Shown here piece after piece: positions 1 through 52,007 of a stretch of DNA of 52,007 nucleotides. The stretch spans positions 25,604-77,610 of the forward strand of contig CAYNWD010000002.1 in the NCBI GenBank assembly GCA_964400835.1. The letters are read 5' to 3'. The stretch comes from an uncultured Gammaproteobacteria bacterium (lineage in GTDB: Bacteria > Patescibacteriota > Microgenomatia > UBA10105 > UBA927). Below the pieces are notes generated by a model, which made no database searches, was not told the origin of the DNA, and saw only the letters and a list, made by a program, of their open reading frames with translations. Each line of letters opens with the position of its first letter. Positions within the stretch are counted from its first letter, which is position 1. Position numbers and translations under genes: made by a program.

Positions 1-854
1 AGAAGGCTCGCAAAAAAAAGCGGAACGGTCAAATAATGGCGCAGCCAATCAAACTGGCCCGACAGATTACCCTGGAGAAACTGCAGGGGATGTCTGATCC
101 ATTCGGTCAGAGGATAAACAAAAACCGCATCCTTTTGCCCGACCATGTGAAAAAAAGGAGAGAGCCGTAAAATACTGTAAAAAACCTGAGAAAGCAATGC
201 GGAAAGTATGGCGAGAAGTATCCATCTGCGCAGTCTGATAGACCGCTGATTTTTCCTCCAGTCAAACAGAACCAGCGTCACCGGGAGCAAATACAGACTG
301 AGAAATCCGGATGTTTTATTGAGCATCCCGGCTCCCAGGGCCATACCAAAAATGAGCGCTATGTCCAGCCGAACCTCCCGAACCAGCCGTACGGCAAGGT
401 ATAAGTTCCAGATAAAAAACGTAGCCACCATGCTGTCGTAGAGCGCCATACGATCGTACACAAGGCTAAAGGGAGACACGAGGTACAAAATACTCGCAAG
501 AAGCGCTATTCTGCGGTTTTTGAAAAATTCCCAGGAGAGAAACCACATTCCCACCAAACTCACCGCACCGGTCAAAACGGAAGCAAATCTTCCCACCCAC
601 AAAGGATCCACACCCTGAAACAACCGAAGCAGTGCCATGACGACCCAGGTAAACAAAGGTTGCTTCCCGTCGGTGAGTGAAATAAAGCGCCAATTGGCGT
701 CGTTTGCACCGATTTGCGACCAGCGTATGTAGATCGCCTCATCGGTGAATATGGGAAGCTTTGTGAGGTTTACTGTCCGCATGAAGCCGTAAAGAACAAG
801 AAGGAAAAGCAGCGCACCGACTGTTCTGGCTGGTTCGCGGCGGAAAAAACCCAT
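1..854 (-). CDS. GT-C fold membrane glycosyltransferase (GT39/PMT/ArnT-like), N-terminal part; the gene runs off the window start
   Basis: Absent from the ORF track because it has no stop in the window. My own minus-strand translation from the ATG at 854 is uninterrupted: MGFFRREPARTVGALLFLLVLYGFMRTVNLTKLPIFTDEAIYIRWSQIGANDANWRF... It is multi-TM with a DEA motif in the first loop, as in PMT/ArnT-type enzymes. Confidence 0.7.
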   Translation of the reverse strand, partial: MGFFRREPARTVGALLFLLVLYGFMRTVNLTKLPIFTDEAIYIRWSQIGANDANWRFISLTDGKQPLFTWVVMALLRLFQGVDPLWVGRFASVLTGAVSLVGMWFLSWEFFKNRRIALLASILYLVSPFSLVYDRMALYDSMVATFFIWNLYLAVRLVREVRLDIALIFGMALGAGMLNKTSGFLSLYLLPVTLVLFDWRKNQRSIRLRRWILLAILSALLSQVFYSILRLSPFFHMVGQKDAVFVYPLTEWIRHPLQFLQGNLSGQFDWLRHYLTVPLFFASL

Positions 855-974
855 ATAAAGCCAATTTTAGCAAGAAAAGACAGATCAAACAATGAAGGGA
901 GATTGTTGGTATGAAGGCCGCCGAATGCGTATGCTTTTTTGATCCCCTGGACCGTTACTTGGGAAACGCGCGTG

Positions 975-2657
975 TTACCAGCTCCCCCCGCCTCCCCCCC
1001 CGCCTCCGCCTCCTGAAGAACCGCCGCCGGTGAATCCGGAAGAAAAACCCGAGGAAGACTTGGTTCCGACAGACGATGCAAAAGACACCCGCGCTCCTTT
1101 TTGGAGACCCTTTACTATATGAGCACTGGAATATCTGCCGGGGGCTGAGGATACGTACCACGCGGGCGGCGGGAGATTCAGATCTTTGAATTTTTGCGCC
1201 CATATTTTCTCCACACCGAAAGCAACAGCATACGGCAGGAGCTTTTCAAACATCATGCCGTGTTTTGCCTGAAACGCCAGTTTTTCATCCTGGCTCACCA
1301 GAAAATTCTTTAGAGACCTTCCGACAGCCGCACCCTGCGCGCCAAATTCCGTTTTCCTGGGCATGAGGGTCCCAAATATCACACCCGCAAGAAAAAGAAG
1401 CGGGTTCACCGTGAGGAACCCAAAAAATGCGAGGACGTAATATTTATTCCGAATAGAATCGGGGTTTTCCGGGAAAAACCCTTCTTTTACCAGCGATTCA
1501 TAGATCATACCCTGTACTTTTTTCAGGGTCGCAGCCAGATGAATCTTGCCCAGATGGACCAGGTCAGAGGATGCAAATATACCAGACAGAAGCACGCGTT
1601 CGAACGGAAGAATGTGCGAATCCCCGGTCCAGTCCTTGGTTTTGGAAAGATCGAGTGATCCAGGTTTCGTTTCAAGAATCTTCATGTACCCTCTGCGCGC
1701 CAGATCGACAATCGTCGCATACACATCCTTCGGTTCCGCGCGCTCATCCACAAGCGTTCCTGCTTCGGCGGGTGTTAAATTTCTGTGCGCTTGCGTCACC
1801 GGTGGACTGAACCATGCGTGCGTTTCCCCCATTGCCGGCTTGGGATCCCGTCCGCGCAGCCACCATCTTCTCGCTATTTTTACCGGGAGCAGAATGTACC
1901 AAAGAAGCCCAAGGAGGAATAAGAAGAAAAGGACTATTTTGCCCATAGTAGTATCCCAAAAGGAAACGATGGGTGTCGGTTCCACGACGGCAACCAGGCC
2001 TTTGGGAAAACCGACAACCACGGTCATACCCTCGGATACATCCAAAGGCCGGGAGGAAGAAAATACAACTCCATTGTTTGTACTCTCGACGCTGCACGTT
2101 TCCTCTTTTGAACCGACCGGTCCGACAAAACAACGACTCATGAGATTTTCCGGGTCAATTTTACCCGGCAGCGTCACGGTCACACGGGCATGGGCAATCG
2201 GCACGGTCCATTCTGTCCCGATCGCATTCCAATACAACTCATCATGGCCGGAAAAATACGTCAGCGCGCCTGTTGCCCTGTACGAAACTGCATAGTGCGT
2301 AGGCCCGGTGACCGTTACATCCGGATTGCCGATCTTGAAAGTCACGGTGTCCGATTGAGCTGATTTCTGCATTTGGTATGGCTCTCCGAATTCGTCCGTA
2401 ATCGCCTCATCGGTAATGCCCACGACATAACGCTTTCCCTCATCCGTCGTCTTGACCGTTGGAATAGTACGGAAAATACCGTGTCTGGGAGAAACAAACA
2501 TGTAGTCAATAAGCTCACGGACCGAAACAATACCGTCTGCGCCAATGGCAAGCTGCGTTTCATACCGCTCAATTCCTTCCTCTGCCGCATAGGTATTCTG
2601 GTAAGTAGCCAAAAGGAAAAAGAACGCCAGAATAATCGCGAACAAGATTTTTTTCAT
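975..2657 (-). CDS. DUF2207 domain membrane protein with a Gly-rich C-terminal tail
   Basis: Track ORF 975..2942 trimmed to the internal ATG (MKKILFAIILAFFFLLATYQNTYA signal/anchor). The ATGA overlaps the stop of the upstream gene at 2654. It has the typical DUF2207 architecture: an N-terminal extracellular beta domain, then TM helices, ending GGGSSGGGGGGGGGGSW. Confidence 0.8.
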   Translation of the reverse strand: MKKILFAIILAFFFLLATYQNTYAAEEGIERYETQLAIGADGIVSVRELIDYMFVSPRHGIFRTIPTVKTTDEGKRYVVGITDEAITDEFGEPYQMQKSAQSDTVTFKIGNPDVTVTGPTHYAVSYRATGALTYFSGHDELYWNAIGTEWTVPIAHARVTVTLPGKIDPENLMSRCFVGPVGSKEETCSVESTNNGVVFSSSRPLDVSEGMTVVVGFPKGLVAVVEPTPIVSFWDTTMGKIVLFFLFLLGLLWYILLPVKIARRWWLRGRDPKPAMGETHAWFSPPVTQAHRNLTPAEAGTLVDERAEPKDVYATIVDLARRGYMKILETKPGSLDLSKTKDWTGDSHILPFERVLLSGIFASSDLVHLGKIHLAATLKKVQGMIYESLVKEGFFPENPDSIRNKYYVLAFFGFLTVNPLLFLAGVIFGTLMPRKTEFGAQGAAVGRSLKNFLVSQDEKLAFQAKHGMMFEKLLPYAVAFGVEKIWAQKFKDLNLPPPAWYVSSAPGRYSSAHIVKGLQKGARVSFASSVGTKSSSGFSSGFTGGGSSGGGGGGGGGGSW

Positions 2658-3829
2658 ACTCTTCTTTTGCGCCAAAAAAGCACCACCAGGCCCGCCACGA
2701 CGACCGGAATGATACTCACCCAGAAGCGAACCTCCCGTACCGGGTAATCGTAGTGACCGTGATAAAGGTAGGGAACATACCGCAACAGTAACCCCAAAGA
2801 AACGGATGCGGCAAAAAATACAATATGCCCAACCGAGGGAATCAGGGCAACAAACGGCATGATCCAGACCCAATACCAAGGCAAAATCTCCCGGGTTGCG
2901 ATAACCGCCAAGAGCCCGAGTACCATAAGGATAAGCATCCACATCCTCCAGTCAGTACCTGCCCAACGATCGCTTTTTGTACCACGATTTTTTATAAACA
3001 ACCATACAGGAAAAAGGAGCGCGGTCATGAGCTTGAGTCCGACCGAGCTTGCGAGGATTACCCATGACCACCATATATTACGGGAGAGAAGAAACACCAC
3101 CGCCCACACCGCCAACGCCATCATGACGACATCATTGTGACCGCTGACGAGATTTTCGATAATAATGAGCGGATTCAGGGCAAAAATTGCAATACCCAGA
3201 GCGGTTTTTTCCGGCTGAATCTTTTGTAAGATTTTACCAATGCCCACGGTCGTTGCAATATGAAAAATTATGACGAGTAATTTTATGCTCCACATCGTCG
3301 GAAGCAATAAGCCGAAACCCAAAAGGTACGCAGGGAGGGTAAGCGTGATCCACAACGGCGTATAGGCGCTGGGCAAATGTGTCCAGCGCATGAAATTCGT
3401 CCAGGGGTCAATGCCCGCAAACTGAAGCGGAATGACTTCGTAGGGATTCTGGCGATACACCAGCACTGTTTTGGCCGTGAACATATAATTAAACATGTCA
3501 TAGGAAAAAGCTGGATACGACAAAAAAAGTATCCCGACCGACAGCCAAACGATGCGCCAGACGTCTTTTTCCTTCACAGAACCGTTTCGCACCGAACGCA
3601 AGAGAAATCCATAAAGGAAAAAAAGCAGGAGAAGAATACTCAAATACATTGCAGTGGACAGCGGTCGCTGCGACATGCCGACCGTACGAAATACATTTTG
3701 AACCGATTGCACCCATCCCACGCGTGACACGGTCATGTTTGCATCTATCTGAGTAAATGAGTAAAAAAACAGAAGAGAAAATACGAGGGAATACCCGAGA
3801 AACAGTACGGTGCTCAAACGGTTCGTCAT
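2654..3829 (-). CDS. Polytopic membrane protein, putative GT-C type glycosyl/mannosyltransferase (DUF2029-like)
   Basis: ORF 2654..3940 trimmed to MTNRLSTVLFLGYS, which avoids overlap with the upstream GT2. About 10 predicted TM segments. Embedded in the glycosylation cluster. Confidence 0.55.
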   Translation of the reverse strand: MTNRLSTVLFLGYSLVFSLLFFYSFTQIDANMTVSRVGWVQSVQNVFRTVGMSQRPLSTAMYLSILLLLFFLYGFLLRSVRNGSVKEKDVWRIVWLSVGILFLSYPAFSYDMFNYMFTAKTVLVYRQNPYEVIPLQFAGIDPWTNFMRWTHLPSAYTPLWITLTLPAYLLGFGLLLPTMWSIKLLVIIFHIATTVGIGKILQKIQPEKTALGIAIFALNPLIIIENLVSGHNDVVMMALAVWAVVFLLSRNIWWSWVILASSVGLKLMTALLFPVWLFIKNRGTKSDRWAGTDWRMWMLILMVLGLLAVIATREILPWYWVWIMPFVALIPSVGHIVFFAASVSLGLLLRYVPYLYHGHYDYPVREVRFWVSIIPVVVAGLVVLFWRKRRV

Positions 3830-3839
3830 ATGATGTGTC

Positions 3840-4601
3840 TTACTTGTATGCTCCCCGCAACGAATTCCATAGAATTGCAAGTATGTCCAAAAATCCCTGA
3901 AACGAATCCTTGATCGGGTTGACACGGCGGGTTTCGACATAATGCCACTCGACCGGCACTTCTTTTATTTTGTATCCCAACGTTCTGGCTAAAAAGAGCG
4001 TCTCCACATCAAATCCCGCAGAGACCATCGATCCCTTCACCTTCCGCATTTTTCCGTAAAGCTTCAGGCGTCCGAAAATATCCGCTGCAGCTGCGTTTTT
4101 AAAACCCTTAAATCCGCATTGCGTATCGGTAATTCCGGCAAGCCCAAGGAGTAAGGATCTGATAATCATAAATCCCCGGGCCATGATAACTCTGGTCAAT
4201 GGCGCTCCTTCCCGCCGCCCACTCCGGGACCCGATAACCACATCAAATCCTTTTGAAAACCAGGGCAATACTTTGGCAAGCTGATCAATCGGCGTTGCCT
4301 GGTCGAGGTCCGTAAACAGCACCACGCCACCTTTGGCCTGAAGCATGCCGGAAATTACCGTGCTCGCTTTTCCCTGGTGCGGATTGTGAATCACGCGAAA
4401 TCCCCGGACGTCTTTTGCAAACGAATCAAGGAGCCTGCCGGTTGCGTCGGTCGAGCCGTCATCAACCAGAAGAACTTCCCAAGAATAATTCTGCACATTC
4501 AGATACCGGTGGACTTTATCGAGTGATCCCAATCGAATATTCGTTTCTTCGTTATACGCAGGGATCACCACGGTTAAAAAAATGTTTTTCATATGCTCCA
4601 T
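3840..4601 (-). CDS. GT2 family glycosyltransferase (polyprenol/dolichyl-phosphate hexosyltransferase-like)
   Basis: VVIPAYNEETNI and LLVDDGSTDATG motifs. AGGTGA lies 5 nt upstream of the ATG at 4601. Alternative starts are the GTG at 4610 or the ATG at 4592. Confidence 0.85.
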   Translation of the reverse strand: MEHMKNIFLTVVIPAYNEETNIRLGSLDKVHRYLNVQNYSWEVLLVDDGSTDATGRLLDSFAKDVRGFRVIHNPHQGKASTVISGMLQAKGGVVLFTDLDQATPIDQLAKVLPWFSKGFDVVIGSRSGRREGAPLTRVIMARGFMIIRSLLLGLAGITDTQCGFKGFKNAAAADIFGRLKLYGKMRKVKGSMVSAGFDVETLFLARTLGYKIKEVPVEWHYVETRRVNPIKDSFQGFLDILAILWNSLRGAYK

Positions 4602-4652
4602 ATCTCTCACCTGTCCCCGTTCTCACCCGCATATCGGGAAGAGTTACGGCCG

Positions 4653-6212
4653 CTATTTTGACGCTTCTGTATAGTGAACCAGCTTGAATATTCTCACAAA
4701 CGGTACCTCCCACGTCCCCTCGATTTGCGCCCTCCCAAAACCCGCGATCTCCCATAAAGGGTGCCCCAAAGGTGCACACTCGTCTTTCGGAAGCTCGCAA
4801 ATAACGATCAGCTGATCTGTAACGGTTTTTCGGCCGGGATCTATGGCTTCATTTTCAATTGTCACCGGAGCATTCCCCCAAATTTCAAAAAAATAGCGGT
4901 AGGCATGGTCGGAATTATTTCCCGTTATTAAAGCGAAATTAAACGGCCTGCCGTTCGTCTTTTCCAGCGCGGCACCTGCGATGGATTTCGCCTGAGCCAG
5001 CTGTGTGTTCGGAGGAAAAAGATACGGCCGGCCCTGCCAATTAAAATAGAGTAACCCAATAAACAAGCCGGCGCTCATTAGTTTACCGATCAACCGAACT
5101 GATCCGAGATACCAAAGCGTCAAACCAATACACAAAAAGGGCAAGGCAAAAAATATGCCGAAGTAGTAATCATAAATTCCCCGCCGGTAGAACCCAAAAA
5201 GCCCGACCACCGTCAAAAACCAAAGGAGAAGTAGTGCCGCACCTGACTGTGCCGATTGTTTCTCCTTCTTGCGAAAAAACACATACACGGCGGTTCCAAG
5301 ACCCGAAAGCACGCTCAGGTGTACTCCGGTCGTCCATGCCCATTGCACGGCAGGCGAAAACCTGTCCCACCATTCCGGCTGCGGAAAACGCAGCAGGAGT
5401 CTTCCAAACAGACGGAAACTGACTTCACGCACCGTAACCAGATACTCGAAAAAACGAAATCCCGTGTCTTTTCCCTCCATAAGAAACCGGAAAAGGGTGC
5501 GGGTATTGGGAAATCCGTGCCGAAGTTCAAAAAGCAAAAAAGGCGCATAGCCAACCAGAAAACCCGCGATCACGAACCCCATCAATTTCCAGAGGGGATA
5601 TTTTTTTATGCCGAATACCAGCCATAGGAACGTCAAGACGCCTAAAAAACTAAACAGGTAATGAAGCTGCAAACCGATACCCAAGGCTATTCCGATCAGC
5701 AAAAGGTACCTGATTCTCGTCCTTTGCCGCGCTTTCCATAAAGAAAAGATAAGAAGGGCAGAAAAAAACTGTACCACATTGGGATTCCAGCTCGAGCGGG
5801 AAAATGCAATAACCACCGGGGAAACCGCATATAATCCGGCCGCAACTATTCCCACCCACGGATGAAAAAAATCTTTCCCGATCCTATAGACGAGATAGAC
5901 CGTCGCAATCCCGAAAAGTGCCACCATGACCGCCGGCCCGGACGGGTCAAGTTTCCATAACCACAAAAACGGCAGCATGAAATAATAATATATAGGCCCG
6001 AGGAAAAATCCGCCGACAGAAGCGGTCGGACCCAGGAGGGTAAATTTATGGTCAACAATCATGCGCTTGACAACCAGAACGTCTCTGCCCTCGTCGCCCA
6101 AAAAGGTCATGTATTCCGAAATACGCCACAGCCGCAAGTAAGCCGCGAGTACCAGGATCGCACCGACGGCTATAGTAACCCACGGTATTTTTCGCAACGC
6201 ATCAAGCCTCAT
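4653..6212 (-). CDS. GT39/ArnT-like membrane glycosyltransferase (GT-C)
   Basis: 519 aa, multi-TM. N-terminal FLGDEGRDVLVVKRM loop motif, as seen in CPR-type GT39 family proteins. Confidence 0.8.
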   Translation of the reverse strand: MRLDALRKIPWVTIAVGAILVLAAYLRLWRISEYMTFLGDEGRDVLVVKRMIVDHKFTLLGPTASVGGFFLGPIYYYFMLPFLWLWKLDPSGPAVMVALFGIATVYLVYRIGKDFFHPWVGIVAAGLYAVSPVVIAFSRSSWNPNVVQFFSALLIFSLWKARQRTRIRYLLLIGIALGIGLQLHYLFSFLGVLTFLWLVFGIKKYPLWKLMGFVIAGFLVGYAPFLLFELRHGFPNTRTLFRFLMEGKDTGFRFFEYLVTVREVSFRLFGRLLLRFPQPEWWDRFSPAVQWAWTTGVHLSVLSGLGTAVYVFFRKKEKQSAQSGAALLLLWFLTVVGLFGFYRRGIYDYYFGIFFALPFLCIGLTLWYLGSVRLIGKLMSAGLFIGLLYFNWQGRPYLFPPNTQLAQAKSIAGAALEKTNGRPFNFALITGNNSDHAYRYFFEIWGNAPVTIENEAIDPGRKTVTDQLIVICELPKDECAPLGHPLWEIAGFGRAQIEGTWEVPFVRIFKLVHYTEASK

Positions 6213-6221
6213 AAATAACTC

Positions 6222-7349
6222 CTATGCAGACTTTTCATCGTGTCTTTTCCAGATAAATCGTTTATACATAGTATAGTTCCACAGCAATCCAACGCCCACT
6301 CCGATAACGTAAAAAACTCTGTAATTTTCTTTTCCGGAAAGCCACACGCCCACTGCAACCATGCCTGCCTGAATAATGAGCGCACCCAAAGAGGCGGCGT
6401 TAAACTGAAAAAATTTTCCAAATAACCGGTTGCCGCCAATTTTCCTCTGACGGAAGGTCCAATTGTTATTCAGGATAAAATTCGATATGATAGCGCATTC
6501 CGCTCCCAGCGCGCTTCCGACGGCCGGATGGCCGCCGGCCCACACCATCCACTCAAGGACGACGGTGTTCACCAAAAACCCAAATCCTCCAACCAGAAGA
6601 AATTTTCCGAACGTCCCGTGCCACATGGATCGAAGACGGCTTTGTATGACATAGACCACGACGTTGCGGATATATTCCGATGGCGCAATTTTGGAATGGC
6701 CGTACCGGCGATCCGTAAAATGAAAAGGCACTTCCCAGACACGCGCACCCAGGAGAATCGACTTATGCAAAAAAGCGATCTGAAATACATACCCGTTATA
6801 CGTCTCCATTGTTTGCGCCAATGCCTCATAATATTTCCTTTTATATAGGCGGTAGCCGCCGGTCCAGTCGTGAACAGCAGGCAATCCTAAACCGAATCGG
6901 ACAAACGCGTTACCCAAAACCGAATAAATTTTACGGTGCAATCCCCAATTTTCGGGAATCCCGCCGCCCGGAATGTATCTGCTGCCGACGACAAAATCAT
7001 ATCCTTTGTCCAGCGCGTCGAAAAATTCCGGAAGCTTCTTCACATCATGGGAGAGATCGCCGTCAAGCTGCACCATCACCTCCGCATGCAAACGTTTTAC
7101 CGCATGGGTCATGCCGCGCAGCAGTGCTCTCCCCAGACCTTCCTTTTTCCCGGTGAGCAGGTGAACCGACGGGTGTGTTTTCCGGTATTCCTGTACTTCG
7201 GCGGCCGTACCGTCGGGAGAAGTATCATCCACAACCAGGTACGAAAACTGATATTTCCGGAGCGGCTCGCAGGTTCTATGGACGAGGTCAAGGAGAGTCC
7301 GAATATTCTCCCGTTCATTGTACGTGGGAATTATGACGACTACCTTCAT
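6222..7349 (-). CDS. Polyprenol-monophosphomannose synthase-like GT2 fused to a GtrA-like membrane domain
   Basis: VVIIPTYNERENI and VVDDTSPDGT motifs at the N-terminus. C-terminal four-TM GtrA-like segment (LVGGFGFLVNTVVLEW...NFILNNNWTF). Confidence 0.85.
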   Translation of the reverse strand: MKVVVIIPTYNERENIRTLLDLVHRTCEPLRKYQFSYLVVDDTSPDGTAAEVQEYRKTHPSVHLLTGKKEGLGRALLRGMTHAVKRLHAEVMVQLDGDLSHDVKKLPEFFDALDKGYDFVVGSRYIPGGGIPENWGLHRKIYSVLGNAFVRFGLGLPAVHDWTGGYRLYKRKYYEALAQTMETYNGYVFQIAFLHKSILLGARVWEVPFHFTDRRYGHSKIAPSEYIRNVVVYVIQSRLRSMWHGTFGKFLLVGGFGFLVNTVVLEWMVWAGGHPAVGSALGAECAIISNFILNNNWTFRQRKIGGNRLFGKFFQFNAASLGALIIQAGMVAVGVWLSGKENYRVFYVIGVGVGLLWNYTMYKRFIWKRHDEKSA

Positions 7350-7355
7350 GGGTTT

Positions 7356-8312
7356 TTACACCCTTTCGCGCCAATAATTGAGGAGCTCTTCCATGGTTTG
7401 TTTAAAAGGAATCACTGGTTTCCACCCGGTTTTTGCGACAAATTTGCTCCCGTCGCCCGTCAGCACCGGAACATCTGACGGCCGCATCCGGGACGGGTCC
7501 GGGCGAACTTCAACTTTCACTTTGCTAAACGAAAGCAGAAGCGTCAGCATGTCGCCTATGCGGATCGATTTTCCTGTACAAATGTTATACACATCTCCCG
7601 GATCGCACTTTTCAACAGCCAGAAGATACGCGTTTACCATGTCGCGGACATCCGTATAGTCGCGGCTCGACTCAAGGTTGCCCACAAAAATGACCGGCTC
7701 CTGTCTGCCTTTTTCAATGAGAGCGATCTGTTTTGCAAAATTACTTTCCGCAAACGTCTCTCCGCGCCGTGGTCCCGTGTGATTAAAACCGCGCGTTCGA
7801 ACAATGCGCATTTTGTATGACTGAAAATATTGATACCCCAGATAATCCATGGCTACCTTGGAAACCGCATACGGAGAAAGCGGCCGCAGGGGGTTGGTTT
7901 CTTTTATGGGAATCTCGTCTGGATGCACGAGCCCGTATTCTTCAGATGAACACGCAATCTGAATAACCGGGTCGATGCCGACCTGCCGAACTGCCTCAAA
8001 TATATTGGCACTGCCGACAATATTAACCTCTAAAGTCACCGACGGAGAGCCCCATGATGTCGGTACAAACGACTGTGCGGCAAGATGAAAAATATAGTCT
8101 GGTTTTATTCTCGCGATGGTCGTGTACAAGCTATGCGAGTCCAAAAGGTCCGCATCCTCCAGGTGAAGCTTCCCGATAATCCCCTCGATATGATCCTTTT
8201 TGGTGCGTGACCGGGAAAGTCCGTACACCTCGTATCCTTTGGAAAGCAAAAGTTCTGCAAGGTGACTTCCTGCAAACCCTGCAATACCGGTAATCAGCGC
8301 TTTTTTTGCCAT
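7356..8312 (-). CDS. NAD-dependent sugar-nucleotide epimerase/dehydratase (GDP-mannose 4,6-dehydratase / Rmd-like SDR)
   Basis: ITGIAGFAGSHLAELLL Rossmann motif, YAVSK catalytic motif, FNHTGPRRGETF. Confidence 0.8.
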   Translation of the reverse strand: MAKKALITGIAGFAGSHLAELLLSKGYEVYGLSRSRTKKDHIEGIIGKLHLEDADLLDSHSLYTTIARIKPDYIFHLAAQSFVPTSWGSPSVTLEVNIVGSANIFEAVRQVGIDPVIQIACSSEEYGLVHPDEIPIKETNPLRPLSPYAVSKVAMDYLGYQYFQSYKMRIVRTRGFNHTGPRRGETFAESNFAKQIALIEKGRQEPVIFVGNLESSRDYTDVRDMVNAYLLAVEKCDPGDVYNICTGKSIRIGDMLTLLLSFSKVKVEVRPDPSRMRPSDVPVLTGDGSKFVAKTGWKPVIPFKQTMEELLNYWRERV

Positions 8313-8321
8313 AGAGTCTTT

Positions 8322-9620
8322 TTATACTCTGCCAATTCCATAATACATGAAACCTAATTTTTTAACAGCTACCGGATCATAGACATTTCGACCGTCAAAC
8401 AATACCAGGTTTCTCATGCCCTTTGCAAGACGGACCAGGTCAATCTGCCGAAATTCATTCCATTCGGTAAGCACAAGAAGCGCATCGGCGCCTTTTGCTG
8501 CCTCATGAGCACTTTTGACAAAACGAACCGATTTGGGCAGCAATCCTTTGGCATTGTCCATGGCGACCGGATCATACGCGACAATTTTTGCGCCATATTT
8601 GACCAGCTCGGTCAAAATCTTTATCGATGGCGCCTCCCTCATGTCGTCGGTATTGGGTTTAAAAGCAAGCCCCAAGACGCCCAGCGCTTTTCCTTTGATA
8701 TTCCCTTTAAAGTGTTGCATCACCTTGCCAACGAAATGAAGCTTCATTTGTTTATTGATCTCGTCGACTGCCGACAGGAGCTGGAAATCATATCCCTTTG
8801 ACTTTGCAATCGCGATAAGCGCTTTCACGTCTTTGGGAAAGCAGCTGCCGCCGTAACCGACACCCGGATACAAAAAACTTCTCCCGATGCGCCGGTCCAA
8901 CCCTACGCCGTCCAAAACTTTTTCAACGTCCGCGTCGACCTTTTCCGCAACCAGAGCAACGGCGTTCGCAAAAGAAATTTTGGTCGAAAGCATGGCGTTA
9001 CTTGCATATTTAATGCGTTCAGCCGTTTCGGTATTACGCGGAACAGCCTTGCTGTTAATCGGCTTATGAAACTCCAAAAGAATTTCCTGCGCGCGGTCCG
9101 ATGATGTGCCGATGACGACCCGGTCGGGGTGAAGCGTATCGTCGATTGCCGTCCCCTCGCGCAAAAATTCGGGAACGGACGCATAGGCAAACGAGGCGCC
9201 GCTCGGTTTTTGTTTATTGATAATCGCGACAACTTCCTTACCGGTTCCGGGAGGCACCGTACTCTTGGTCACAATGATTTTATATCCGAACAGGTGCTTC
9301 CCAATCTCCTCTGCCGCGGCAAATACGGAAGAAAGATCTGCCTCACCGTTATCCTTGGGAGGAGTGCCCACACAAATAAAAACAATTTCCGACGGTCCGA
9401 CTGCCTCGGCATAATCAAGTGTGAACAGTAATCGTTTCGCGGCAACGTTTCTGGCTACCAACTCCGAAAGGCCCGGCTCGTAAAACGGCGCTATGCCGCG
9501 CTGAAGTTTTTCAATCTTTTCCTTCGTACGGCCGACCACCCAGACGGTATTTCCTAAATCGGCAAAAACCGCTGCGGTGACGAGCCCTACGTAGCCATGA
9601 CCGATAAATGCAACAGTCAT
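8322..9620 (-). CDS. ugd: UDP-glucose 6-dehydrogenase
   Basis: 432 aa. N-terminal IGHGYVGLVTAAVFADLG, catalytic GGSCFPKD motif, C-terminal UDP-binding domain. Confidence 0.9.
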   Translation of the reverse strand: MTVAFIGHGYVGLVTAAVFADLGNTVWVVGRTKEKIEKLQRGIAPFYEPGLSELVARNVAAKRLLFTLDYAEAVGPSEIVFICVGTPPKDNGEADLSSVFAAAEEIGKHLFGYKIIVTKSTVPPGTGKEVVAIINKQKPSGASFAYASVPEFLREGTAIDDTLHPDRVVIGTSSDRAQEILLEFHKPINSKAVPRNTETAERIKYASNAMLSTKISFANAVALVAEKVDADVEKVLDGVGLDRRIGRSFLYPGVGYGGSCFPKDVKALIAIAKSKGYDFQLLSAVDEINKQMKLHFVGKVMQHFKGNIKGKALGVLGLAFKPNTDDMREAPSIKILTELVKYGAKIVAYDPVAMDNAKGLLPKSVRFVKSAHEAAKGADALLVLTEWNEFRQIDLVRLAKGMRNLVLFDGRNVYDPVAVKKLGFMYYGIGRV

Positions 9621-9667
9621 ACAAAAAAGTATGGACGCGCAAACAGATACCCTCCGCGCGTCCTTAT

Positions 9668-10552
9668 CTACCCATTATATTCCATCTCCTTCACCTCTCG
9701 CAATCCTTCCTCAAATGTCCGCATGTGTACCCCAAGAGCGCGAATTTTATCATTTGCGAGTGCCGCAAACCGGGGTATCGGCGCACGATTTTGAAAAAAT
9801 TCTGCAAACGTAGTTTTCGTCACCAAGGAAGGCGAAAATTCCCATATGCGGGCAACCATGCAGGCTGCGTCAAAGGGTGATATCGCCGAACTTCCGACAA
9901 CATGATACAGTCCGTGCGCATTAGTTTCCATGCACTTATTGAGCGCTGCAGCAATATCATCCACAAACGTCGGGACAAAAAGCTGGTCGGTGGCAGCGGC
10001 CAGCGAAAGACCCTGGGAGAGCCGCTCAAGCATTTTATGAACAAAATCTTTTTTGCCGACGAATACTCCCCCGGGATATGCGCGGTACGGGTTGGCAATG
10101 CGAAAAACCAGAGCCCGTTCGCCGAGCGAAAGAACCCGTTTGGCTCCTTCGTGCTTTGTCTTGGCGTACCAACCCTGCGGATTCGGTGCGTCCTCCTCCG
10201 TATAATTTTTTTTCTTCCCGTCAAACGCATAATCCGTATCGACATAGACAAGTTTTTTCCCCGTTTCCCGGACCGCCTCAACGATATTTTGCGTCGCGTC
10301 AACATTTATCTTCCAGCTAACACTGTGCTCGCCCAAATTCTTTTCTTTTTCTGCCCCCTGCACATCTGTGTATGCGGCAAAGTGAAACATCCACGGTGCC
10401 TCGGATGCCCGTACGGCTTTTTTGACCACGTCATAATTCGTAATGTCCACGCCTGTTTCAAGACTGAGGTCGCGGAAAACGTGCTTGCCGCGAAGAATTT
10501 CCACAACACGCGACCCGACTAAGCCCGAAAGGCCGGTTCCGATAATATTCAT
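9668..10552 (-). CDS. SDR-family sugar-nucleotide reductase, dTDP-4-dehydrorhamnose reductase (RfbD)-like
   Basis: 294 aa. GTGLSGLVGSRV nucleotide-binding motif and YAKTKHEGA (YxxxK). ATGA overlap with rfbB. Confidence 0.65.
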   Translation of the reverse strand: MNIIGTGLSGLVGSRVVEILRGKHVFRDLSLETGVDITNYDVVKKAVRASEAPWMFHFAAYTDVQGAEKEKNLGEHSVSWKINVDATQNIVEAVRETGKKLVYVDTDYAFDGKKKNYTEEDAPNPQGWYAKTKHEGAKRVLSLGERALVFRIANPYRAYPGGVFVGKKDFVHKMLERLSQGLSLAAATDQLFVPTFVDDIAAALNKCMETNAHGLYHVVGSSAISPFDAACMVARIWEFSPSLVTKTTFAEFFQNRAPIPRFAALANDKIRALGVHMRTFEEGLREVKEMEYNG

Positions 10553-11565
10553 AGACGCGAAGAATACTGCTTTTCGTAATAGGACTGATACTCCCCGGTT
10601 TTAACGCGCTTCCACCAGGTTGCATTGGCCTGGTACCATTCAATGGTCTCCCGAAGTCCGGCATCAAAATCGTACTGCGGCTCCCAACCGAGTTTAGCGT
10701 GCGCTTTTGACCAGTCCATGGCATACCGGCGGTCGTGCCCCGGCCGGTCCCTGACAAATTCTATGAGACTTTCCGGGGCTTCCATAAGAGAAAGAATCTT
10801 TCGGACGACGCCGAGGTTATTTTCGTCCTGAGATTTTCCGCCAAAACAGTATGTTTCACCGATTTTGCCCCTGATAAGCACTGCGTCTATGCCGCGGCAA
10901 TGATCCAAAACATGCATCCAGTCTCTGACGTAAAGACCGTCGCCGTACACGGGAATTTTTTTCTTTTCCAGAACGTTTGTGATAGTAAGCGGAATAAACT
11001 TCTCGGGGAACTGATACGGGCCGTAGTTATTGGAGCAATTGGATATTGTGACCGGCAAATTGTATGTGTAATAATATGCGCGAACAAGATGATCAGACGC
11101 GGCTTTACTGGCTGAATATGGACTTCTGGGGTTATAACTTGTTCGTTCATTAAATTTACTCAAATCACTAAGTTCAAGCTCTCCGAACACTTCATCCGTG
11201 GACACATGATGAAAACGCTTCACCTTATGACGAAGACTGGATTCCAGTAATACCTGTGTCCCGACGACATTTGTCTGGACAAAGGGTGAAGGCTCTGCTA
11301 TAGAACGGTCAACGTGGCTTTCGGCGGCAAAATGAACCACAATATCGACACCGCTCATTACCCGATCCACCAAAGCCGCGTCACAAATATCTCCCCTTAT
11401 GAATGAATATCGGGGATCAGTCTCAATCGGCTTCAGGTTCCAAAGATTCCCGGCGTACGTCAGTTTATCAAAGTTAACCACCTGATCGGACTTGTGAACC
11501 CTAAGCCAGTAAAGAATAAAATTTGAACCGATGAACCCGGCACCGCCGGTTACGAGAAGTTTCAT
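10549..11565 (-). CDS. rfbB: dTDP-glucose 4,6-dehydratase
   Basis: Track ORF trimmed to MKLLVTGGAGFIGSNF. YSASKAASDH catalytic motif. About 338 aa, typical for RfbB. Confidence 0.9.
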   Translation of the reverse strand: MKLLVTGGAGFIGSNFILYWLRVHKSDQVVNFDKLTYAGNLWNLKPIETDPRYSFIRGDICDAALVDRVMSGVDIVVHFAAESHVDRSIAEPSPFVQTNVVGTQVLLESSLRHKVKRFHHVSTDEVFGELELSDLSKFNERTSYNPRSPYSASKAASDHLVRAYYYTYNLPVTISNCSNNYGPYQFPEKFIPLTITNVLEKKKIPVYGDGLYVRDWMHVLDHCRGIDAVLIRGKIGETYCFGGKSQDENNLGVVRKILSLMEAPESLIEFVRDRPGHDRRYAMDWSKAHAKLGWEPQYDFDAGLRETIEWYQANATWWKRVKTGEYQSYYEKQYSSRL

Positions 11566-11587
11566 AGAAAGAAAAGTAACACAAAGG

Positions 11588-12337
11588 CTAGAGCTTGCCC
11601 TGCCTGACCAGTTCCGCCACCTGCATATTGGCCGCAAGAAGTTCGTCGTGGGAGGTCCCTGCGTCGATCCACCAGTCAATGACATCGCACAGAAGCGACC
11701 CCTCTTTGAGATACAAGTTATTTAGATCCGTAATTTCCAGCTGGCCGCGGCCGGAGGGCTTGAGCGATTTTACAAGATCAAAGACGCGCTCATCATACAC
11801 ATAAACGCCCGTTTGCGCGATGTCGGACTTTGGGTGCTCGGGCTTCTCTTCAATAGAGATCACCCGACCGCTTTTATCCATCTCTATAACCCCATATTGT
11901 CTCGCCCCTGTATCGCGCTGCACCCCAAAAACCATCGCTGCCTTTCCGCTCGTTTTTAGCCTGGAGTGAAACGCGGGAAGCGAACGGGCCAGATCAAAGT
12001 TAAAAATGTTATCGCCCAACATAACCAAAATCTGGCTCTTGTGGGCAAATTCTTGCGCTAGGGAAAGCGCATCTGCGATGCCTCCCACCGGGTTTTTCTG
12101 AATTGCGTAATAGAGCTTGAGTCCGAATTCTTCACCGGACTGCAGAAGGTTTGCAAAGTCACCGACGTGCTCGCCGCCGGTGGTAATGAGCACCTCTTTC
12201 ACCCCGGCCTTTTTCATCGCTTCCAGGGGATAAAAGATCATCGGCTTGTTATAGACCGGAAGCAGATGCTTGTTTGTAACAAGTGTCAGAGGACGCAGGC
12301 GTGTAGCAAGTCCACCGGCGAGAATGACTCCCTTCAT
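11588..12337 (-). CDS. rfbA: Glucose-1-phosphate thymidylyltransferase-type sugar nucleotidyltransferase
   Basis: MKGVILAGGLATRLRPLT signature. Lies next to rfbB. Confidence 0.8.
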   Translation of the reverse strand: MKGVILAGGLATRLRPLTLVTNKHLLPVYNKPMIFYPLEAMKKAGVKEVLITTGGEHVGDFANLLQSGEEFGLKLYYAIQKNPVGGIADALSLAQEFAHKSQILVMLGDNIFNFDLARSLPAFHSRLKTSGKAAMVFGVQRDTGARQYGVIEMDKSGRVISIEEKPEHPKSDIAQTGVYVYDERVFDLVKSLKPSGRGQLEITDLNNLYLKEGSLLCDVIDWWIDAGTSHDELLAANMQVAELVRQGKL

Positions 12338-12343
12338 ATAGTG

Positions 12344-12589
12344 TTAGAGCAGCATGGTCGAAAATACGAGTATCGCAATGCTGCCGATAAGGACATATTC
12401 TATCACAATCTTCGGGTGTAAATCTCCCGAGAGGGCGTGGTGGATGATGCCCCATGCAATATAGGACAGAGACGTCACTATGCCCACAAGGAGCTGGAGC
12501 GACGGAATTCCCCGCGTGAGATAAAAAAGGGCAATGCCGCCCACCAGTATGCATCCCAAAACGACAAAATGTACTGCATGGGTTTTCAT
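12344..12589 (-). CDS. Small 3-TM membrane protein, unknown function
   Basis: 81-aa hydrophobic ORF. 4-nt overlap with the upstream CAP-domain gene. Confidence 0.5.
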   Translation of the reverse strand: MKTHAVHFVVLGCILVGGIALFYLTRGIPSLQLLVGIVTSLSYIAWGIIHHALSGDLHPKIVIEYVLIGSIAILVFSTMLL

Positions 12590-13494
12590 ATGAGGCTCCC
12601 TCGTTCAATGAGAGTCACTGCGACTGCCACCGCAACCAGAAACAGGCCGTGCGCAACGCTCTGTCCGCTCAAACGGACGAGGCGGCGGCGTGCAACCAGC
12701 CATGCGTCTGCGGTCAAAACGACGATCAAAAGACCCAAAAATGTATATCCTAATTCACGCGAGAGAGCAGGAATACTAAAGAGTGGCTTCGTCGTTACAC
12801 CGGCAAACGCACCTGCCCCGGACAGAGCCGGCACAACCAGAGGCTGGTTAACCGGTAAGGTATCGGCAGCTGCGGTCTGGCGGGCCTCTTGTGGTATCTC
12901 CACCGCCCGCACCGGTTGCACAATTCTTGCCGCAGCATTGGCGCCGAACATTTGCACAACAAGCGTCGTTTCCTCACCATTCAAAATACCGTTCACCACC
13001 GCAAACCCGACATCTTCATAGCCTGGCTTCAGAATATTCTCTCTGTGGGTAGCCGACGCCATCCATGCGTCCACCACACTCAAGCTCGTCAAAAAATTCT
13101 TCGCCAGGTTCTCGCCGGCGACACTGTAGCGATATCCGGTAGAGACAATAAACTCCCACGGTGTTTTGCCGTTGGGACTCGTATGCGACCAATAGCCGTT
13201 GGCAAACATGTCAACCGCCTTGTTCGCCGCCGCCTGAGACAACTGTGCGTTTAAAGACAGCTCAGGCAGGCCTGCCTGACGTCTTTTTTCGTTTGTCGAA
13301 GCTAAAAGCTGTTCGACGTGAATGTCTGTTGCAAACCCCAAAACGTTGGGAAACGTACGATGCAATGCCTGAATACCCACGTAATAGGCAAGTAAAAGAA
13401 GCAGGTAAACAAACAGGGCGTCGACATGGAGCGCCTTCGGTTTATGGTTATTTGATGTATGCGGGACAAGGAGATGCGCAACCCAAGACTTCAT
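12586..13494 (-). CDS. CAP/SCP/PR1-like domain protein with N- and C-terminal membrane anchors
   Basis: GYWSHTSPNGKTPWEF...AGENLAKNF...W..S..HREN motifs typical of CAP domains. Confidence 0.75.
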   Translation of the reverse strand: MKSWVAHLLVPHTSNNHKPKALHVDALFVYLLLLLAYYVGIQALHRTFPNVLGFATDIHVEQLLASTNEKRRQAGLPELSLNAQLSQAAANKAVDMFANGYWSHTSPNGKTPWEFIVSTGYRYSVAGENLAKNFLTSLSVVDAWMASATHRENILKPGYEDVGFAVVNGILNGEETTLVVQMFGANAAARIVQPVRAVEIPQEARQTAAADTLPVNQPLVVPALSGAGAFAGVTTKPLFSIPALSRELGYTFLGLLIVVLTADAWLVARRRLVRLSGQSVAHGLFLVAVAVAVTLIERGSLI

Positions 13495-13526
13495 ACTTCC
13501 ATGATAGACAGACCGGAACAGAAAAT

Positions 13527-13877
13527 CTAGATCGAAGAATCAAATTTTGAAGGGCCGTAGAGAGAGGAGGATTGTGATCCCGAAAGATCGCGTATGACCG
13601 GTATGCCGAAAAGAAATCCCAGAATATTGGCGACCGAAAGGCCTATGCGGATACCGGTAAAGGAACCGTCTCCGGCCCGGACGCGTATCTGTGTCAGCTG
13701 GGACGGGGCGAGACGTGCATCCTGTAAAACTTGCGCAATAAGCGGCAGCACATTCTGGGCGTTCCGGCGGGTCGCGTGTGATTCACGGCGTATGGTTTTG
13801 TCATGCCGTGTGAGTACGACTGAAATTTTTTCGGTTTCCGATGTATCCAGAGACAAAACGATATCGTGTTTTTTCAT
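13527..13877 (-). CDS. tsaB: TsaB-like t6A protein, N-terminal half only (116 aa)
   Basis: LSLDTSE...GDGSFTGIRIGLSVAN matches the TsaB/YeaZ N-domain (GPGSFTGLRIG). Only about half the usual length. Confidence 0.7.
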   Translation of the reverse strand: MKKHDIVLSLDTSETEKISVVLTRHDKTIRRESHATRRNAQNVLPLIAQVLQDARLAPSQLTQIRVRAGDGSFTGIRIGLSVANILGFLFGIPVIRDLSGSQSSSLYGPSKFDSSI

Positions 13878-13880
13878 GTG

Positions 13881-14456
13881 CTAGGAAAGTACCAGCGCGC
13901 CCTGCCGGACTATCCGATACGGCGCAACAGAACAATCAACTACAGTCGAGACATTGCCGGCACTGGACTCTCCGGGAACCACATAATCAACAAGCTTCAC
14001 GAGCCCGGGATCAAGTTCTGTCAGCCGAAAGGGGGTGGGAGCGCCATGAAAATTTGCAGACGGGCCCAAAATGGGTACCCCGACGGCTTTGATTATTGCA
14101 TGTACCGCTTCGTGATCCGGCATTCTCACTCCCAGTGTGTTTCCCGCGCCGCGAATAGGGGAGTAAATCAGCTCTTTTTTACACGCAGCGATAATGGTAA
14201 GAGCTCCGGGCCAATACGTATCCATAAAATGTCGCACAATATTTGAGGGTGACGAAAGATAGGCGAGTGCCATTTTCTTTGAACTGACCAAAACAGGCGT
14301 TGCTTTTGTCCTGGGCCGCTTCCGAAGCAAAAAAAGCCGGTCAACCGCGCGGTGGTTGTCTATCCGGCACCCTATGCCCAGCGCCGTATCGGTAGGAAAT
14401 ATTATTATTCCACCTTTGTTTAGGACTTTAACAGCTTTCCGTACATCTGAATTCAT
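13881..14456 (-). CDS. tsaC: L-threonylcarbamoyladenylate synthase (YrdC/TsaC)
   Basis: KGGIIIFPTDTALGIGC and SANFHGAPTP motifs. 191 aa. Confidence 0.88.
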   Translation of the reverse strand: MNSDVRKAVKVLNKGGIIIFPTDTALGIGCRIDNHRAVDRLFLLRKRPRTKATPVLVSSKKMALAYLSSPSNIVRHFMDTYWPGALTIIAACKKELIYSPIRGAGNTLGVRMPDHEAVHAIIKAVGVPILGPSANFHGAPTPFRLTELDPGLVKLVDYVVPGESSAGNVSTVVDCSVAPYRIVRQGALVLS

Positions 14457-14481
14457 AAACTTCCCCGACCTCAGCGGTCGG

Positions 14482-14574
14482 GGTTTTGTTGCGCTTTGTT
14501 CGCGCTTCGCGCGCTTTTTGTATGCGCTTCACCCATGACCGTACATGGTTAATGGTTTTCGCTTTCTTGCAATA
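14482..14574. repeat. Conserved structured intergenic element, copy A (homolog at 35334..35422)
   Basis: Shares an identical 18-mer TTGTTCGCGCTTCGCGCG (14496..14513 and 35349..35366) and GGTTTTCGCT (14554..14563 and 35402..35411). Also shares a hairpin with compensatory arm changes. Both copies sit between a stop and the next minus-strand start. Confidence 0.7.
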
Positions 14575-14593
14575 AAAACTCAAATTCTAGTAA

Positions 14594-15061
14594 TTAGAAA
14601 TTAGTTCCTTTGATGGTTATTTCATGCTCACCCTCATGGAGGACTCGAAAATGTATGTCCAATCGCCGTTCGGGCATCAGATTCCCAAGTTTCTCTGCCC
14701 ATTCTATGGCAACAAACGATTTACGGTCGCGCAAAATTTCCGCTAAACCCAGTTCTCCCAGCTCAATTTCGGCTTGCAACCGGTAAAGATCAATGTGATA
14801 GAAAAACCGCAAAGGGGGTTTCAACTGATAACGTCGTACAATAATATACGTGGGGGAGAGAAGTCTCCCGGTAATTCCCAGTGCCCTGGCAAATCCCTGG
14901 ACAAACGTGGTTTTGCCGCTGCCCAGATCGCCATAGAGGCACACGCACCCCGCTGCAGTCTTTTTGTTTCCTCTTTCCTCTATCAGGTAACGCCCCAGCG
15001 CTTCGCCTGATTGCGAAGTTTCTTGGGCGCTTTTGGTAATATCTGTACGAGGAAATACCAT
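14594..15061 (-). CDS. tsaE: tRNA t6A ATPase TsaE
   Basis: GDLGSGKTTFVQGFARALGI P-loop. 155 aa. Confidence 0.88.
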   Translation of the reverse strand: MVFPRTDITKSAQETSQSGEALGRYLIEERGNKKTAAGCVCLYGDLGSGKTTFVQGFARALGITGRLLSPTYIIVRRYQLKPPLRFFYHIDLYRLQAEIELGELGLAEILRDRKSFVAIEWAEKLGNLMPERRLDIHFRVLHEGEHEITIKGTNF

Positions 15062-15396
15062 GCGAGACCGGCCCCGGTCGCGTCAATTATAACATCGCGG
15101 AACTTTCCCTCGCGCGTGGGAACTTTTGTCTGGTGAAACTCATCCGTCAGCGCATATAAAACAGTGAGGGCAAAAGCAACAAGAAACACATTGACCGCCC
15201 GGCTTTTGGGCATACTCAAACGAAACCCGCGCAGGTACAGGGTAAACAGCAGGCCGTATTCGAGAACATGGAGTGTCTTAAAAAAAAGAAAGTTAACCAT
15301 ACCTTTGTCCGAAACAGCAAGCCGCTGGGTAGAGGACAAAACAAAAATTACGACCATCCACAAAATCGACGGAAAAAAATTACGAAGTATCTTCAT
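14983..15396 (-). CDS. VanZ family membrane protein
   Basis: Trimmed to MKILRNFFPSILWMVVIFVLSS. LTDEFHQ..VPTREG..DVIIDATGA VanZ motif. Confidence 0.75.
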   Translation of the reverse strand: MKILRNFFPSILWMVVIFVLSSTQRLAVSDKGMVNFLFFKTLHVLEYGLLFTLYLRGFRLSMPKSRAVNVFLVAFALTVLYALTDEFHQTKVPTREGKFRDVIIDATGAGLAWYFLVQILPKAPKKLRNQAKRWGVT

Positions 15397-16264
15397 GAAT
15401 ATCTTTTGATTGAAAAAAACTGAGCCGTTTTTGCCAAAGAAAGTATACAGCGAGGATGGCACATCCTAAACCAATAAACAAGAGGCTTATGGCAACGGGC
15501 TTATACCACTGAATGGATTTTCCCTCCTCCTCACCTGTGGGTTCACCCGAGGGACCAGGAGTCGGACTTTCTGCAGTTACCTCGCCGAGCGTTTCTCCGC
15601 CTCCATCAGCCAGGCTCGGAACTATTGTCGCGGTTTTTGCAGCCGGCGTCGGCGTTTTGGTGGGACTAGATCCTGATGTGGGTGTTGCCGTATTGGCCGG
15701 GACAGGGGTGGGCGTCTTCGTAGGAGTGGGTGTTTTCGTGGGAGTGGGTGTTGCGGTGGGAGTCGGAGTAGGTGTGGGCGTTGATGTAGGAGCCAAGCTG
15801 ACACAGGAAACGGTTGACTTTGTCGGATCTTGGTCTTCCTGCCAGCTGCCGCCATCCGGAACTCGGCTAAATGATTTCCCCTCTGTCACAGACTTGTATG
15901 GGTAAGAATCTATCACTGTACCGCTTGAATCGAACAGCGTAGGCGTGTCAACGGTGCTATTGGTGCTACTGGTGTTATTGAGAAATGAGGAAAGATCCAG
16001 GTAGCAGGTATTTTTCGAAGGCAATATACCCGAAAGTGCTTTTTTTGCAGACCCAATATCTGATTCAAAGTCAATATCATCATCAAAAAAATATCCGGAG
16101 AAATCTACCGCTTCTTCATCCGGGTTATAAAATTCTACCCACTCATCACTATCGCCTGATCCGACGGGATTGGGTAAAAACTCATTGAGAACTACGGAGG
16201 CATACGCCTGTCCGGGAAGGACGAAGAGAAAGAAAGCGATGACAGCCAGCACCGACTGCCTCAC
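15380..16264 (-). CDS. Lamin-tail-domain (LTD) surface protein with a Pro/Thr-rich linker and C-terminal TM anchor
   Basis: Signal peptide, then VVLNEFLPNPVGSGDSDEWVEFYNP (LTD motif), a TPTPTPTPTATPTPTKTPTPTKTPTP linker, and a C-terminal hydrophobic helix. Confidence 0.8.
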   Translation of the reverse strand: MRQSVLAVIAFFLFVLPGQAYASVVLNEFLPNPVGSGDSDEWVEFYNPDEEAVDFSGYFFDDDIDFESDIGSAKKALSGILPSKNTCYLDLSSFLNNTSSTNSTVDTPTLFDSSGTVIDSYPYKSVTEGKSFSRVPDGGSWQEDQDPTKSTVSCVSLAPTSTPTPTPTPTATPTPTKTPTPTKTPTPVPANTATPTSGSSPTKTPTPAAKTATIVPSLADGGGETLGEVTAESPTPGPSGEPTGEEEGKSIQWYKPVAISLLFIGLGCAILAVYFLWQKRLSFFQSKDIHEDTS

Positions 16265-16275
16265 AAAAGTATAAG

Positions 16276-17427
16276 TTACTGCACGTGCAGATAAAAACTT
16301 AAAATTCCGTCGCCGTGATCGATATACTTAATCTTTATTATGCTACTTGAGCCGCAGGATTGGCTACTGCTGTAAAGCGTACCCTCCTTCGGCGCGCGGA
16401 TTATGTCGCTGGTTGTTGATACCATATCAAACCCGGTGTGTATACCGCCTGAATAAGAATACCGCCAGGAATACGGGGTTTGCCCGAATCGCTGCGTCAG
16501 CCTGATCGTGTCTGCCAAAGGCCATGGCCAGCCGCCGCTGCCCAGCGTATTATTCCCGCCGCTTTGTTCGTCAATGACTGTTTTGGAAGACAAATATCCC
16601 GAAGGATCAACCCAGACATTATTTTTGCGTACTTCAAAATGCAGGTGTGCGCCGGTCGAGCAACCGGGAAATCCTGTATTGCCGACAATGGCTATGGGGT
16701 CGCCGGTCGAAACCGGCCCGACCTTCACTGCCTCCAGGAGCGCCCGATCAAGCGCCTGTTTTTCCGCCAACGCCTGAGCAAGAAGCTTCTGGTAGGTCGC
16801 TTCACTGCTTCTCGTTTCATTCAGAAGTATCTGTTTTTCACGCTTTTGGCTGGCAAGCCGTCGGTTTTCCGCCTCAAGTTGTCGCTGCAATTCCTGCTGC
16901 TCCTTCAATTTCTCCTCCCGCAAGTTTTTTCGTTCTCCGTAATGATTTTGTGTGGCTTTAAGCTGAAACAGGAGCTGCGCATCCTGCTCCTGAACGGATG
17001 CAAGGTACTTGACCCGGGACAGTAGGTCTGAAACATTCTGACCCAGGAGAATAATGCCGAATTTTGGCGCAACCTGCCGTTTGTACGTTGCCGGAATCCG
17101 GCGCAGAACGAGTTCGGATCTTCTCGTGAGGAGCTCCTCGATTCTGTCGATTTCACCGACAAGCTCATCGATTTCCTTGGAAAGTTTTCCTATGGCAGAC
17201 TGAATATTTCCTATCTTGAGCGTCGTAAGGCTTATATTGGAGTCCAGAAGCTGAATTTGCTTGGCGAGCGAATTTTCCTCGTTCTGCAATTCCCGGATTT
17301 TATTCTGAAGTTCGACAATACGGCTATCAACACCACCGGTAGTTTCCGCCCGGACCTGCGGCGCAAAAAAGAGACCCGCGGTCAATAATACAAGAAGAAC
17401 AAATCGTTTCATTCGTTGAAGCATCAC
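16276..17427 (-). CDS. M23 family metallopeptidase with an N-terminal coiled coil (EnvC-like)
   Basis: Long heptad-rich N-terminal part. C-terminal HTGFDM...HLHFEV M23 motifs. Directly downstream of ftsEX. Confidence 0.85.
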   Translation of the reverse strand: MMLQRMKRFVLLVLLTAGLFFAPQVRAETTGGVDSRIVELQNKIRELQNEENSLAKQIQLLDSNISLTTLKIGNIQSAIGKLSKEIDELVGEIDRIEELLTRRSELVLRRIPATYKRQVAPKFGIILLGQNVSDLLSRVKYLASVQEQDAQLLFQLKATQNHYGERKNLREEKLKEQQELQRQLEAENRRLASQKREKQILLNETRSSEATYQKLLAQALAEKQALDRALLEAVKVGPVSTGDPIAIVGNTGFPGCSTGAHLHFEVRKNNVWVDPSGYLSSKTVIDEQSGGNNTLGSGGWPWPLADTIRLTQRFGQTPYSWRYSYSGGIHTGFDMVSTTSDIIRAPKEGTLYSSSQSCGSSSIIKIKYIDHGDGILSFYLHVQ

Positions 17428-17433
17428 GCGTCA

Positions 17434-18336
17434 TTACACTTTCAAAAATCTGGTAAGCGCCACCCAGCTTGCCGCAGCGCCAAGAAGCAGTCCCGTGCCG
17501 GTAAGCCCGACAAAAAAGACGAGACTGGAGAGAAGGAAAGGCTGACCCACTGGATTGGACAAAATCGCAGCGATCGGGGGAATGTCTCCCAAAAATGATC
17601 CGAGGTACGGCGCAGCCCATACGACAATCAAGGTCAGGATGCCCCATGCCGCGACCGATCCGCTCAACCCATACCATGCCCCTTCAAAAAGGAATGGCAG
17701 CCGCACATACCATGGCGACGCACCAACCAAGGAAAGAATTTCCACCTCATCCCGCCGCAGCGCTATTTTCATACCGATGACCGTCATAACTACCAGAAAT
17801 GAATTTATAGAGAGAAGCCCTACCAGGACGATGCCTACGATCCGCACAGCCTGGGTCCAGGAAATAAGCGCATCCACCACGTCTTTTTGGTACACCACCT
17901 CCTCAACGCCGGTAGCGTTATTGATTATGGGTTCAAGTTCCCGCAAATACGTCGGGTCCGTTGCCGACACTTCCAGCGATGCAGGGAGTATGTCCGCAGT
18001 CACCATTTCCAAAAGCAGCGGATCATCTTTGTTTTGCTCGCGGTAGATAGCCAGCGCTTCTTCCCGGGATACGTAGACAATGCCGGCGGTTTTCCCTGTC
18101 TGCTCCAGCGTTGCCTTCAGGCCGTCCGCATCATTTTTGGTCGCTTTGTCATTAAAAAATACCGTAATCTGGGGTTTGCTCTCAAAATAGGAAAGGATCA
18201 CGGAAGACGTCATACTGATCAGAAAAAACGTGCCGGCCAAAAGAAGCGTCACAAACAGGGTAAGCACGGCAACCAGCGCCTGGTAGGGCGCGCGGCGAAT
18301 ATGCGTGAGCGCGGTGGTTCTGGCTCCCATACTCAT
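17434..18336 (-). CDS. ftsX: Cell division permease FtsX
   Basis: 300 aa with four TM segments and a large extracytoplasmic loop. Adjacent to ftsE. Confidence 0.85.
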   Translation of the reverse strand: MSMGARTTALTHIRRAPYQALVAVLTLFVTLLLAGTFFLISMTSSVILSYFESKPQITVFFNDKATKNDADGLKATLEQTGKTAGIVYVSREEALAIYREQNKDDPLLLEMVTADILPASLEVSATDPTYLRELEPIINNATGVEEVVYQKDVVDALISWTQAVRIVGIVLVGLLSINSFLVVMTVIGMKIALRRDEVEILSLVGASPWYVRLPFLFEGAWYGLSGSVAAWGILTLIVVWAAPYLGSFLGDIPPIAAILSNPVGQPFLLSSLVFFVGLTGTGLLLGAAASWVALTRFLKV

Positions 18337-19035
18337 TTAACCCTTTTTCCCCTTTCCACTGGACCGGTACGATCCTTTTTCATCGTCTCGAACGAGCTTC
18401 CCTTTGTCAGAGACGAGGGTGCGCTTCTTCATATGATCAACGATGCTAGCTTTGTGCGTCGCCATGACCACGGTCGTCCCGAGCTTGTTAATCGCACCCA
18501 ATACTTCCATAATTCCCCATGAAGTCACGGGGTCCAAATTTCCGGTCGGCTCGTCGGCCATAAGCACTTTCGGCCCGGCGACGATAGCCCGCGCTATGGC
18601 GACGCGCTGGTTTTCTCCGGCAGAAAGCTGAGCGGGAAAGTGCTTTGACTTATCAGGCAGTCCGACCAGTTCCAGAACTTCCTCGACTCGCCTGTGCATG
18701 TCTTTTTCCTGCTTTTGAAATATCTCTAGCCCTATGGCAATATTTTCAGACACGGTACGGTCGGCCAAAAGCTTAAAGTCCTGAAACACCATCCCGACAC
18801 TTCGCCGCAGCAAATGAATTTTTCCGGCGGGTATATGGCCGACATCCTTCTGGTCAAATAAAATTTTCCCCGTCGTCGGCAGAAGGTCGCGGATTACAAG
18901 GCGCAACAACGTCGTCTTTCCGGCACCCGATGGACCGATGAGAAACACAAACTGCCCCTTGTCTATAACCAGATTCACGTCTGAAAGGGCAGCCCCTGAC
19001 CCGAAATGCTTGGAAACATTGTCAAAGCGAATCAT
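18337..19035 (-). CDS. ftsE: Cell division ATP-binding protein FtsE
   Basis: Trimmed to MIRFDNVSKHFG. Walker A GPSGAGKTT, signature LSAGENQRV, Walker B LMADEPTGNLD. Confidence 0.9.
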   Translation of the reverse strand: MIRFDNVSKHFGSGAALSDVNLVIDKGQFVFLIGPSGAGKTTLLRLVIRDLLPTTGKILFDQKDVGHIPAGKIHLLRRSVGMVFQDFKLLADRTVSENIAIGLEIFQKQEKDMHRRVEEVLELVGLPDKSKHFPAQLSAGENQRVAIARAIVAGPKVLMADEPTGNLDPVTSWGIMEVLGAINKLGTTVVMATHKASIVDHMKKRTLVSDKGKLVRDDEKGSYRSSGKGKKG

Positions 19036-19138
19036 AGCGTGTCCGCGGAAAGTGAATTGCCAGTCCGGCACACTAAATTAGTGTACCACATTTATTTCAC
19101 CAAAAAGCACAAAAAATCAGGGATACCGTTATGAAGTA

Positions 19139-19624
19139 TTATTCCTTAAGAAGTTCAATCTTTCCGACGTCCATAAGCCAGCTGGCTTTTTGGGCCGCGA
19201 ATGTCTCGCCCCAGACTTTGACCTTCTTACCCACATATTGGTCTAAATCTATGACCGAGGATATGAGAAATGCTGTCTGTGACGGCCCGCCCTCGCGTAT
19301 AAGCCGATGGGTACCCTCTCCGTCCACACCGTCTTTTTCAATCACTCCCTCTGCTGAATCCTTGAAAGTCTTGGTATCCGTAACCCCTATGACATTGCCG
19401 GTTTGAATGATTTGCGTCTTGGCACCGATACCTTTGGCACCGACACGGTATTTACCCGAAAGCACAGAGCCCGTTGCGATACCGCCCAAAACCAGGAGTG
19501 CATAGACCACGCCGATGGTTATTTTTGTCTTTTTTTCCGCAGAATATTTTTCCATAGGCACAAGCACAGGACTCTGTGCGGCATCTTCGACTAAAGGTTC
19601 ACCAACCGGCTTTTGTGTGGTCAT
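19139..19624 (-). CDS. Hypothetical single-pass membrane protein
   Basis: ORF trimmed to MTTQKPV. One TM segment (ITIGVVYALLVLGGIATGSVL). No recognisable domain. Confidence 0.5.
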   Translation of the reverse strand: MTTQKPVGEPLVEDAAQSPVLVPMEKYSAEKKTKITIGVVYALLVLGGIATGSVLSGKYRVGAKGIGAKTQIIQTGNVIGVTDTKTFKDSAEGVIEKDGVDGEGTHRLIREGGPSQTAFLISSVIDLDQYVGKKVKVWGETFAAQKASWLMDVGKIELLKE

Positions 19625-19651
19625 ACGGCGGCCACCACCCATTATCTCGCC

Positions 19652-20662
19652 TTAGGCAATTTTTTTCAAGTAGGCGATGACAAAGTCATCTATATCGCCG
19701 TCCAGCACCCGGTCCGTATTGTTGGTTTCGTGCTGGGTACGCAGATCCTTGACCATGTGATAGGGGTGCAAGACGTACGAACGGATCTGATTGCCCCAGC
19801 CGGGCGTTTTGTACGCGCCTTTTATAGTCTTTTCTTCTGCCAGGCGCTTGGCGACATCGATTTCCCATAATTTCGCCCGCAAGATCTTGAGCGCGGTTTC
19901 TCTATTTTGTCCCTGGTAGCGCTGCGCCTGACTCGTCACGATGATCCCGGTCGGCGTGTGCGTGAGCCGGACTGCCGTTGAGACTTTATTGACGTTCTGG
20001 CCTCCTTTACCGCCGGAGCGGTAAAAATCCCACTGGAGATCATCATCCTTTATCGCGGGGCCCGGCTCGTCTTCCGCCACCGGCAGGACCGCCGCCATGG
20101 CAAATGACGTCGGCCGGGGCTTATCCGCGTTGAAGGGCGACTGCCGGACGAGCCGGTGTACCCCGGCCTCGGCCTTTAAAAATCCGTATGCATAACGCCC
20201 GGAAACCTCCAGAACCACGCTCTTGGTCCCCGCCTCTTCACCCGGTGTTTCCTCCAGAATCTCGCTTGCCCACCCCTTCCGCTCAATGTACCTTCCATAC
20301 ATCCGAAAAAGCATGGCAGTCCAGTCCATTGCCTCGGTCCCTCCTTGGCCTGCATGAAGAGCCAGAATCGCATCTCCCCGATCATACGGACCCGACAGGT
20401 ACAGGGCAAACTCCAACCGGTCCAGCTCGGCCGCAAGCTCCGTCTCATTCCCCTCTTCCATGAGCAGTTCCAGCATCTCTCCCTCGCCAATCTCGTGGGC
20501 AAGCTCAGACAACCGCTTCATTTTTTTGGCGGCAACCTGCGGTTCGTTCCAGAACCCCTCCTTCATGGACTCCGCTTCAAGCTCCCGCATGTTGCGGCGC
20601 TTTTGGTCCATGTCAAGCTTGGCGAGTATGTCCTTTGCCCGTTGAATAATCTCTTCGGTCAT
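19652..20662 (-). CDS. prfB: Peptide chain release factor 2, encoded in a single frame
   Basis: SGGKGGQNVNKVSTAV (GGQ) and SPF motif (QSPFNA). 336 aa. No in-frame UGA frameshift site. Confidence 0.9.
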   Translation of the reverse strand: MTEEIIQRAKDILAKLDMDQKRRNMRELEAESMKEGFWNEPQVAAKKMKRLSELAHEIGEGEMLELLMEEGNETELAAELDRLEFALYLSGPYDRGDAILALHAGQGGTEAMDWTAMLFRMYGRYIERKGWASEILEETPGEEAGTKSVVLEVSGRYAYGFLKAEAGVHRLVRQSPFNADKPRPTSFAMAAVLPVAEDEPGPAIKDDDLQWDFYRSGGKGGQNVNKVSTAVRLTHTPTGIIVTSQAQRYQGQNRETALKILRAKLWEIDVAKRLAEEKTIKGAYKTPGWGNQIRSYVLHPYHMVKDLRTQHETNNTDRVLDGDIDDFVIAYLKKIA

Positions 20663-20691
20663 GAAGCAATTGTAACAAAAAGCCGGGTGCG

Positions 20692-21453
20692 TTACTCAGA
20701 AGGAAGTATCCACACAACCACGACACCCAAGAGAATCGCGGCGATATGTACAAGAGATCCTACCGATGACCGCCGCCTATGAAGCTCCGGAATAAGGTCA
20801 CTCATAGCTATGTAGAGAAAATTACCGGCGGCAAATGGCACAAGAGGAGGCACGAACGCATCGCTCCTTGTAGAAACGAACAATACCAAAATAGCGCCGG
20901 CGATGGCGGTCGTCGCGGAGAGAAAATTATACAGAAGCGCCTTCCCGCTGCTAAAACCGCTGTGCAGGAGTATAGTAAAGTCTGCAAGTTCGTGCGGAAT
21001 TTCGTGAGCGATGATGGCCAAGGTTGCCGACATGCCCAGAGGCACCGACACCAGAAACGCGGTCGCAATTATCGTACCGTCAACAAAGTTGTGTATCGCG
21101 TCTCCCACCAACGAAAGATAGCCGACCGCCTTTTGTTCAACTGGATGGTCGCCTTCCACATGGTGATGCCATTGCAAGAGCTTCTCCAGGGAAAAAAATG
21201 TCAGGATCCCGACCAGCACATATCCGAAAGTTGCATCGGGTAAAAGTTCGAGGCTCTCGGGAAGCAAATCCAAAAATGTACTCCCCAAAAGAACGCCGGA
21301 AGAGAACGCCAGAATGGTCGTCATCATTTTTGTGACGAGCGTGCGCTTCACTACCAAAAACACTGCTCCCAAAAGGGATAGGAGACTCACAATCATGACC
21401 GAAAGGAGCGTCCACCAGATAATCATATGCGCGACTCCGTACAATTGCGGCAC
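20692..21453 (-). CDS. ZIP family divalent metal (zinc) transporter
   Basis: HEIPHELADFTILL motif. Eight hydrophobic segments. Overlaps the Fur-family gene upstream. Confidence 0.85.
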   Translation of the reverse strand: MPQLYGVAHMIIWWTLLSVMIVSLLSLLGAVFLVVKRTLVTKMMTTILAFSSGVLLGSTFLDLLPESLELLPDATFGYVLVGILTFFSLEKLLQWHHHVEGDHPVEQKAVGYLSLVGDAIHNFVDGTIIATAFLVSVPLGMSATLAIIAHEIPHELADFTILLHSGFSSGKALLYNFLSATTAIAGAILVLFVSTRSDAFVPPLVPFAAGNFLYIAMSDLIPELHRRRSSVGSLVHIAAILLGVVVVWILPSE

Positions 21454-21863
21454 AGGCCAAAAAATTCCAGCGAGTGCCTTCGTACCTTTACTCCCTTTGA
21501 CTTCTCGAGAACTTTTTCCGTGCTCGCGACATTACAACTGGTTACATCAAAAACATCTCCGCACTCGTCGCAAATAAAATGATGATGCTTTGGCTTATCG
21601 GCATACTCGTACCGGAGTTTCCCTTCCTGAAACTGAACGGACCTGACAATTCCTTTTTTTATGAATGTCTGCAAGATGCGAAATACCGTCGCTGTATCTG
21701 CCCGTACCCTGCGGCGCCTTAAGTACTCTATGACCGCCGCTGAGTCAACCGGCATTTCGGAGTGCTCAAGCGCTTCTAATACTCCCAATCGAGCGGGAGT
21801 CGCCCGCAAACTCATCCGATGGAGCTCTTCATTGCAATCGTGTTTTGTCACCGATGGGATCAT
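21423..21863 (-). CDS. zur: Fur family transcriptional regulator, probably Zur
   Basis: Trimmed to MIPSVTKHD. Winged-helix segment ATVFRILQTFIKKGIV and HHHFICDECGDVFDV metal site. Forms an operon with the ZIP transporter. Confidence 0.8.
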   Translation of the reverse strand: MIPSVTKHDCNEELHRMSLRATPARLGVLEALEHSEMPVDSAAVIEYLRRRRVRADTATVFRILQTFIKKGIVRSVQFQEGKLRYEYADKPKHHHFICDECGDVFDVTSCNVASTEKVLEKSKGVKVRRHSLEFFGLCRNCTESRI

Positions 21864-21870
21864 CTGAAAA

Positions 21871-21899
21871 AGTATATGCAAGTGACTTGCATTTGTCAA
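21871..21899 (-). promoter_or_regulatory. Promoter TTGACA-17-TATACT with a perfect 8-1-8 palindrome (ATGCAAGT G ACTTGCAT, 21876..21892) filling the spacer: putative Zur/Fur box
   Basis: The minus strand reads TTGACAAATGCAAGTCACTTGCATATACTTTTTCAGATG. The -10 ends 7 nt before the zur ATG, giving leaderless geometry. Confidence 0.7.
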
Positions 21900-22276
21900 G
21901 GGGCGGATACCGGCGGCTTGCAAATGGCTTGCTCCAGAATTTGCTTCTGATCTTGAGGCAGTTTGTCTATTTGAGAAATAATTTGTGAAACGGCCCGGTT
22001 CGTTATTTCTTGAGCAATTTTTTCCGTTACGACACTACCGGCTTGTTGGGTAAGTGTACCGGCCAGAGAAGATACATTAAGCGGCTCAACACTTCCCTCG
22101 TCTGCGACTCCCAAAACCATTGCTGCCTGTTGCCCAATGGGGGTTTGCATCACAATTTCACGCACCTGGGTGAGCTGGGCCGGCCGGGGCTGGGTAGTAA
22201 ATTTCGGCCACAGCAGGCTGGTCGCCGAAACCACGACCCCGGTCCCCAGAAGTGCTACAAAAAATTGGAAGATCAT
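21896..22276 (-). CDS. Hypothetical membrane-anchored protein
   Basis: Start chosen at MIFQFFVALLGTG, with GGAG 9 nt upstream. The track start at 22327 is a GTG inside the likely promoter. No recognisable domain. Confidence 0.45.
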   Translation of the reverse strand: MIFQFFVALLGTGVVVSATSLLWPKFTTQPRPAQLTQVREIVMQTPIGQQAAMVLGVADEGSVEPLNVSSLAGTLTQQAGSVVTEKIAQEITNRAVSQIISQIDKLPQDQKQILEQAICKPPVSAP

Positions 22277-22351
22277 ACCACTCGTCTCCACCTCCAGTAT
22301 ACGATATTTTGGTGTGGTAAACTGCACCCGGGCGTGCTATAAACGAAAGAC

Positions 22352-22864
22352 ATGGTCATCTTTGGCATAGATCCGGGAACCGCGCGGGTGGGGTGGGCAG
22401 TCATCGAGTCAGGAAAAAACGGCTTCTCTGCCAGAATCTATGGCTGCATAGAAACGGATAAGCTAGAAACACCGCAGGCGCGCCTCTTGACTATCTACAA
22501 TGAGCTCATGCCGCTTGTGGGCAAACACAAGCCGGATCATATAAGTATAGAGGAATTATTTTTTGCGACCAACGCCAAGACAGTCATGGCCGTGGGCCAG
22601 GCAAGGGGTGTGGTTATACTTACAGCCGCCCAGCACAATATTCCGGTCACGTCCTATTCTCCGCCGTCGGTAAAGCTGACCATTTGCGGCAACGGCCGCG
22701 CGGACAAAAAAGACGTCCAAAAGCAAATAACGAAACTCCTGCGCCTGCGTGAGGTCCCCAAGCCCGATGACACCGCGGACGCACTCGCCATTGCACTCAC
22801 CCACGCATACAGGCTCAACGGCATCAACACAAAGAAACTAATAAAGAAGAAAACAAAAACCTAG
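22352..22864 (+). CDS. ruvC: Crossover junction endodeoxyribonuclease RuvC
   Basis: MVIFGIDPGTARVGWAVIE and the DDTADALAIALTHA catalytic acidic motifs. Confidence 0.9.
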   Translation: MVIFGIDPGTARVGWAVIESGKNGFSARIYGCIETDKLETPQARLLTIYNELMPLVGKHKPDHISIEELFFATNAKTVMAVGQARGVVILTAAQHNIPVTSYSPPSVKLTICGNGRADKKDVQKQITKLLRLREVPKPDDTADALAIALTHAYRLNGINTKKLIKKKTKT

Positions 22865-23637
22865 AGGTTCGCCCAGTCGTTTTGCGCTTCAAACAGCTTG
22901 TCGTGGAACTCCCAAAACTTTCCCTGATCCTTGGCACACTCTGACGCTTCTGCCGTCTTTTGGGCGCGCGGGTGAATGGTGACCAGGGGGAAGTGTTTGT
23001 ACACAAACTGGACCTTGCCGCTATATTCACGAAGAATCTGCTGGACAGTCGGGAACGCCCGGGCACAGAACGGACACTGAAAGTCAGAGTATTCGATAAC
23101 CGTGACCGGTGCTCCACTCGTTCCTTTTGTGGACGCGGTGCCGACACTCACTGCCTTGGGAACCGGAACGAATCCCCCCTCCCGCGCCGCATCCTGAAGT
23201 GTTTGTGAATAATCCGCAGGATCGGTCGACCCGGTACCGGCAATCTCTTTGTCTATAATTTCTTTAAAGCTTTCAAACGGAAACGCACCGGCAAGCAGTT
23301 TGCCGTTGACAAAAAACCCGGGTGTTCCGGACACACCGAGTTTTTCTCCCTCCGCCGTATCCGCCTGCACCACCGCTTGCTTTTCACCGGAATTCATACA
23401 GCTGACGAGTTTTTTGGCGTCGAGTCCTGCCTCTTTGGCCAAGGCACTCATTGCGTCTTCAAATGATTTATATTTTCCCTGGGCTGCTGCCTGGCCCTGG
23501 GTCGCGCTCCCGGCCGGCACTCCCTTTTCCAGATACTGCACCTTGGTGAAAAGAGAGCCGATGAGAAATGACGCAATGATAAGAAGAACAACGAGGATAC
23601 TCTGCGTGTTTATGGTTTTTTTCGCAACTTCAGCCAT
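22861..23637 (-). CDS. DsbA-family thioredoxin-fold thiol:disulfide oxidoreductase, membrane anchored
   Basis: N-terminal TM segment. EYSDFQCPFCARAF CxxC motif. Confidence 0.85.
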   Translation of the reverse strand: MAEVAKKTINTQSILVVLLIIASFLIGSLFTKVQYLEKGVPAGSATQGQAAAQGKYKSFEDAMSALAKEAGLDAKKLVSCMNSGEKQAVVQADTAEGEKLGVSGTPGFFVNGKLLAGAFPFESFKEIIDKEIAGTGSTDPADYSQTLQDAAREGGFVPVPKAVSVGTASTKGTSGAPVTVIEYSDFQCPFCARAFPTVQQILREYSGKVQFVYKHFPLVTIHPRAQKTAEASECAKDQGKFWEFHDKLFEAQNDWANL

Positions 23638-23686
23638 AGAATACGTATTACAATATATTCTGGAGAATATTGCAAGGGGTCAATGA

Positions 23687-24871
23687 TCAATACGTCAGCG
23701 ATAGCCTCTGGCCTTTAAAGTCGACAAATCCCTCATCATAATCCACTTTCCACGCGCCCCCCTCCGGAAGGGGAATTTTTCCGTATCCGTTGGGGACGTC
23801 TATGACAAAACGCGCGGTCGCCGCGACACCGGACAGCTTGGGCCGCAGCGCCTGCCACATCCGAATTGCTTTCTTTATCGGCACGGTAAAATGCTGCGCC
23901 CAGTACACGGGATCATTTTGGTAGACGTAATACGGAATAATTCCCTCCCCGGCAAGCTCCGTAAAAAGTTTGTATAACGTTTCCGCACGGTCGTTGACTC
24001 CCTTGAGGAGCACTGTTTGGGTCATGACAACCGCACCCGCTTCCCGGCGAAATCGCTCCAAAACTCCCCGCATCTGCGGAGTAAGCTCCAACGGATGATT
24101 CACATGCACCATAAGCCGCAGGTTGCGTATTTGCTTCGCCGCCTCAATGTGATCATCCCGCACGATAAGCGGATTGTGCACCGGCACGCGTGTCCCGATG
24201 CGGACGATACTGAGCTTTCCGACCCGCTGCAGCTCCCCGAGTTTGCCCAACACATAATGGAGAACTTTGGGGTGAACGGTCAGCGGGTCTCCGCCGGAAA
24301 GAATAATCTCATTGAGTCCGGGCTCTTTTTCGATAAACGAGAGCGTCTCATCTATCTGATCCATAAGAAGATGCGGCGTGTTGGCAAGAGCTGCGTCGCT
24401 GACCCCTTTATGCCCGGAAGGAATTCCCACTTCCCGGCCTCTGGTACAAAATCTGCAGTACGCCGCGCAATACCGGGTAATGGTCCACAGCGCGCGGCCG
24501 TAGTGGGCAAAGGGTTTCTTTGTTTTTTTCTTTGTGTTGCTTTGATATTTGTACACGAGTCCTGGAGCTACCTCATGGTGATCTTCCATGAGCGGATCCT
24601 TCATGCCGCTTTTGAAATACCGCCGTTCCAGATGCGGGCGCGATACAAATTGCCGGCCGATCGGCCCGTCGGGACCGCCGGTGCGGGAAATAAGATCTGA
24701 CAGATACGGCGGAAATATCTCAGGCAGTCCGCCGTGCGGAAGCATCACCTTGGTTCCGCGGGGAGTGAGTGCGGATTTTAACGGTGACACCGGAGGAGCT
24801 GCTGTTTGTAACATATCAAACAACAAAATATTCGCTAAAAATACACTAAAGATTTTTTGACCGTGTGTCAA
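23687..24871 (-). CDS. KamA family radical SAM protein (lysine 2,3-aminomutase / EpmB-like)
   Basis: CAAYCRFCTRG (CxxxCxxC) and the GGDPL motif. The start is uncertain: TTG at 24871 or ATG at 24814. Confidence 0.8.
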   Translation of the reverse strand: MTHGQKIFSVFLANILLFDMLQTAAPPVSPLKSALTPRGTKVMLPHGGLPEIFPPYLSDLISRTGGPDGPIGRQFVSRPHLERRYFKSGMKDPLMEDHHEVAPGLVYKYQSNTKKKTKKPFAHYGRALWTITRYCAAYCRFCTRGREVGIPSGHKGVSDAALANTPHLLMDQIDETLSFIEKEPGLNEIILSGGDPLTVHPKVLHYVLGKLGELQRVGKLSIVRIGTRVPVHNPLIVRDDHIEAAKQIRNLRLMVHVNHPLELTPQMRGVLERFRREAGAVVMTQTVLLKGVNDRAETLYKLFTELAGEGIIPYYVYQNDPVYWAQHFTVPIKKAIRMWQALRPKLSGVAATARFVIDVPNGYGKIPLPEGGAWKVDYDEGFVDFKGQRLSLTY

Positions 24872-24904
24872 TAACGAGTGCTGCGGCGCATCGAGATTGG
24901 GTCG

Positions 24905-25339
24905 TTACTGCGGGTTTTTTAAAAGGAGTATCGTGGGAGGTTTGGTATTATAATCCGTGAATCTCCACCAGGTCGGCGCAAACACGAGAAACACCGTTGC
25001 CGGATCATTTTTATATTGGGCCGCATTCGGGTGTTTTGCATAATGCACCGCGTGAATTGAGGGAAGTTCGTCTTTTCTGTGGATGCGGATATCACCGTCA
25101 AGCTGCAGCGTCACCCACTCTTCTTCGCTGAAACCGATTACGACCGAAGCCTTTCCGTCCGATCCGTCCAGAAGCGCTTCACACTTTTTGCCGGTGTTTT
25201 CAACGGAAAAATACAAAACCGGCGGATTGCCGCTGTGGGAATAGTGAAGTGCGGCTGCGTGCGGCGACCCGTCCGGCAAAAGTGTCGTCAGCGAACACAC
25301 GCGGTGTTTCGCCAAAAAATCAAAAATTTTCTGATCCAT
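24905..25339 (-). CDS. Pyridoxamine 5'-phosphate oxidase-like FMN-binding split-barrel protein
   Basis: Track ORF trimmed to MDQKIFDFLAKHRVCSLTTLLPDGSPHAAALHY. The longer ORF would run across the divergent promoter region. Confidence 0.7.
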   Translation of the reverse strand: MDQKIFDFLAKHRVCSLTTLLPDGSPHAAALHYSHSGNPPVLYFSVENTGKKCEALLDGSDGKASVVIGFSEEEWVTLQLDGDIRIHRKDELPSIHAVHYAKHPNAAQYKNDPATVFLVFAPTWWRFTDYNTKPPTILLLKNPQ

Positions 25340-25444
25340 ACAAAATGCTGCCTGAATTATACCCCACCGACACAAGCAACAAAGAATTACTAGTATACAT
25401 ACTATAGGATTTTTGGGGACTTTGGGGTATAATAGAGCCCTCTT

Positions 25445-26461
25445 ATGAAAAAGCTTTTGGCCAAATACCGCCGGGTCGGAATCGTGGTTCTCGTTTTCCT
25501 CCTCCTCGTTTTGGGCATTCGAAACCGGCTTTCGGCTGGAAAAGAAAAGAGCATTGAGCGCTACACCGTCGGCCGCCAAACTTTGCAAAAAACACTCACC
25601 CTCTCGGGCAGTATTGAGGCAGAAGTGACGGCTACCCTGCGGTTTCCCATATCGGGAAAGCTTGTGTGGGTCGGGGTCAGAGAGGGTGATGAAGTAAAAG
25701 CCTACCAGACTCTCGCGTCGCTTGACGTGCGAGAAACACAGAAAAAACTCGAGCGGCAGCTGCAAAGCTACCTCAAAACGCGTTGGGATTTTGAGCAGAC
25801 CGCAGATGATTATGAAGGGAAAATTCTGACGGACGCCATAAAGCGGATTCTCGAAAAATCACAGTTTGACCTCAACACCAGTGTCCTTGACGTCGAAATA
25901 CAACATCTCGCGCTGGAGTTGGCAAGCCTGGTAAGCCCCATACCTGGCATTGTCACCCGCGTAACTACTCCCGTCGCCGGCGTCTATATTTCGCCGACCA
26001 ATGCGGAATTTGACGTCGTGGACCCGGCGAGCTTTTACCTGTCCGTCCACGCCGACCAGACGGAAGTAACAGAGCTTACCGAGGGCATGGAGGCCACTAT
26101 CACTTTCGACGCGTTTCCCTCCCAGCGCGTGAGCGGTATCGTCAAAAAAATTTCGTACATACCCAGCCAAAACGAGACCGGCACTGTCTATGAAGTGTTC
26201 ATCGCGTTTCCCTTCGATCAGAGTGTTCGGACGCAATACCGTCTGGGCATGACCGCAGACGTCTCGTTTACGGTTTCTGAAAAACCCGATGTCCTCGCTA
26301 TCCCGCCGGAATTTCTCCTGGAAGAAAACGGGCAACCCTACGTATACAAGGAAACCGCCGGAAAAACCCAACAGACACCCGTGACAGCAGGCGAGGAATA
26401 CGATACCTTACAGGAAATTCTCACGGGGGTATCGGAGGGCGATGTACTCCGTAAAAAGTAA
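25445..26461 (+). CDS. Efflux transporter periplasmic adaptor (HlyD/MacA-like)
   Basis: N-terminal TM segment, coiled-coil hairpin and beta-barrel segments. Followed by the ABC ATPase and permease. Confidence 0.8.
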   Translation: MKKLLAKYRRVGIVVLVFLLLVLGIRNRLSAGKEKSIERYTVGRQTLQKTLTLSGSIEAEVTATLRFPISGKLVWVGVREGDEVKAYQTLASLDVRETQKKLERQLQSYLKTRWDFEQTADDYEGKILTDAIKRILEKSQFDLNTSVLDVEIQHLALELASLVSPIPGIVTRVTTPVAGVYISPTNAEFDVVDPASFYLSVHADQTEVTELTEGMEATITFDAFPSQRVSGIVKKISYIPSQNETGTVYEVFIAFPFDQSVRTQYRLGMTADVSFTVSEKPDVLAIPPEFLLEENGQPYVYKETAGKTQQTPVTAGEEYDTLQEILTGVSEGDVLRKK

Positions 26462-26494
26462 AGTTTTCGCACGCGGTGCGCCCTCCTATAAATT

Positions 26495-27175
26495 ATGATT
26501 GCGCTCGAGCGTGTCTCCAAAACATATCAGCCCACCCACGATACGGTTTTCCACGCCCTGCAGGATATTTCTCTGACCATAAAGGCCGGTGAATTTGTCG
26601 CCATCATGGGGCCTTCGGGTTCCGGCAAGTCTACGCTTATGCATCTTCTCGGCCTCCTCGACAAGCCGACAACCGGGGTGGTCACCGTGCGGAATCAAAA
26701 CATTGCCGGCCGCTCCGACAGCGAGCTTTCCCTCCTGCGGCAGCAATTCGTGGGTTTTGTTTTTCAGCAGTTTAACCTCATCCACAAGCTTACCGTCGCG
26801 GAAAATATACTTCTGCCGACCATCTACGCGCGAACTGCACTGGACTTTGATCCGGCTAGCCGCTGCCGCGAGCTTCTTGGCAAACTCGGGTTATCGGACA
26901 AAGCAGACATGTATCCCAACCAGCTTTCCGGCGGCCAGCAACAGCGCGTCGCCATAGCGCGGGCACTCATCATGGCGCCGAGCCTGATCCTGGCAGATGA
27001 GCCCACGGGAAACCTCGACACCAAAACCGGTAAAGAAATACTCGATCTCCTCGTTTCTCTTAACAGAGTCGAAAAACTCACTGTCGTCCTGGTGACGCAC
27101 GACCCCTCCGTCGCCAAAAGGGCCAAACGGATCGTCAGAATCCGCGACGGCAAACTCGTCCGCCAAAAAACATAA
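26495..27175 (+). CDS. ABC transporter ATP-binding protein (MacB/LolD type)
   Basis: GPSGSGKSTLM Walker A, LSGGQQQRVAIARAL signature, ILADEPTGNLD Walker B. Confidence 0.9.
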   Translation: MIALERVSKTYQPTHDTVFHALQDISLTIKAGEFVAIMGPSGSGKSTLMHLLGLLDKPTTGVVTVRNQNIAGRSDSELSLLRQQFVGFVFQQFNLIHKLTVAENILLPTIYARTALDFDPASRCRELLGKLGLSDKADMYPNQLSGGQQQRVAIARALIMAPSLILADEPTGNLDTKTGKEILDLLVSLNRVEKLTVVLVTHDPSVAKRAKRIVRIRDGKLVRQKT

Positions 27176-27179
27176 ACCC

Positions 27180-28388
27180 ATGAACATCATTCGCTTTATT
27201 CTCAAAACCGCTTTTTTTGATTTTACCCGCAACAAGATGCGCACGCTCCTGACGTCATTGGGCATACTCATCGGCGTCGCCTCGGTCGTTCTTCTCATCG
27301 CGTTTGGCCTGGGGCTCAAAGCATACATACGCGGCCAGTTTGAAAATCTGGGAAGCAATCTGGTGTACGTATTCCCGGGGGTCTTCGGCGGAGGCGGCGG
27401 TATCGGGTTTCGGCCCGGAGCGTTCGGCGGCATCCGCTTTGACGAAAAGGACTTTGTGAGTCTCAAAAAAATAGAGGCAGCGCAGGCGGGGGCCGGGGCG
27501 TGCACCAAACCGGTGGATATATCCGGGCCGCGCGAGACCAAATCCATCGACATCTTTGCCGCGACCCCGGAGCTTTTCCCTATCCGCAACTTTACCATAG
27601 ACATCGGCCGGCTCTACACCGATACCGACATGGACAAACGCGCCAAGGTGACGGTCCTTGGACCCAAAATCGCCGAGGACCTTTTCGGCTCGGAGACGAG
27701 AGCACTGGGTAAAACCGTCAAGATCGAAAAACAGGCATATACCGTCATCGGCATCCTCGAACCAAAAGGAGGCGGCGGCTTTGGCGGGCCGGACTTTGAC
27801 ACCTTTGCCTATGTTCCCTTTACCAGCGCTGCGCAGTTTAATCCGAGAAAGGAATTTATCGCGTTTTATCTCAAAGCTGCTGACGAACCGTCGGTAAAAA
27901 CCCTAGTCCAAAAGGCACAAACGGTTCTTACCAGGCGGTACAAAGAAGATAAATTCGCGGTGGTCGAGCAAACCGAAGTTCTTTCCACCGTCACCTCCAT
28001 TTTCACGGTTCTCAATACCGTGCTCGTTGCCATCGGCGGCATTTCCCTGGTCGTCGGCGGCGTGGGTATCATGAACATCATGTACGTCACAGTGACGGAA
28101 AGGATAAAGGAAATCGGCATACGCCGCGCGGTCGGCGCGACCAAACAGGATATATTAGTTCAATTTTTGGCCGAGGCAGTTATCCTGTCGCTCATCGGAG
28201 GAATTGCGGGAATCCTTGTGTCCTTTCTAGTGGTTTTCGCCATCCAACGGTTTTTCCCCGCCTACATCGATGCGACTTCTGTCCTGGTGTCGCTTGGTGT
28301 GGCCTCGCTCGTGGGTATTGTTTTTGGCGTCATGCCGGCCAAAAAAGCCGCCGACCTCTCTCCCATCGACGCGATCCGGTACGAGTAG
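27180..28388 (+). CDS. ABC transporter permease, MacB-like (FtsX-type domain)
   Basis: 402 aa. N-terminal TM segment, large periplasmic domain, C-terminal three-TM FtsX-like domain with the ERIKEIGIRRAVGA motif. Confidence 0.85.
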   Translation: MNIIRFILKTAFFDFTRNKMRTLLTSLGILIGVASVVLLIAFGLGLKAYIRGQFENLGSNLVYVFPGVFGGGGGIGFRPGAFGGIRFDEKDFVSLKKIEAAQAGAGACTKPVDISGPRETKSIDIFAATPELFPIRNFTIDIGRLYTDTDMDKRAKVTVLGPKIAEDLFGSETRALGKTVKIEKQAYTVIGILEPKGGGGFGGPDFDTFAYVPFTSAAQFNPRKEFIAFYLKAADEPSVKTLVQKAQTVLTRRYKEDKFAVVEQTEVLSTVTSIFTVLNTVLVAIGGISLVVGGVGIMNIMYVTVTERIKEIGIRRAVGATKQDILVQFLAEAVILSLIGGIAGILVSFLVVFAIQRFFPAYIDATSVLVSLGVASLVGIVFGVMPAKKAADLSPIDAIRYE

Positions 28389-28394
28389 CTTTTC

Positions 28395-28423
28395 TTGACA
28401 ACATGTTCCTGCAGCGCTAGAAT
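28395..28423 (+). promoter_or_regulatory. Sigma70-type promoter TTGACA-17-TAGAAT for the small-ORF pair
   Basis: ttgaca (28395..28400), 17-nt spacer, tagaat (28418..28423). AGGA lies 12 nt before the ATG at 28440. Confidence 0.7.
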
Positions 28424-28439
28424 AGGACGAAATAAAATT

Positions 28440-28738
28440 ATGAGACACTTTGGAGTAGAACAAAAAGGATTTACCCCCCCCAGTCGGGAACGCTGGCAAA
28501 CCAGGTTAGACATTGGAGGCGCGAAGGACGGAATGTTCTGCTTACCGAAGAGGAAGCACTCTTTCTGAGAAATGGTGGAGCCCTACCCGCAATGTTCAAA
28601 GGACACGTCGTTGCAGCAATAGATCAAGGAAACGGCAATTTCAAGCTTACTACTAAAAAGGGTTACAGGGCGACGGGCAATGGTCGAAAAATAGTAGAAG
28701 AGACTCTAGAAAATAATTGCTTCAAAAAAGAACGATAA
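28440..28738 (+). pseudogene. Small ORF interrupted at a C8 tract (phase-OFF or frameshifted). It gives 42 aa as sequenced and 99 aa with one extra C.
   Basis: The ATG at 28440 gives MRHFGVEQKGFTPP, with C8 at 28474..28481, and the current frame stops at 28566..28568. The +1 frame is open from the tract to the TAA at 28736..28738 and is paralogous to 28757..29029. Confidence 0.6.
28474..28481 (+). repeat. C8 homopolymer inside codons 12-14 of the first small ORF
   Basis: ttaCCCCCCCCagt, counted directly. Confidence 0.95.
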
Positions 28739-28756
28739 ATGGACTAAAGTCAGGCT

Positions 28757-29029
28757 ATGAAACTCCCGGAAATCCCCCAAGAATCGTCTAACCCCCCCCG
28801 TGGAGCACGTTTTTATCGCAGGGTGGGAAATAATTCGCTTAGCCTGACACCAGACGAATATTCTCTTCTAAGTGGCGGCGAATTTCTTGAGAACCCCGAT
28901 CTAGTAGGAACAAACATAACAGTAAAAGCGGGTCGCAACGGTAGGTATCGGGTGACATTTACGTCAAGGGATTTTAGAGACAACGCATTAGGCATTCTTG
29001 ATACTGCTGAACATACGGACGGAGAATAA
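28757..29029 (+). CDS. Small hypothetical protein (90 aa), in-frame paralog of 28440..28738
   Basis: MKLPEIPQESSNPPRG, with C8 at 28792..28799 in codons 12-15. GNNSLSLTPDEYSLLSGGEFL aligns with GRNVLLTEEEALFLRNGGAL of the upstream frame-shifted ORF. Confidence 0.6.
   Translation: MKLPEIPQESSNPPRGARFYRRVGNNSLSLTPDEYSLLSGGEFLENPDLVGTNITVKAGRNGRYRVTFTSRDFRDNALGILDTAEHTDGE
28792..28799 (+). repeat. C8 homopolymer inside codons 12-15 of the second small ORF
   Basis: taaCCCCCCCCgtg, counted directly. Confidence 0.95.
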
Positions 29030-29036
29030 GCCGGCC

Positions 29037-29408
29037 TCACTTCGTCACTTCCCAAACGTGATTGTCCGGATCTTTGAAGTAGGCCACTGTTTGTCCCCAC
29101 GATGTCGTTTTGGGTCCTTCGAAGATAACGACTCCCTTTGCGGAAAGTTCCGCACACGCCTTTTCCACATTATCCACAGAAAATGCATAGACTGCGCTTG
29201 CCGGTGTATTCATGTGCTCTTTGCCAAACATAGCCGTTGCTTCGTCTTTCTGAAAAATTCCCAGGAGCGTGTCGCCGAGTTTAAAATCCGCATATTTTCC
29301 GTCCCGGGAATTGAGCGTCAATCCCAATACATCGCGATAGAATGCCACTGACCGGTCAAAGTCAGTCACGAGCAAACACACGGCATAGAGCTTATTAAAC
29401 ATACCCAT
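29037..29408 (-). CDS. VOC/glyoxalase family protein
   Basis: Trimmed to MGMFNKLYAVCLLVTDFDRSVAFYRDVLGL. C-terminal YFKDPDNHVWEV. Confidence 0.8.
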   Translation of the reverse strand: MGMFNKLYAVCLLVTDFDRSVAFYRDVLGLTLNSRDGKYADFKLGDTLLGIFQKDEATAMFGKEHMNTPASAVYAFSVDNVEKACAELSAKGVVIFEGPKTTSWGQTVAYFKDPDNHVWEVTK

Positions 29409-29428
29409 AAGTCTCCCTCGTAACATCA

Positions 29429-32149
29429 TTACCCCGCCTGCGGGTAGTGGCATTTCTTCCACTTCTTGCCGCTTCCGCACCAGCAGGGATCATTGCGCTG
29501 AATTTTCTTTTTGACCGTGGGCTGACCGACGACTGATTGGGAAAGGTTCGCTTCTGCCGGCAGCGACCGCGTTTTTATCGGCATGGGCTTCTGAACCCCT
29601 GGCAGGGGCATGGGCGTGGGCTGCGGCCGATCACTTGGTGCCGGAGCTGGCTGCGGAGCAAGCTGAACCTGCACTTTAAAAATACGGTGGACGATTTCGC
29701 TGTCTATACTTGCCATAAGCCGTTCAAACATCGTGAACGCTTCATTTTTGTATTCCACCAAAGGATCACGCTGACCGTACCCGCGAAGCCCTATGCCTTC
29801 GCGCAGATCATCAATGGCGTCTAAGTGATCCATCCACACCGTATCAATAACCTGCAGACTCACCCAGCGCTCGACCTGACGGGCGACTTCGGGCGACAAT
29901 TGCTTCTCCCGCTCGGCATAAATATCGCTTCCCACTTTGGCTAAAAATTCCGTCATCTCGCCTGCCGCGTGCATTTGCCCGAGCTGTTGCGCCAGACGTT
30001 TCTGCGATGCTTCATCGAAGGGTAAAATGGAGACGAATTCCGAAACAATTTTTTCCCTATCTACACCGGTAGCACCTTCTGTGGTGTGCATGGCGACCAC
30101 ATTGGCAACGGTGTCATGAACTTTGGCGAGAATCGTCTCTTTCTGGCTTTCACCTTCTAGGATTTTGCGCCGTCTGCGGTAGACAATTTCCCGCTGCTTA
30201 TTGAGAACATCATCGTACTCGACCAGGTGCTTGCGAGAGTCAAAATGAAACCCTTCCACTTTTACCTGCGCCTGCTCTATGGCGCGGCTGACCATGCCGT
30301 GTTCAAGCGGTACGTCCTCGGGCATTTTAAACACCGTCATGAGCTTTGCCACCTGATCCCCGCCAAAAAGCCGCATGATGTCGTCCTCAAGCGACACATA
30401 AAACCTGCTGGACCCCGGGTCTCCCTGCCTGCCGGATCTTCCGCGCAGCTGATTGTCAATACGCCTCGACTCGTGCCGTTCTGTGCCGATGACATGAAGC
30501 CCCCCGATCGCAACCACTTCATCATGCCGTTTTTTCCACCGCTCCTCTTCCGTCTTCCACTCTTTTTCATCTTTGTATTCCCATTTGTCCTTTTTACTGC
30601 CGCCCAAAATAATGTCCACGCCCCGTCCTGCCATGTTCGTTGCGACCGTGACCGCACCCTTTTTGCCTGCATCCGCGATAATCATAGCCTCGCCTAAGTG
30701 ATTTTTGGCATTGAGCACCTGATGCGGCACACCTTTCCGCTTCAGAAACTCGCTGATAATTTCATTTTTATCTATCGCCGTCGTGCCCACGAGAACCGGC
30801 TGGCCGCGCTTGTGGTGCTCAATAATATCTGCAACCACGGCGGCATACTTTGCCCGGGTCGTTTTATACACGCTGTCGGCATGATCGGTCCGCACCATGG
30901 GCCGGTGTGTGGGTAAAGCGAGGACATCCAGGTTATAAATCTTCTTAAATTCTTCCGCCTCTGTTGCCGCGGTTCCTGTCATGCCGGAGAGCTTCTCATA
31001 CATGCGGAAGTAATTTTGCAAAGACACGGTCGCAAGCGTTTTACTTTCCTGCTGAATCGGCACTCCCTCCTTGGCCTCGATCGCCTGGTGGATGCCTTCA
31101 CTAAACCGCCTGCCCTGAAGCAGGCGCCCGGTAAATTCATCGACTATCACCACCTGGCCGTCTTTGACCACATACTCCCTGTCTTTTTGATACAGCGTCC
31201 GGGATTTCAGTGCTGCCTCTATATGGTGTATCGCACTGAAGTCGTTTTCATAAATATTCCCCAGCCCCAAAAATTTTTCTACCTTGAGTATCCCGTGGTC
31301 AGTCAGGTGTGCAGTCCGGAGTTTTTCGTCTATGACGTAATCCGTTTCCTTCGTGAGCTTCTCGACGAGCTTGGCGTAGTCATAATATTTATGCGTTGCC
31401 TCCTCTGCGGGAGCGGAAATAATATGCGGTGTGCGCGCCTCATCGATGAGTATGGAGTCCACCTCATCTATCACCGCAAAATGGTAATCCCGCTGAACGA
31501 GCTGGCTTTTATCCGTTGCCATGTTGTCGCGCAGGTAGTCAAATCCAAATTCGCTGTTTATGCCGTAGGTTATGTCGGCGCCGTATGCTTCTTTTCGTGT
31601 CACCGGCCGCAGATGCCGCAGCCGCCAATCTGACGCGCCTTTATCCTCATGGGAGGGGTCGTAGAGAAATGATTGCTCGCTGATCATGGCGGAAACAGTG
31701 AGACCCAAACTGTGATAAATAGGACCCATCCAGCCCGCATCGCGCCGGGCCAAGTAATCGTTTACCGTCACCAGATGCGCACCCCGTCCGGTCAGGGCAT
31801 TCAGATACAAAGCCGGGGTCGCAGACAGCGTTTTTCCTTCTCCGGTTTTTTGTTCAGCAATTTTGCCCTGGTGCAAGGCAATCGCTGCCAAAAGCTGCAC
31901 GTCATAATGCCGCTCGCCGATCGTGCGGCTTGCTGCCTCCCGCACCAGTGCGTAGGCATCGACCAATATGTCGTCGAGCGTTTGGCCAGAGGATACGCGC
32001 TCCCGAAGCTCTGCGGTTTTTTGAGGTAATTTCGCATCAGACAGCTTATGAACTTCTTCCTCCTTCTGACTGATTCTTGCCACGATGGCGCGGGAACGGT
32101 CCAGGTCCTTTTTTCCGCTGTCCAGAAACTTCCCGAGGAATTTAAACAT
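29429..32149 (-). CDS. secA: Preprotein translocase ATPase SecA
   Basis: 906 aa. MFKFLGKFLDS N-terminus, DEAD-like motor motifs (TGEGKT, DEVDSILIDEARTP), C-terminal zinc motif CWCGSGKKWKKCH. Confidence 0.95.
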   Translation of the reverse strand: MFKFLGKFLDSGKKDLDRSRAIVARISQKEEEVHKLSDAKLPQKTAELRERVSSGQTLDDILVDAYALVREAASRTIGERHYDVQLLAAIALHQGKIAEQKTGEGKTLSATPALYLNALTGRGAHLVTVNDYLARRDAGWMGPIYHSLGLTVSAMISEQSFLYDPSHEDKGASDWRLRHLRPVTRKEAYGADITYGINSEFGFDYLRDNMATDKSQLVQRDYHFAVIDEVDSILIDEARTPHIISAPAEEATHKYYDYAKLVEKLTKETDYVIDEKLRTAHLTDHGILKVEKFLGLGNIYENDFSAIHHIEAALKSRTLYQKDREYVVKDGQVVIVDEFTGRLLQGRRFSEGIHQAIEAKEGVPIQQESKTLATVSLQNYFRMYEKLSGMTGTAATEAEEFKKIYNLDVLALPTHRPMVRTDHADSVYKTTRAKYAAVVADIIEHHKRGQPVLVGTTAIDKNEIISEFLKRKGVPHQVLNAKNHLGEAMIIADAGKKGAVTVATNMAGRGVDIILGGSKKDKWEYKDEKEWKTEEERWKKRHDEVVAIGGLHVIGTERHESRRIDNQLRGRSGRQGDPGSSRFYVSLEDDIMRLFGGDQVAKLMTVFKMPEDVPLEHGMVSRAIEQAQVKVEGFHFDSRKHLVEYDDVLNKQREIVYRRRRKILEGESQKETILAKVHDTVANVVAMHTTEGATGVDREKIVSEFVSILPFDEASQKRLAQQLGQMHAAGEMTEFLAKVGSDIYAEREKQLSPEVARQVERWVSLQVIDTVWMDHLDAIDDLREGIGLRGYGQRDPLVEYKNEAFTMFERLMASIDSEIVHRIFKVQVQLAPQPAPAPSDRPQPTPMPLPGVQKPMPIKTRSLPAEANLSQSVVGQPTVKKKIQRNDPCWCGSGKKWKKCHYPQAG

Positions 32150-32175
32150 ACCCGTATTTTAACACAAAAAGACGG

Positions 32176-32835
32176 CTATACTGCGAAGAAAAATGTGTTG
32201 AGGAATACGGATTTTTCGCTAACTGCCCCGAACGTATCGGTCAGTATTTGCCGCAGAACTGCCAGTTCATCGCGGTATTGCGCATCATGCAGAACGCTTA
32301 CGATAAGCCTGCCGGAGGGTCGAAGTGCGCGTCGGAGACTGCGCACGTATGCCCGTTGTGCGACAAACTTCGGAATGCTTCGGCCAAAATATATATCACT
32401 GACTATCAAGTCATACGCCCCAAGATGGTTTGCCAGGAATGTACGCGCATCCAGACACACTAGTTTCACGTGTTTTTGCCTGTGTATCTGAAAATACGTT
32501 TTTCCCAGGCGAAGCATAACCGGATCAATATCCACGCCGGTTATGGCGGCGAATGGAAAGTAGGAGCCGATCACCCGCAAGACAGAGCCTCCGGCAACGC
32601 CCAGCATCAATACACGCGGACTGCGGGCAAATTGCTGACGCATGCCGAATGCAGCAAACGCACGCTTCCAAAGTTTTTCTATATATAACCCGGATTGCGG
32701 AGAGCCGTTGACGAGAATTTTGTAGCGGCCGTATTCCAGAACCACCCGAATATCGCGGTTAAACTCCGACGAAAACCGCGCGATGGTTTGCGGATAGAAA
32801 TAGGAAAAAAACAATCGGATTTTTTGCTTATTCAA
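32176..32835 (-). CDS. Class I SAM-dependent methyltransferase / spermidine synthase-like protein
   Basis: VLMLGVAGGS (motif I) and the DLIVSDIY motif. Confidence 0.6.
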   Translation of the reverse strand: MNKQKIRLFFSYFYPQTIARFSSEFNRDIRVVLEYGRYKILVNGSPQSGLYIEKLWKRAFAAFGMRQQFARSPRVLMLGVAGGSVLRVIGSYFPFAAITGVDIDPVMLRLGKTYFQIHRQKHVKLVCLDARTFLANHLGAYDLIVSDIYFGRSIPKFVAQRAYVRSLRRALRPSGRLIVSVLHDAQYRDELAVLRQILTDTFGAVSEKSVFLNTFFFAV

Positions 32836-32869
32836 TGTATCAGTGCAGCAATTGAGTGCTCGTGGCTTT

Positions 32870-34132
32870 CTACGCGATGACCTCTTTTCCTAAAAATTGC
32901 TGAAGCACCTTGGGGACCGCAACGGATCCGTCTTTCTGCTGGTAGTTTTCCAAAATCGCCACCAAAATGCGCGGTGATGCTATGGCCGTATTATTAAGCG
33001 TATGGCAAAACTTAATAGTCCCGTCTTTCATTTTGTAACGGATCTTGAGGCGCCGAGCCTGAAAATCTCCCATAAATGAGTTCGACATCGTTTCGCCATA
33101 ACTTCCCAATCCTGAACCGGTCGAAGGGCGTCCCGGCATCCACGTCTCGACATCATACTTTTTTATCTGCGGCTCGCCCATGTCACCCGTACACATGAGG
33201 AGCACCCGATAGGGCAAACCCAGATCCTGAAGAATTTCTTCTGAATTGGCCAACAACTCCTCATGAAGAGTAAGAGATGTACTCGTTTCTGCAGTTGAAA
33301 TAATAACTTGTTCAATTTTGTTAAACTGGTGCAATCTGTAGACCCCCCTGGTATCTTTACCGTAGCTTCCTGCTTCCCGACGAAAACAGGGAGAAAACGC
33401 CACAAACTTTTTCGGCAAATCCGACTCCGGTAATATTTCGTCGCTAAAGTACGCGGTCACCGGCACCTCGGCAGTACCGGCCAGGTACATATCGTCCTTT
33501 TCGATTCTGTACACTTCCTCTCTCCCCCACGGAAACTGGCCGTTTCCGACTAACGTAAACTCTTTGACCAACGACGGCGCGATAAGCGGCGTGTAGCCCT
33601 TCACGACAAGCTTGTGAAGGGTATACCACATGAGCGCCAGCTCCATCTGCGCTGCCGCATTTTTTAGAAAATATGCACGGCTTCCGCCGACTTTGGCTCC
33701 GCGTTTAAAGTCGATAAGGTCAAGCGACTCAGCGAGCTGTATATGATCCTTCGGTTCAAAATCAAACACCCGCGGCTCGCCCCACTTCTTTAGCTCAACG
33801 TTGCCGCTGCTGTCGTTTCCGACCGGCACAGAAGGGTCCGGTACATTGGGAACGGTCAGCATCAGCAGGTGAAACTTTTCTTCAACTTCCCGCAGCTCAT
33901 CTTCAAGAGTCTTAAGTTCTTGCTTTAGCTGCTTTCCTTTCTGCACACTGTCTTCTGTTCTCTGTTTACTTGTCTGATTGCGCTGCGCTCTCAACACCTC
34001 AGTCTTTCCGATGAGCTCCCTGCGCCGGTCATCGAGTTTGAGCAATGTATCCCAATCGACCTCGCGGTTTTTATTCCTGGCCGCGGTTTTACAAAGTTCC
34101 AGATTGTCCCGAATAAATTTTATGTCAAGCAT
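32870..34132 (-). CDS. serS: Seryl-tRNA synthetase
   Basis: MLDIKFIRDN start, N-terminal coiled-coil arm, class II motifs (FRREAGS, GETMSNSF..). Confidence 0.93.
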   Translation of the reverse strand: MLDIKFIRDNLELCKTAARNKNREVDWDTLLKLDDRRRELIGKTEVLRAQRNQTSKQRTEDSVQKGKQLKQELKTLEDELREVEEKFHLLMLTVPNVPDPSVPVGNDSSGNVELKKWGEPRVFDFEPKDHIQLAESLDLIDFKRGAKVGGSRAYFLKNAAAQMELALMWYTLHKLVVKGYTPLIAPSLVKEFTLVGNGQFPWGREEVYRIEKDDMYLAGTAEVPVTAYFSDEILPESDLPKKFVAFSPCFRREAGSYGKDTRGVYRLHQFNKIEQVIISTAETSTSLTLHEELLANSEEILQDLGLPYRVLLMCTGDMGEPQIKKYDVETWMPGRPSTGSGLGSYGETMSNSFMGDFQARRLKIRYKMKDGTIKFCHTLNNTAIASPRILVAILENYQQKDGSVAVPKVLQQFLGKEVIA

Positions 34133-34168
34133 AGGTTAAGAATAAGTCAATGACGCGTACGTTGCAAC

Positions 34169-34444
34169 TTACGTATTGGTATTATCGACCTTGCCAACGG
34201 GTTCATCTGTATAAAAATCACACATTTCACATGTCATGCCTATCACTACCATATCATCTTCTCTGATCCATCGATGAATAAAGATGGCTCCAACAGTGTA
34301 AGGACACGTTGCCTCAAGTTGATCTCCTGCTAAAACTCTCTCCCTGTCATATTGTATCTTTAGATGTGCGTCCGGATCGCCCATATAGCCTATCCTGTTT
34401 CCGACAGCTGCACAAAAGAATATCTTTTCAGCATTATTTGCCAT
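34169..34444 (-). CDS. Small Cys-containing hypothetical protein (91 aa), first gene after the T-box leader
   Basis: Trimmed to MANNAEKIFFCAAVGN. Strong GGAGGTG SD 8 nt upstream. Contains a CEMC pair. 36 nt upstream of serS. Confidence 0.6.
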   Translation of the reverse strand: MANNAEKIFFCAAVGNRIGYMGDPDAHLKIQYDRERVLAGDQLEATCPYTVGAIFIHRWIREDDMVVIGMTCEMCDFYTDEPVGKVDNTNT

Positions 34445-34642
34445 AAAAAAACACCTCCTTTTTGAAAAGACGAGGTGTTCTCGTGGTGCCACTTTTCTTT
34501 GCTACGCAGTATTCTGTATAGCCTTGTGAACTACTCTACCCAAGGTGACATAGTTCTTCTTCTGTAACGGGAAGTCCCCGTCTCATCTTCACCGAGCCCG
34601 AAACTCGTTTTCGAAGAGAGGCTTTACCGAGGGAAAGTTCGG
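34445..34642 (-). promoter_or_regulatory. T-box riboswitch leader (antiterminator/terminator with SD sequestration); the UGGC bulge predicts a G73 tRNA, probably tRNA-Ser
   Basis: The minus strand reads GAAAAG-UGGCACC-ACGAG-AACAC-CUCGU-CUUUUC (34497..34464). This is helix A1, the 7-nt UGGNACC bulge and helix A2. The alternative hairpin is AACACCUC...GAGGUGUU followed by U7 (34479..34445). Confidence 0.72.
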
Positions 34643-34669
34643 TATATAGCGCCTTTATTAAATTGTCAA
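34641..34669 (-). promoter_or_regulatory. Promoter for the T-box leader (TTGACA, then TATATA/TATACC)
   Basis: The minus strand reads ATTATTGACAATTTAATAAAGGCGCTATATACCG. The -35 is at 34664..34669. The -10 is TATATA with a 15-nt spacer or TATACC with a 17-nt spacer. Confidence 0.55.
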
Positions 34670-34687
34670 TAATACTATTATATCAGC

Positions 34688-35308
34688 CTAATTCCGCTGC
34701 GTCAAATAACTCATAAGTAGAGGCTTCAACTTATGAAGCGCATGTCTGCGGTGGTTATATTTTTCTGTTTCCGCAGGAGTCAAAAGATCGTGGTTGTAAT
34801 ATTTTTTGATCACAGGGAGGTACAATATGGATCTATAAGGAAACCCTGCTACCCGCTCCGGGGAGGGATTTTCCGGAATGATGCCGCGCGTTGCTGCAGT
34901 CGCCGTATGGACCTCGCCGTTGGGAAGAACGAGTGCTAGGACCGCCCGCAGCTGCGCGCCTCGCTTCGCTCGGGGCAAACCCTTCATTCGTTTGAACGTA
35001 TATTCTATAAGCTCTTCGTCCCCGCTCTCTTTCAGTGGATCTATCCACCGGTGAGACCGGATTCCCGGCTCACCGCCCAGCGCGTCAATTTCAAATCCGC
35101 CATCGTCAGCAATCGTCGCTAACTTTGATTTCTCCGCATAGAATTTTGCCTTCAGAATGGCATTCTCCTCAAACGTCGCTCCGCTCTCCTCGACGTTATT
35201 TGAAATCCCGATATCGCCCAGGCTCACCATCTCGACCGGCAAATCCGAGAGAAATCTCCTGATTTCCTCAAGTTTTCCGGGATTTGTGGTTGCAATAAGC
35301 AATTTCAT
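34688..35308 (-). CDS. rdgB: Non-canonical purine NTP pyrophosphatase (RdgB/HAM1, XTP/dITP diphosphatase)
   Basis: MKLLIATTNPGKLEEI and DDGGFEIDALGGEPGIRS motifs. Confidence 0.9.
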   Translation of the reverse strand: MKLLIATTNPGKLEEIRRFLSDLPVEMVSLGDIGISNNVEESGATFEENAILKAKFYAEKSKLATIADDGGFEIDALGGEPGIRSHRWIDPLKESGDEELIEYTFKRMKGLPRAKRGAQLRAVLALVLPNGEVHTATAATRGIIPENPSPERVAGFPYRSILYLPVIKKYYNHDLLTPAETEKYNHRRHALHKLKPLLMSYLTQRN

Positions 35309-35333
35309 AAAAATCCGACGACCTTACGCTCGC

Positions 35334-35422
35334 GGTTTTTGAAACGCCTTGTTCGCGCTTCGCGCGGATTTGTGCGTTTCATCCACGTGCCTTACGGTCG
35401 TGGTTTTCGCTCTCTTGTTATA
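35334..35422. repeat. Conserved structured intergenic element, copy B (homolog of 14482..14574)
   Basis: Same conserved blocks as copy A. Hairpin arms are CCACG/CGTGG (35383..35403) here and CCATG/CATGG (14533..14548) in copy A. Confidence 0.7.
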
Positions 35423-35461
35423 ATCTAGCTTCGCAAGGGGACGCCTTGCGAGGCCAATTTT

Positions 35462-36049
35462 TTAAAGGCCTAGTGCTTCGTGTATTTCCTGCATCGCGGT
35501 CAATGCTATCCCTACGAATTCAGAGAGAGGAATGTCCAGCTCTTTTTCGCAATGGAGAATGTTTTCACGAATTGCACCGGCCGCAAAAGACTTTATGGAA
35601 AATTTCTTCATGACCGACTCGACAGTCAACGATTGCAGCTTACTCTGCCCTGAGCCTGTCGAAGGGTCCGGACGCACCAATGCACACGCAGTGATTAAAC
35701 CGGAGAGCTCATCTGCACAGTAAAGACTCCACTCCATCTTGGTCTCAGGCTTGGGCAAATCCTCCCGCCATCCCCATGCATGCGCTCTGACCGCCGCAAT
35801 CACCCGGGAGTCTGCTCCTCGTTTGGCTAGCTCATCGAAAATAACCGATGGATGTTGCTTCGGATCACCATCTTTGAATTGTTCATAATCTGCATCGTGA
35901 ACCAATCCCGCAATTCTATAAAGCCCCTCATCTTCGTTGAAATGCTTGGCCAACGCAGCCATAATGGCCTCCACTGCAAGCATATGCTTCACCAAATTCG
36001 GATTTTTAGTCCACTGGATTACCAACTCGTAGGCATCTGCGCGGGTCAT
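35462..36049 (-). CDS. HD domain phosphohydrolase
   Basis: VKHMLAVEAIM...GLVHDADYE (H...HD...D pattern). 195 aa. Confidence 0.75.
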   Translation of the reverse strand: MTRADAYELVIQWTKNPNLVKHMLAVEAIMAALAKHFNEDEGLYRIAGLVHDADYEQFKDGDPKQHPSVIFDELAKRGADSRVIAAVRAHAWGWREDLPKPETKMEWSLYCADELSGLITACALVRPDPSTGSGQSKLQSLTVESVMKKFSIKSFAAGAIRENILHCEKELDIPLSEFVGIALTAMQEIHEALGL

Positions 36050-36051
36050 AG

Positions 36052-37515
36052 TTATTTTTCAGGACGAAGCGTAGGAAACGCTATTACCTCCTTAATATTT
36101 CTGGCATTGGTAAGAAACATGACGAGCCGGTCGATGCCAATTGCAATACCGCATGTGGGCGGAAAACCCTGTTCGATGGCTTCGAGATAGTCATAGTCAG
36201 TCTGGTGTGCTTCTTCAAATCCGGCCTTCTCCCGTTTCTTCTCCCCCCCGAACCGTTTCCATAAATCTATGGGGTCATTAAGCTCTGAATAATTGTTCCC
36301 AAGCTCGCTCCCGTTTGCAAACATCTCAAACCGCTGCGTAAACTTCGGATCATCGCATTTTTTGGCAAGAGGCGAAACCTCTATCGGATAATCGTAGATG
36401 ATCGTGGGCTGGATAAGTTTCTCTTCTACCGTTTCTTCAAAGGCAAAGGCAATACATTCTCCTATTGAACCGATTTTTTTGAGCTCCTTGAGCTTTTCCG
36501 GTTTTATGTCCATGGTTTCGACTGCGGATTTTGCCTCTTCGAGCGTTTTCCACTCCAGAGGATATACACCGGTGAATTTTTCGACGGCTTCCACTACTTT
36601 CATCCGGGACCAGGGACGTTTGAAATCCAATTCCGTTCCCTGGTAATTTACTTTCGTCGTACCCAACACTCGGTTTGCCGTGTATTCGATGATTTCCTCG
36701 ATGATGTCCATGCCGTACGAGTAATCCTGGTAGGCAATCTGTGCCTCAAACATCGTGAACTCGGGATTGTGGTCGAAATCAATGCCCTCGTTACGGAATA
36801 CTTTCGTAATTTCGAATACTTTTTCAAATCCGCCGATAATCAGACGTTTCAAATACATCTCGTCCGAAATCCGCAGATATAAATCGGCATCAAGTTCGTT
36901 GTGGTGGGTCGAAAACGGCCGGGCAAATCCTCCACCATATACCGGCTGGAGTGTCGGCGTTTCCACCTCGACCATGCCGTGATCGGTGAGAAAATCGCGG
37001 ATCGAATCGATAATTTTGCTCCGCAGCCCCAACCGCTGTTTGACTTCGGGATTGAGTATGATATCAAGGTACCGCTTGCGGTACCGCTCTTCCACGTCTT
37101 TAAGCCCGTGCCATGCATCGGGAAGTGGCCGGATCGTTTTGGTAAGTATCTGAAGATTTTCCGCAAATACGGATATTTCGCCTGCCTGGGTACTGCCCAC
37201 ATTCCCCTGGACGGCGACGATGTCACCGATATCAAAATACTGCACCAGACGGAATGCGTCGGGAGTCACAATATCGGCTTTGAGCACTACCTGAACTTTC
37301 CCGGACTCATCCGAAATATCCCAAAAAGACAATTTTCCGTGCCCCCGCATGGCAAGAATCCGTCCGACCACGGCAACCGTCCGGTCTGGCATATTCCGCG
37401 CCTGCTCGATGGTATGATCGCGCCGCACACTCGCAGGATACGGATCGACCCCAAACGATTTAATCGCTTCGAGCTTATCCAACCGGGCTTTTTTGAGAGC
37501 GTCTATTGTTGCCAT
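36052..37515 (-). CDS. lysS: Lysyl-tRNA synthetase, class II
   Basis: Trimmed to MATIDALKKARLDKLEAIK. OB-fold N-domain. Class II motifs (FRNEGID, GIGIDRLVM). Confidence 0.92.
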   Translation of the reverse strand: MATIDALKKARLDKLEAIKSFGVDPYPASVRRDHTIEQARNMPDRTVAVVGRILAMRGHGKLSFWDISDESGKVQVVLKADIVTPDAFRLVQYFDIGDIVAVQGNVGSTQAGEISVFAENLQILTKTIRPLPDAWHGLKDVEERYRKRYLDIILNPEVKQRLGLRSKIIDSIRDFLTDHGMVEVETPTLQPVYGGGFARPFSTHHNELDADLYLRISDEMYLKRLIIGGFEKVFEITKVFRNEGIDFDHNPEFTMFEAQIAYQDYSYGMDIIEEIIEYTANRVLGTTKVNYQGTELDFKRPWSRMKVVEAVEKFTGVYPLEWKTLEEAKSAVETMDIKPEKLKELKKIGSIGECIAFAFEETVEEKLIQPTIIYDYPIEVSPLAKKCDDPKFTQRFEMFANGSELGNNYSELNDPIDLWKRFGGEKKREKAGFEEAHQTDYDYLEAIEQGFPPTCGIAIGIDRLVMFLTNARNIKEVIAFPTLRPEK

Positions 37516-37559
37516 ATATTTTTTGCCTTCCCGTATTATCCTATATCCCCCATATCCGT

Positions 37560-38567
37560 TCAATGAGCCCCAAGAAAATCCCGTACGAACGTTGCAGCGG
37601 TCTTTCCCAAAACTGAAGTATTGTATCCGCCTTCCTGTACAAGAACCGTGGGTATGCCAAGGGCAGCAATTGCGCGGGCCATACGGGCAAAGTACGTGGT
37701 GGTTAATCGCAAGCCGCCGATGGGATCCGCCTCGTGAGCATCATACCCCAGGGACACAACCAAATATTCCGGGCGAAACCTGCGAATACGGGAAAGAGCA
37801 ACTACCAGAGCCCGATGATAGCTGCGATCCGACGTCCCAAGAGGAAGAGGAAAGTTTATATTAAAACCGCGGCCTTTGCCCTCTCCCTGTTCACTGGCGC
37901 GCCCGCTGAAGTATGGAAATTTCTCAGAAGGATCAGCATGAATATTTACAACAAACACATCACTGCGGCCATAGAATATGTGCTGCGTGCCGTTCCCGTG
38001 GTGCACATCCACATCAAGAACGGCCACGCGCCCCCGTGTGCTTAAGTATTCAGCGGCAATTGCTGCGTTGTTGAAATAACAATACCCTCCCATGCGCGAT
38101 GCTTCTGCGTGATGCCCCGGGGGACGGCAGAGCGCATATGCAACCCGCTCACCCCTGCGAACCAATGATGCAGCGGTGAGGGCAACCATGGCAGATCCGT
38201 GGGCGGCCGCATACGTAGTGTTATTTACCGGTGTATACATGTCAAACGTGTATTTTCCACGAAGACCAACGGTATTAGTAGTTTCCTGCCCTTCCCTAAA
38301 GGGAAAAACTGATGGATATACATAGGCACTCCCAGCTTCCCTTCCGGCAGTTGCAAGGTAATCTATGTACGCGCGGTCGTGCACGCGCTCAATCCACGAC
38401 CGGGGAAATCTCCTGGGCAGGATAAACCTGTTACCGGGCAATTCTTCAAGCGCCCTCTTGATGTTCTCAATCCGCTCCGGCACTTCAGCATGTGGATCTC
38501 TTTTGCCGTCAAAAATTTCGTTCGGCGGATGGTGGCGTACGTGGTGCGATGGATAAACGATAATCAT
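37560..38567 (-). CDS. Histone deacetylase-family enzyme (acetylpolyamine/acetyl-lysine amidohydrolase, AcuC-like)
   Basis: CRPPGHHA, DVDVHHGNGTQ and the GYD motif. 335 aa. Confidence 0.85.
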   Translation of the reverse strand: MIIVYPSHHVRHHPPNEIFDGKRDPHAEVPERIENIKRALEELPGNRFILPRRFPRSWIERVHDRAYIDYLATAGREAGSAYVYPSVFPFREGQETTNTVGLRGKYTFDMYTPVNNTTYAAAHGSAMVALTAASLVRRGERVAYALCRPPGHHAEASRMGGYCYFNNAAIAAEYLSTRGRVAVLDVDVHHGNGTQHIFYGRSDVFVVNIHADPSEKFPYFSGRASEQGEGKGRGFNINFPLPLGTSDRSYHRALVVALSRIRRFRPEYLVVSLGYDAHEADPIGGLRLTTTYFARMARAIAALGIPTVLVQEGGYNTSVLGKTAATFVRDFLGAH

Positions 38568-39631
38568 ATGCCTCCTTTCATCGCGTAACTGTAATGATTG
38601 GTCAGGATGGAAAACGGAAGATGCATGAAGGTGAAATCTCTCAGTCCGCGGGGCTCAAGTCCGTCGACGACTTCCACATTTTGAACCAGTATTTGTCTCG
38701 GTCCTCTCCCGCCTTCCCGATCAGGAACTTCCATATGTGTCGCCCACCCCACATGGTGCGCACCCGAACGGTAGTTCGTCTCCGCGACGATAAGCGGTGG
38801 CAACTCACTATCCTGCAAATCTCTCACGATCTGCTCATTGAGGTACGCGACCGCACCAGCCATGAGCCCCCGGCGCTCGTTACCCGGGCGCGTACGCCAC
38901 TCGGTGCTCTCAACGATCGGGATCGCTCTACCGTCCCCCAACGGTATGTCCAGCCGCTCTGCCATAGCTATGGAAAAAACAGTGTCGCCCGAGACCGCTG
39001 CGCTGAACCATTTCGTCCGCATCCCCAATCCTGTTTGCAAATTGCCCACCTGACCGGGCTCCCATCCAAACGTCTCAACCCATAATGCATCTATCTGAGG
39101 AATCATCCAATCCGCTATCCTGTCTGCAAAAACGATGCCATCGTGTCTAAGCCTACGGATTCTTTCCTGAGGTCCAATTGTACTGGTTGGCCGTTGGGAG
39201 GTGTGTGCGACCATCACCTGAATACCCTCTAAGGCCCGTCTGTCTGTGTGATTCATACCAAACATCACCAAGTGAGCCTGAATCTCCCCTTGCCAATTAA
39301 CAACGTGTGTACCGGCTTCCAGGTATTGATTCAGTTTCTCGTTTCCCAAAACCCCCTCATATACCTCCGGTGTCACCAGATATCGCCCGACGCAACGCGT
39401 CGCAAGACCCCTCCCAAGAGCATCTTGTGCGTACCTATGTTGACGGCCCAAAAAAGCCACATCGCCAACGAGTCCAAACCGCGCATTGAGATAAAGCCTG
39501 TCGTGTGAACGATGCTCCAATCCTAAACTGCCCGTACTTGTAAGAATTTCTTTCTCTGTCATAGGTTTTTCCATAACCCCGCTCGAAGCGGGATTGATGG
39601 TTAGTAAACTCGCTTCTCGGAATCTGCTCAT
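38564..39631 (-). CDS. Hypothetical protein (about 336-355 aa), translationally coupled to the HDAC-family gene; possible GNAT-like C-terminal half
   Basis: The stop overlaps the HDAC ATG (ATGA). No confident domain. The segment ESTEWRTRPGNERRGLMAGAVAYL is reminiscent of a GNAT acetyl-CoA loop. The start is ambiguous: 39631 lies inside a hairpin loop, and 39574 is an alternative. Confidence 0.45.
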   Translation of the reverse strand: MSRFREASLLTINPASSGVMEKPMTEKEILTSTGSLGLEHRSHDRLYLNARFGLVGDVAFLGRQHRYAQDALGRGLATRCVGRYLVTPEVYEGVLGNEKLNQYLEAGTHVVNWQGEIQAHLVMFGMNHTDRRALEGIQVMVAHTSQRPTSTIGPQERIRRLRHDGIVFADRIADWMIPQIDALWVETFGWEPGQVGNLQTGLGMRTKWFSAAVSGDTVFSIAMAERLDIPLGDGRAIPIVESTEWRTRPGNERRGLMAGAVAYLNEQIVRDLQDSELPPLIVAETNYRSGAHHVGWATHMEVPDREGGRGPRQILVQNVEVVDGLEPRGLRDFTFMHLPFSILTNHYSYAMKGGI

Positions 39632-39643
39632 AAACTAACCATC

Positions 39644-39667
39644 AAAAAACCCCTCTTGGTGAGGGGC
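39644..39667 (-). terminator. Intrinsic terminator inside the 5' leader of the 38564..39631 operon
   Basis: The minus strand reads GCCCCUC-ACCAA-GAGGGG followed by UUUUUU. It ends 13 nt before the ATG at 39631. Confidence 0.7.
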
Positions 39668-39697
39668 TTTGCTCGAAAATACAAAAAAACGTAACTT

Positions 39698-39778
39698 TTA
39701 CACGAGAAGGCCCCCCCTCATACGATGGGTTTGTTTCTTCTCCTTCTTGGCAATGGTTTGCACTACTGAGCTATTCAT
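39698..39778 (-). CDS. Candidate 26-aa leader peptide MNSSVVQTIAKKEKKQTHRMRGGLLV (Lys-codon cluster)
   Basis: My own translation. The ATG lies about 8 nt from the predicted TSS and has no SD. Codons 11-15 are AAG AAG GAG AAG AAA. The stop falls just after the G-rich antiterminator arm. Confidence 0.35.
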   Translation of the reverse strand: MNSSVVQTIAKKEKKQTHRMRGGLLV

Positions 39779-39792
39779 ACTACAAGTTCCCA

Positions 39793-39821
39793 TATATACA
39801 CGTATATTTCTGCCTTGTCAA
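39793..39821 (-). promoter_or_regulatory. Promoter TTGACA-17-TATATA
   Basis: The minus strand reads TTGACAAGGCAGAAATATACGTGTATATA, located right after the greA terminator. Confidence 0.7.
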
Positions 39822-39831
39822 TAGAACAATG

Positions 39832-39853
39832 AAAAAACCCGCCGGGTGGCGGG
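39832..39853 (-). terminator. Intrinsic terminator of greA
   Basis: The minus strand reads CCCGCC-ACCC-GGCGGG followed by UUUUUU, about 25 nt after the greA stop. Confidence 0.8.
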
Positions 39854-39878
39854 TTTTCCGGTCTTCGTAATGATTGCG

Positions 39879-40343
39879 TTATTCAATATGCAGAATTTTG
39901 TAAAGTATTTTGCCCGCCGGAGCCGCCACTTCCACTTTCTCCCCCACCTTTTTGCCCATGAGCGCCTTCCCCAGGGGGGATTCGTGAGAAATTTTCTTCT
40001 CCGCGGGATCTGCTTCCCATTCGCCGACCACGGTGAACACATCTTTTTTGCCGTTTATATGCAAGGTCACTTTGCAGCCCACGTCTACACTGCCTTTTTT
40101 GTGCGAGGTAATGATTTTTGCCGCATGCAAAATCTCCTCCAACTCCAGTATTCTGCCGTCTATGAACGAAAGATCCTGTTTGGCTGCCGCGTATTCGCTG
40201 TTTTCCGAAAGATCGCCCAGGTCGCGGGCGTCGGAAAGCCGCTTGACGACCGCCGGCCGTTTGGTAGCGGTCAGCTCTTCGTATTCGGATTTGAGCTCAT
40301 CCAAGCCCTGCTTGGTCATGAGTACTTTGTGGTTTGCATCCAT
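39879..40343 (-). CDS. greA: Transcription elongation factor GreA
   Basis: MTKQGLDELKSEYEEL...DLSENSEYAAAKQDL coiled-coil motif plus the C-terminal FKBP-like domain. Confidence 0.92.
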   Translation of the reverse strand: MDANHKVLMTKQGLDELKSEYEELTATKRPAVVKRLSDARDLGDLSENSEYAAAKQDLSFIDGRILELEEILHAAKIITSHKKGSVDVGCKVTLHINGKKDVFTVVGEWEADPAEKKISHESPLGKALMGKKVGEKVEVAAPAGKILYKILHIE

Positions 40344-40363
40344 GGTAATTCCCTTCGGGGCCT

Positions 40364-40398
40364 AAAAAAAACTCCCCGCAAGACGTTTTGTTCGGGAG
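40364..40398 (-). terminator. Terminator hairpin plus U8 inside the greA 5' leader (GraL-like attenuator)
   Basis: The minus strand reads CUCCCG-(14 nt)-CGGGGAG-UUUUUUUU. It lies between the predicted greA promoter and the ATG, with only about 20 nt left before the ATG. Confidence 0.6.
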
Positions 40399-40412
40399 CT
40401 TAGGCTGTATAT

Positions 40413-40441
40413 ATTGTACCCAACTTCCCTTGCCCTGTCAA
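40413..40441 (-). promoter_or_regulatory. greA promoter TTGACA-17-TACAAT
   Basis: The minus strand reads TTGACAGGGCAAGGGAAGTTGGGTACAAT. Its -35 abuts the -35 of the divergent tRNA-Glu promoter. Confidence 0.7.
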
Positions 40442-40458
40442 GGCCAAGCTGATAGAAT
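40430..40458 (+). promoter_or_regulatory. tRNA-Glu promoter TTGCCC-17-TAGAAT
   Basis: The -10 ends 9 nt before the first tRNA nucleotide. Confidence 0.6.
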
Positions 40459-41994
40459 CAAATCCGCGCCGCGTTCGTCTAGAGGCCCAGGACGACAGGT
40501 TCTCAACCTGTAAATCACCGGTTCGAATCCGGTACGCGGTACCAAAGTTGATTTTTGATCCAATGACTTCTGTATTAGAGCAAAAGGAAGGCCTAATTGC
40601 TCGGTTCCAATAAGTCCGTCCTTATAGACAATACCCTTTGGAAACAATAAGGCTTGGAACATCTGTTTGTGTCCAAAGGTTGCTTCTAACCAAATTGAGG
40701 CTACGTTATTAAATAGGCTCTCGGAAAAGGCAACTAAATAATCTATATCAGTCTCTTCAGTCCTTGCTTCTGATCGCTCAACTTCCTTGATAACAAGCTC
40801 TTCTTTAATAGCCTGATTCTGCTCTCTGTAATCGTCATCACTAATAATGCCCTCTAGATTTTTGCGAACCAGCTTTGTTTGTAGCTCTTTTAGCACAGCG
40901 ATATTTCCATCTATGCGTTTCACCGAATCAATAGCCTCGCTTTGTTTCTGCTTCCAAACGTCATATAGAACCTCTTGAAACAATCGTTGAAACTGCTTGT
41001 TTGGTTGAATTCTCTTTAAAGCATCAAAGAAAACTTGTTCAAACAGTTCTTTGGAGACTCTGGTTTTGCCACACAAGCAATGATAATACGCATATCGTTT
41101 ATTCCTTCCTCTAGATCGGCTAGCAGTTAAACCTTTACCACAGTGTTCACATTTAGCAATATTCTTCAAAGGAAAATCAGGATTATTTAATAATCTAGGA
41201 ACAGCAGTAAAAGATACGCCTTCTCGTATTTGTTGGACTTTGTAGAATAATTCTGGGCTTATGAGTTTTGAATGAAGGCCATCTATATCCACTCCCCAGT
41301 CTTTGACCGTAAGACGGCCAATGTAGAGCTTATTTTGAAGCATATTAGCGACCGCTTGAGTAGATATTCGGTTACCGTTTTTTGTTCTGACACCCCATGA
41401 GTTCAGCTTAGATGCTATATCTTTTAATCTATGACCCCCTTGAGCGTACACTTCAAATGCCTTTTTGATATACGGTGCTGTCTGTTTATCAATAACTAAA
41501 CCTGCCTTTGTATTCTTGTAACCCAAGGGAGCACCCCATGCCCATAACCCTTGGTTGACCCTTTCCTTTAATCCTTCTTTTGTTCGCTCCGCTCTAATAT
41601 CGTTATCTAGCTGTGCAACCGCTGCATAAATAGTCCCCATAAAATTGCCCTGGGAAGTATCGTCTATTGGCTCTGTAACGGATCTAAGAATAATATTATG
41701 CGCTATTAAGGTGGTCTTGATTGCAAGATAGTCTGCAGCTATACGAGAAACGCGATCAATTTTATGAACTAAAACAACGTCAGTTTCTTTTCTATGTTTA
41801 TTGCAAAATTCAAGAAGCTTAAGTAATTGTGTTCTGTTTGCGCTTTTCGCTGATTCTCCTTGCTCTTGAAAGACTCCAACAACTTCCCAGCCTTGTTTAT
41901 TGGCGTACTCTCTACAAATATTTTCCTGATAAGTTAAGCTATACCCTTCAACTTGTTCTTTTGTTGATACGCGGGTATAAATAACAACTTTCAT
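40438..41994 (-). CDS. Large serine recombinase (integrase); the last ~35 codons read antisense through tRNA-Glu
   Basis: MKVVIYTRVSTKEQ (catalytic Ser), recombinase domain, zinc ribbon CEHCGKGL...YYHCLC, coiled-coil region. The ORF continues past the compositional boundary at 40545. Confidence 0.85.
   Translation of the reverse strand: MKVVIYTRVSTKEQVEGYSLTYQENICREYANKQGWEVVGVFQEQGESAKSANRTQLLKLLEFCNKHRKETDVVLVHKIDRVSRIAADYLAIKTTLIAHNIILRSVTEPIDDTSQGNFMGTIYAAVAQLDNDIRAERTKEGLKERVNQGLWAWGAPLGYKNTKAGLVIDKQTAPYIKKAFEVYAQGGHRLKDIASKLNSWGVRTKNGNRISTQAVANMLQNKLYIGRLTVKDWGVDIDGLHSKLISPELFYKVQQIREGVSFTAVPRLLNNPDFPLKNIAKCEHCGKGLTASRSRGRNKRYAYYHCLCGKTRVSKELFEQVFFDALKRIQPNKQFQRLFQEVLYDVWKQKQSEAIDSVKRIDGNIAVLKELQTKLVRKNLEGIISDDDYREQNQAIKEELVIKEVERSEARTEETDIDYLVAFSESLFNNVASIWLEATFGHKQMFQALLFPKGIVYKDGLIGTEQLGLPFALIQKSLDQKSTLVPRTGFEPVIYRLRTCRPGPLDERGADLILSAWP
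40468..40544 (+). tRNA. tRNA-Glu (anticodon CUC), CCA encoded
   Basis: Folded by hand. Acceptor GCCGCGU/ACGCGGU; D arm GUCU-AGAGGCCCA-GGAC; anticodon stem ACAGG/CCUGU with loop UUCUCAA; T arm ACCGG-UUCGAAU-CCGGU; discriminator A; CCA. Confidence 0.92.
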
Positions 41995-42004
41995 GGGTTG
42001 AGGA

Positions 42005-42202
42005 TCACTTTTCATATTGGGTGTTCTTGGGTGGGGAGTCAATAACCCCAAGTTGTTTATTGGAACCTTTTGAGCCTACAACTGAAGATATTATTTCTGC
42101 TAAAGAGTAAAATTGAGCCAATAAATCTTGAACATCTCTGTCCGACATGCTCCTATACTCACCCCCTAATATTTTTCTTGCTTTGCTTACAGTAACCGCC
42201 AT
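42005..42202 (-). CDS. Small hypothetical protein (65 aa) upstream of the recombinase, possible directionality/DNA-binding factor
   Basis: Trimmed to MAVTVSKARKILGGEYRSMSDRDVQDLLAQF. Its own promoter lies upstream. Function is an inference from position only. Confidence 0.4.
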   Translation of the reverse strand: MAVTVSKARKILGGEYRSMSDRDVQDLLAQFYSLAEIISSVVGSKGSNKQLGVIDSPPKNTQYEK

Positions 42203-42296
42203 AAAAAAAGCACTACCTTTCCAGACCAATCCAGGTCAGGGAAAAGTAATGCCTCGCGGCACGGTGGCTCAATGCCCCTATTACTGTATGAAATCA

Positions 42297-42325
42297 ATAC
42301 TACCGCGTCATTTAAAAGTTGTCAA
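42297..42325 (-). promoter_or_regulatory. Promoter TTGACA-17-TAGTAT for the small ORF plus recombinase
   Basis: The minus strand reads TTGACAACTTTTAAATGACGCGGTAGTAT. Confidence 0.65.
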
Positions 42326-42346
42326 TTTTATAAAGGGGATATGCCT

Positions 42347-43210
42347 CTATTGGGTAACAAGTGGTTTATTTGATCTTGGTTTCTCTCCTTTTTTTAGTCC
42401 AGTGAGTGACGGAAATATGAGATAATCTTTTTTTAGAATTGAGCAGTATATTTCAAAAACACTGTCAAAAGATAAAAGTGTAAAGTATTGCGGACACTCC
42501 AAAGCTATAACCGCGTCTCCAAGTTTTAAGCATCTTGTTTTCATATCTGATCGTTTATAGTCAGCTTTTATTTCAGAAAAGATACTTAGGTGATTTTTAA
42601 AATCTCTATGAGTACCGTATTTACCGTTAACATTTTTATCCAAAAACATATCAAGAATAGCGCTCTGTTTTATCCAAAATTTCTCTTGACCACATTGACC
42701 AACACAACGAATATCTTCAGTGAACTTATGGAATCCATCTTCGGTGAATTCAAGGTCTACCTTGTTAGTTTTGAAACCAGAGTTGTTAGCCACATATCCA
42801 TCAATTATTTCTTCAAATAACCAGTAGAATTGCAAGATATAGCTGTAAACAATAGCAAGTGCCTTATCTTTGTTATCAATTGCCTCTTTGTTCTTAATAA
42901 GTTCGCTAAGAAATAACAGAATTTCTTTTAAATCTCTTGTAGAACGACTTACGTTACTAAACACATTAATTGCGTCAGAAAGTGATGCTTCTTCGCGTAA
43001 TATAAAATAGAAATTGATTAATGGAACAATGAGTGCCTCCTTAAACTCGCGAAAAATAAAAAGGGAAGAAAATTTCTTTGAATTAACTAAAATACTTTCT
43101 ATGAGCTGTTTCTGTGAAGGGTGACCCAGCAATCGCTTTATTTGAATTGAAGTCTCAAGATAATACTGGTCTTTAGGACTCGCTTCATGTGGTTTTCTTT
43201 TCTTCTTCAT
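42347..43210 (-). CDS. Island gene C: hypothetical 287-aa protein, possible split PIN-like nuclease fold
   Basis: N-terminal YYLETSIQIKRLLG and C-terminal LGDAVIALECPQYFTLLSFDSVF resemble the first and last acidic motifs of PIN domains, separated by a long insert. Weak, by eye only. Confidence 0.5.
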   Translation of the reverse strand: MKKKRKPHEASPKDQYYLETSIQIKRLLGHPSQKQLIESILVNSKKFSSLFIFREFKEALIVPLINFYFILREEASLSDAINVFSNVSRSTRDLKEILLFLSELIKNKEAIDNKDKALAIVYSYILQFYWLFEEIIDGYVANNSGFKTNKVDLEFTEDGFHKFTEDIRCVGQCGQEKFWIKQSAILDMFLDKNVNGKYGTHRDFKNHLSIFSEIKADYKRSDMKTRCLKLGDAVIALECPQYFTLLSFDSVFEIYCSILKKDYLIFPSLTGLKKGEKPRSNKPLVTQ

Positions 43211-43853
43211 AATGCTCTTCGTACGGAAATAAGTTTAATCCGGTTTTTTGAAGGCTGATCGTGGCGATTTTAACGTCTTTCAATTCAATGTCATTACTCA
43301 ATAGCAATGCAGTGACTGAAACCAACGCCTTCGCTTGTTGGACGTCTATATTACGCCATAAATTAAATCTCATTATTGAATCAACAGTGCTCACCAACAT
43401 TGAGAAATGTTCATCATTACCAGTATAATTCCAAATTTCATTAATTAAATCTTTAACTTTAGAATAATACATTGCGCTTTCTGGCTGGCCTAAATTAGTC
43501 GCGAATTTATTCAATTCCTCAAACATCGTCTGAAGAAGAGGTTGTCTTTTTATTTTCCTATATGCCAAAGATTGGCGTACATCGGCTGGCTGCGCAGTTG
43601 CTGGTTCGTCAATTTGCATCTGACTTGCCAGGGTTTGTGGTTTTTCCGTTTTAATAACAACTGGCTCACTATAAGTGCCTATTGGCATCCATTCTGCAGA
43701 TGAGATTTTCGGGGTTTCCTCTTGGTGTAAAGGGTATACATTATCACCAAACACAATTGAAGTTCTTGAGTGACCTGAATATTCAGCTACTTTTAACGAA
43801 GCCGCATAAGTAAAGTCTTGATTTAAGTGGTAATGAATTGGTACGGTGCTCAT
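43185..43853 (-). CDS. Island gene B: hypothetical 222-aa protein, no recognisable domain
   Basis: ATGA overlap with gene A and a 26-nt overlap with gene C. N-terminal beta-like part, low-complexity linker, helical C-terminal half. Confidence 0.5.
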   Translation of the reverse strand: MSTVPIHYHLNQDFTYAASLKVAEYSGHSRTSIVFGDNVYPLHQEETPKISSAEWMPIGTYSEPVVIKTEKPQTLASQMQIDEPATAQPADVRQSLAYRKIKRQPLLQTMFEELNKFATNLGQPESAMYYSKVKDLINEIWNYTGNDEHFSMLVSTVDSIMRFNLWRNIDVQQAKALVSVTALLLSNDIELKDVKIATISLQKTGLNLFPYEEHYEEEKKTT

Positions 43854-44536
43854 GCTTTTGAGGGAATCAGTTTTAAAGATTCTTGAACTGTTGAACTAAC
43901 TAATTTCCTTATTTCTGTTATGTATCTATTAAGATCCCTAGCTCTACAATCTTTATCTTTATATCCATCAACATCCAAATAAGTCATAACTTCTGAAAGG
44001 CCTTCAGAATCTAACTCAAACTTTGTATTTGGGCCAAATTTAGCGAGGCCCTCATCTTTTGAAACTGGTCCGAATAAATAATGAAACTTATAGTTCTCTC
44101 TTTCAAAATCTGCACTAAAAACAGCGTCAGAGATTTTCTGACCAACTATAGCCTCAATTTCCTTATCTTTTGGATAAAACTTTTCTTGAAATAAAGAAAC
44201 CAATTCTGGATATTTTAGTGCAGTTTTATTCAAAAGAGTGTGTCTTATACCTACCCTCAAAATATCGGTAAGTGGGAGTTTTGAAGTATAAGTGGTGATA
44301 ACGAATTCAAGAAAAGCGAAAAATTTATCCTCATCTTTAACATCGTCACAAATAACTGCTAATCTTTTGTGTTCAAGAAAGCATGCGAGTTTTTCTTTCT
44401 TGTCAAAGAGATCTATCTTAAGAGCATTCGTTTCCCAGTCGGGAAGCGTTTTATTGATTTCAGCCCCTATTTCATCTTTGAATCGGTAGAATAGCAGATT
44501 GGGCTTTATGACAAGCTCCACAACGATTCGTTTCAT
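43850..44536 (-). CDS. Island gene A: hypothetical 228-aa protein (size and an RVGIRH motif recall the uncharacterised TIGR04255 family; unverified)
   Basis: First gene of the operon. Leaderless-type promoter directly upstream. Confidence 0.5.
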   Translation of the reverse strand: MKRIVVELVIKPNLLFYRFKDEIGAEINKTLPDWETNALKIDLFDKKEKLACFLEHKRLAVICDDVKDEDKFFAFLEFVITTYTSKLPLTDILRVGIRHTLLNKTALKYPELVSLFQEKFYPKDKEIEAIVGQKISDAVFSADFERENYKFHYLFGPVSKDEGLAKFGPNTKFELDSEGLSEVMTYLDVDGYKDKDCRARDLNRYITEIRKLVSSTVQESLKLIPSKA

Positions 44537-44543
44537 CAGTCTG

Positions 44544-44572
44544 ATTATATACCTCTAAGACTTAGTATTCAA
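44544..44572 (-). promoter_or_regulatory. Promoter TTGAAT-17-TATAAT with a CTAAG-N-CTTAG palindrome (44555..44565) in the spacer; the -10 ends 7 nt before the gene A ATG
   Basis: The minus strand reads TTGAATACTAAGTCTTAGAGGTATATAATCAGACTGATG. Confidence 0.7.
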
Positions 44573-44598
44573 GAAAACTCTACCAAAATATCAGTGCT

Positions 44599-44802
44599 CT
44601 ATTTTATTAAGGTTTCTAAAGCAGTATTGAGAGCCTTAGCGATCTTGGTTAATGTCTTAATGGTAGGATTGCGCTTGCCCAGTTCAATTGAGATAACAGA
44701 CTTAGGATCCACTTTGGAAAATTCCGCTAACTTTTCTTGAGTTAGGCCTTTTTGCCTACGAAGGTTCCGAATTCTTTCACCAAGCTTTTTGTAACTTGCC
44801 AT
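44599..44802 (-). CDS. XRE-family helix-turn-helix transcriptional regulator
   Basis: GERIRNLRRQKGLTQEKLAEFSKVDPKSVISIELGKRNPTIKTLTKIAKAL is a canonical Cro/CI HTH. 67 aa. Confidence 0.88.
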   Translation of the reverse strand: MASYKKLGERIRNLRRQKGLTQEKLAEFSKVDPKSVISIELGKRNPTIKTLTKIAKALNTALETLIK

Positions 44803-44890
44803 ATTGACTCAAATATGGCGTATATGCCAGACTACGAACAGGAAATATATTCCAGATTTATTGATAAAAATACTGCTACGACAATATAAA

Positions 44891-45187
44891 ATGATGAAAA
44901 AACTAGAATACAATTTTGAGGACAGCTTATTTGAGAATATTTTTAATATCCTTCTTATAGCTAGTGCCGTCTCTGTGATAACTAGTCTCTCTTCATTTCC
45001 TCTTTTAAGTGCAATTGAATTTATCGTGGGTTTGTTTAATAAAGATGCGTTTGCTTATGTGACTGATAAATATGAGCCATTCAGGATTAGTGTATTCAGC
45101 GGTTTTTTGGGTTCTATTTTTACTTTCGCGTATTTGACAGTTAATGAGTGGCATAAATCCCGTCAGAGAGGGGGTGAGGCTACATGA
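44891..45187 (+). CDS. Small 2-3 TM membrane protein, unknown function
   Basis: Start taken at the ATG (MMKKLEYNF) rather than the TTG at 44804. Hydrophobic segments ILLIASAVSVITSL and VFSGFLGSIFTFAYL. Confidence 0.45.
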   Translation: MMKKLEYNFEDSLFENIFNILLIASAVSVITSLSSFPLLSAIEFIVGLFNKDAFAYVTDKYEPFRISVFSGFLGSIFTFAYLTVNEWHKSRQRGGEAT

Positions 45188-45387
45188 TGAAATACGCTAA
45201 GTACATTCTTGTGGCAGCGATTGCTGCGTTTTTAGGTTGGGCGTGGGGTGATAACAATGTGCGTTCAACAGTAAGTATGAACCTACAAAACGTCATTTCC
45301 CGTAGTGTTGAAGCTCCTAATGGAAGATGTATTACTACAGAAGATTTCAAGTTAATTGAATTTTTTTCTAATCCAACCTGGAAATAA
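45184..45387 (+). CDS. Small single-TM protein, unknown function
   Basis: ATGA overlap with the previous ORF. N-terminal anchor YILVAAIAAFLGWAW. Confidence 0.45.
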   Translation: MMKYAKYILVAAIAAFLGWAWGDNNVRSTVSMNLQNVISRSVEAPNGRCITTEDFKLIEFFSNPTWK

Positions 45388-45427
45388 AGAAGGGTTAAGA
45401 CTAAAGAAAATAAAGCACTTTTTATTT

Positions 45428-45453
45428 GTGTGTATGAGGATTACACACTTTTC
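45428..45453 (+). terminator. Intrinsic terminator after the two small plus-strand ORFs
   Basis: GTGTGTA-tgaggat-TACACAC followed by TTTTCT. Confidence 0.6.
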
Positions 45454-45791
45454 TGTATGTTTAGCTTCAATTCTACACCCACTTGCACGCAACTACACGT
45501 AACAATCATGTAACACTTGCGTACACACATATACCAAACACGTCCGCGCTGTGCGTACGTGTTAACCTCAATGATAAATCTCGCTGTGAAAATTGAACTA
45601 CTCCTCCCCTAGGTGCCTTTAAACAGGATTCGTATTAGAATAAAGAATGGTAATACTTTGGTTGACTAGTTAGGCACGTAGCTAGATACAAACGCCCACT
45701 GCCTATATGAAGCTAGAAGCGGGTTCCAATTCTCAATAACGTGGGGCACAAAAGATTTAGTGCAATCTCTATACTTTTCTCCTACCATTTC

Positions 45792-46733
45792 ATGGATTTC
45801 TATTCACGCACGAGTCCTGCCCGGAAACGTCGTTGGCCCCGCTTCTTTTTTGGGCTTGGGCTTCTGGTAACTATCGGTTTTATGCTCACGCGCAGCCTGC
45901 GGCCCGACCGGATCATCTCTCCCATCCCGGATGACCCGCAACCTGCAACCGGGTTTTTCTCGCTCTTTGCAAAGAAAAAAACTCCCGATGAACTAAAGCG
46001 CCGCATCCGGGAGCTTGTCGGCACGAATTGGAAAAACTACTCGGTCTTTGTAAAAGACCTGCGGGGCGGCTTTGCCATGGGAATAAATGAAAATGTCATC
46101 TATACCGCAGCGTCTCTGTATAAAGTCCCGGTCATTGCGGCACTCTACAGCGAAGCACAAAAAGGAACCATCGACCTGGATAATCGGATCACGCTGCAGC
46201 AAAAAGACATCCAGGACTTCGGCACCGGATCTATCCGCTATGATCCGCCGGGATCTATCTATTCGCTCAAAACACTTGCCAAACTCATGATCAGTCAGTC
46301 TGACAATACCGCCGGCTTTATGTTGGGCCAGCAGATCGTCGGGTACACGCGCATCGGCCAATACCTCGCATCATGGGGTATGACGCAAACCGATATGGCA
46401 AATAACAAAACATCCAATAGTGATATGGCTATCATTTTTGAAAAGATATTTAACGGGTCTATCACCAACCAGGCGCAAACCCTTGAAATGCTTTCGTTTT
46501 TTAAAGATACCGACTTTGAAACCCGGCTGCCCGCTCTGCTGCCTGCGGGCACCACGGTATACCACAAAATCGGAAATGAAACGGCTGTCGTCCATGACGT
46601 GGGTATTGTCACCCAGGGCAACACGGCCTACTACATCGGTATTCTCTCCTCGGACGTACCCAGCGAGGAGGAAGCAGACATTCTGGCAGGGCGGATCTCA
46701 AAACTCGTGTACGACTACCTGGTTACGCAGTGA
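45792..46733 (+). CDS. Class A beta-lactamase-like serine hydrolase / PBP-type peptidase, membrane anchored
   Basis: Trimmed to MDFYSRTS. Motifs SLYK (SxxK), SDN, KIG (KTG-like). N-terminal TM segment. Confidence 0.75.
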
Positions 46734-49176
46734 GGTGTGCATGCTGCTGCGGCACCCTGACGGAGGTCCGCGCTTCAAAGGGGAGTAATTTCGTCAAGGC
46801 AACTTTCAGAACTTCGTCCATATGCTCCACGAAATGGAACGTCAGGTCCTGTAATACATTTTTGGGAATATCCTCAAGGTCCTTTTTGTTGCTTTTGGGG
46901 AGAATAACGGTCTTTGTCCCCGCCCGGTGTGCCGCAATCACCTTCTCTTTCACGCCGCCTATCTCGAGCACTCTCCCCCGCAGGGTCACCTCGCCGGTCA
47001 TGGCCACCGTGCGGCGAACCGGAATTCTGGTCAACGCCGATACAATAGCCGTTGCAATGGCCGCACCCGCAGACGGTCCGTCCTTGGGAACCGCACCCTC
47101 GGGCACATGGACGTGAATATCCAGTTTTTGATAAAACTTCTCTCCCAACCCAAGCTGACGCCACTTGCTCCTGGCATACGACAAGGCCGCCTGGCCGGAT
47201 TCCTTCATGACATCGCCTAATTGACCGGTAAGGGTCAGCGTCCCGCGGCCCGGCATAAGAGCGACCTCGATAAAAAGAATATCCCCGCCTGCCTCGGTCC
47301 ACGCGAGGCCGGTAGACATACCCACTTCGTCTTTTTTCTCGGCGAGATAAGAAGAATACTTGTACGGCCCCAGGTGTGGGTGCAGATCATTGGTTCCAAC
47401 GTGGAACTTTTTTGGTTTTTTTAGATCCGCTTCGGCGAGCTTTTTGGCAACTTTACGGAAGAGTGTGGCGATTTGCCGCTCCAGGTTCCGCACCCCTGCC
47501 TCCCGGGTATAACGGCGGATTATCTGCCGTATAGCCTGATCGGAGACGCCCACCACGCCTTTAGGGACACCGTGAAACTCCCGCTGTTTTTCCAAAAGGA
47601 AATCCCGGCCGATATGAAACTTCTCTTCCTCGGTATATCCCGGGAAATGAATAACTTCCAGTCGGTCCCGCAGAGCCGGCGGGATCGTGTCTAGAATATT
47701 GCAGGTCGTGATAAAGAACACTTCGGATAAATCAAACGGCGCTTCCAGATAATGATCAGAAAACGCGTAGTTTTGCTCCGGGTCCAATGCCTCAAGTAAC
47801 GCTGCCGAAGGATCGCCGCGAAAATCCGTCCCCACTTTATCGATTTCATCGAGCATAAAGACCGGATTTCTCGTCCCGGCTTGCTTGACGCCCTGGATAA
47901 TGCGGCCGGGCATGGCGCCGACATACGTGCGCCGGTGCCCGCGGATTTCCGCCTCATCGCGGATGCCTCCCAAAGACATTTTGACAAACTTGCGGCCCAA
48001 AGACCGCGCGATGGATTTTCCGATCGACGTTTTCCCGACCCCGGGCGGCCCCACAAAACACAAAATCGTCGGTGCTGATTTGCCGCCGGATTTTTCCTTT
48101 TTCTTTGCGGTATCTTTGGTTTCCGCCTGACCGGCCTCATCTGCCATGTGGCTTCGCAGTTTCATAACCGCCAAAAATTCGGTAATGCGCTCTTTGATTT
48201 TATTTAATCCGTAGTGATCCTCGTTGAGGACTTTCTGCGCGTCCTTCATGTTGACGTTATTGGGACTCGTTATGGCCCACGGCAGTTCCACGAGCCAATC
48301 CAGGTACGTGCGCACATAGGAGGCCTCCGGGTTATACTGAGACATTCCGGCGAGCCGAGAGAGTTCTTTTTCCGCCTTTATCTGCACTTCTTTGGGCATG
48401 CCGGCTTTTTTGATCTTGTCGGCGAGCTCCTTTACTTCTTTGTTCTCATCGTTTTCACCCAGCTCTTTTTCTATGGTTTTCATGCGTTCCCGCAGGACCT
48501 GCTCGCGCATGTTTTTTTCAAATTTTTCCTGTGTTTTGTTGGCGATCTTTTTCTCTATTTCCAATATTTTAATCTCGCGGGCAATGAAGGAAATTTCCAT
48601 CTCCAGCCTCTGTTTCACCGAAGAAACTTCCAACAGCGCCTGGCGCTCGTGCGGTTTTATATCCAAAACTCCCGCGATCTGATGAGACAATGCAAGCGGG
48701 GTGATGCCGGACATAATATTCATAAACGTCAGAAAATCCATGGTTTTCCCGAGTTTCACCGCGCGCCGCAACTCGTTGGTCAAAAAATTGAAGAACGCTT
48801 TGGTTTCATCGTCTGTTTCCTCGACATCGGTCGTCTCCGCAACCGTCGCCACAAAGTACGGCTCGACGGATTCGTAGGAAAGGATATTTACTTTCGCAAT
48901 CCCGCGCACCAGGGCATTGATTTCCCCTTCATTGCGCATCATCTGCACGATTTCGCCGACGGTCCCCAGCTGGTAGAGATCTGACGGCGTCGGATCATTG
49001 ATCGTGGGGTTTTTTTGCATGAGGAGAACAACGCGCTTTCCCGATGTTTGGGCTGCGTCAATCGCCGCCACGGAACGGGCCCTGCCGAACGTCAAAATCA
49101 TCTCTGTCCCGGGGAATACGATGCCGTCGCGGATGGGAACGACCGGCAGAATATGTTGAAGAGGATTGGATTCCAT
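46723..49176 (-). CDS. lon: ATP-dependent Lon protease
   Basis: 817 aa. [15 protein letters not shown]-domain, GPPGVGKTS Walker A, PKDGPSAG catalytic Ser motif. Confidence 0.95.
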
Positions 49177-49185
49177 ATAGTGTAT

Positions 49186-49212
49186 TTAGCACTCAAGTAT
49201 AACAACTGCTAA
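49186..49212. promoter_or_regulatory. CIRCE-like inverted repeat TTAGCACTC-N9-AACTGCTAA overlapping the lon -10
   Basis: The left arm matches the CIRCE consensus TTAGCACTC 9/9. The right arm matches GAGTGCTAA 7/9. The spacer is exactly 9 nt. Confidence 0.65.
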
Positions 49213-49224
49213 AGATCGTGTCAA
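49196..49224 (-). promoter_or_regulatory. lon promoter TTGACA-17-TATACT
   Basis: The minus strand reads TTGACACGATCTTTAGCAGTTGTTATACT, 19 nt upstream of the ATG. Confidence 0.7.
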
Positions 49225-49238
49225 GAGAGCATTCTGGC

Positions 49239-50099
49239 CTACCGAAATTCATTCAGTATGGGTGACATATCGGGAACCTCTGGGGAAAGGTCAACCAGCG
49301 CGGATTCACGGAGCGCCGGTTCGCGGTCTTCGCTTGTGGGCCTCTCTTCTTTGTAAAACACGCCCAGAGGGATCCGGTCTCCCCACTCCACTGCTTTTTC
49401 TATGGCCTTCATCCTGTTGTCCGGCACGTACGCTTCGCTTTCCAGTTTGTACACCCGCTGCCGGTACCAGGCATACGTATGGACTTTGTCAAACGTGACG
49501 CACGGCTGGAGAATATCCAAGACGGAAAATCCCCTGTGTCGGATCGCCTGCACGATCAGATCCGTGAGTCCCGGGATATCTCCGGCAAACGCCCTGGCGG
49601 CAAACGTGGCACCGCTCGTCAGTGCCAGGGCCAGAGGATTTACAGGCTCGTCCAGCGCTCCGTCGGGCGTTGACTTGGTCTTAAAGCCTTTTTGCGCAGT
49701 TGGGGATGCCTGACCGGTCGTGAGTCCGTAGACCTCATTGTTGTGGATGAGGACGGTTATGTCCGGGTTCCTCTTGGCCGCGTGGATAAAATGATTGCCG
49801 CCCTCGCCCAGACAGTCGCCGTCGCCGGAAACGACGATAACCGGCAGTTTGTGGTTGGCTAACTTGGCTCCCTGGGCCACGGGAAGTGCCCTCCCGTGAA
49901 GCCCGGCAAACGAATACATATTCATCCAGTCATACATATTGCCGTGGCAGCCGATGCCGTAGACAATGAGTCCGTTGTCGCTGTCTATCCCCAACGTCGC
50001 CAAAGCATTTCGCAGCGCCATCCAGATGCCAAAATCACCGCACCCCGGACACCACGTCGGGAGAAAGTGCGTTTTGAGAGAATCTGCGGTTATCGTCAT
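49239..50099 (-). CDS. korB: 2-oxoacid:ferredoxin oxidoreductase beta subunit (TPP-binding)
   Basis: Trimmed to MTITADSLKTHFLPTWCPGCGDFGI. GDGD...GGNH TPP motif. Confidence 0.88.
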   Translation of the reverse strand: MTITADSLKTHFLPTWCPGCGDFGIWMALRNALATLGIDSDNGLIVYGIGCHGNMYDWMNMYSFAGLHGRALPVAQGAKLANHKLPVIVVSGDGDCLGEGGNHFIHAAKRNPDITVLIHNNEVYGLTTGQASPTAQKGFKTKSTPDGALDEPVNPLALALTSGATFAARAFAGDIPGLTDLIVQAIRHRGFSVLDILQPCVTFDKVHTYAWYRQRVYKLESEAYVPDNRMKAIEKAVEWGDRIPLGVFYKEERPTSEDREPALRESALVDLSPEVPDMSPILNEFR

Positions 50100-50166
50100 A
50101 GGTATGTAAGTAAGGTGATCCGTTGGTTCCTTCAGAACGACAAAGGAACCACAAAAACGTGCTGCG

Positions 50167-51888
50167 CTAACTAACTTTTTCAACGATTTCTTCAGGATAC
50201 AAAGGCCGGCCGTCAAATTTCAGAATTTTTTCCTTCATCAATATCCCGGTGTGTTCGCGGATAAGCCCGGCGAGCTGGCCCGTGGCGTTTTGCTCGACAC
50301 AGACGAGTCTTGTGACCGGTGAGAGTAATTCCGTTACTTTCTGGGAAGGAAACGGAAACAGCCAGGAAAAGTGGATGAGCCTTGATTTTTTGCCTTGGCT
50401 AGTGAGAATCCGCATGGCTTCCCGGATGGGCCCTTTGGTCGTCCCCCAGGAAACGAACGTTATCTGGGCATCCTCATCCCCATAGACAAACGGCGGAAGG
50501 CTCGCTTTCTCGATCGCAGCAGCTTTTCGCAGGCGTTTTTGCACTTGAAGTGAGCGGCCGGCCGCATCCTCGGTGACATGGCCTGTTTCGTCGTGCTCAT
50601 AAGAATTTGCCCAATAGACTCCGTTTTTTGTTCCAGGTGTACTCATGGTCGAAACGCCGTCCGGGGTATCGGCTGCATAGCGTCGAAACGGATCGCCTGC
50701 CGCCTGTGACGAATTGTCGAGACGTTTTCCGCGCCGGATTGAAACCGGCGTTGCAAAAACCGATTCTCCTATGCTCCACTGGCTCTCATTGAGGTATTTG
50801 TCCGTGAGCAAAAAAACCGGTACCTGAAATTTATCTGCCAGATGAAATGCATCAACCGCGAGCGTGTACGCCTCAGTTATGTCGCTGGGCGCAAGCACAA
50901 TCCGCGGAAACTCTCCATGACCCGCGTGGATGGCAAAACGCAGCTCTGAGGCTTCCGTATACGTCGGCATGCCGGTTGCAGGCCCGGCGCGCATCCCCAG
51001 ATCAATAACCAATGGCGCCTCAACCATGCCGGCCAGAGACAAGCCTTCTACCATAAGCGCAAATCCACCGCCGGAAGTAGCGACCATGCTCCTTACCCCC
51101 GCAACAGAGGCACCAATGGCCATGTTTATTCCGGCTATTTCGTCCTCCGGCTGCTTATAGACGAGCTTCAGACTCGCAGCGTGATCCGCTAAAAACGTAA
51201 TGAGCGAGTTAATCGGCGTCATGGGGTAAATCGCCGCAAACTTGAGGCCTGCGCGTACCGCACCGACGCCCAGCGCTTCGCTCCCGTTCATAACCAGAAG
51301 TTTTTCCGGATTGATCGGCGGGGCAAGGTGCATCGCGTCTATTTTGGCAAAATGTTCCTGCACATAGTCAAAGCCCGATCGCGCAATCAGGGTATTTTGC
51401 TTGACAATTTCTTCCCCTTTTTTCCTGAACTGATCGGCGATTACCGATGCCAAGCGGTCAAACGGCGCACCCAAAAGCGCGACCGTCAACCCAAGTGCCA
51501 TGGTATTGCGCATGAGGCTGTCCGCACTCATCTTGCCCACCGTGTCTTTCAGAGGCACCGGCAAAAGAGTGACCCCGCTTTGCACATCCGCCTGCTGTAC
51601 CTCGTAATCCTTGGGGTCAAAAACTACCAGAGACCCTTCCGAAAGTTCACTTTTATGTTTGTCAAAAGCTGCTTTGTTGAGGCAAACGAGAATATGGACG
51701 TCTTTATTCATCGCAAAAACCTGCTCTGTGGCAATCCGCACCGTCACGACGTTGTGCCCGCCGCGGATAAGAGAAGGGTAATCATTCGTCGCCAAGCTAC
51801 AGTACCCCATGCGCGAAAACGTGCGGCATAACATGGTGCCGGCGGACATAATGCCAAAGCCCGCTTCACCGCCTATTTTCCACGGCAC
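50167..51888 (-). CDS. korA: 2-oxoacid:ferredoxin oxidoreductase alpha subunit (fused gamma-alpha type)
   Basis: 573 aa with a GTG start. WKIGGEAGFGIMSAG N-terminus, followed by the alpha-domain. Confidence 0.88.
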   Translation of the reverse strand: MPWKIGGEAGFGIMSAGTMLCRTFSRMGYCSLATNDYPSLIRGGHNVVTVRIATEQVFAMNKDVHILVCLNKAAFDKHKSELSEGSLVVFDPKDYEVQQADVQSGVTLLPVPLKDTVGKMSADSLMRNTMALGLTVALLGAPFDRLASVIADQFRKKGEEIVKQNTLIARSGFDYVQEHFAKIDAMHLAPPINPEKLLVMNGSEALGVGAVRAGLKFAAIYPMTPINSLITFLADHAASLKLVYKQPEDEIAGINMAIGASVAGVRSMVATSGGGFALMVEGLSLAGMVEAPLVIDLGMRAGPATGMPTYTEASELRFAIHAGHGEFPRIVLAPSDITEAYTLAVDAFHLADKFQVPVFLLTDKYLNESQWSIGESVFATPVSIRRGKRLDNSSQAAGDPFRRYAADTPDGVSTMSTPGTKNGVYWANSYEHDETGHVTEDAAGRSLQVQKRLRKAAAIEKASLPPFVYGDEDAQITFVSWGTTKGPIREAMRILTSQGKKSRLIHFSWLFPFPSQKVTELLSPVTRLVCVEQNATGQLAGLIREHTGILMKEKILKFDGRPLYPEEIVEKVS

Positions 51889-52007
51889 GCTTTGAATCTT
51901 GCTTTGAGGCTCTCACAGCCGCTTGGTTTGTTTAAGTACTTCCGGTTAATCCGAGACTGATTAACACCTGCGCCTACCTCCCTCTCCTGCCCATTCCATC
52001 GATTCAC
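51873..52007 (-). CDS. Possible 3' end of an upstream gene entering from beyond the window (44 codons open)
   Basis: The minus frame is open from the window edge to the TAG at 51873..51875 (...NRKYLNKPSGCESLKARFKACRGK). It overlaps the korA start by 16 nt. No domain recognisable. Confidence 0.25.
   Translation of the reverse strand: MNRWNGQEREVGAGVNQSRINRKYLNKPSGCESLKARFKACRGK

Follow-up and report, generated by a model that had tools for sequence, protein, structure and literature searches.

A conserved gene pair encoding a predicted VapC-class nuclease and its overlapping partner on a serine-recombinase island

The window (the whole stretch of 52,007 nucleotides analysed here) carries a cassette of three overlapping genes, A, B and C, in which B and C, and not the whole trio, are conserved as a unit, A being exchangeable. 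The family alignment and a structural model of C suggest that it is a PIN-like, VapC-class, metal-dependent nuclease, with predicted activity and with RNA as its probable substrate. Gene B, the obligate partner, may neutralise C or serve as an adaptor for it. We see about an even chance that the cassette is a VapBC-like variant in which C would be the nuclease, B the neutraliser and A an exchangeable accessory, carried on a serine-recombinase island at a tRNA-Glu gene.

Gene layout and conservation

The cassette is encoded on the reverse strand. Gene A (228 aa, 43850..44536) comes first, gene B (222 aa, 43185..43853) follows, and gene C (287 aa, 42347..43210) is the last of the trio. The stop codon of A and the start codon of B overlap as ATGA (43850..43853), and the ATG of C lies within B in the +1 frame, giving an overlap of 26 nt (43185..43210); the position of the C start is backed by homologues. 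Ahead of the trio, also on the reverse strand, lies a gene for a 67-aa XRE-family HTH protein (44599..44802), which matches PF01381 HTH_3 with E=1.7e-15 and 57 bits, the cut-off being 23. The coordinates, strand and overlaps of these four genes are all as they had been given in a preliminary description of this DNA.

Searches of Pfam, NCBIfam, PADLOC and PHROGs with the A, B and C proteins of the window returned no meaningful match. The trio recurs in other contigs at 24-62% protein identity, and judged by this sequence conservation A, B and C are real conserved genes. Chance open reading frames are ruled out by conservation at that level. Phage structural or replication genes are ruled out by the lack of any PHROG or phage match, and a check of the three proteins against characterised phage structural and replication families likewise gave no such matches.

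Gene C is predicted to be a PIN-like nuclease

A word-indexed search retrieved only two C relatives and nothing related to A or B, and an exhaustive profile search was needed, which recovered at least 373 cluster representatives of the gene C family at E<=1e-3. In an alignment of 112 sequences an acidic tetrad is conserved, with D/E19 present in 111/112, E55 in 112/112, D232 in 112/112 and D249 in 111/112; further conserved residues are T20 (106/112) and D/E238 (90/112). The AF2 model of C has a pLDDT of 95.2 and a pTM of 0.91 when built from an input of 112 sequences, whereas an input of three sequences gave a pLDDT of 44. It contains four clear strands, at residues 15-18, 45-48, 244-247 and 262-265, and a β/α core (~12-75 and ~225-270) split by an all-helical insert of ~150-170 aa, and the N-terminal tail of the protein is basic. 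At the positions given by the model, at least four conserved acidic residues are found at the C-terminal ends of core strands or at the starts of the helices that follow, and the invariant E55 is placed on helix 50-73, right after strand 45-48. The VapC-like class is recognised by a catalytic Glu carried on the helix that comes after strand 2 (Matelska 2017, PMC5499597), and the modelled C bears this signature. The preliminary description had suggested that C contains PIN-like acidic motifs split by an insert; the conserved tetrad and the confident split β/α model agree with that suggestion, which a structure prediction without such features would have contradicted.

Sequence comparisons point in the same direction at lower levels of similarity. 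The C protein of the window has no match to the PIN-clan HMMs of Pfam at E<=1. Across the C family PIN is the sole recurrent Pfam match. PF01850 picks up 3/112 full-length members, the best of them at 2e-4, and 4/56 spliced cores, with 8.7e-5 as the best value; none of these matches reaches the gathering score. Sequence-profile searches of the PDB with the A, B and C profiles gave nothing significant; VapC11 and VapC3 came out on top for C, in alignments that place D232 and D249 opposite aspartates of VapC. Foldseek searches of the whole C model against the PDB and BFVD likewise produced no significant match, and most of the 46 hits were PIN proteins (HARP, VapC4, VapC2, SMG6, Utp24, 1o4w and others), with a best E of 0.69 and TM values of 0.23-0.37 for the whole model, in which the ~170-aa insert breaks the global alignment. 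The lack of a significant single PIN similarity for the C of the window, and the presence of four strands and not five, speak against a PIN or VapBC assignment.

The Foldseek list is topped by HARP-type proteinaceous RNase P, and the helical insert of C comes after the E55-bearing helix, between S2 and H3, where the helical arch is found in the FEN topology. In its predicted PIN-like core interrupted by a helical domain, C resembles HARP/PRORP and FEN-like nucleases, and these features would suit a non-toxic function in RNA processing or turnover under signal control, with a HARP/PRORP- or FEN-arch-like C and with B as a specificity or assembly subunit. Such a function would also suit one relative whose gene follows those for a histidine kinase and a receiver, and two loci (L014 and L015) in which C is intact beside a frameshifted B. 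We nevertheless consider it improbable, as none of the Foldseek scores reaches significance, some loci have a disrupted C, the Glu-on-helix signature is that of VapC and not of FEN or PRORP, and the C family is mobile and patchy in its distribution, is very poorly conserved in sequence and has an obligate partner gene. Toxin genes in decay are often disrupted, and the disruption of C in L009 and L012 resembles such decay, which favours a toxin.

Gene B and the B-C pair

B homologues are encoded directly upstream of C in ~22 other loci. In 18/20 other loci the two genes overlap, the start of C being 8-41 nt within B and in the +1 frame in every case, and in the window too B is immediately upstream of C and overlaps it; this arrangement points to translational coupling. 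The earlier view that the three genes form a unit therefore stands in part, since A-B-C recurs in at least 11 other contigs but what is constant is the B-C pair.

The B protein has a variable N-terminal half followed by a conserved helical domain of ~130 aa that contains W166 and the motif h-h-F-P, and it ends in a short acidic tail; in Nostocales plasmids C is paired with a short form of B of 136 aa. No family in Pfam, NCBIfam, PADLOC or PHROGs and no PDB sequence was matched by B. DNA-binding families, such as would form the N-terminal domain of a VapB, gave no match with B or with 17-22 of its relatives, and no catalytic-type polar residues are conserved in the B alignment. The absence of a DNA-binding domain from B, and the size of B and C, about twice that of VapB and VapC, speak against a VapBC system, and an essential antitoxin would not readily be expected to be frameshifted beside an intact toxin gene, as B is beside C in L014 and L015.

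Gene A and its replacements

The window's A does not reach the 30-bit cut-off of the NCBIfam model TIGR04255 and has no match to it; four A relatives match the model collinearly over ~170/252 of its positions, at 14.7-26.8 bits, all below the cut-off. The loose resemblance to TIGR04255 noted previously thus holds at a sub-threshold level, and A appears to be a distant relative of this uncharacterised, sporadically distributed family. We know of no function for TIGR04255, and a search of a literature collection found nothing on it or on the Nostoc plasmid homologue. Conserved polar residues in a 10-sequence alignment of A are R98, K119, D137, H152, G156-P157, E162 and D188-x-D190.

A is found upstream of B in ~12 loci, and other genes take its place in ~6 kinds of locus. 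Its replacements include a ClpP-like SDH protease (L005), a B-fused domain of 270 aa, and a GAF histidine kinase together with a REC protein. A search of plasmids with an A-family protein gave no match.

One reading of this exchange, which we hold tentatively and at well under an even chance, is that B-C would be the constant output of a modular signal-activated nuclease system. Interchangeable inputs (a TIGR04255-like A, a ClpP/SDH-type protease, a B-fused domain, or a histidine kinase with its receiver) would act on B as an adaptor and so unleash C, the helical domain of which would be a novel domain for substrate selection. If true, this would define a new defence or conflict family in uncultivated bacteria and cyanobacterial plasmids, and would give a first functional handle on TIGR04255-like proteins.

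The promoter region and the XRE gene

The preliminary description proposed that a strong promoter carrying a palindromic operator drives the trio under the control of the XRE regulator. A promoter-like site, TTGAAT-17-TATAAT, with CTAAGtCTTAG in its spacer, is indeed present at 44544..44572 on the reverse strand, but the region contains 8 promoter-like sites against 13.0±3.7 in shuffled sequences, that is, fewer than expected, and the site does not rise above chance. The palindrome is also at chance level, as arms of 5 bp occur in 29% of spacer shuffles and in 20% of the 62-nt windows of the island, and a search for an operator motif common to both promoter regions found no shared stretch of more than 6 nt. 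The -10 box of the site ends 7 nt ahead of the ATG of A, and the mRNA may therefore be leaderless; a -10-like box is also located 7-9 nt ahead of the start codon in L001, L004 and L014.

Control by XRE is a local feature and not one of the family. Only three loci have an XRE gene close to the cassette, in differing placement; L017 and L026 have one in positions other than that seen in the window. We regard the protein encoded at 44599..44802 as a probable local repressor of this copy of the cassette.

The island

GC content is 35-39% across the island, compared with ~50% in its flanks. At its left edge lies a tRNA-Glu(CTC) gene on the forward strand (40468..40544), which is crossed antisense by the reading frame of a large serine recombinase on the reverse strand (40438..42015). 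The recombinase contains Resolvase, Recombinase and Zn_ribbon_recom domains (PF00239, 1.5e-33; PF07508, 2.1e-17; PF13408, 1.9e-4), and residues 9-482 of its 537 match the PHROG 95 integrase at 7e-96. The AT-rich island beside a tRNA gene and a serine recombinase that had been described before is accordingly confirmed. A small reverse-strand ORF of 74 aa (~65 aa if translated from M10; 42005..42229) overlaps the start of the recombinase gene, is preceded by a promoter-like TTGACA-17-TAGTAT at 42325..42297, and may encode a recombination directionality factor. Divergent from the XRE gene, two small hydrophobic ORFs of ~98 and 67 aa, joined by an ATGA overlap, lie on the forward strand (44891..45387), with a terminator-like hairpin after them at 45428-45448. 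Neither the 74-aa ORF nor the two hydrophobic ORFs matched a family in Pfam, NCBIfam, PADLOC or PHROGs. Direct repeats flanking the island were sought and no convincing pair was found, as is expected with a serine recombinase.

The island thus amounts to ~5.2 kb and comprises the trio, the recombinase, the 74-aa ORF, the XRE gene and the two small membrane proteins. As the trio occupies most of this minimal element, it could in principle serve the life cycle of the island itself, in replication, excision control or transfer, and would then not be cargo. We think this very improbable, because in other genomes B-C or A-B-C is inserted alone between housekeeping genes with no recombinase nearby, and because none of the three proteins matches a replication or transfer family.

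Distribution and genomic neighbourhood

The family is patchy and mobile, occurring on plasmids and on the present island, and very low sequence conservation is characteristic of it. It appears to be concentrated in uncultivated lineages and cyanobacterial plasmids. Pattern scans of 185k representative genomes did not find the gene family, and four scans of viral contigs together with a phage collection found no relatives. On Nostocales conjugative plasmids the cassette adjoins ParA/ParB and a tyrosine recombinase, and its neighbours elsewhere are mostly housekeeping or plasmid partition genes and not defence islands; genes for patatin, VIT-VWA and HNH proteins adjoin some copies. Searches against PADLOC-DB v2 gave no match for A, B or C of the window, and among 144 family members only scattered matches of one or two members each.

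These observations bear on whether the cassette acts in anti-phage defence by abortive infection, A or its replacement sensing infection and acting on B so that C is freed to destroy host or phage RNA. The modular first gene (A, the SDH protease, the B-fused domain, or the kinase with REC) before a constant pair, the location on a mobile island, and the patatin, VIT-VWA and HNH genes beside some copies would fit such a role. The lack of a consistent PADLOC match, the predominance of housekeeping neighbours and the failure of the pattern scans of representative genomes to find the family weigh against it, and we rate it as possible but rather unlikely. Defence, which the preliminary description had favoured, is thus not borne out by the PADLOC matches, the search for phage or viral relatives, or the neighbouring genes. 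Lone inserts, plasmid sites next to ParA/ParB and integrative islands are, however, typical homes of toxin-antitoxin modules, which favours a toxin-antitoxin-like cassette.

Proposed explanation and comparison with known systems

In the VapBC-like explanation, C would be a VapC-class Mg2+/Mn2+-dependent nuclease, most likely an RNase, with a catalytic core interrupted by a new helical domain of ~170 aa. B would be a new non-enzymatic, non-DNA-binding partner that binds C and holds it inactive in the manner of an antitoxin, and the position of the C start codon inside B would keep the two products in fixed proportion. The exchangeable, TIGR04255-like A would modulate or trigger the B-C pair, and the ClpP-like SDH protease that replaces it in L005 fits proteolytic control of B. 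In the present copy XRE may provide the transcriptional repression that B cannot. As cargo of an island integrated at tRNA-Glu by the serine recombinase, the cassette could serve for addiction or for growth arrest activated by stress, and possibly in abortive infection as well.

The cassette shares with VapBC systems a PIN-type D/E-E-D-D tetrad whose predicted catalytic Glu sits on the helix following strand 2, a partner gene located upstream of and overlapping the nuclease gene, and an occurrence as lone cassettes, whether on plasmids, islands or chromosomes. It differs from them in the helical insert that brings C to about twice the size of VapC, in a B of 130-480 aa which lacks an AbrB, RHH, PhD or HTH DNA-binding domain and is conserved in its C-terminal part, in the frequent third gene, and in the failure of the C of the window to match any PIN HMM. 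Like omega-epsilon-zeta and PaaR-PaaA-ParE, the present copy has a separate HTH repressor gene followed by a putative non-DNA-binding neutraliser (B) and a putative toxin (C). Three-component systems of PIN, HTH and DUF955 protease have been listed (Matelska 2017, PMC5499597), and a protease-linked variant exists in both cases, although the protease here is of the ClpP/SDH type and not DUF955. Unlike in three-component toxin-antitoxin systems, XRE is not a conserved member, and gene A has no counterpart in them.

Implications

Toxin modules built on PIN domains are very abundant and varied; by itself, the cassette is a well-supported annotation advance and not a surprise. If the proposed explanation holds, it would add three new protein families, namely an insert-bearing PIN-like nuclease (C), its obligate partner (B) and a branch of TIGR04255 (A), where the C family is new in the sense of having no Pfam, NCBIfam or PADLOC model, and could conceivably coincide with PIN_24, a small cyanobacterial group of the published PIN classification. 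It would also mean that control of a PIN toxin can rest with a partner that does not bind DNA, acting together with exchangeable genes encoded upstream, and it would widen the scope of toxin-antitoxin-like and defence-like cassettes for annotation pipelines, especially in uncultivated lineages.

Organization of the cassette and its island

Four genes lie on the minus strand: an XRE regulator (44599..44802, 67 aa; HTH_3 match, E=1.7e-15), gene A (43850..44536, 228 aa), gene B (43185..43853, 222 aa) and gene C (42347..43210, 287 aa). The stop codon of A and the start codon of B overlap as ATGA, and C overlaps the end of B by 26 nt, its ATG being in the +1 frame, an ORF layout identical to that of the preliminary description. 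The trio A+B+C is also, as proposed there, the main cargo of an AT-rich island, with a GC content of 35-39% in the cassette stretch vs ~50% in the background. To its left lie tRNA-Glu(CTC) (40468..40544, plus strand) and a large serine recombinase (40438..42015, minus strand) with Resolvase, Recombinase and Zn-ribbon domains and a match to the PHROG 95 integrase family (7e-96). A further contig (L030), obtained in a separate sequencing run, is 100% identical across 43296..45706 and ends at 45706, and we therefore estimate the island at ~5.2 kb (about 40545 to 45706); the break at 45706 is a possible right junction (attR). The first host gene (45741) is separated from the island genes by 350 nt of non-coding DNA (45390-45740) rich in short AC/CACG repeats.

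The recombinase ORF runs antisense across the entire tRNA-Glu gene (region 40438-40560), with its stop at 40438. Since its last 35-55 residues fall outside the integrase-homologous region (PHROG 95 covers residues 9-482 of 537), this C-terminal end would be encoded by host DNA past the left junction and would change upon excision. A 74-aa minus-strand ORF (42005-42229) runs about 11 nt over the start codon of the recombinase and has its own promoter-like site, TTGACA-17-TAGTAT (42297-42325), just downstream of gene C; the ORF matched no family and may be a recombination directionality factor. To the right of the trio, two small hydrophobic ORFs on the plus strand (44891-45387; about 98 aa and 67 aa, ATGA overlap), divergent from XRE and ended by a terminator-like hairpin at 45428-45448, likewise had no family match; as island products they may act as membrane toxins, or be holin-like or exclusion proteins.

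The regulatory part of the preliminary description, in which XRE gates the trio through a strong promoter with a palindromic operator, fared less well. The promoter-like sequence TTGAAT-17-TATAAT is present at 44572..44544, yet such matches are fewer in the AT-rich region than in shuffles (8 observed vs 13.0±3.7). The supposed operator, CTAAG-t-CTTAG, has arms of 5 bp and is not above chance: when the 62-nt spacer is shuffled, a palindrome of equal size turns up in 29% of cases, and 20% of island windows contain one. The cassette spacer and the region upstream of XRE have no common motif of more than 6 nt. As an XRE gene is found near the cassette only in the window and at two other loci (L017, L026), at differing positions, XRE gating is a local feature, and the cassette is not specifically XRE-gated. 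The ATG of A follows 7 nt after the end of the -10 box, with no Shine-Dalgarno sequence (44537-44549), and a -10-like hexamer 7-9 nt before the A start, again lacking a Shine-Dalgarno sequence, recurs in L001 (170-191), L004 (about 1490-1512) and L014 (about 1370-1390); judged from these sequences, a leaderless mRNA is possible.

Genes B and C form a conserved, coupled pair

The window's A, B and C had no meaningful match in Pfam, NCBIfam, PADLOC or PHROGs, nor to PDB sequences, in agreement with the first impression that none of them carries a nameable domain. In a word-indexed search of 5.8 billion proteins, A and B had no relatives and C had just two, 62% and 58% identical. The contig of one of these relatives, L001, nevertheless carries the whole trio (A/B/C of 225, 222 and 280 aa; A 45% identical, B 39% identical over the C-terminal 157 aa, B/C overlap of 29 nt), showing that the three genes are conserved as a unit elsewhere. 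An exhaustive HMM search seeded with three C sequences recovered 373 cluster representatives at E<=1e-3, 142 of them at E<=1e-10, almost all full length (250-300 aa).

Neighbourhoods were compiled from twenty metagenome loci, several look-ups and a local HMM iteration. A homologue of B lies directly upstream of C in about 22 loci, that is, everywhere upstream sequence exists. The start codon of C is 8-41 nt inside B in 18/20 loci, always in the +1 frame; the stop of B comes just 10-49 nt ahead of the first catalytic codon of C, and the basic N-terminus of C is common to its homologues. B consists of a variable N-terminal half, a conserved helical domain of ~130 aa with a near-invariant W166 and an h-h-F-P motif, and a tail that is usually acidic; its alignment has no conserved catalytic-type polar residues, and it matched no family or PDB sequence. 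On conjugative plasmids of Nostocales (including pCC7120gamma and pNPUN03), a 136-aa B-domain protein (hhalign to B, 63% probability, E=7e-5) precedes a 284-aa C homologue, and this pair adjoins ParA/ParB and a tyrosine recombinase. We are highly confident that the conserved unit is B-C, an obligate, coupled pair. C is disrupted in L009 (1547-2667) and L012 (443-1266), and B is frameshifted beside an intact C in L014 (2097-2715) and L015 (1-580), whose sequence is identical in these two metagenomes; these cases reflect degeneration of one or the other partner, or else recoding that has gone unrecognised.

Gene C encodes a probable PIN-like protein with a split core

In an alignment of 112 C sequences, E55 and D232 are present in 112/112 and D249 in 111/112, position 19 is D in 68 and E in 43, T20 is kept in 106/112 and D/E238 in 90/112. 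The AF2 model built from this alignment is confident (pLDDT 95.2, pTM 0.91), whereas three sequences yielded a pLDDT of only 44. In the model, strand 15-18 ends at the first acid and strand 45-48 is followed by a long helix bearing E55; from there to about residue 230 the chain is all-helical, after which helix 231-238 begins at D232, strand 244-247 leads to D249, and strand 262-265 follows. The VapC-like class has as its signature a catalytic Glu in the helix that comes after strand 2, and FEN-type nucleases have a helical arch at the same place as the insert of C (PMC5499597).

Among Pfam families, only PIN (PF01850) has matches to more than one C member (3/112, best 2e-4), and with spliced sequences that lack the insert nothing but PIN is matched (4/56, best 8.7e-5). 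The spliced profile found VapC11 and VapC3 as top PDB hits, with D232 and D249 aligned to their aspartates, at E-values of only 0.3-0.5. Foldseek with the C model gave 46 matches, mostly to PIN proteins (HARP RNase P, VapC4, VapC2, SMG6, Utp24, PAE0151, AF0591), with a best E-value of 0.69 and TM of 0.23-0.37. The likeness to PIN in sequence and fold is consistent but weak. The suggestion that C resembles a PIN-like nuclease interrupted by an insert finds support in the conserved acidic positions and the confident split-core model; the window protein itself has no significant PIN score. In our assessment C very probably belongs to the PIN-like superfamily, as a new family that no curated model covers and whose acidic site is intact, and we infer that it has nuclease activity.

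Cysteines C169-x3-C173, C227 and C239 border the insert/core boundary (42500-42710, residues about 169-239). C173 and C227 are shared by about 55% of the family, and cyanobacterial homologues are richer in Cys (C-x3-C and C-x-C-x2-C), a pattern that points to a Zn site or disulfide in some family members.

Gene A is an exchangeable accessory

Homologues of A lie upstream of B in about 12 loci and conserve R98, K119, D137, H152, G156-P157, E162 and D188-x-D190. The loose resemblance of A to NCBIfam family TIGR04255 noted previously was recovered, in that four relatives match it collinearly below the cut-off (best 26.8 bits vs 30, E=4e-6); TIGR04255 is uncharacterised, and we found no mention of it in the searchable literature. 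Elsewhere the place of A is taken by an SDH-type ClpP-like serine protease (L005, 333-1367; PF01972, 9e-19), by a 270-aa N-terminal fusion domain on B (L008), by an unrelated protein of 199 aa (L019, L020, L023), by a 115-aa ORF (Nostoc plasmids), or by a histidine kinase with five GAF domains plus a receiver-domain protein, which precede the C relative (L024, 3156-7989). The C-terminal part of this receiver-domain protein weakly resembles B (hhalign E=0.038). In both L008 (4274-5722) and L009 (189-1665) a MoeA-PBP fusion lies downstream, and their C proteins are nearly identical (86-91% identical to the same representative), yet the first module differs: L009 has a separate A gene, and L008 the unrelated N-terminal 270-aa domain, which includes IIGGPESS and FAGCRSFGTRAAG among its motifs and matched nothing in Pfam. 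A is therefore an exchangeable accessory.

Proposed function

The preliminary description had offered the trio as a candidate defence, abortive-infection or toxin module. A role of the B-C pair as a phage-defence system seems doubtful. Housekeeping genes (HAD hydrolase, sulfatase, MoeA, MgsA, phosphodiesterase) make up most of the neighbours outside this island, and a patatin, VIT-VWA or HNH gene is found occasionally. PADLOC gave no consistent match on 144 family members. Phage and IMG/VR collections yielded no relatives, and two pattern scans across 185k representative genomes recovered none either. Abortive infection is a possible, unsupported role.

The best-supported mechanism would be a VapBC-like toxin/neutraliser pair made of new families, and we give even chances to B-C working as toxin and neutraliser. 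C would cleave nucleic acid, most likely RNA; B, co-translated with C, would keep it inactive; and A or its substitutes would modulate or trigger the pair, with the protease and receiver-domain variants suggesting action on B. Because B has no DNA-binding domain, repression would be left to XRE, an arrangement that would be analogous to omega-epsilon-zeta and PaaR-PaaA-ParE. This toxin/neutraliser reading is weakened mainly by the frameshifted B beside an intact C and by the lack of a significant PIN score for the window C. The cassette is real, conserved and unannotated, a putative variation on the PIN toxin-module theme, and on a 5.2-kb integrative element its obvious role would be addiction or stress-induced arrest.
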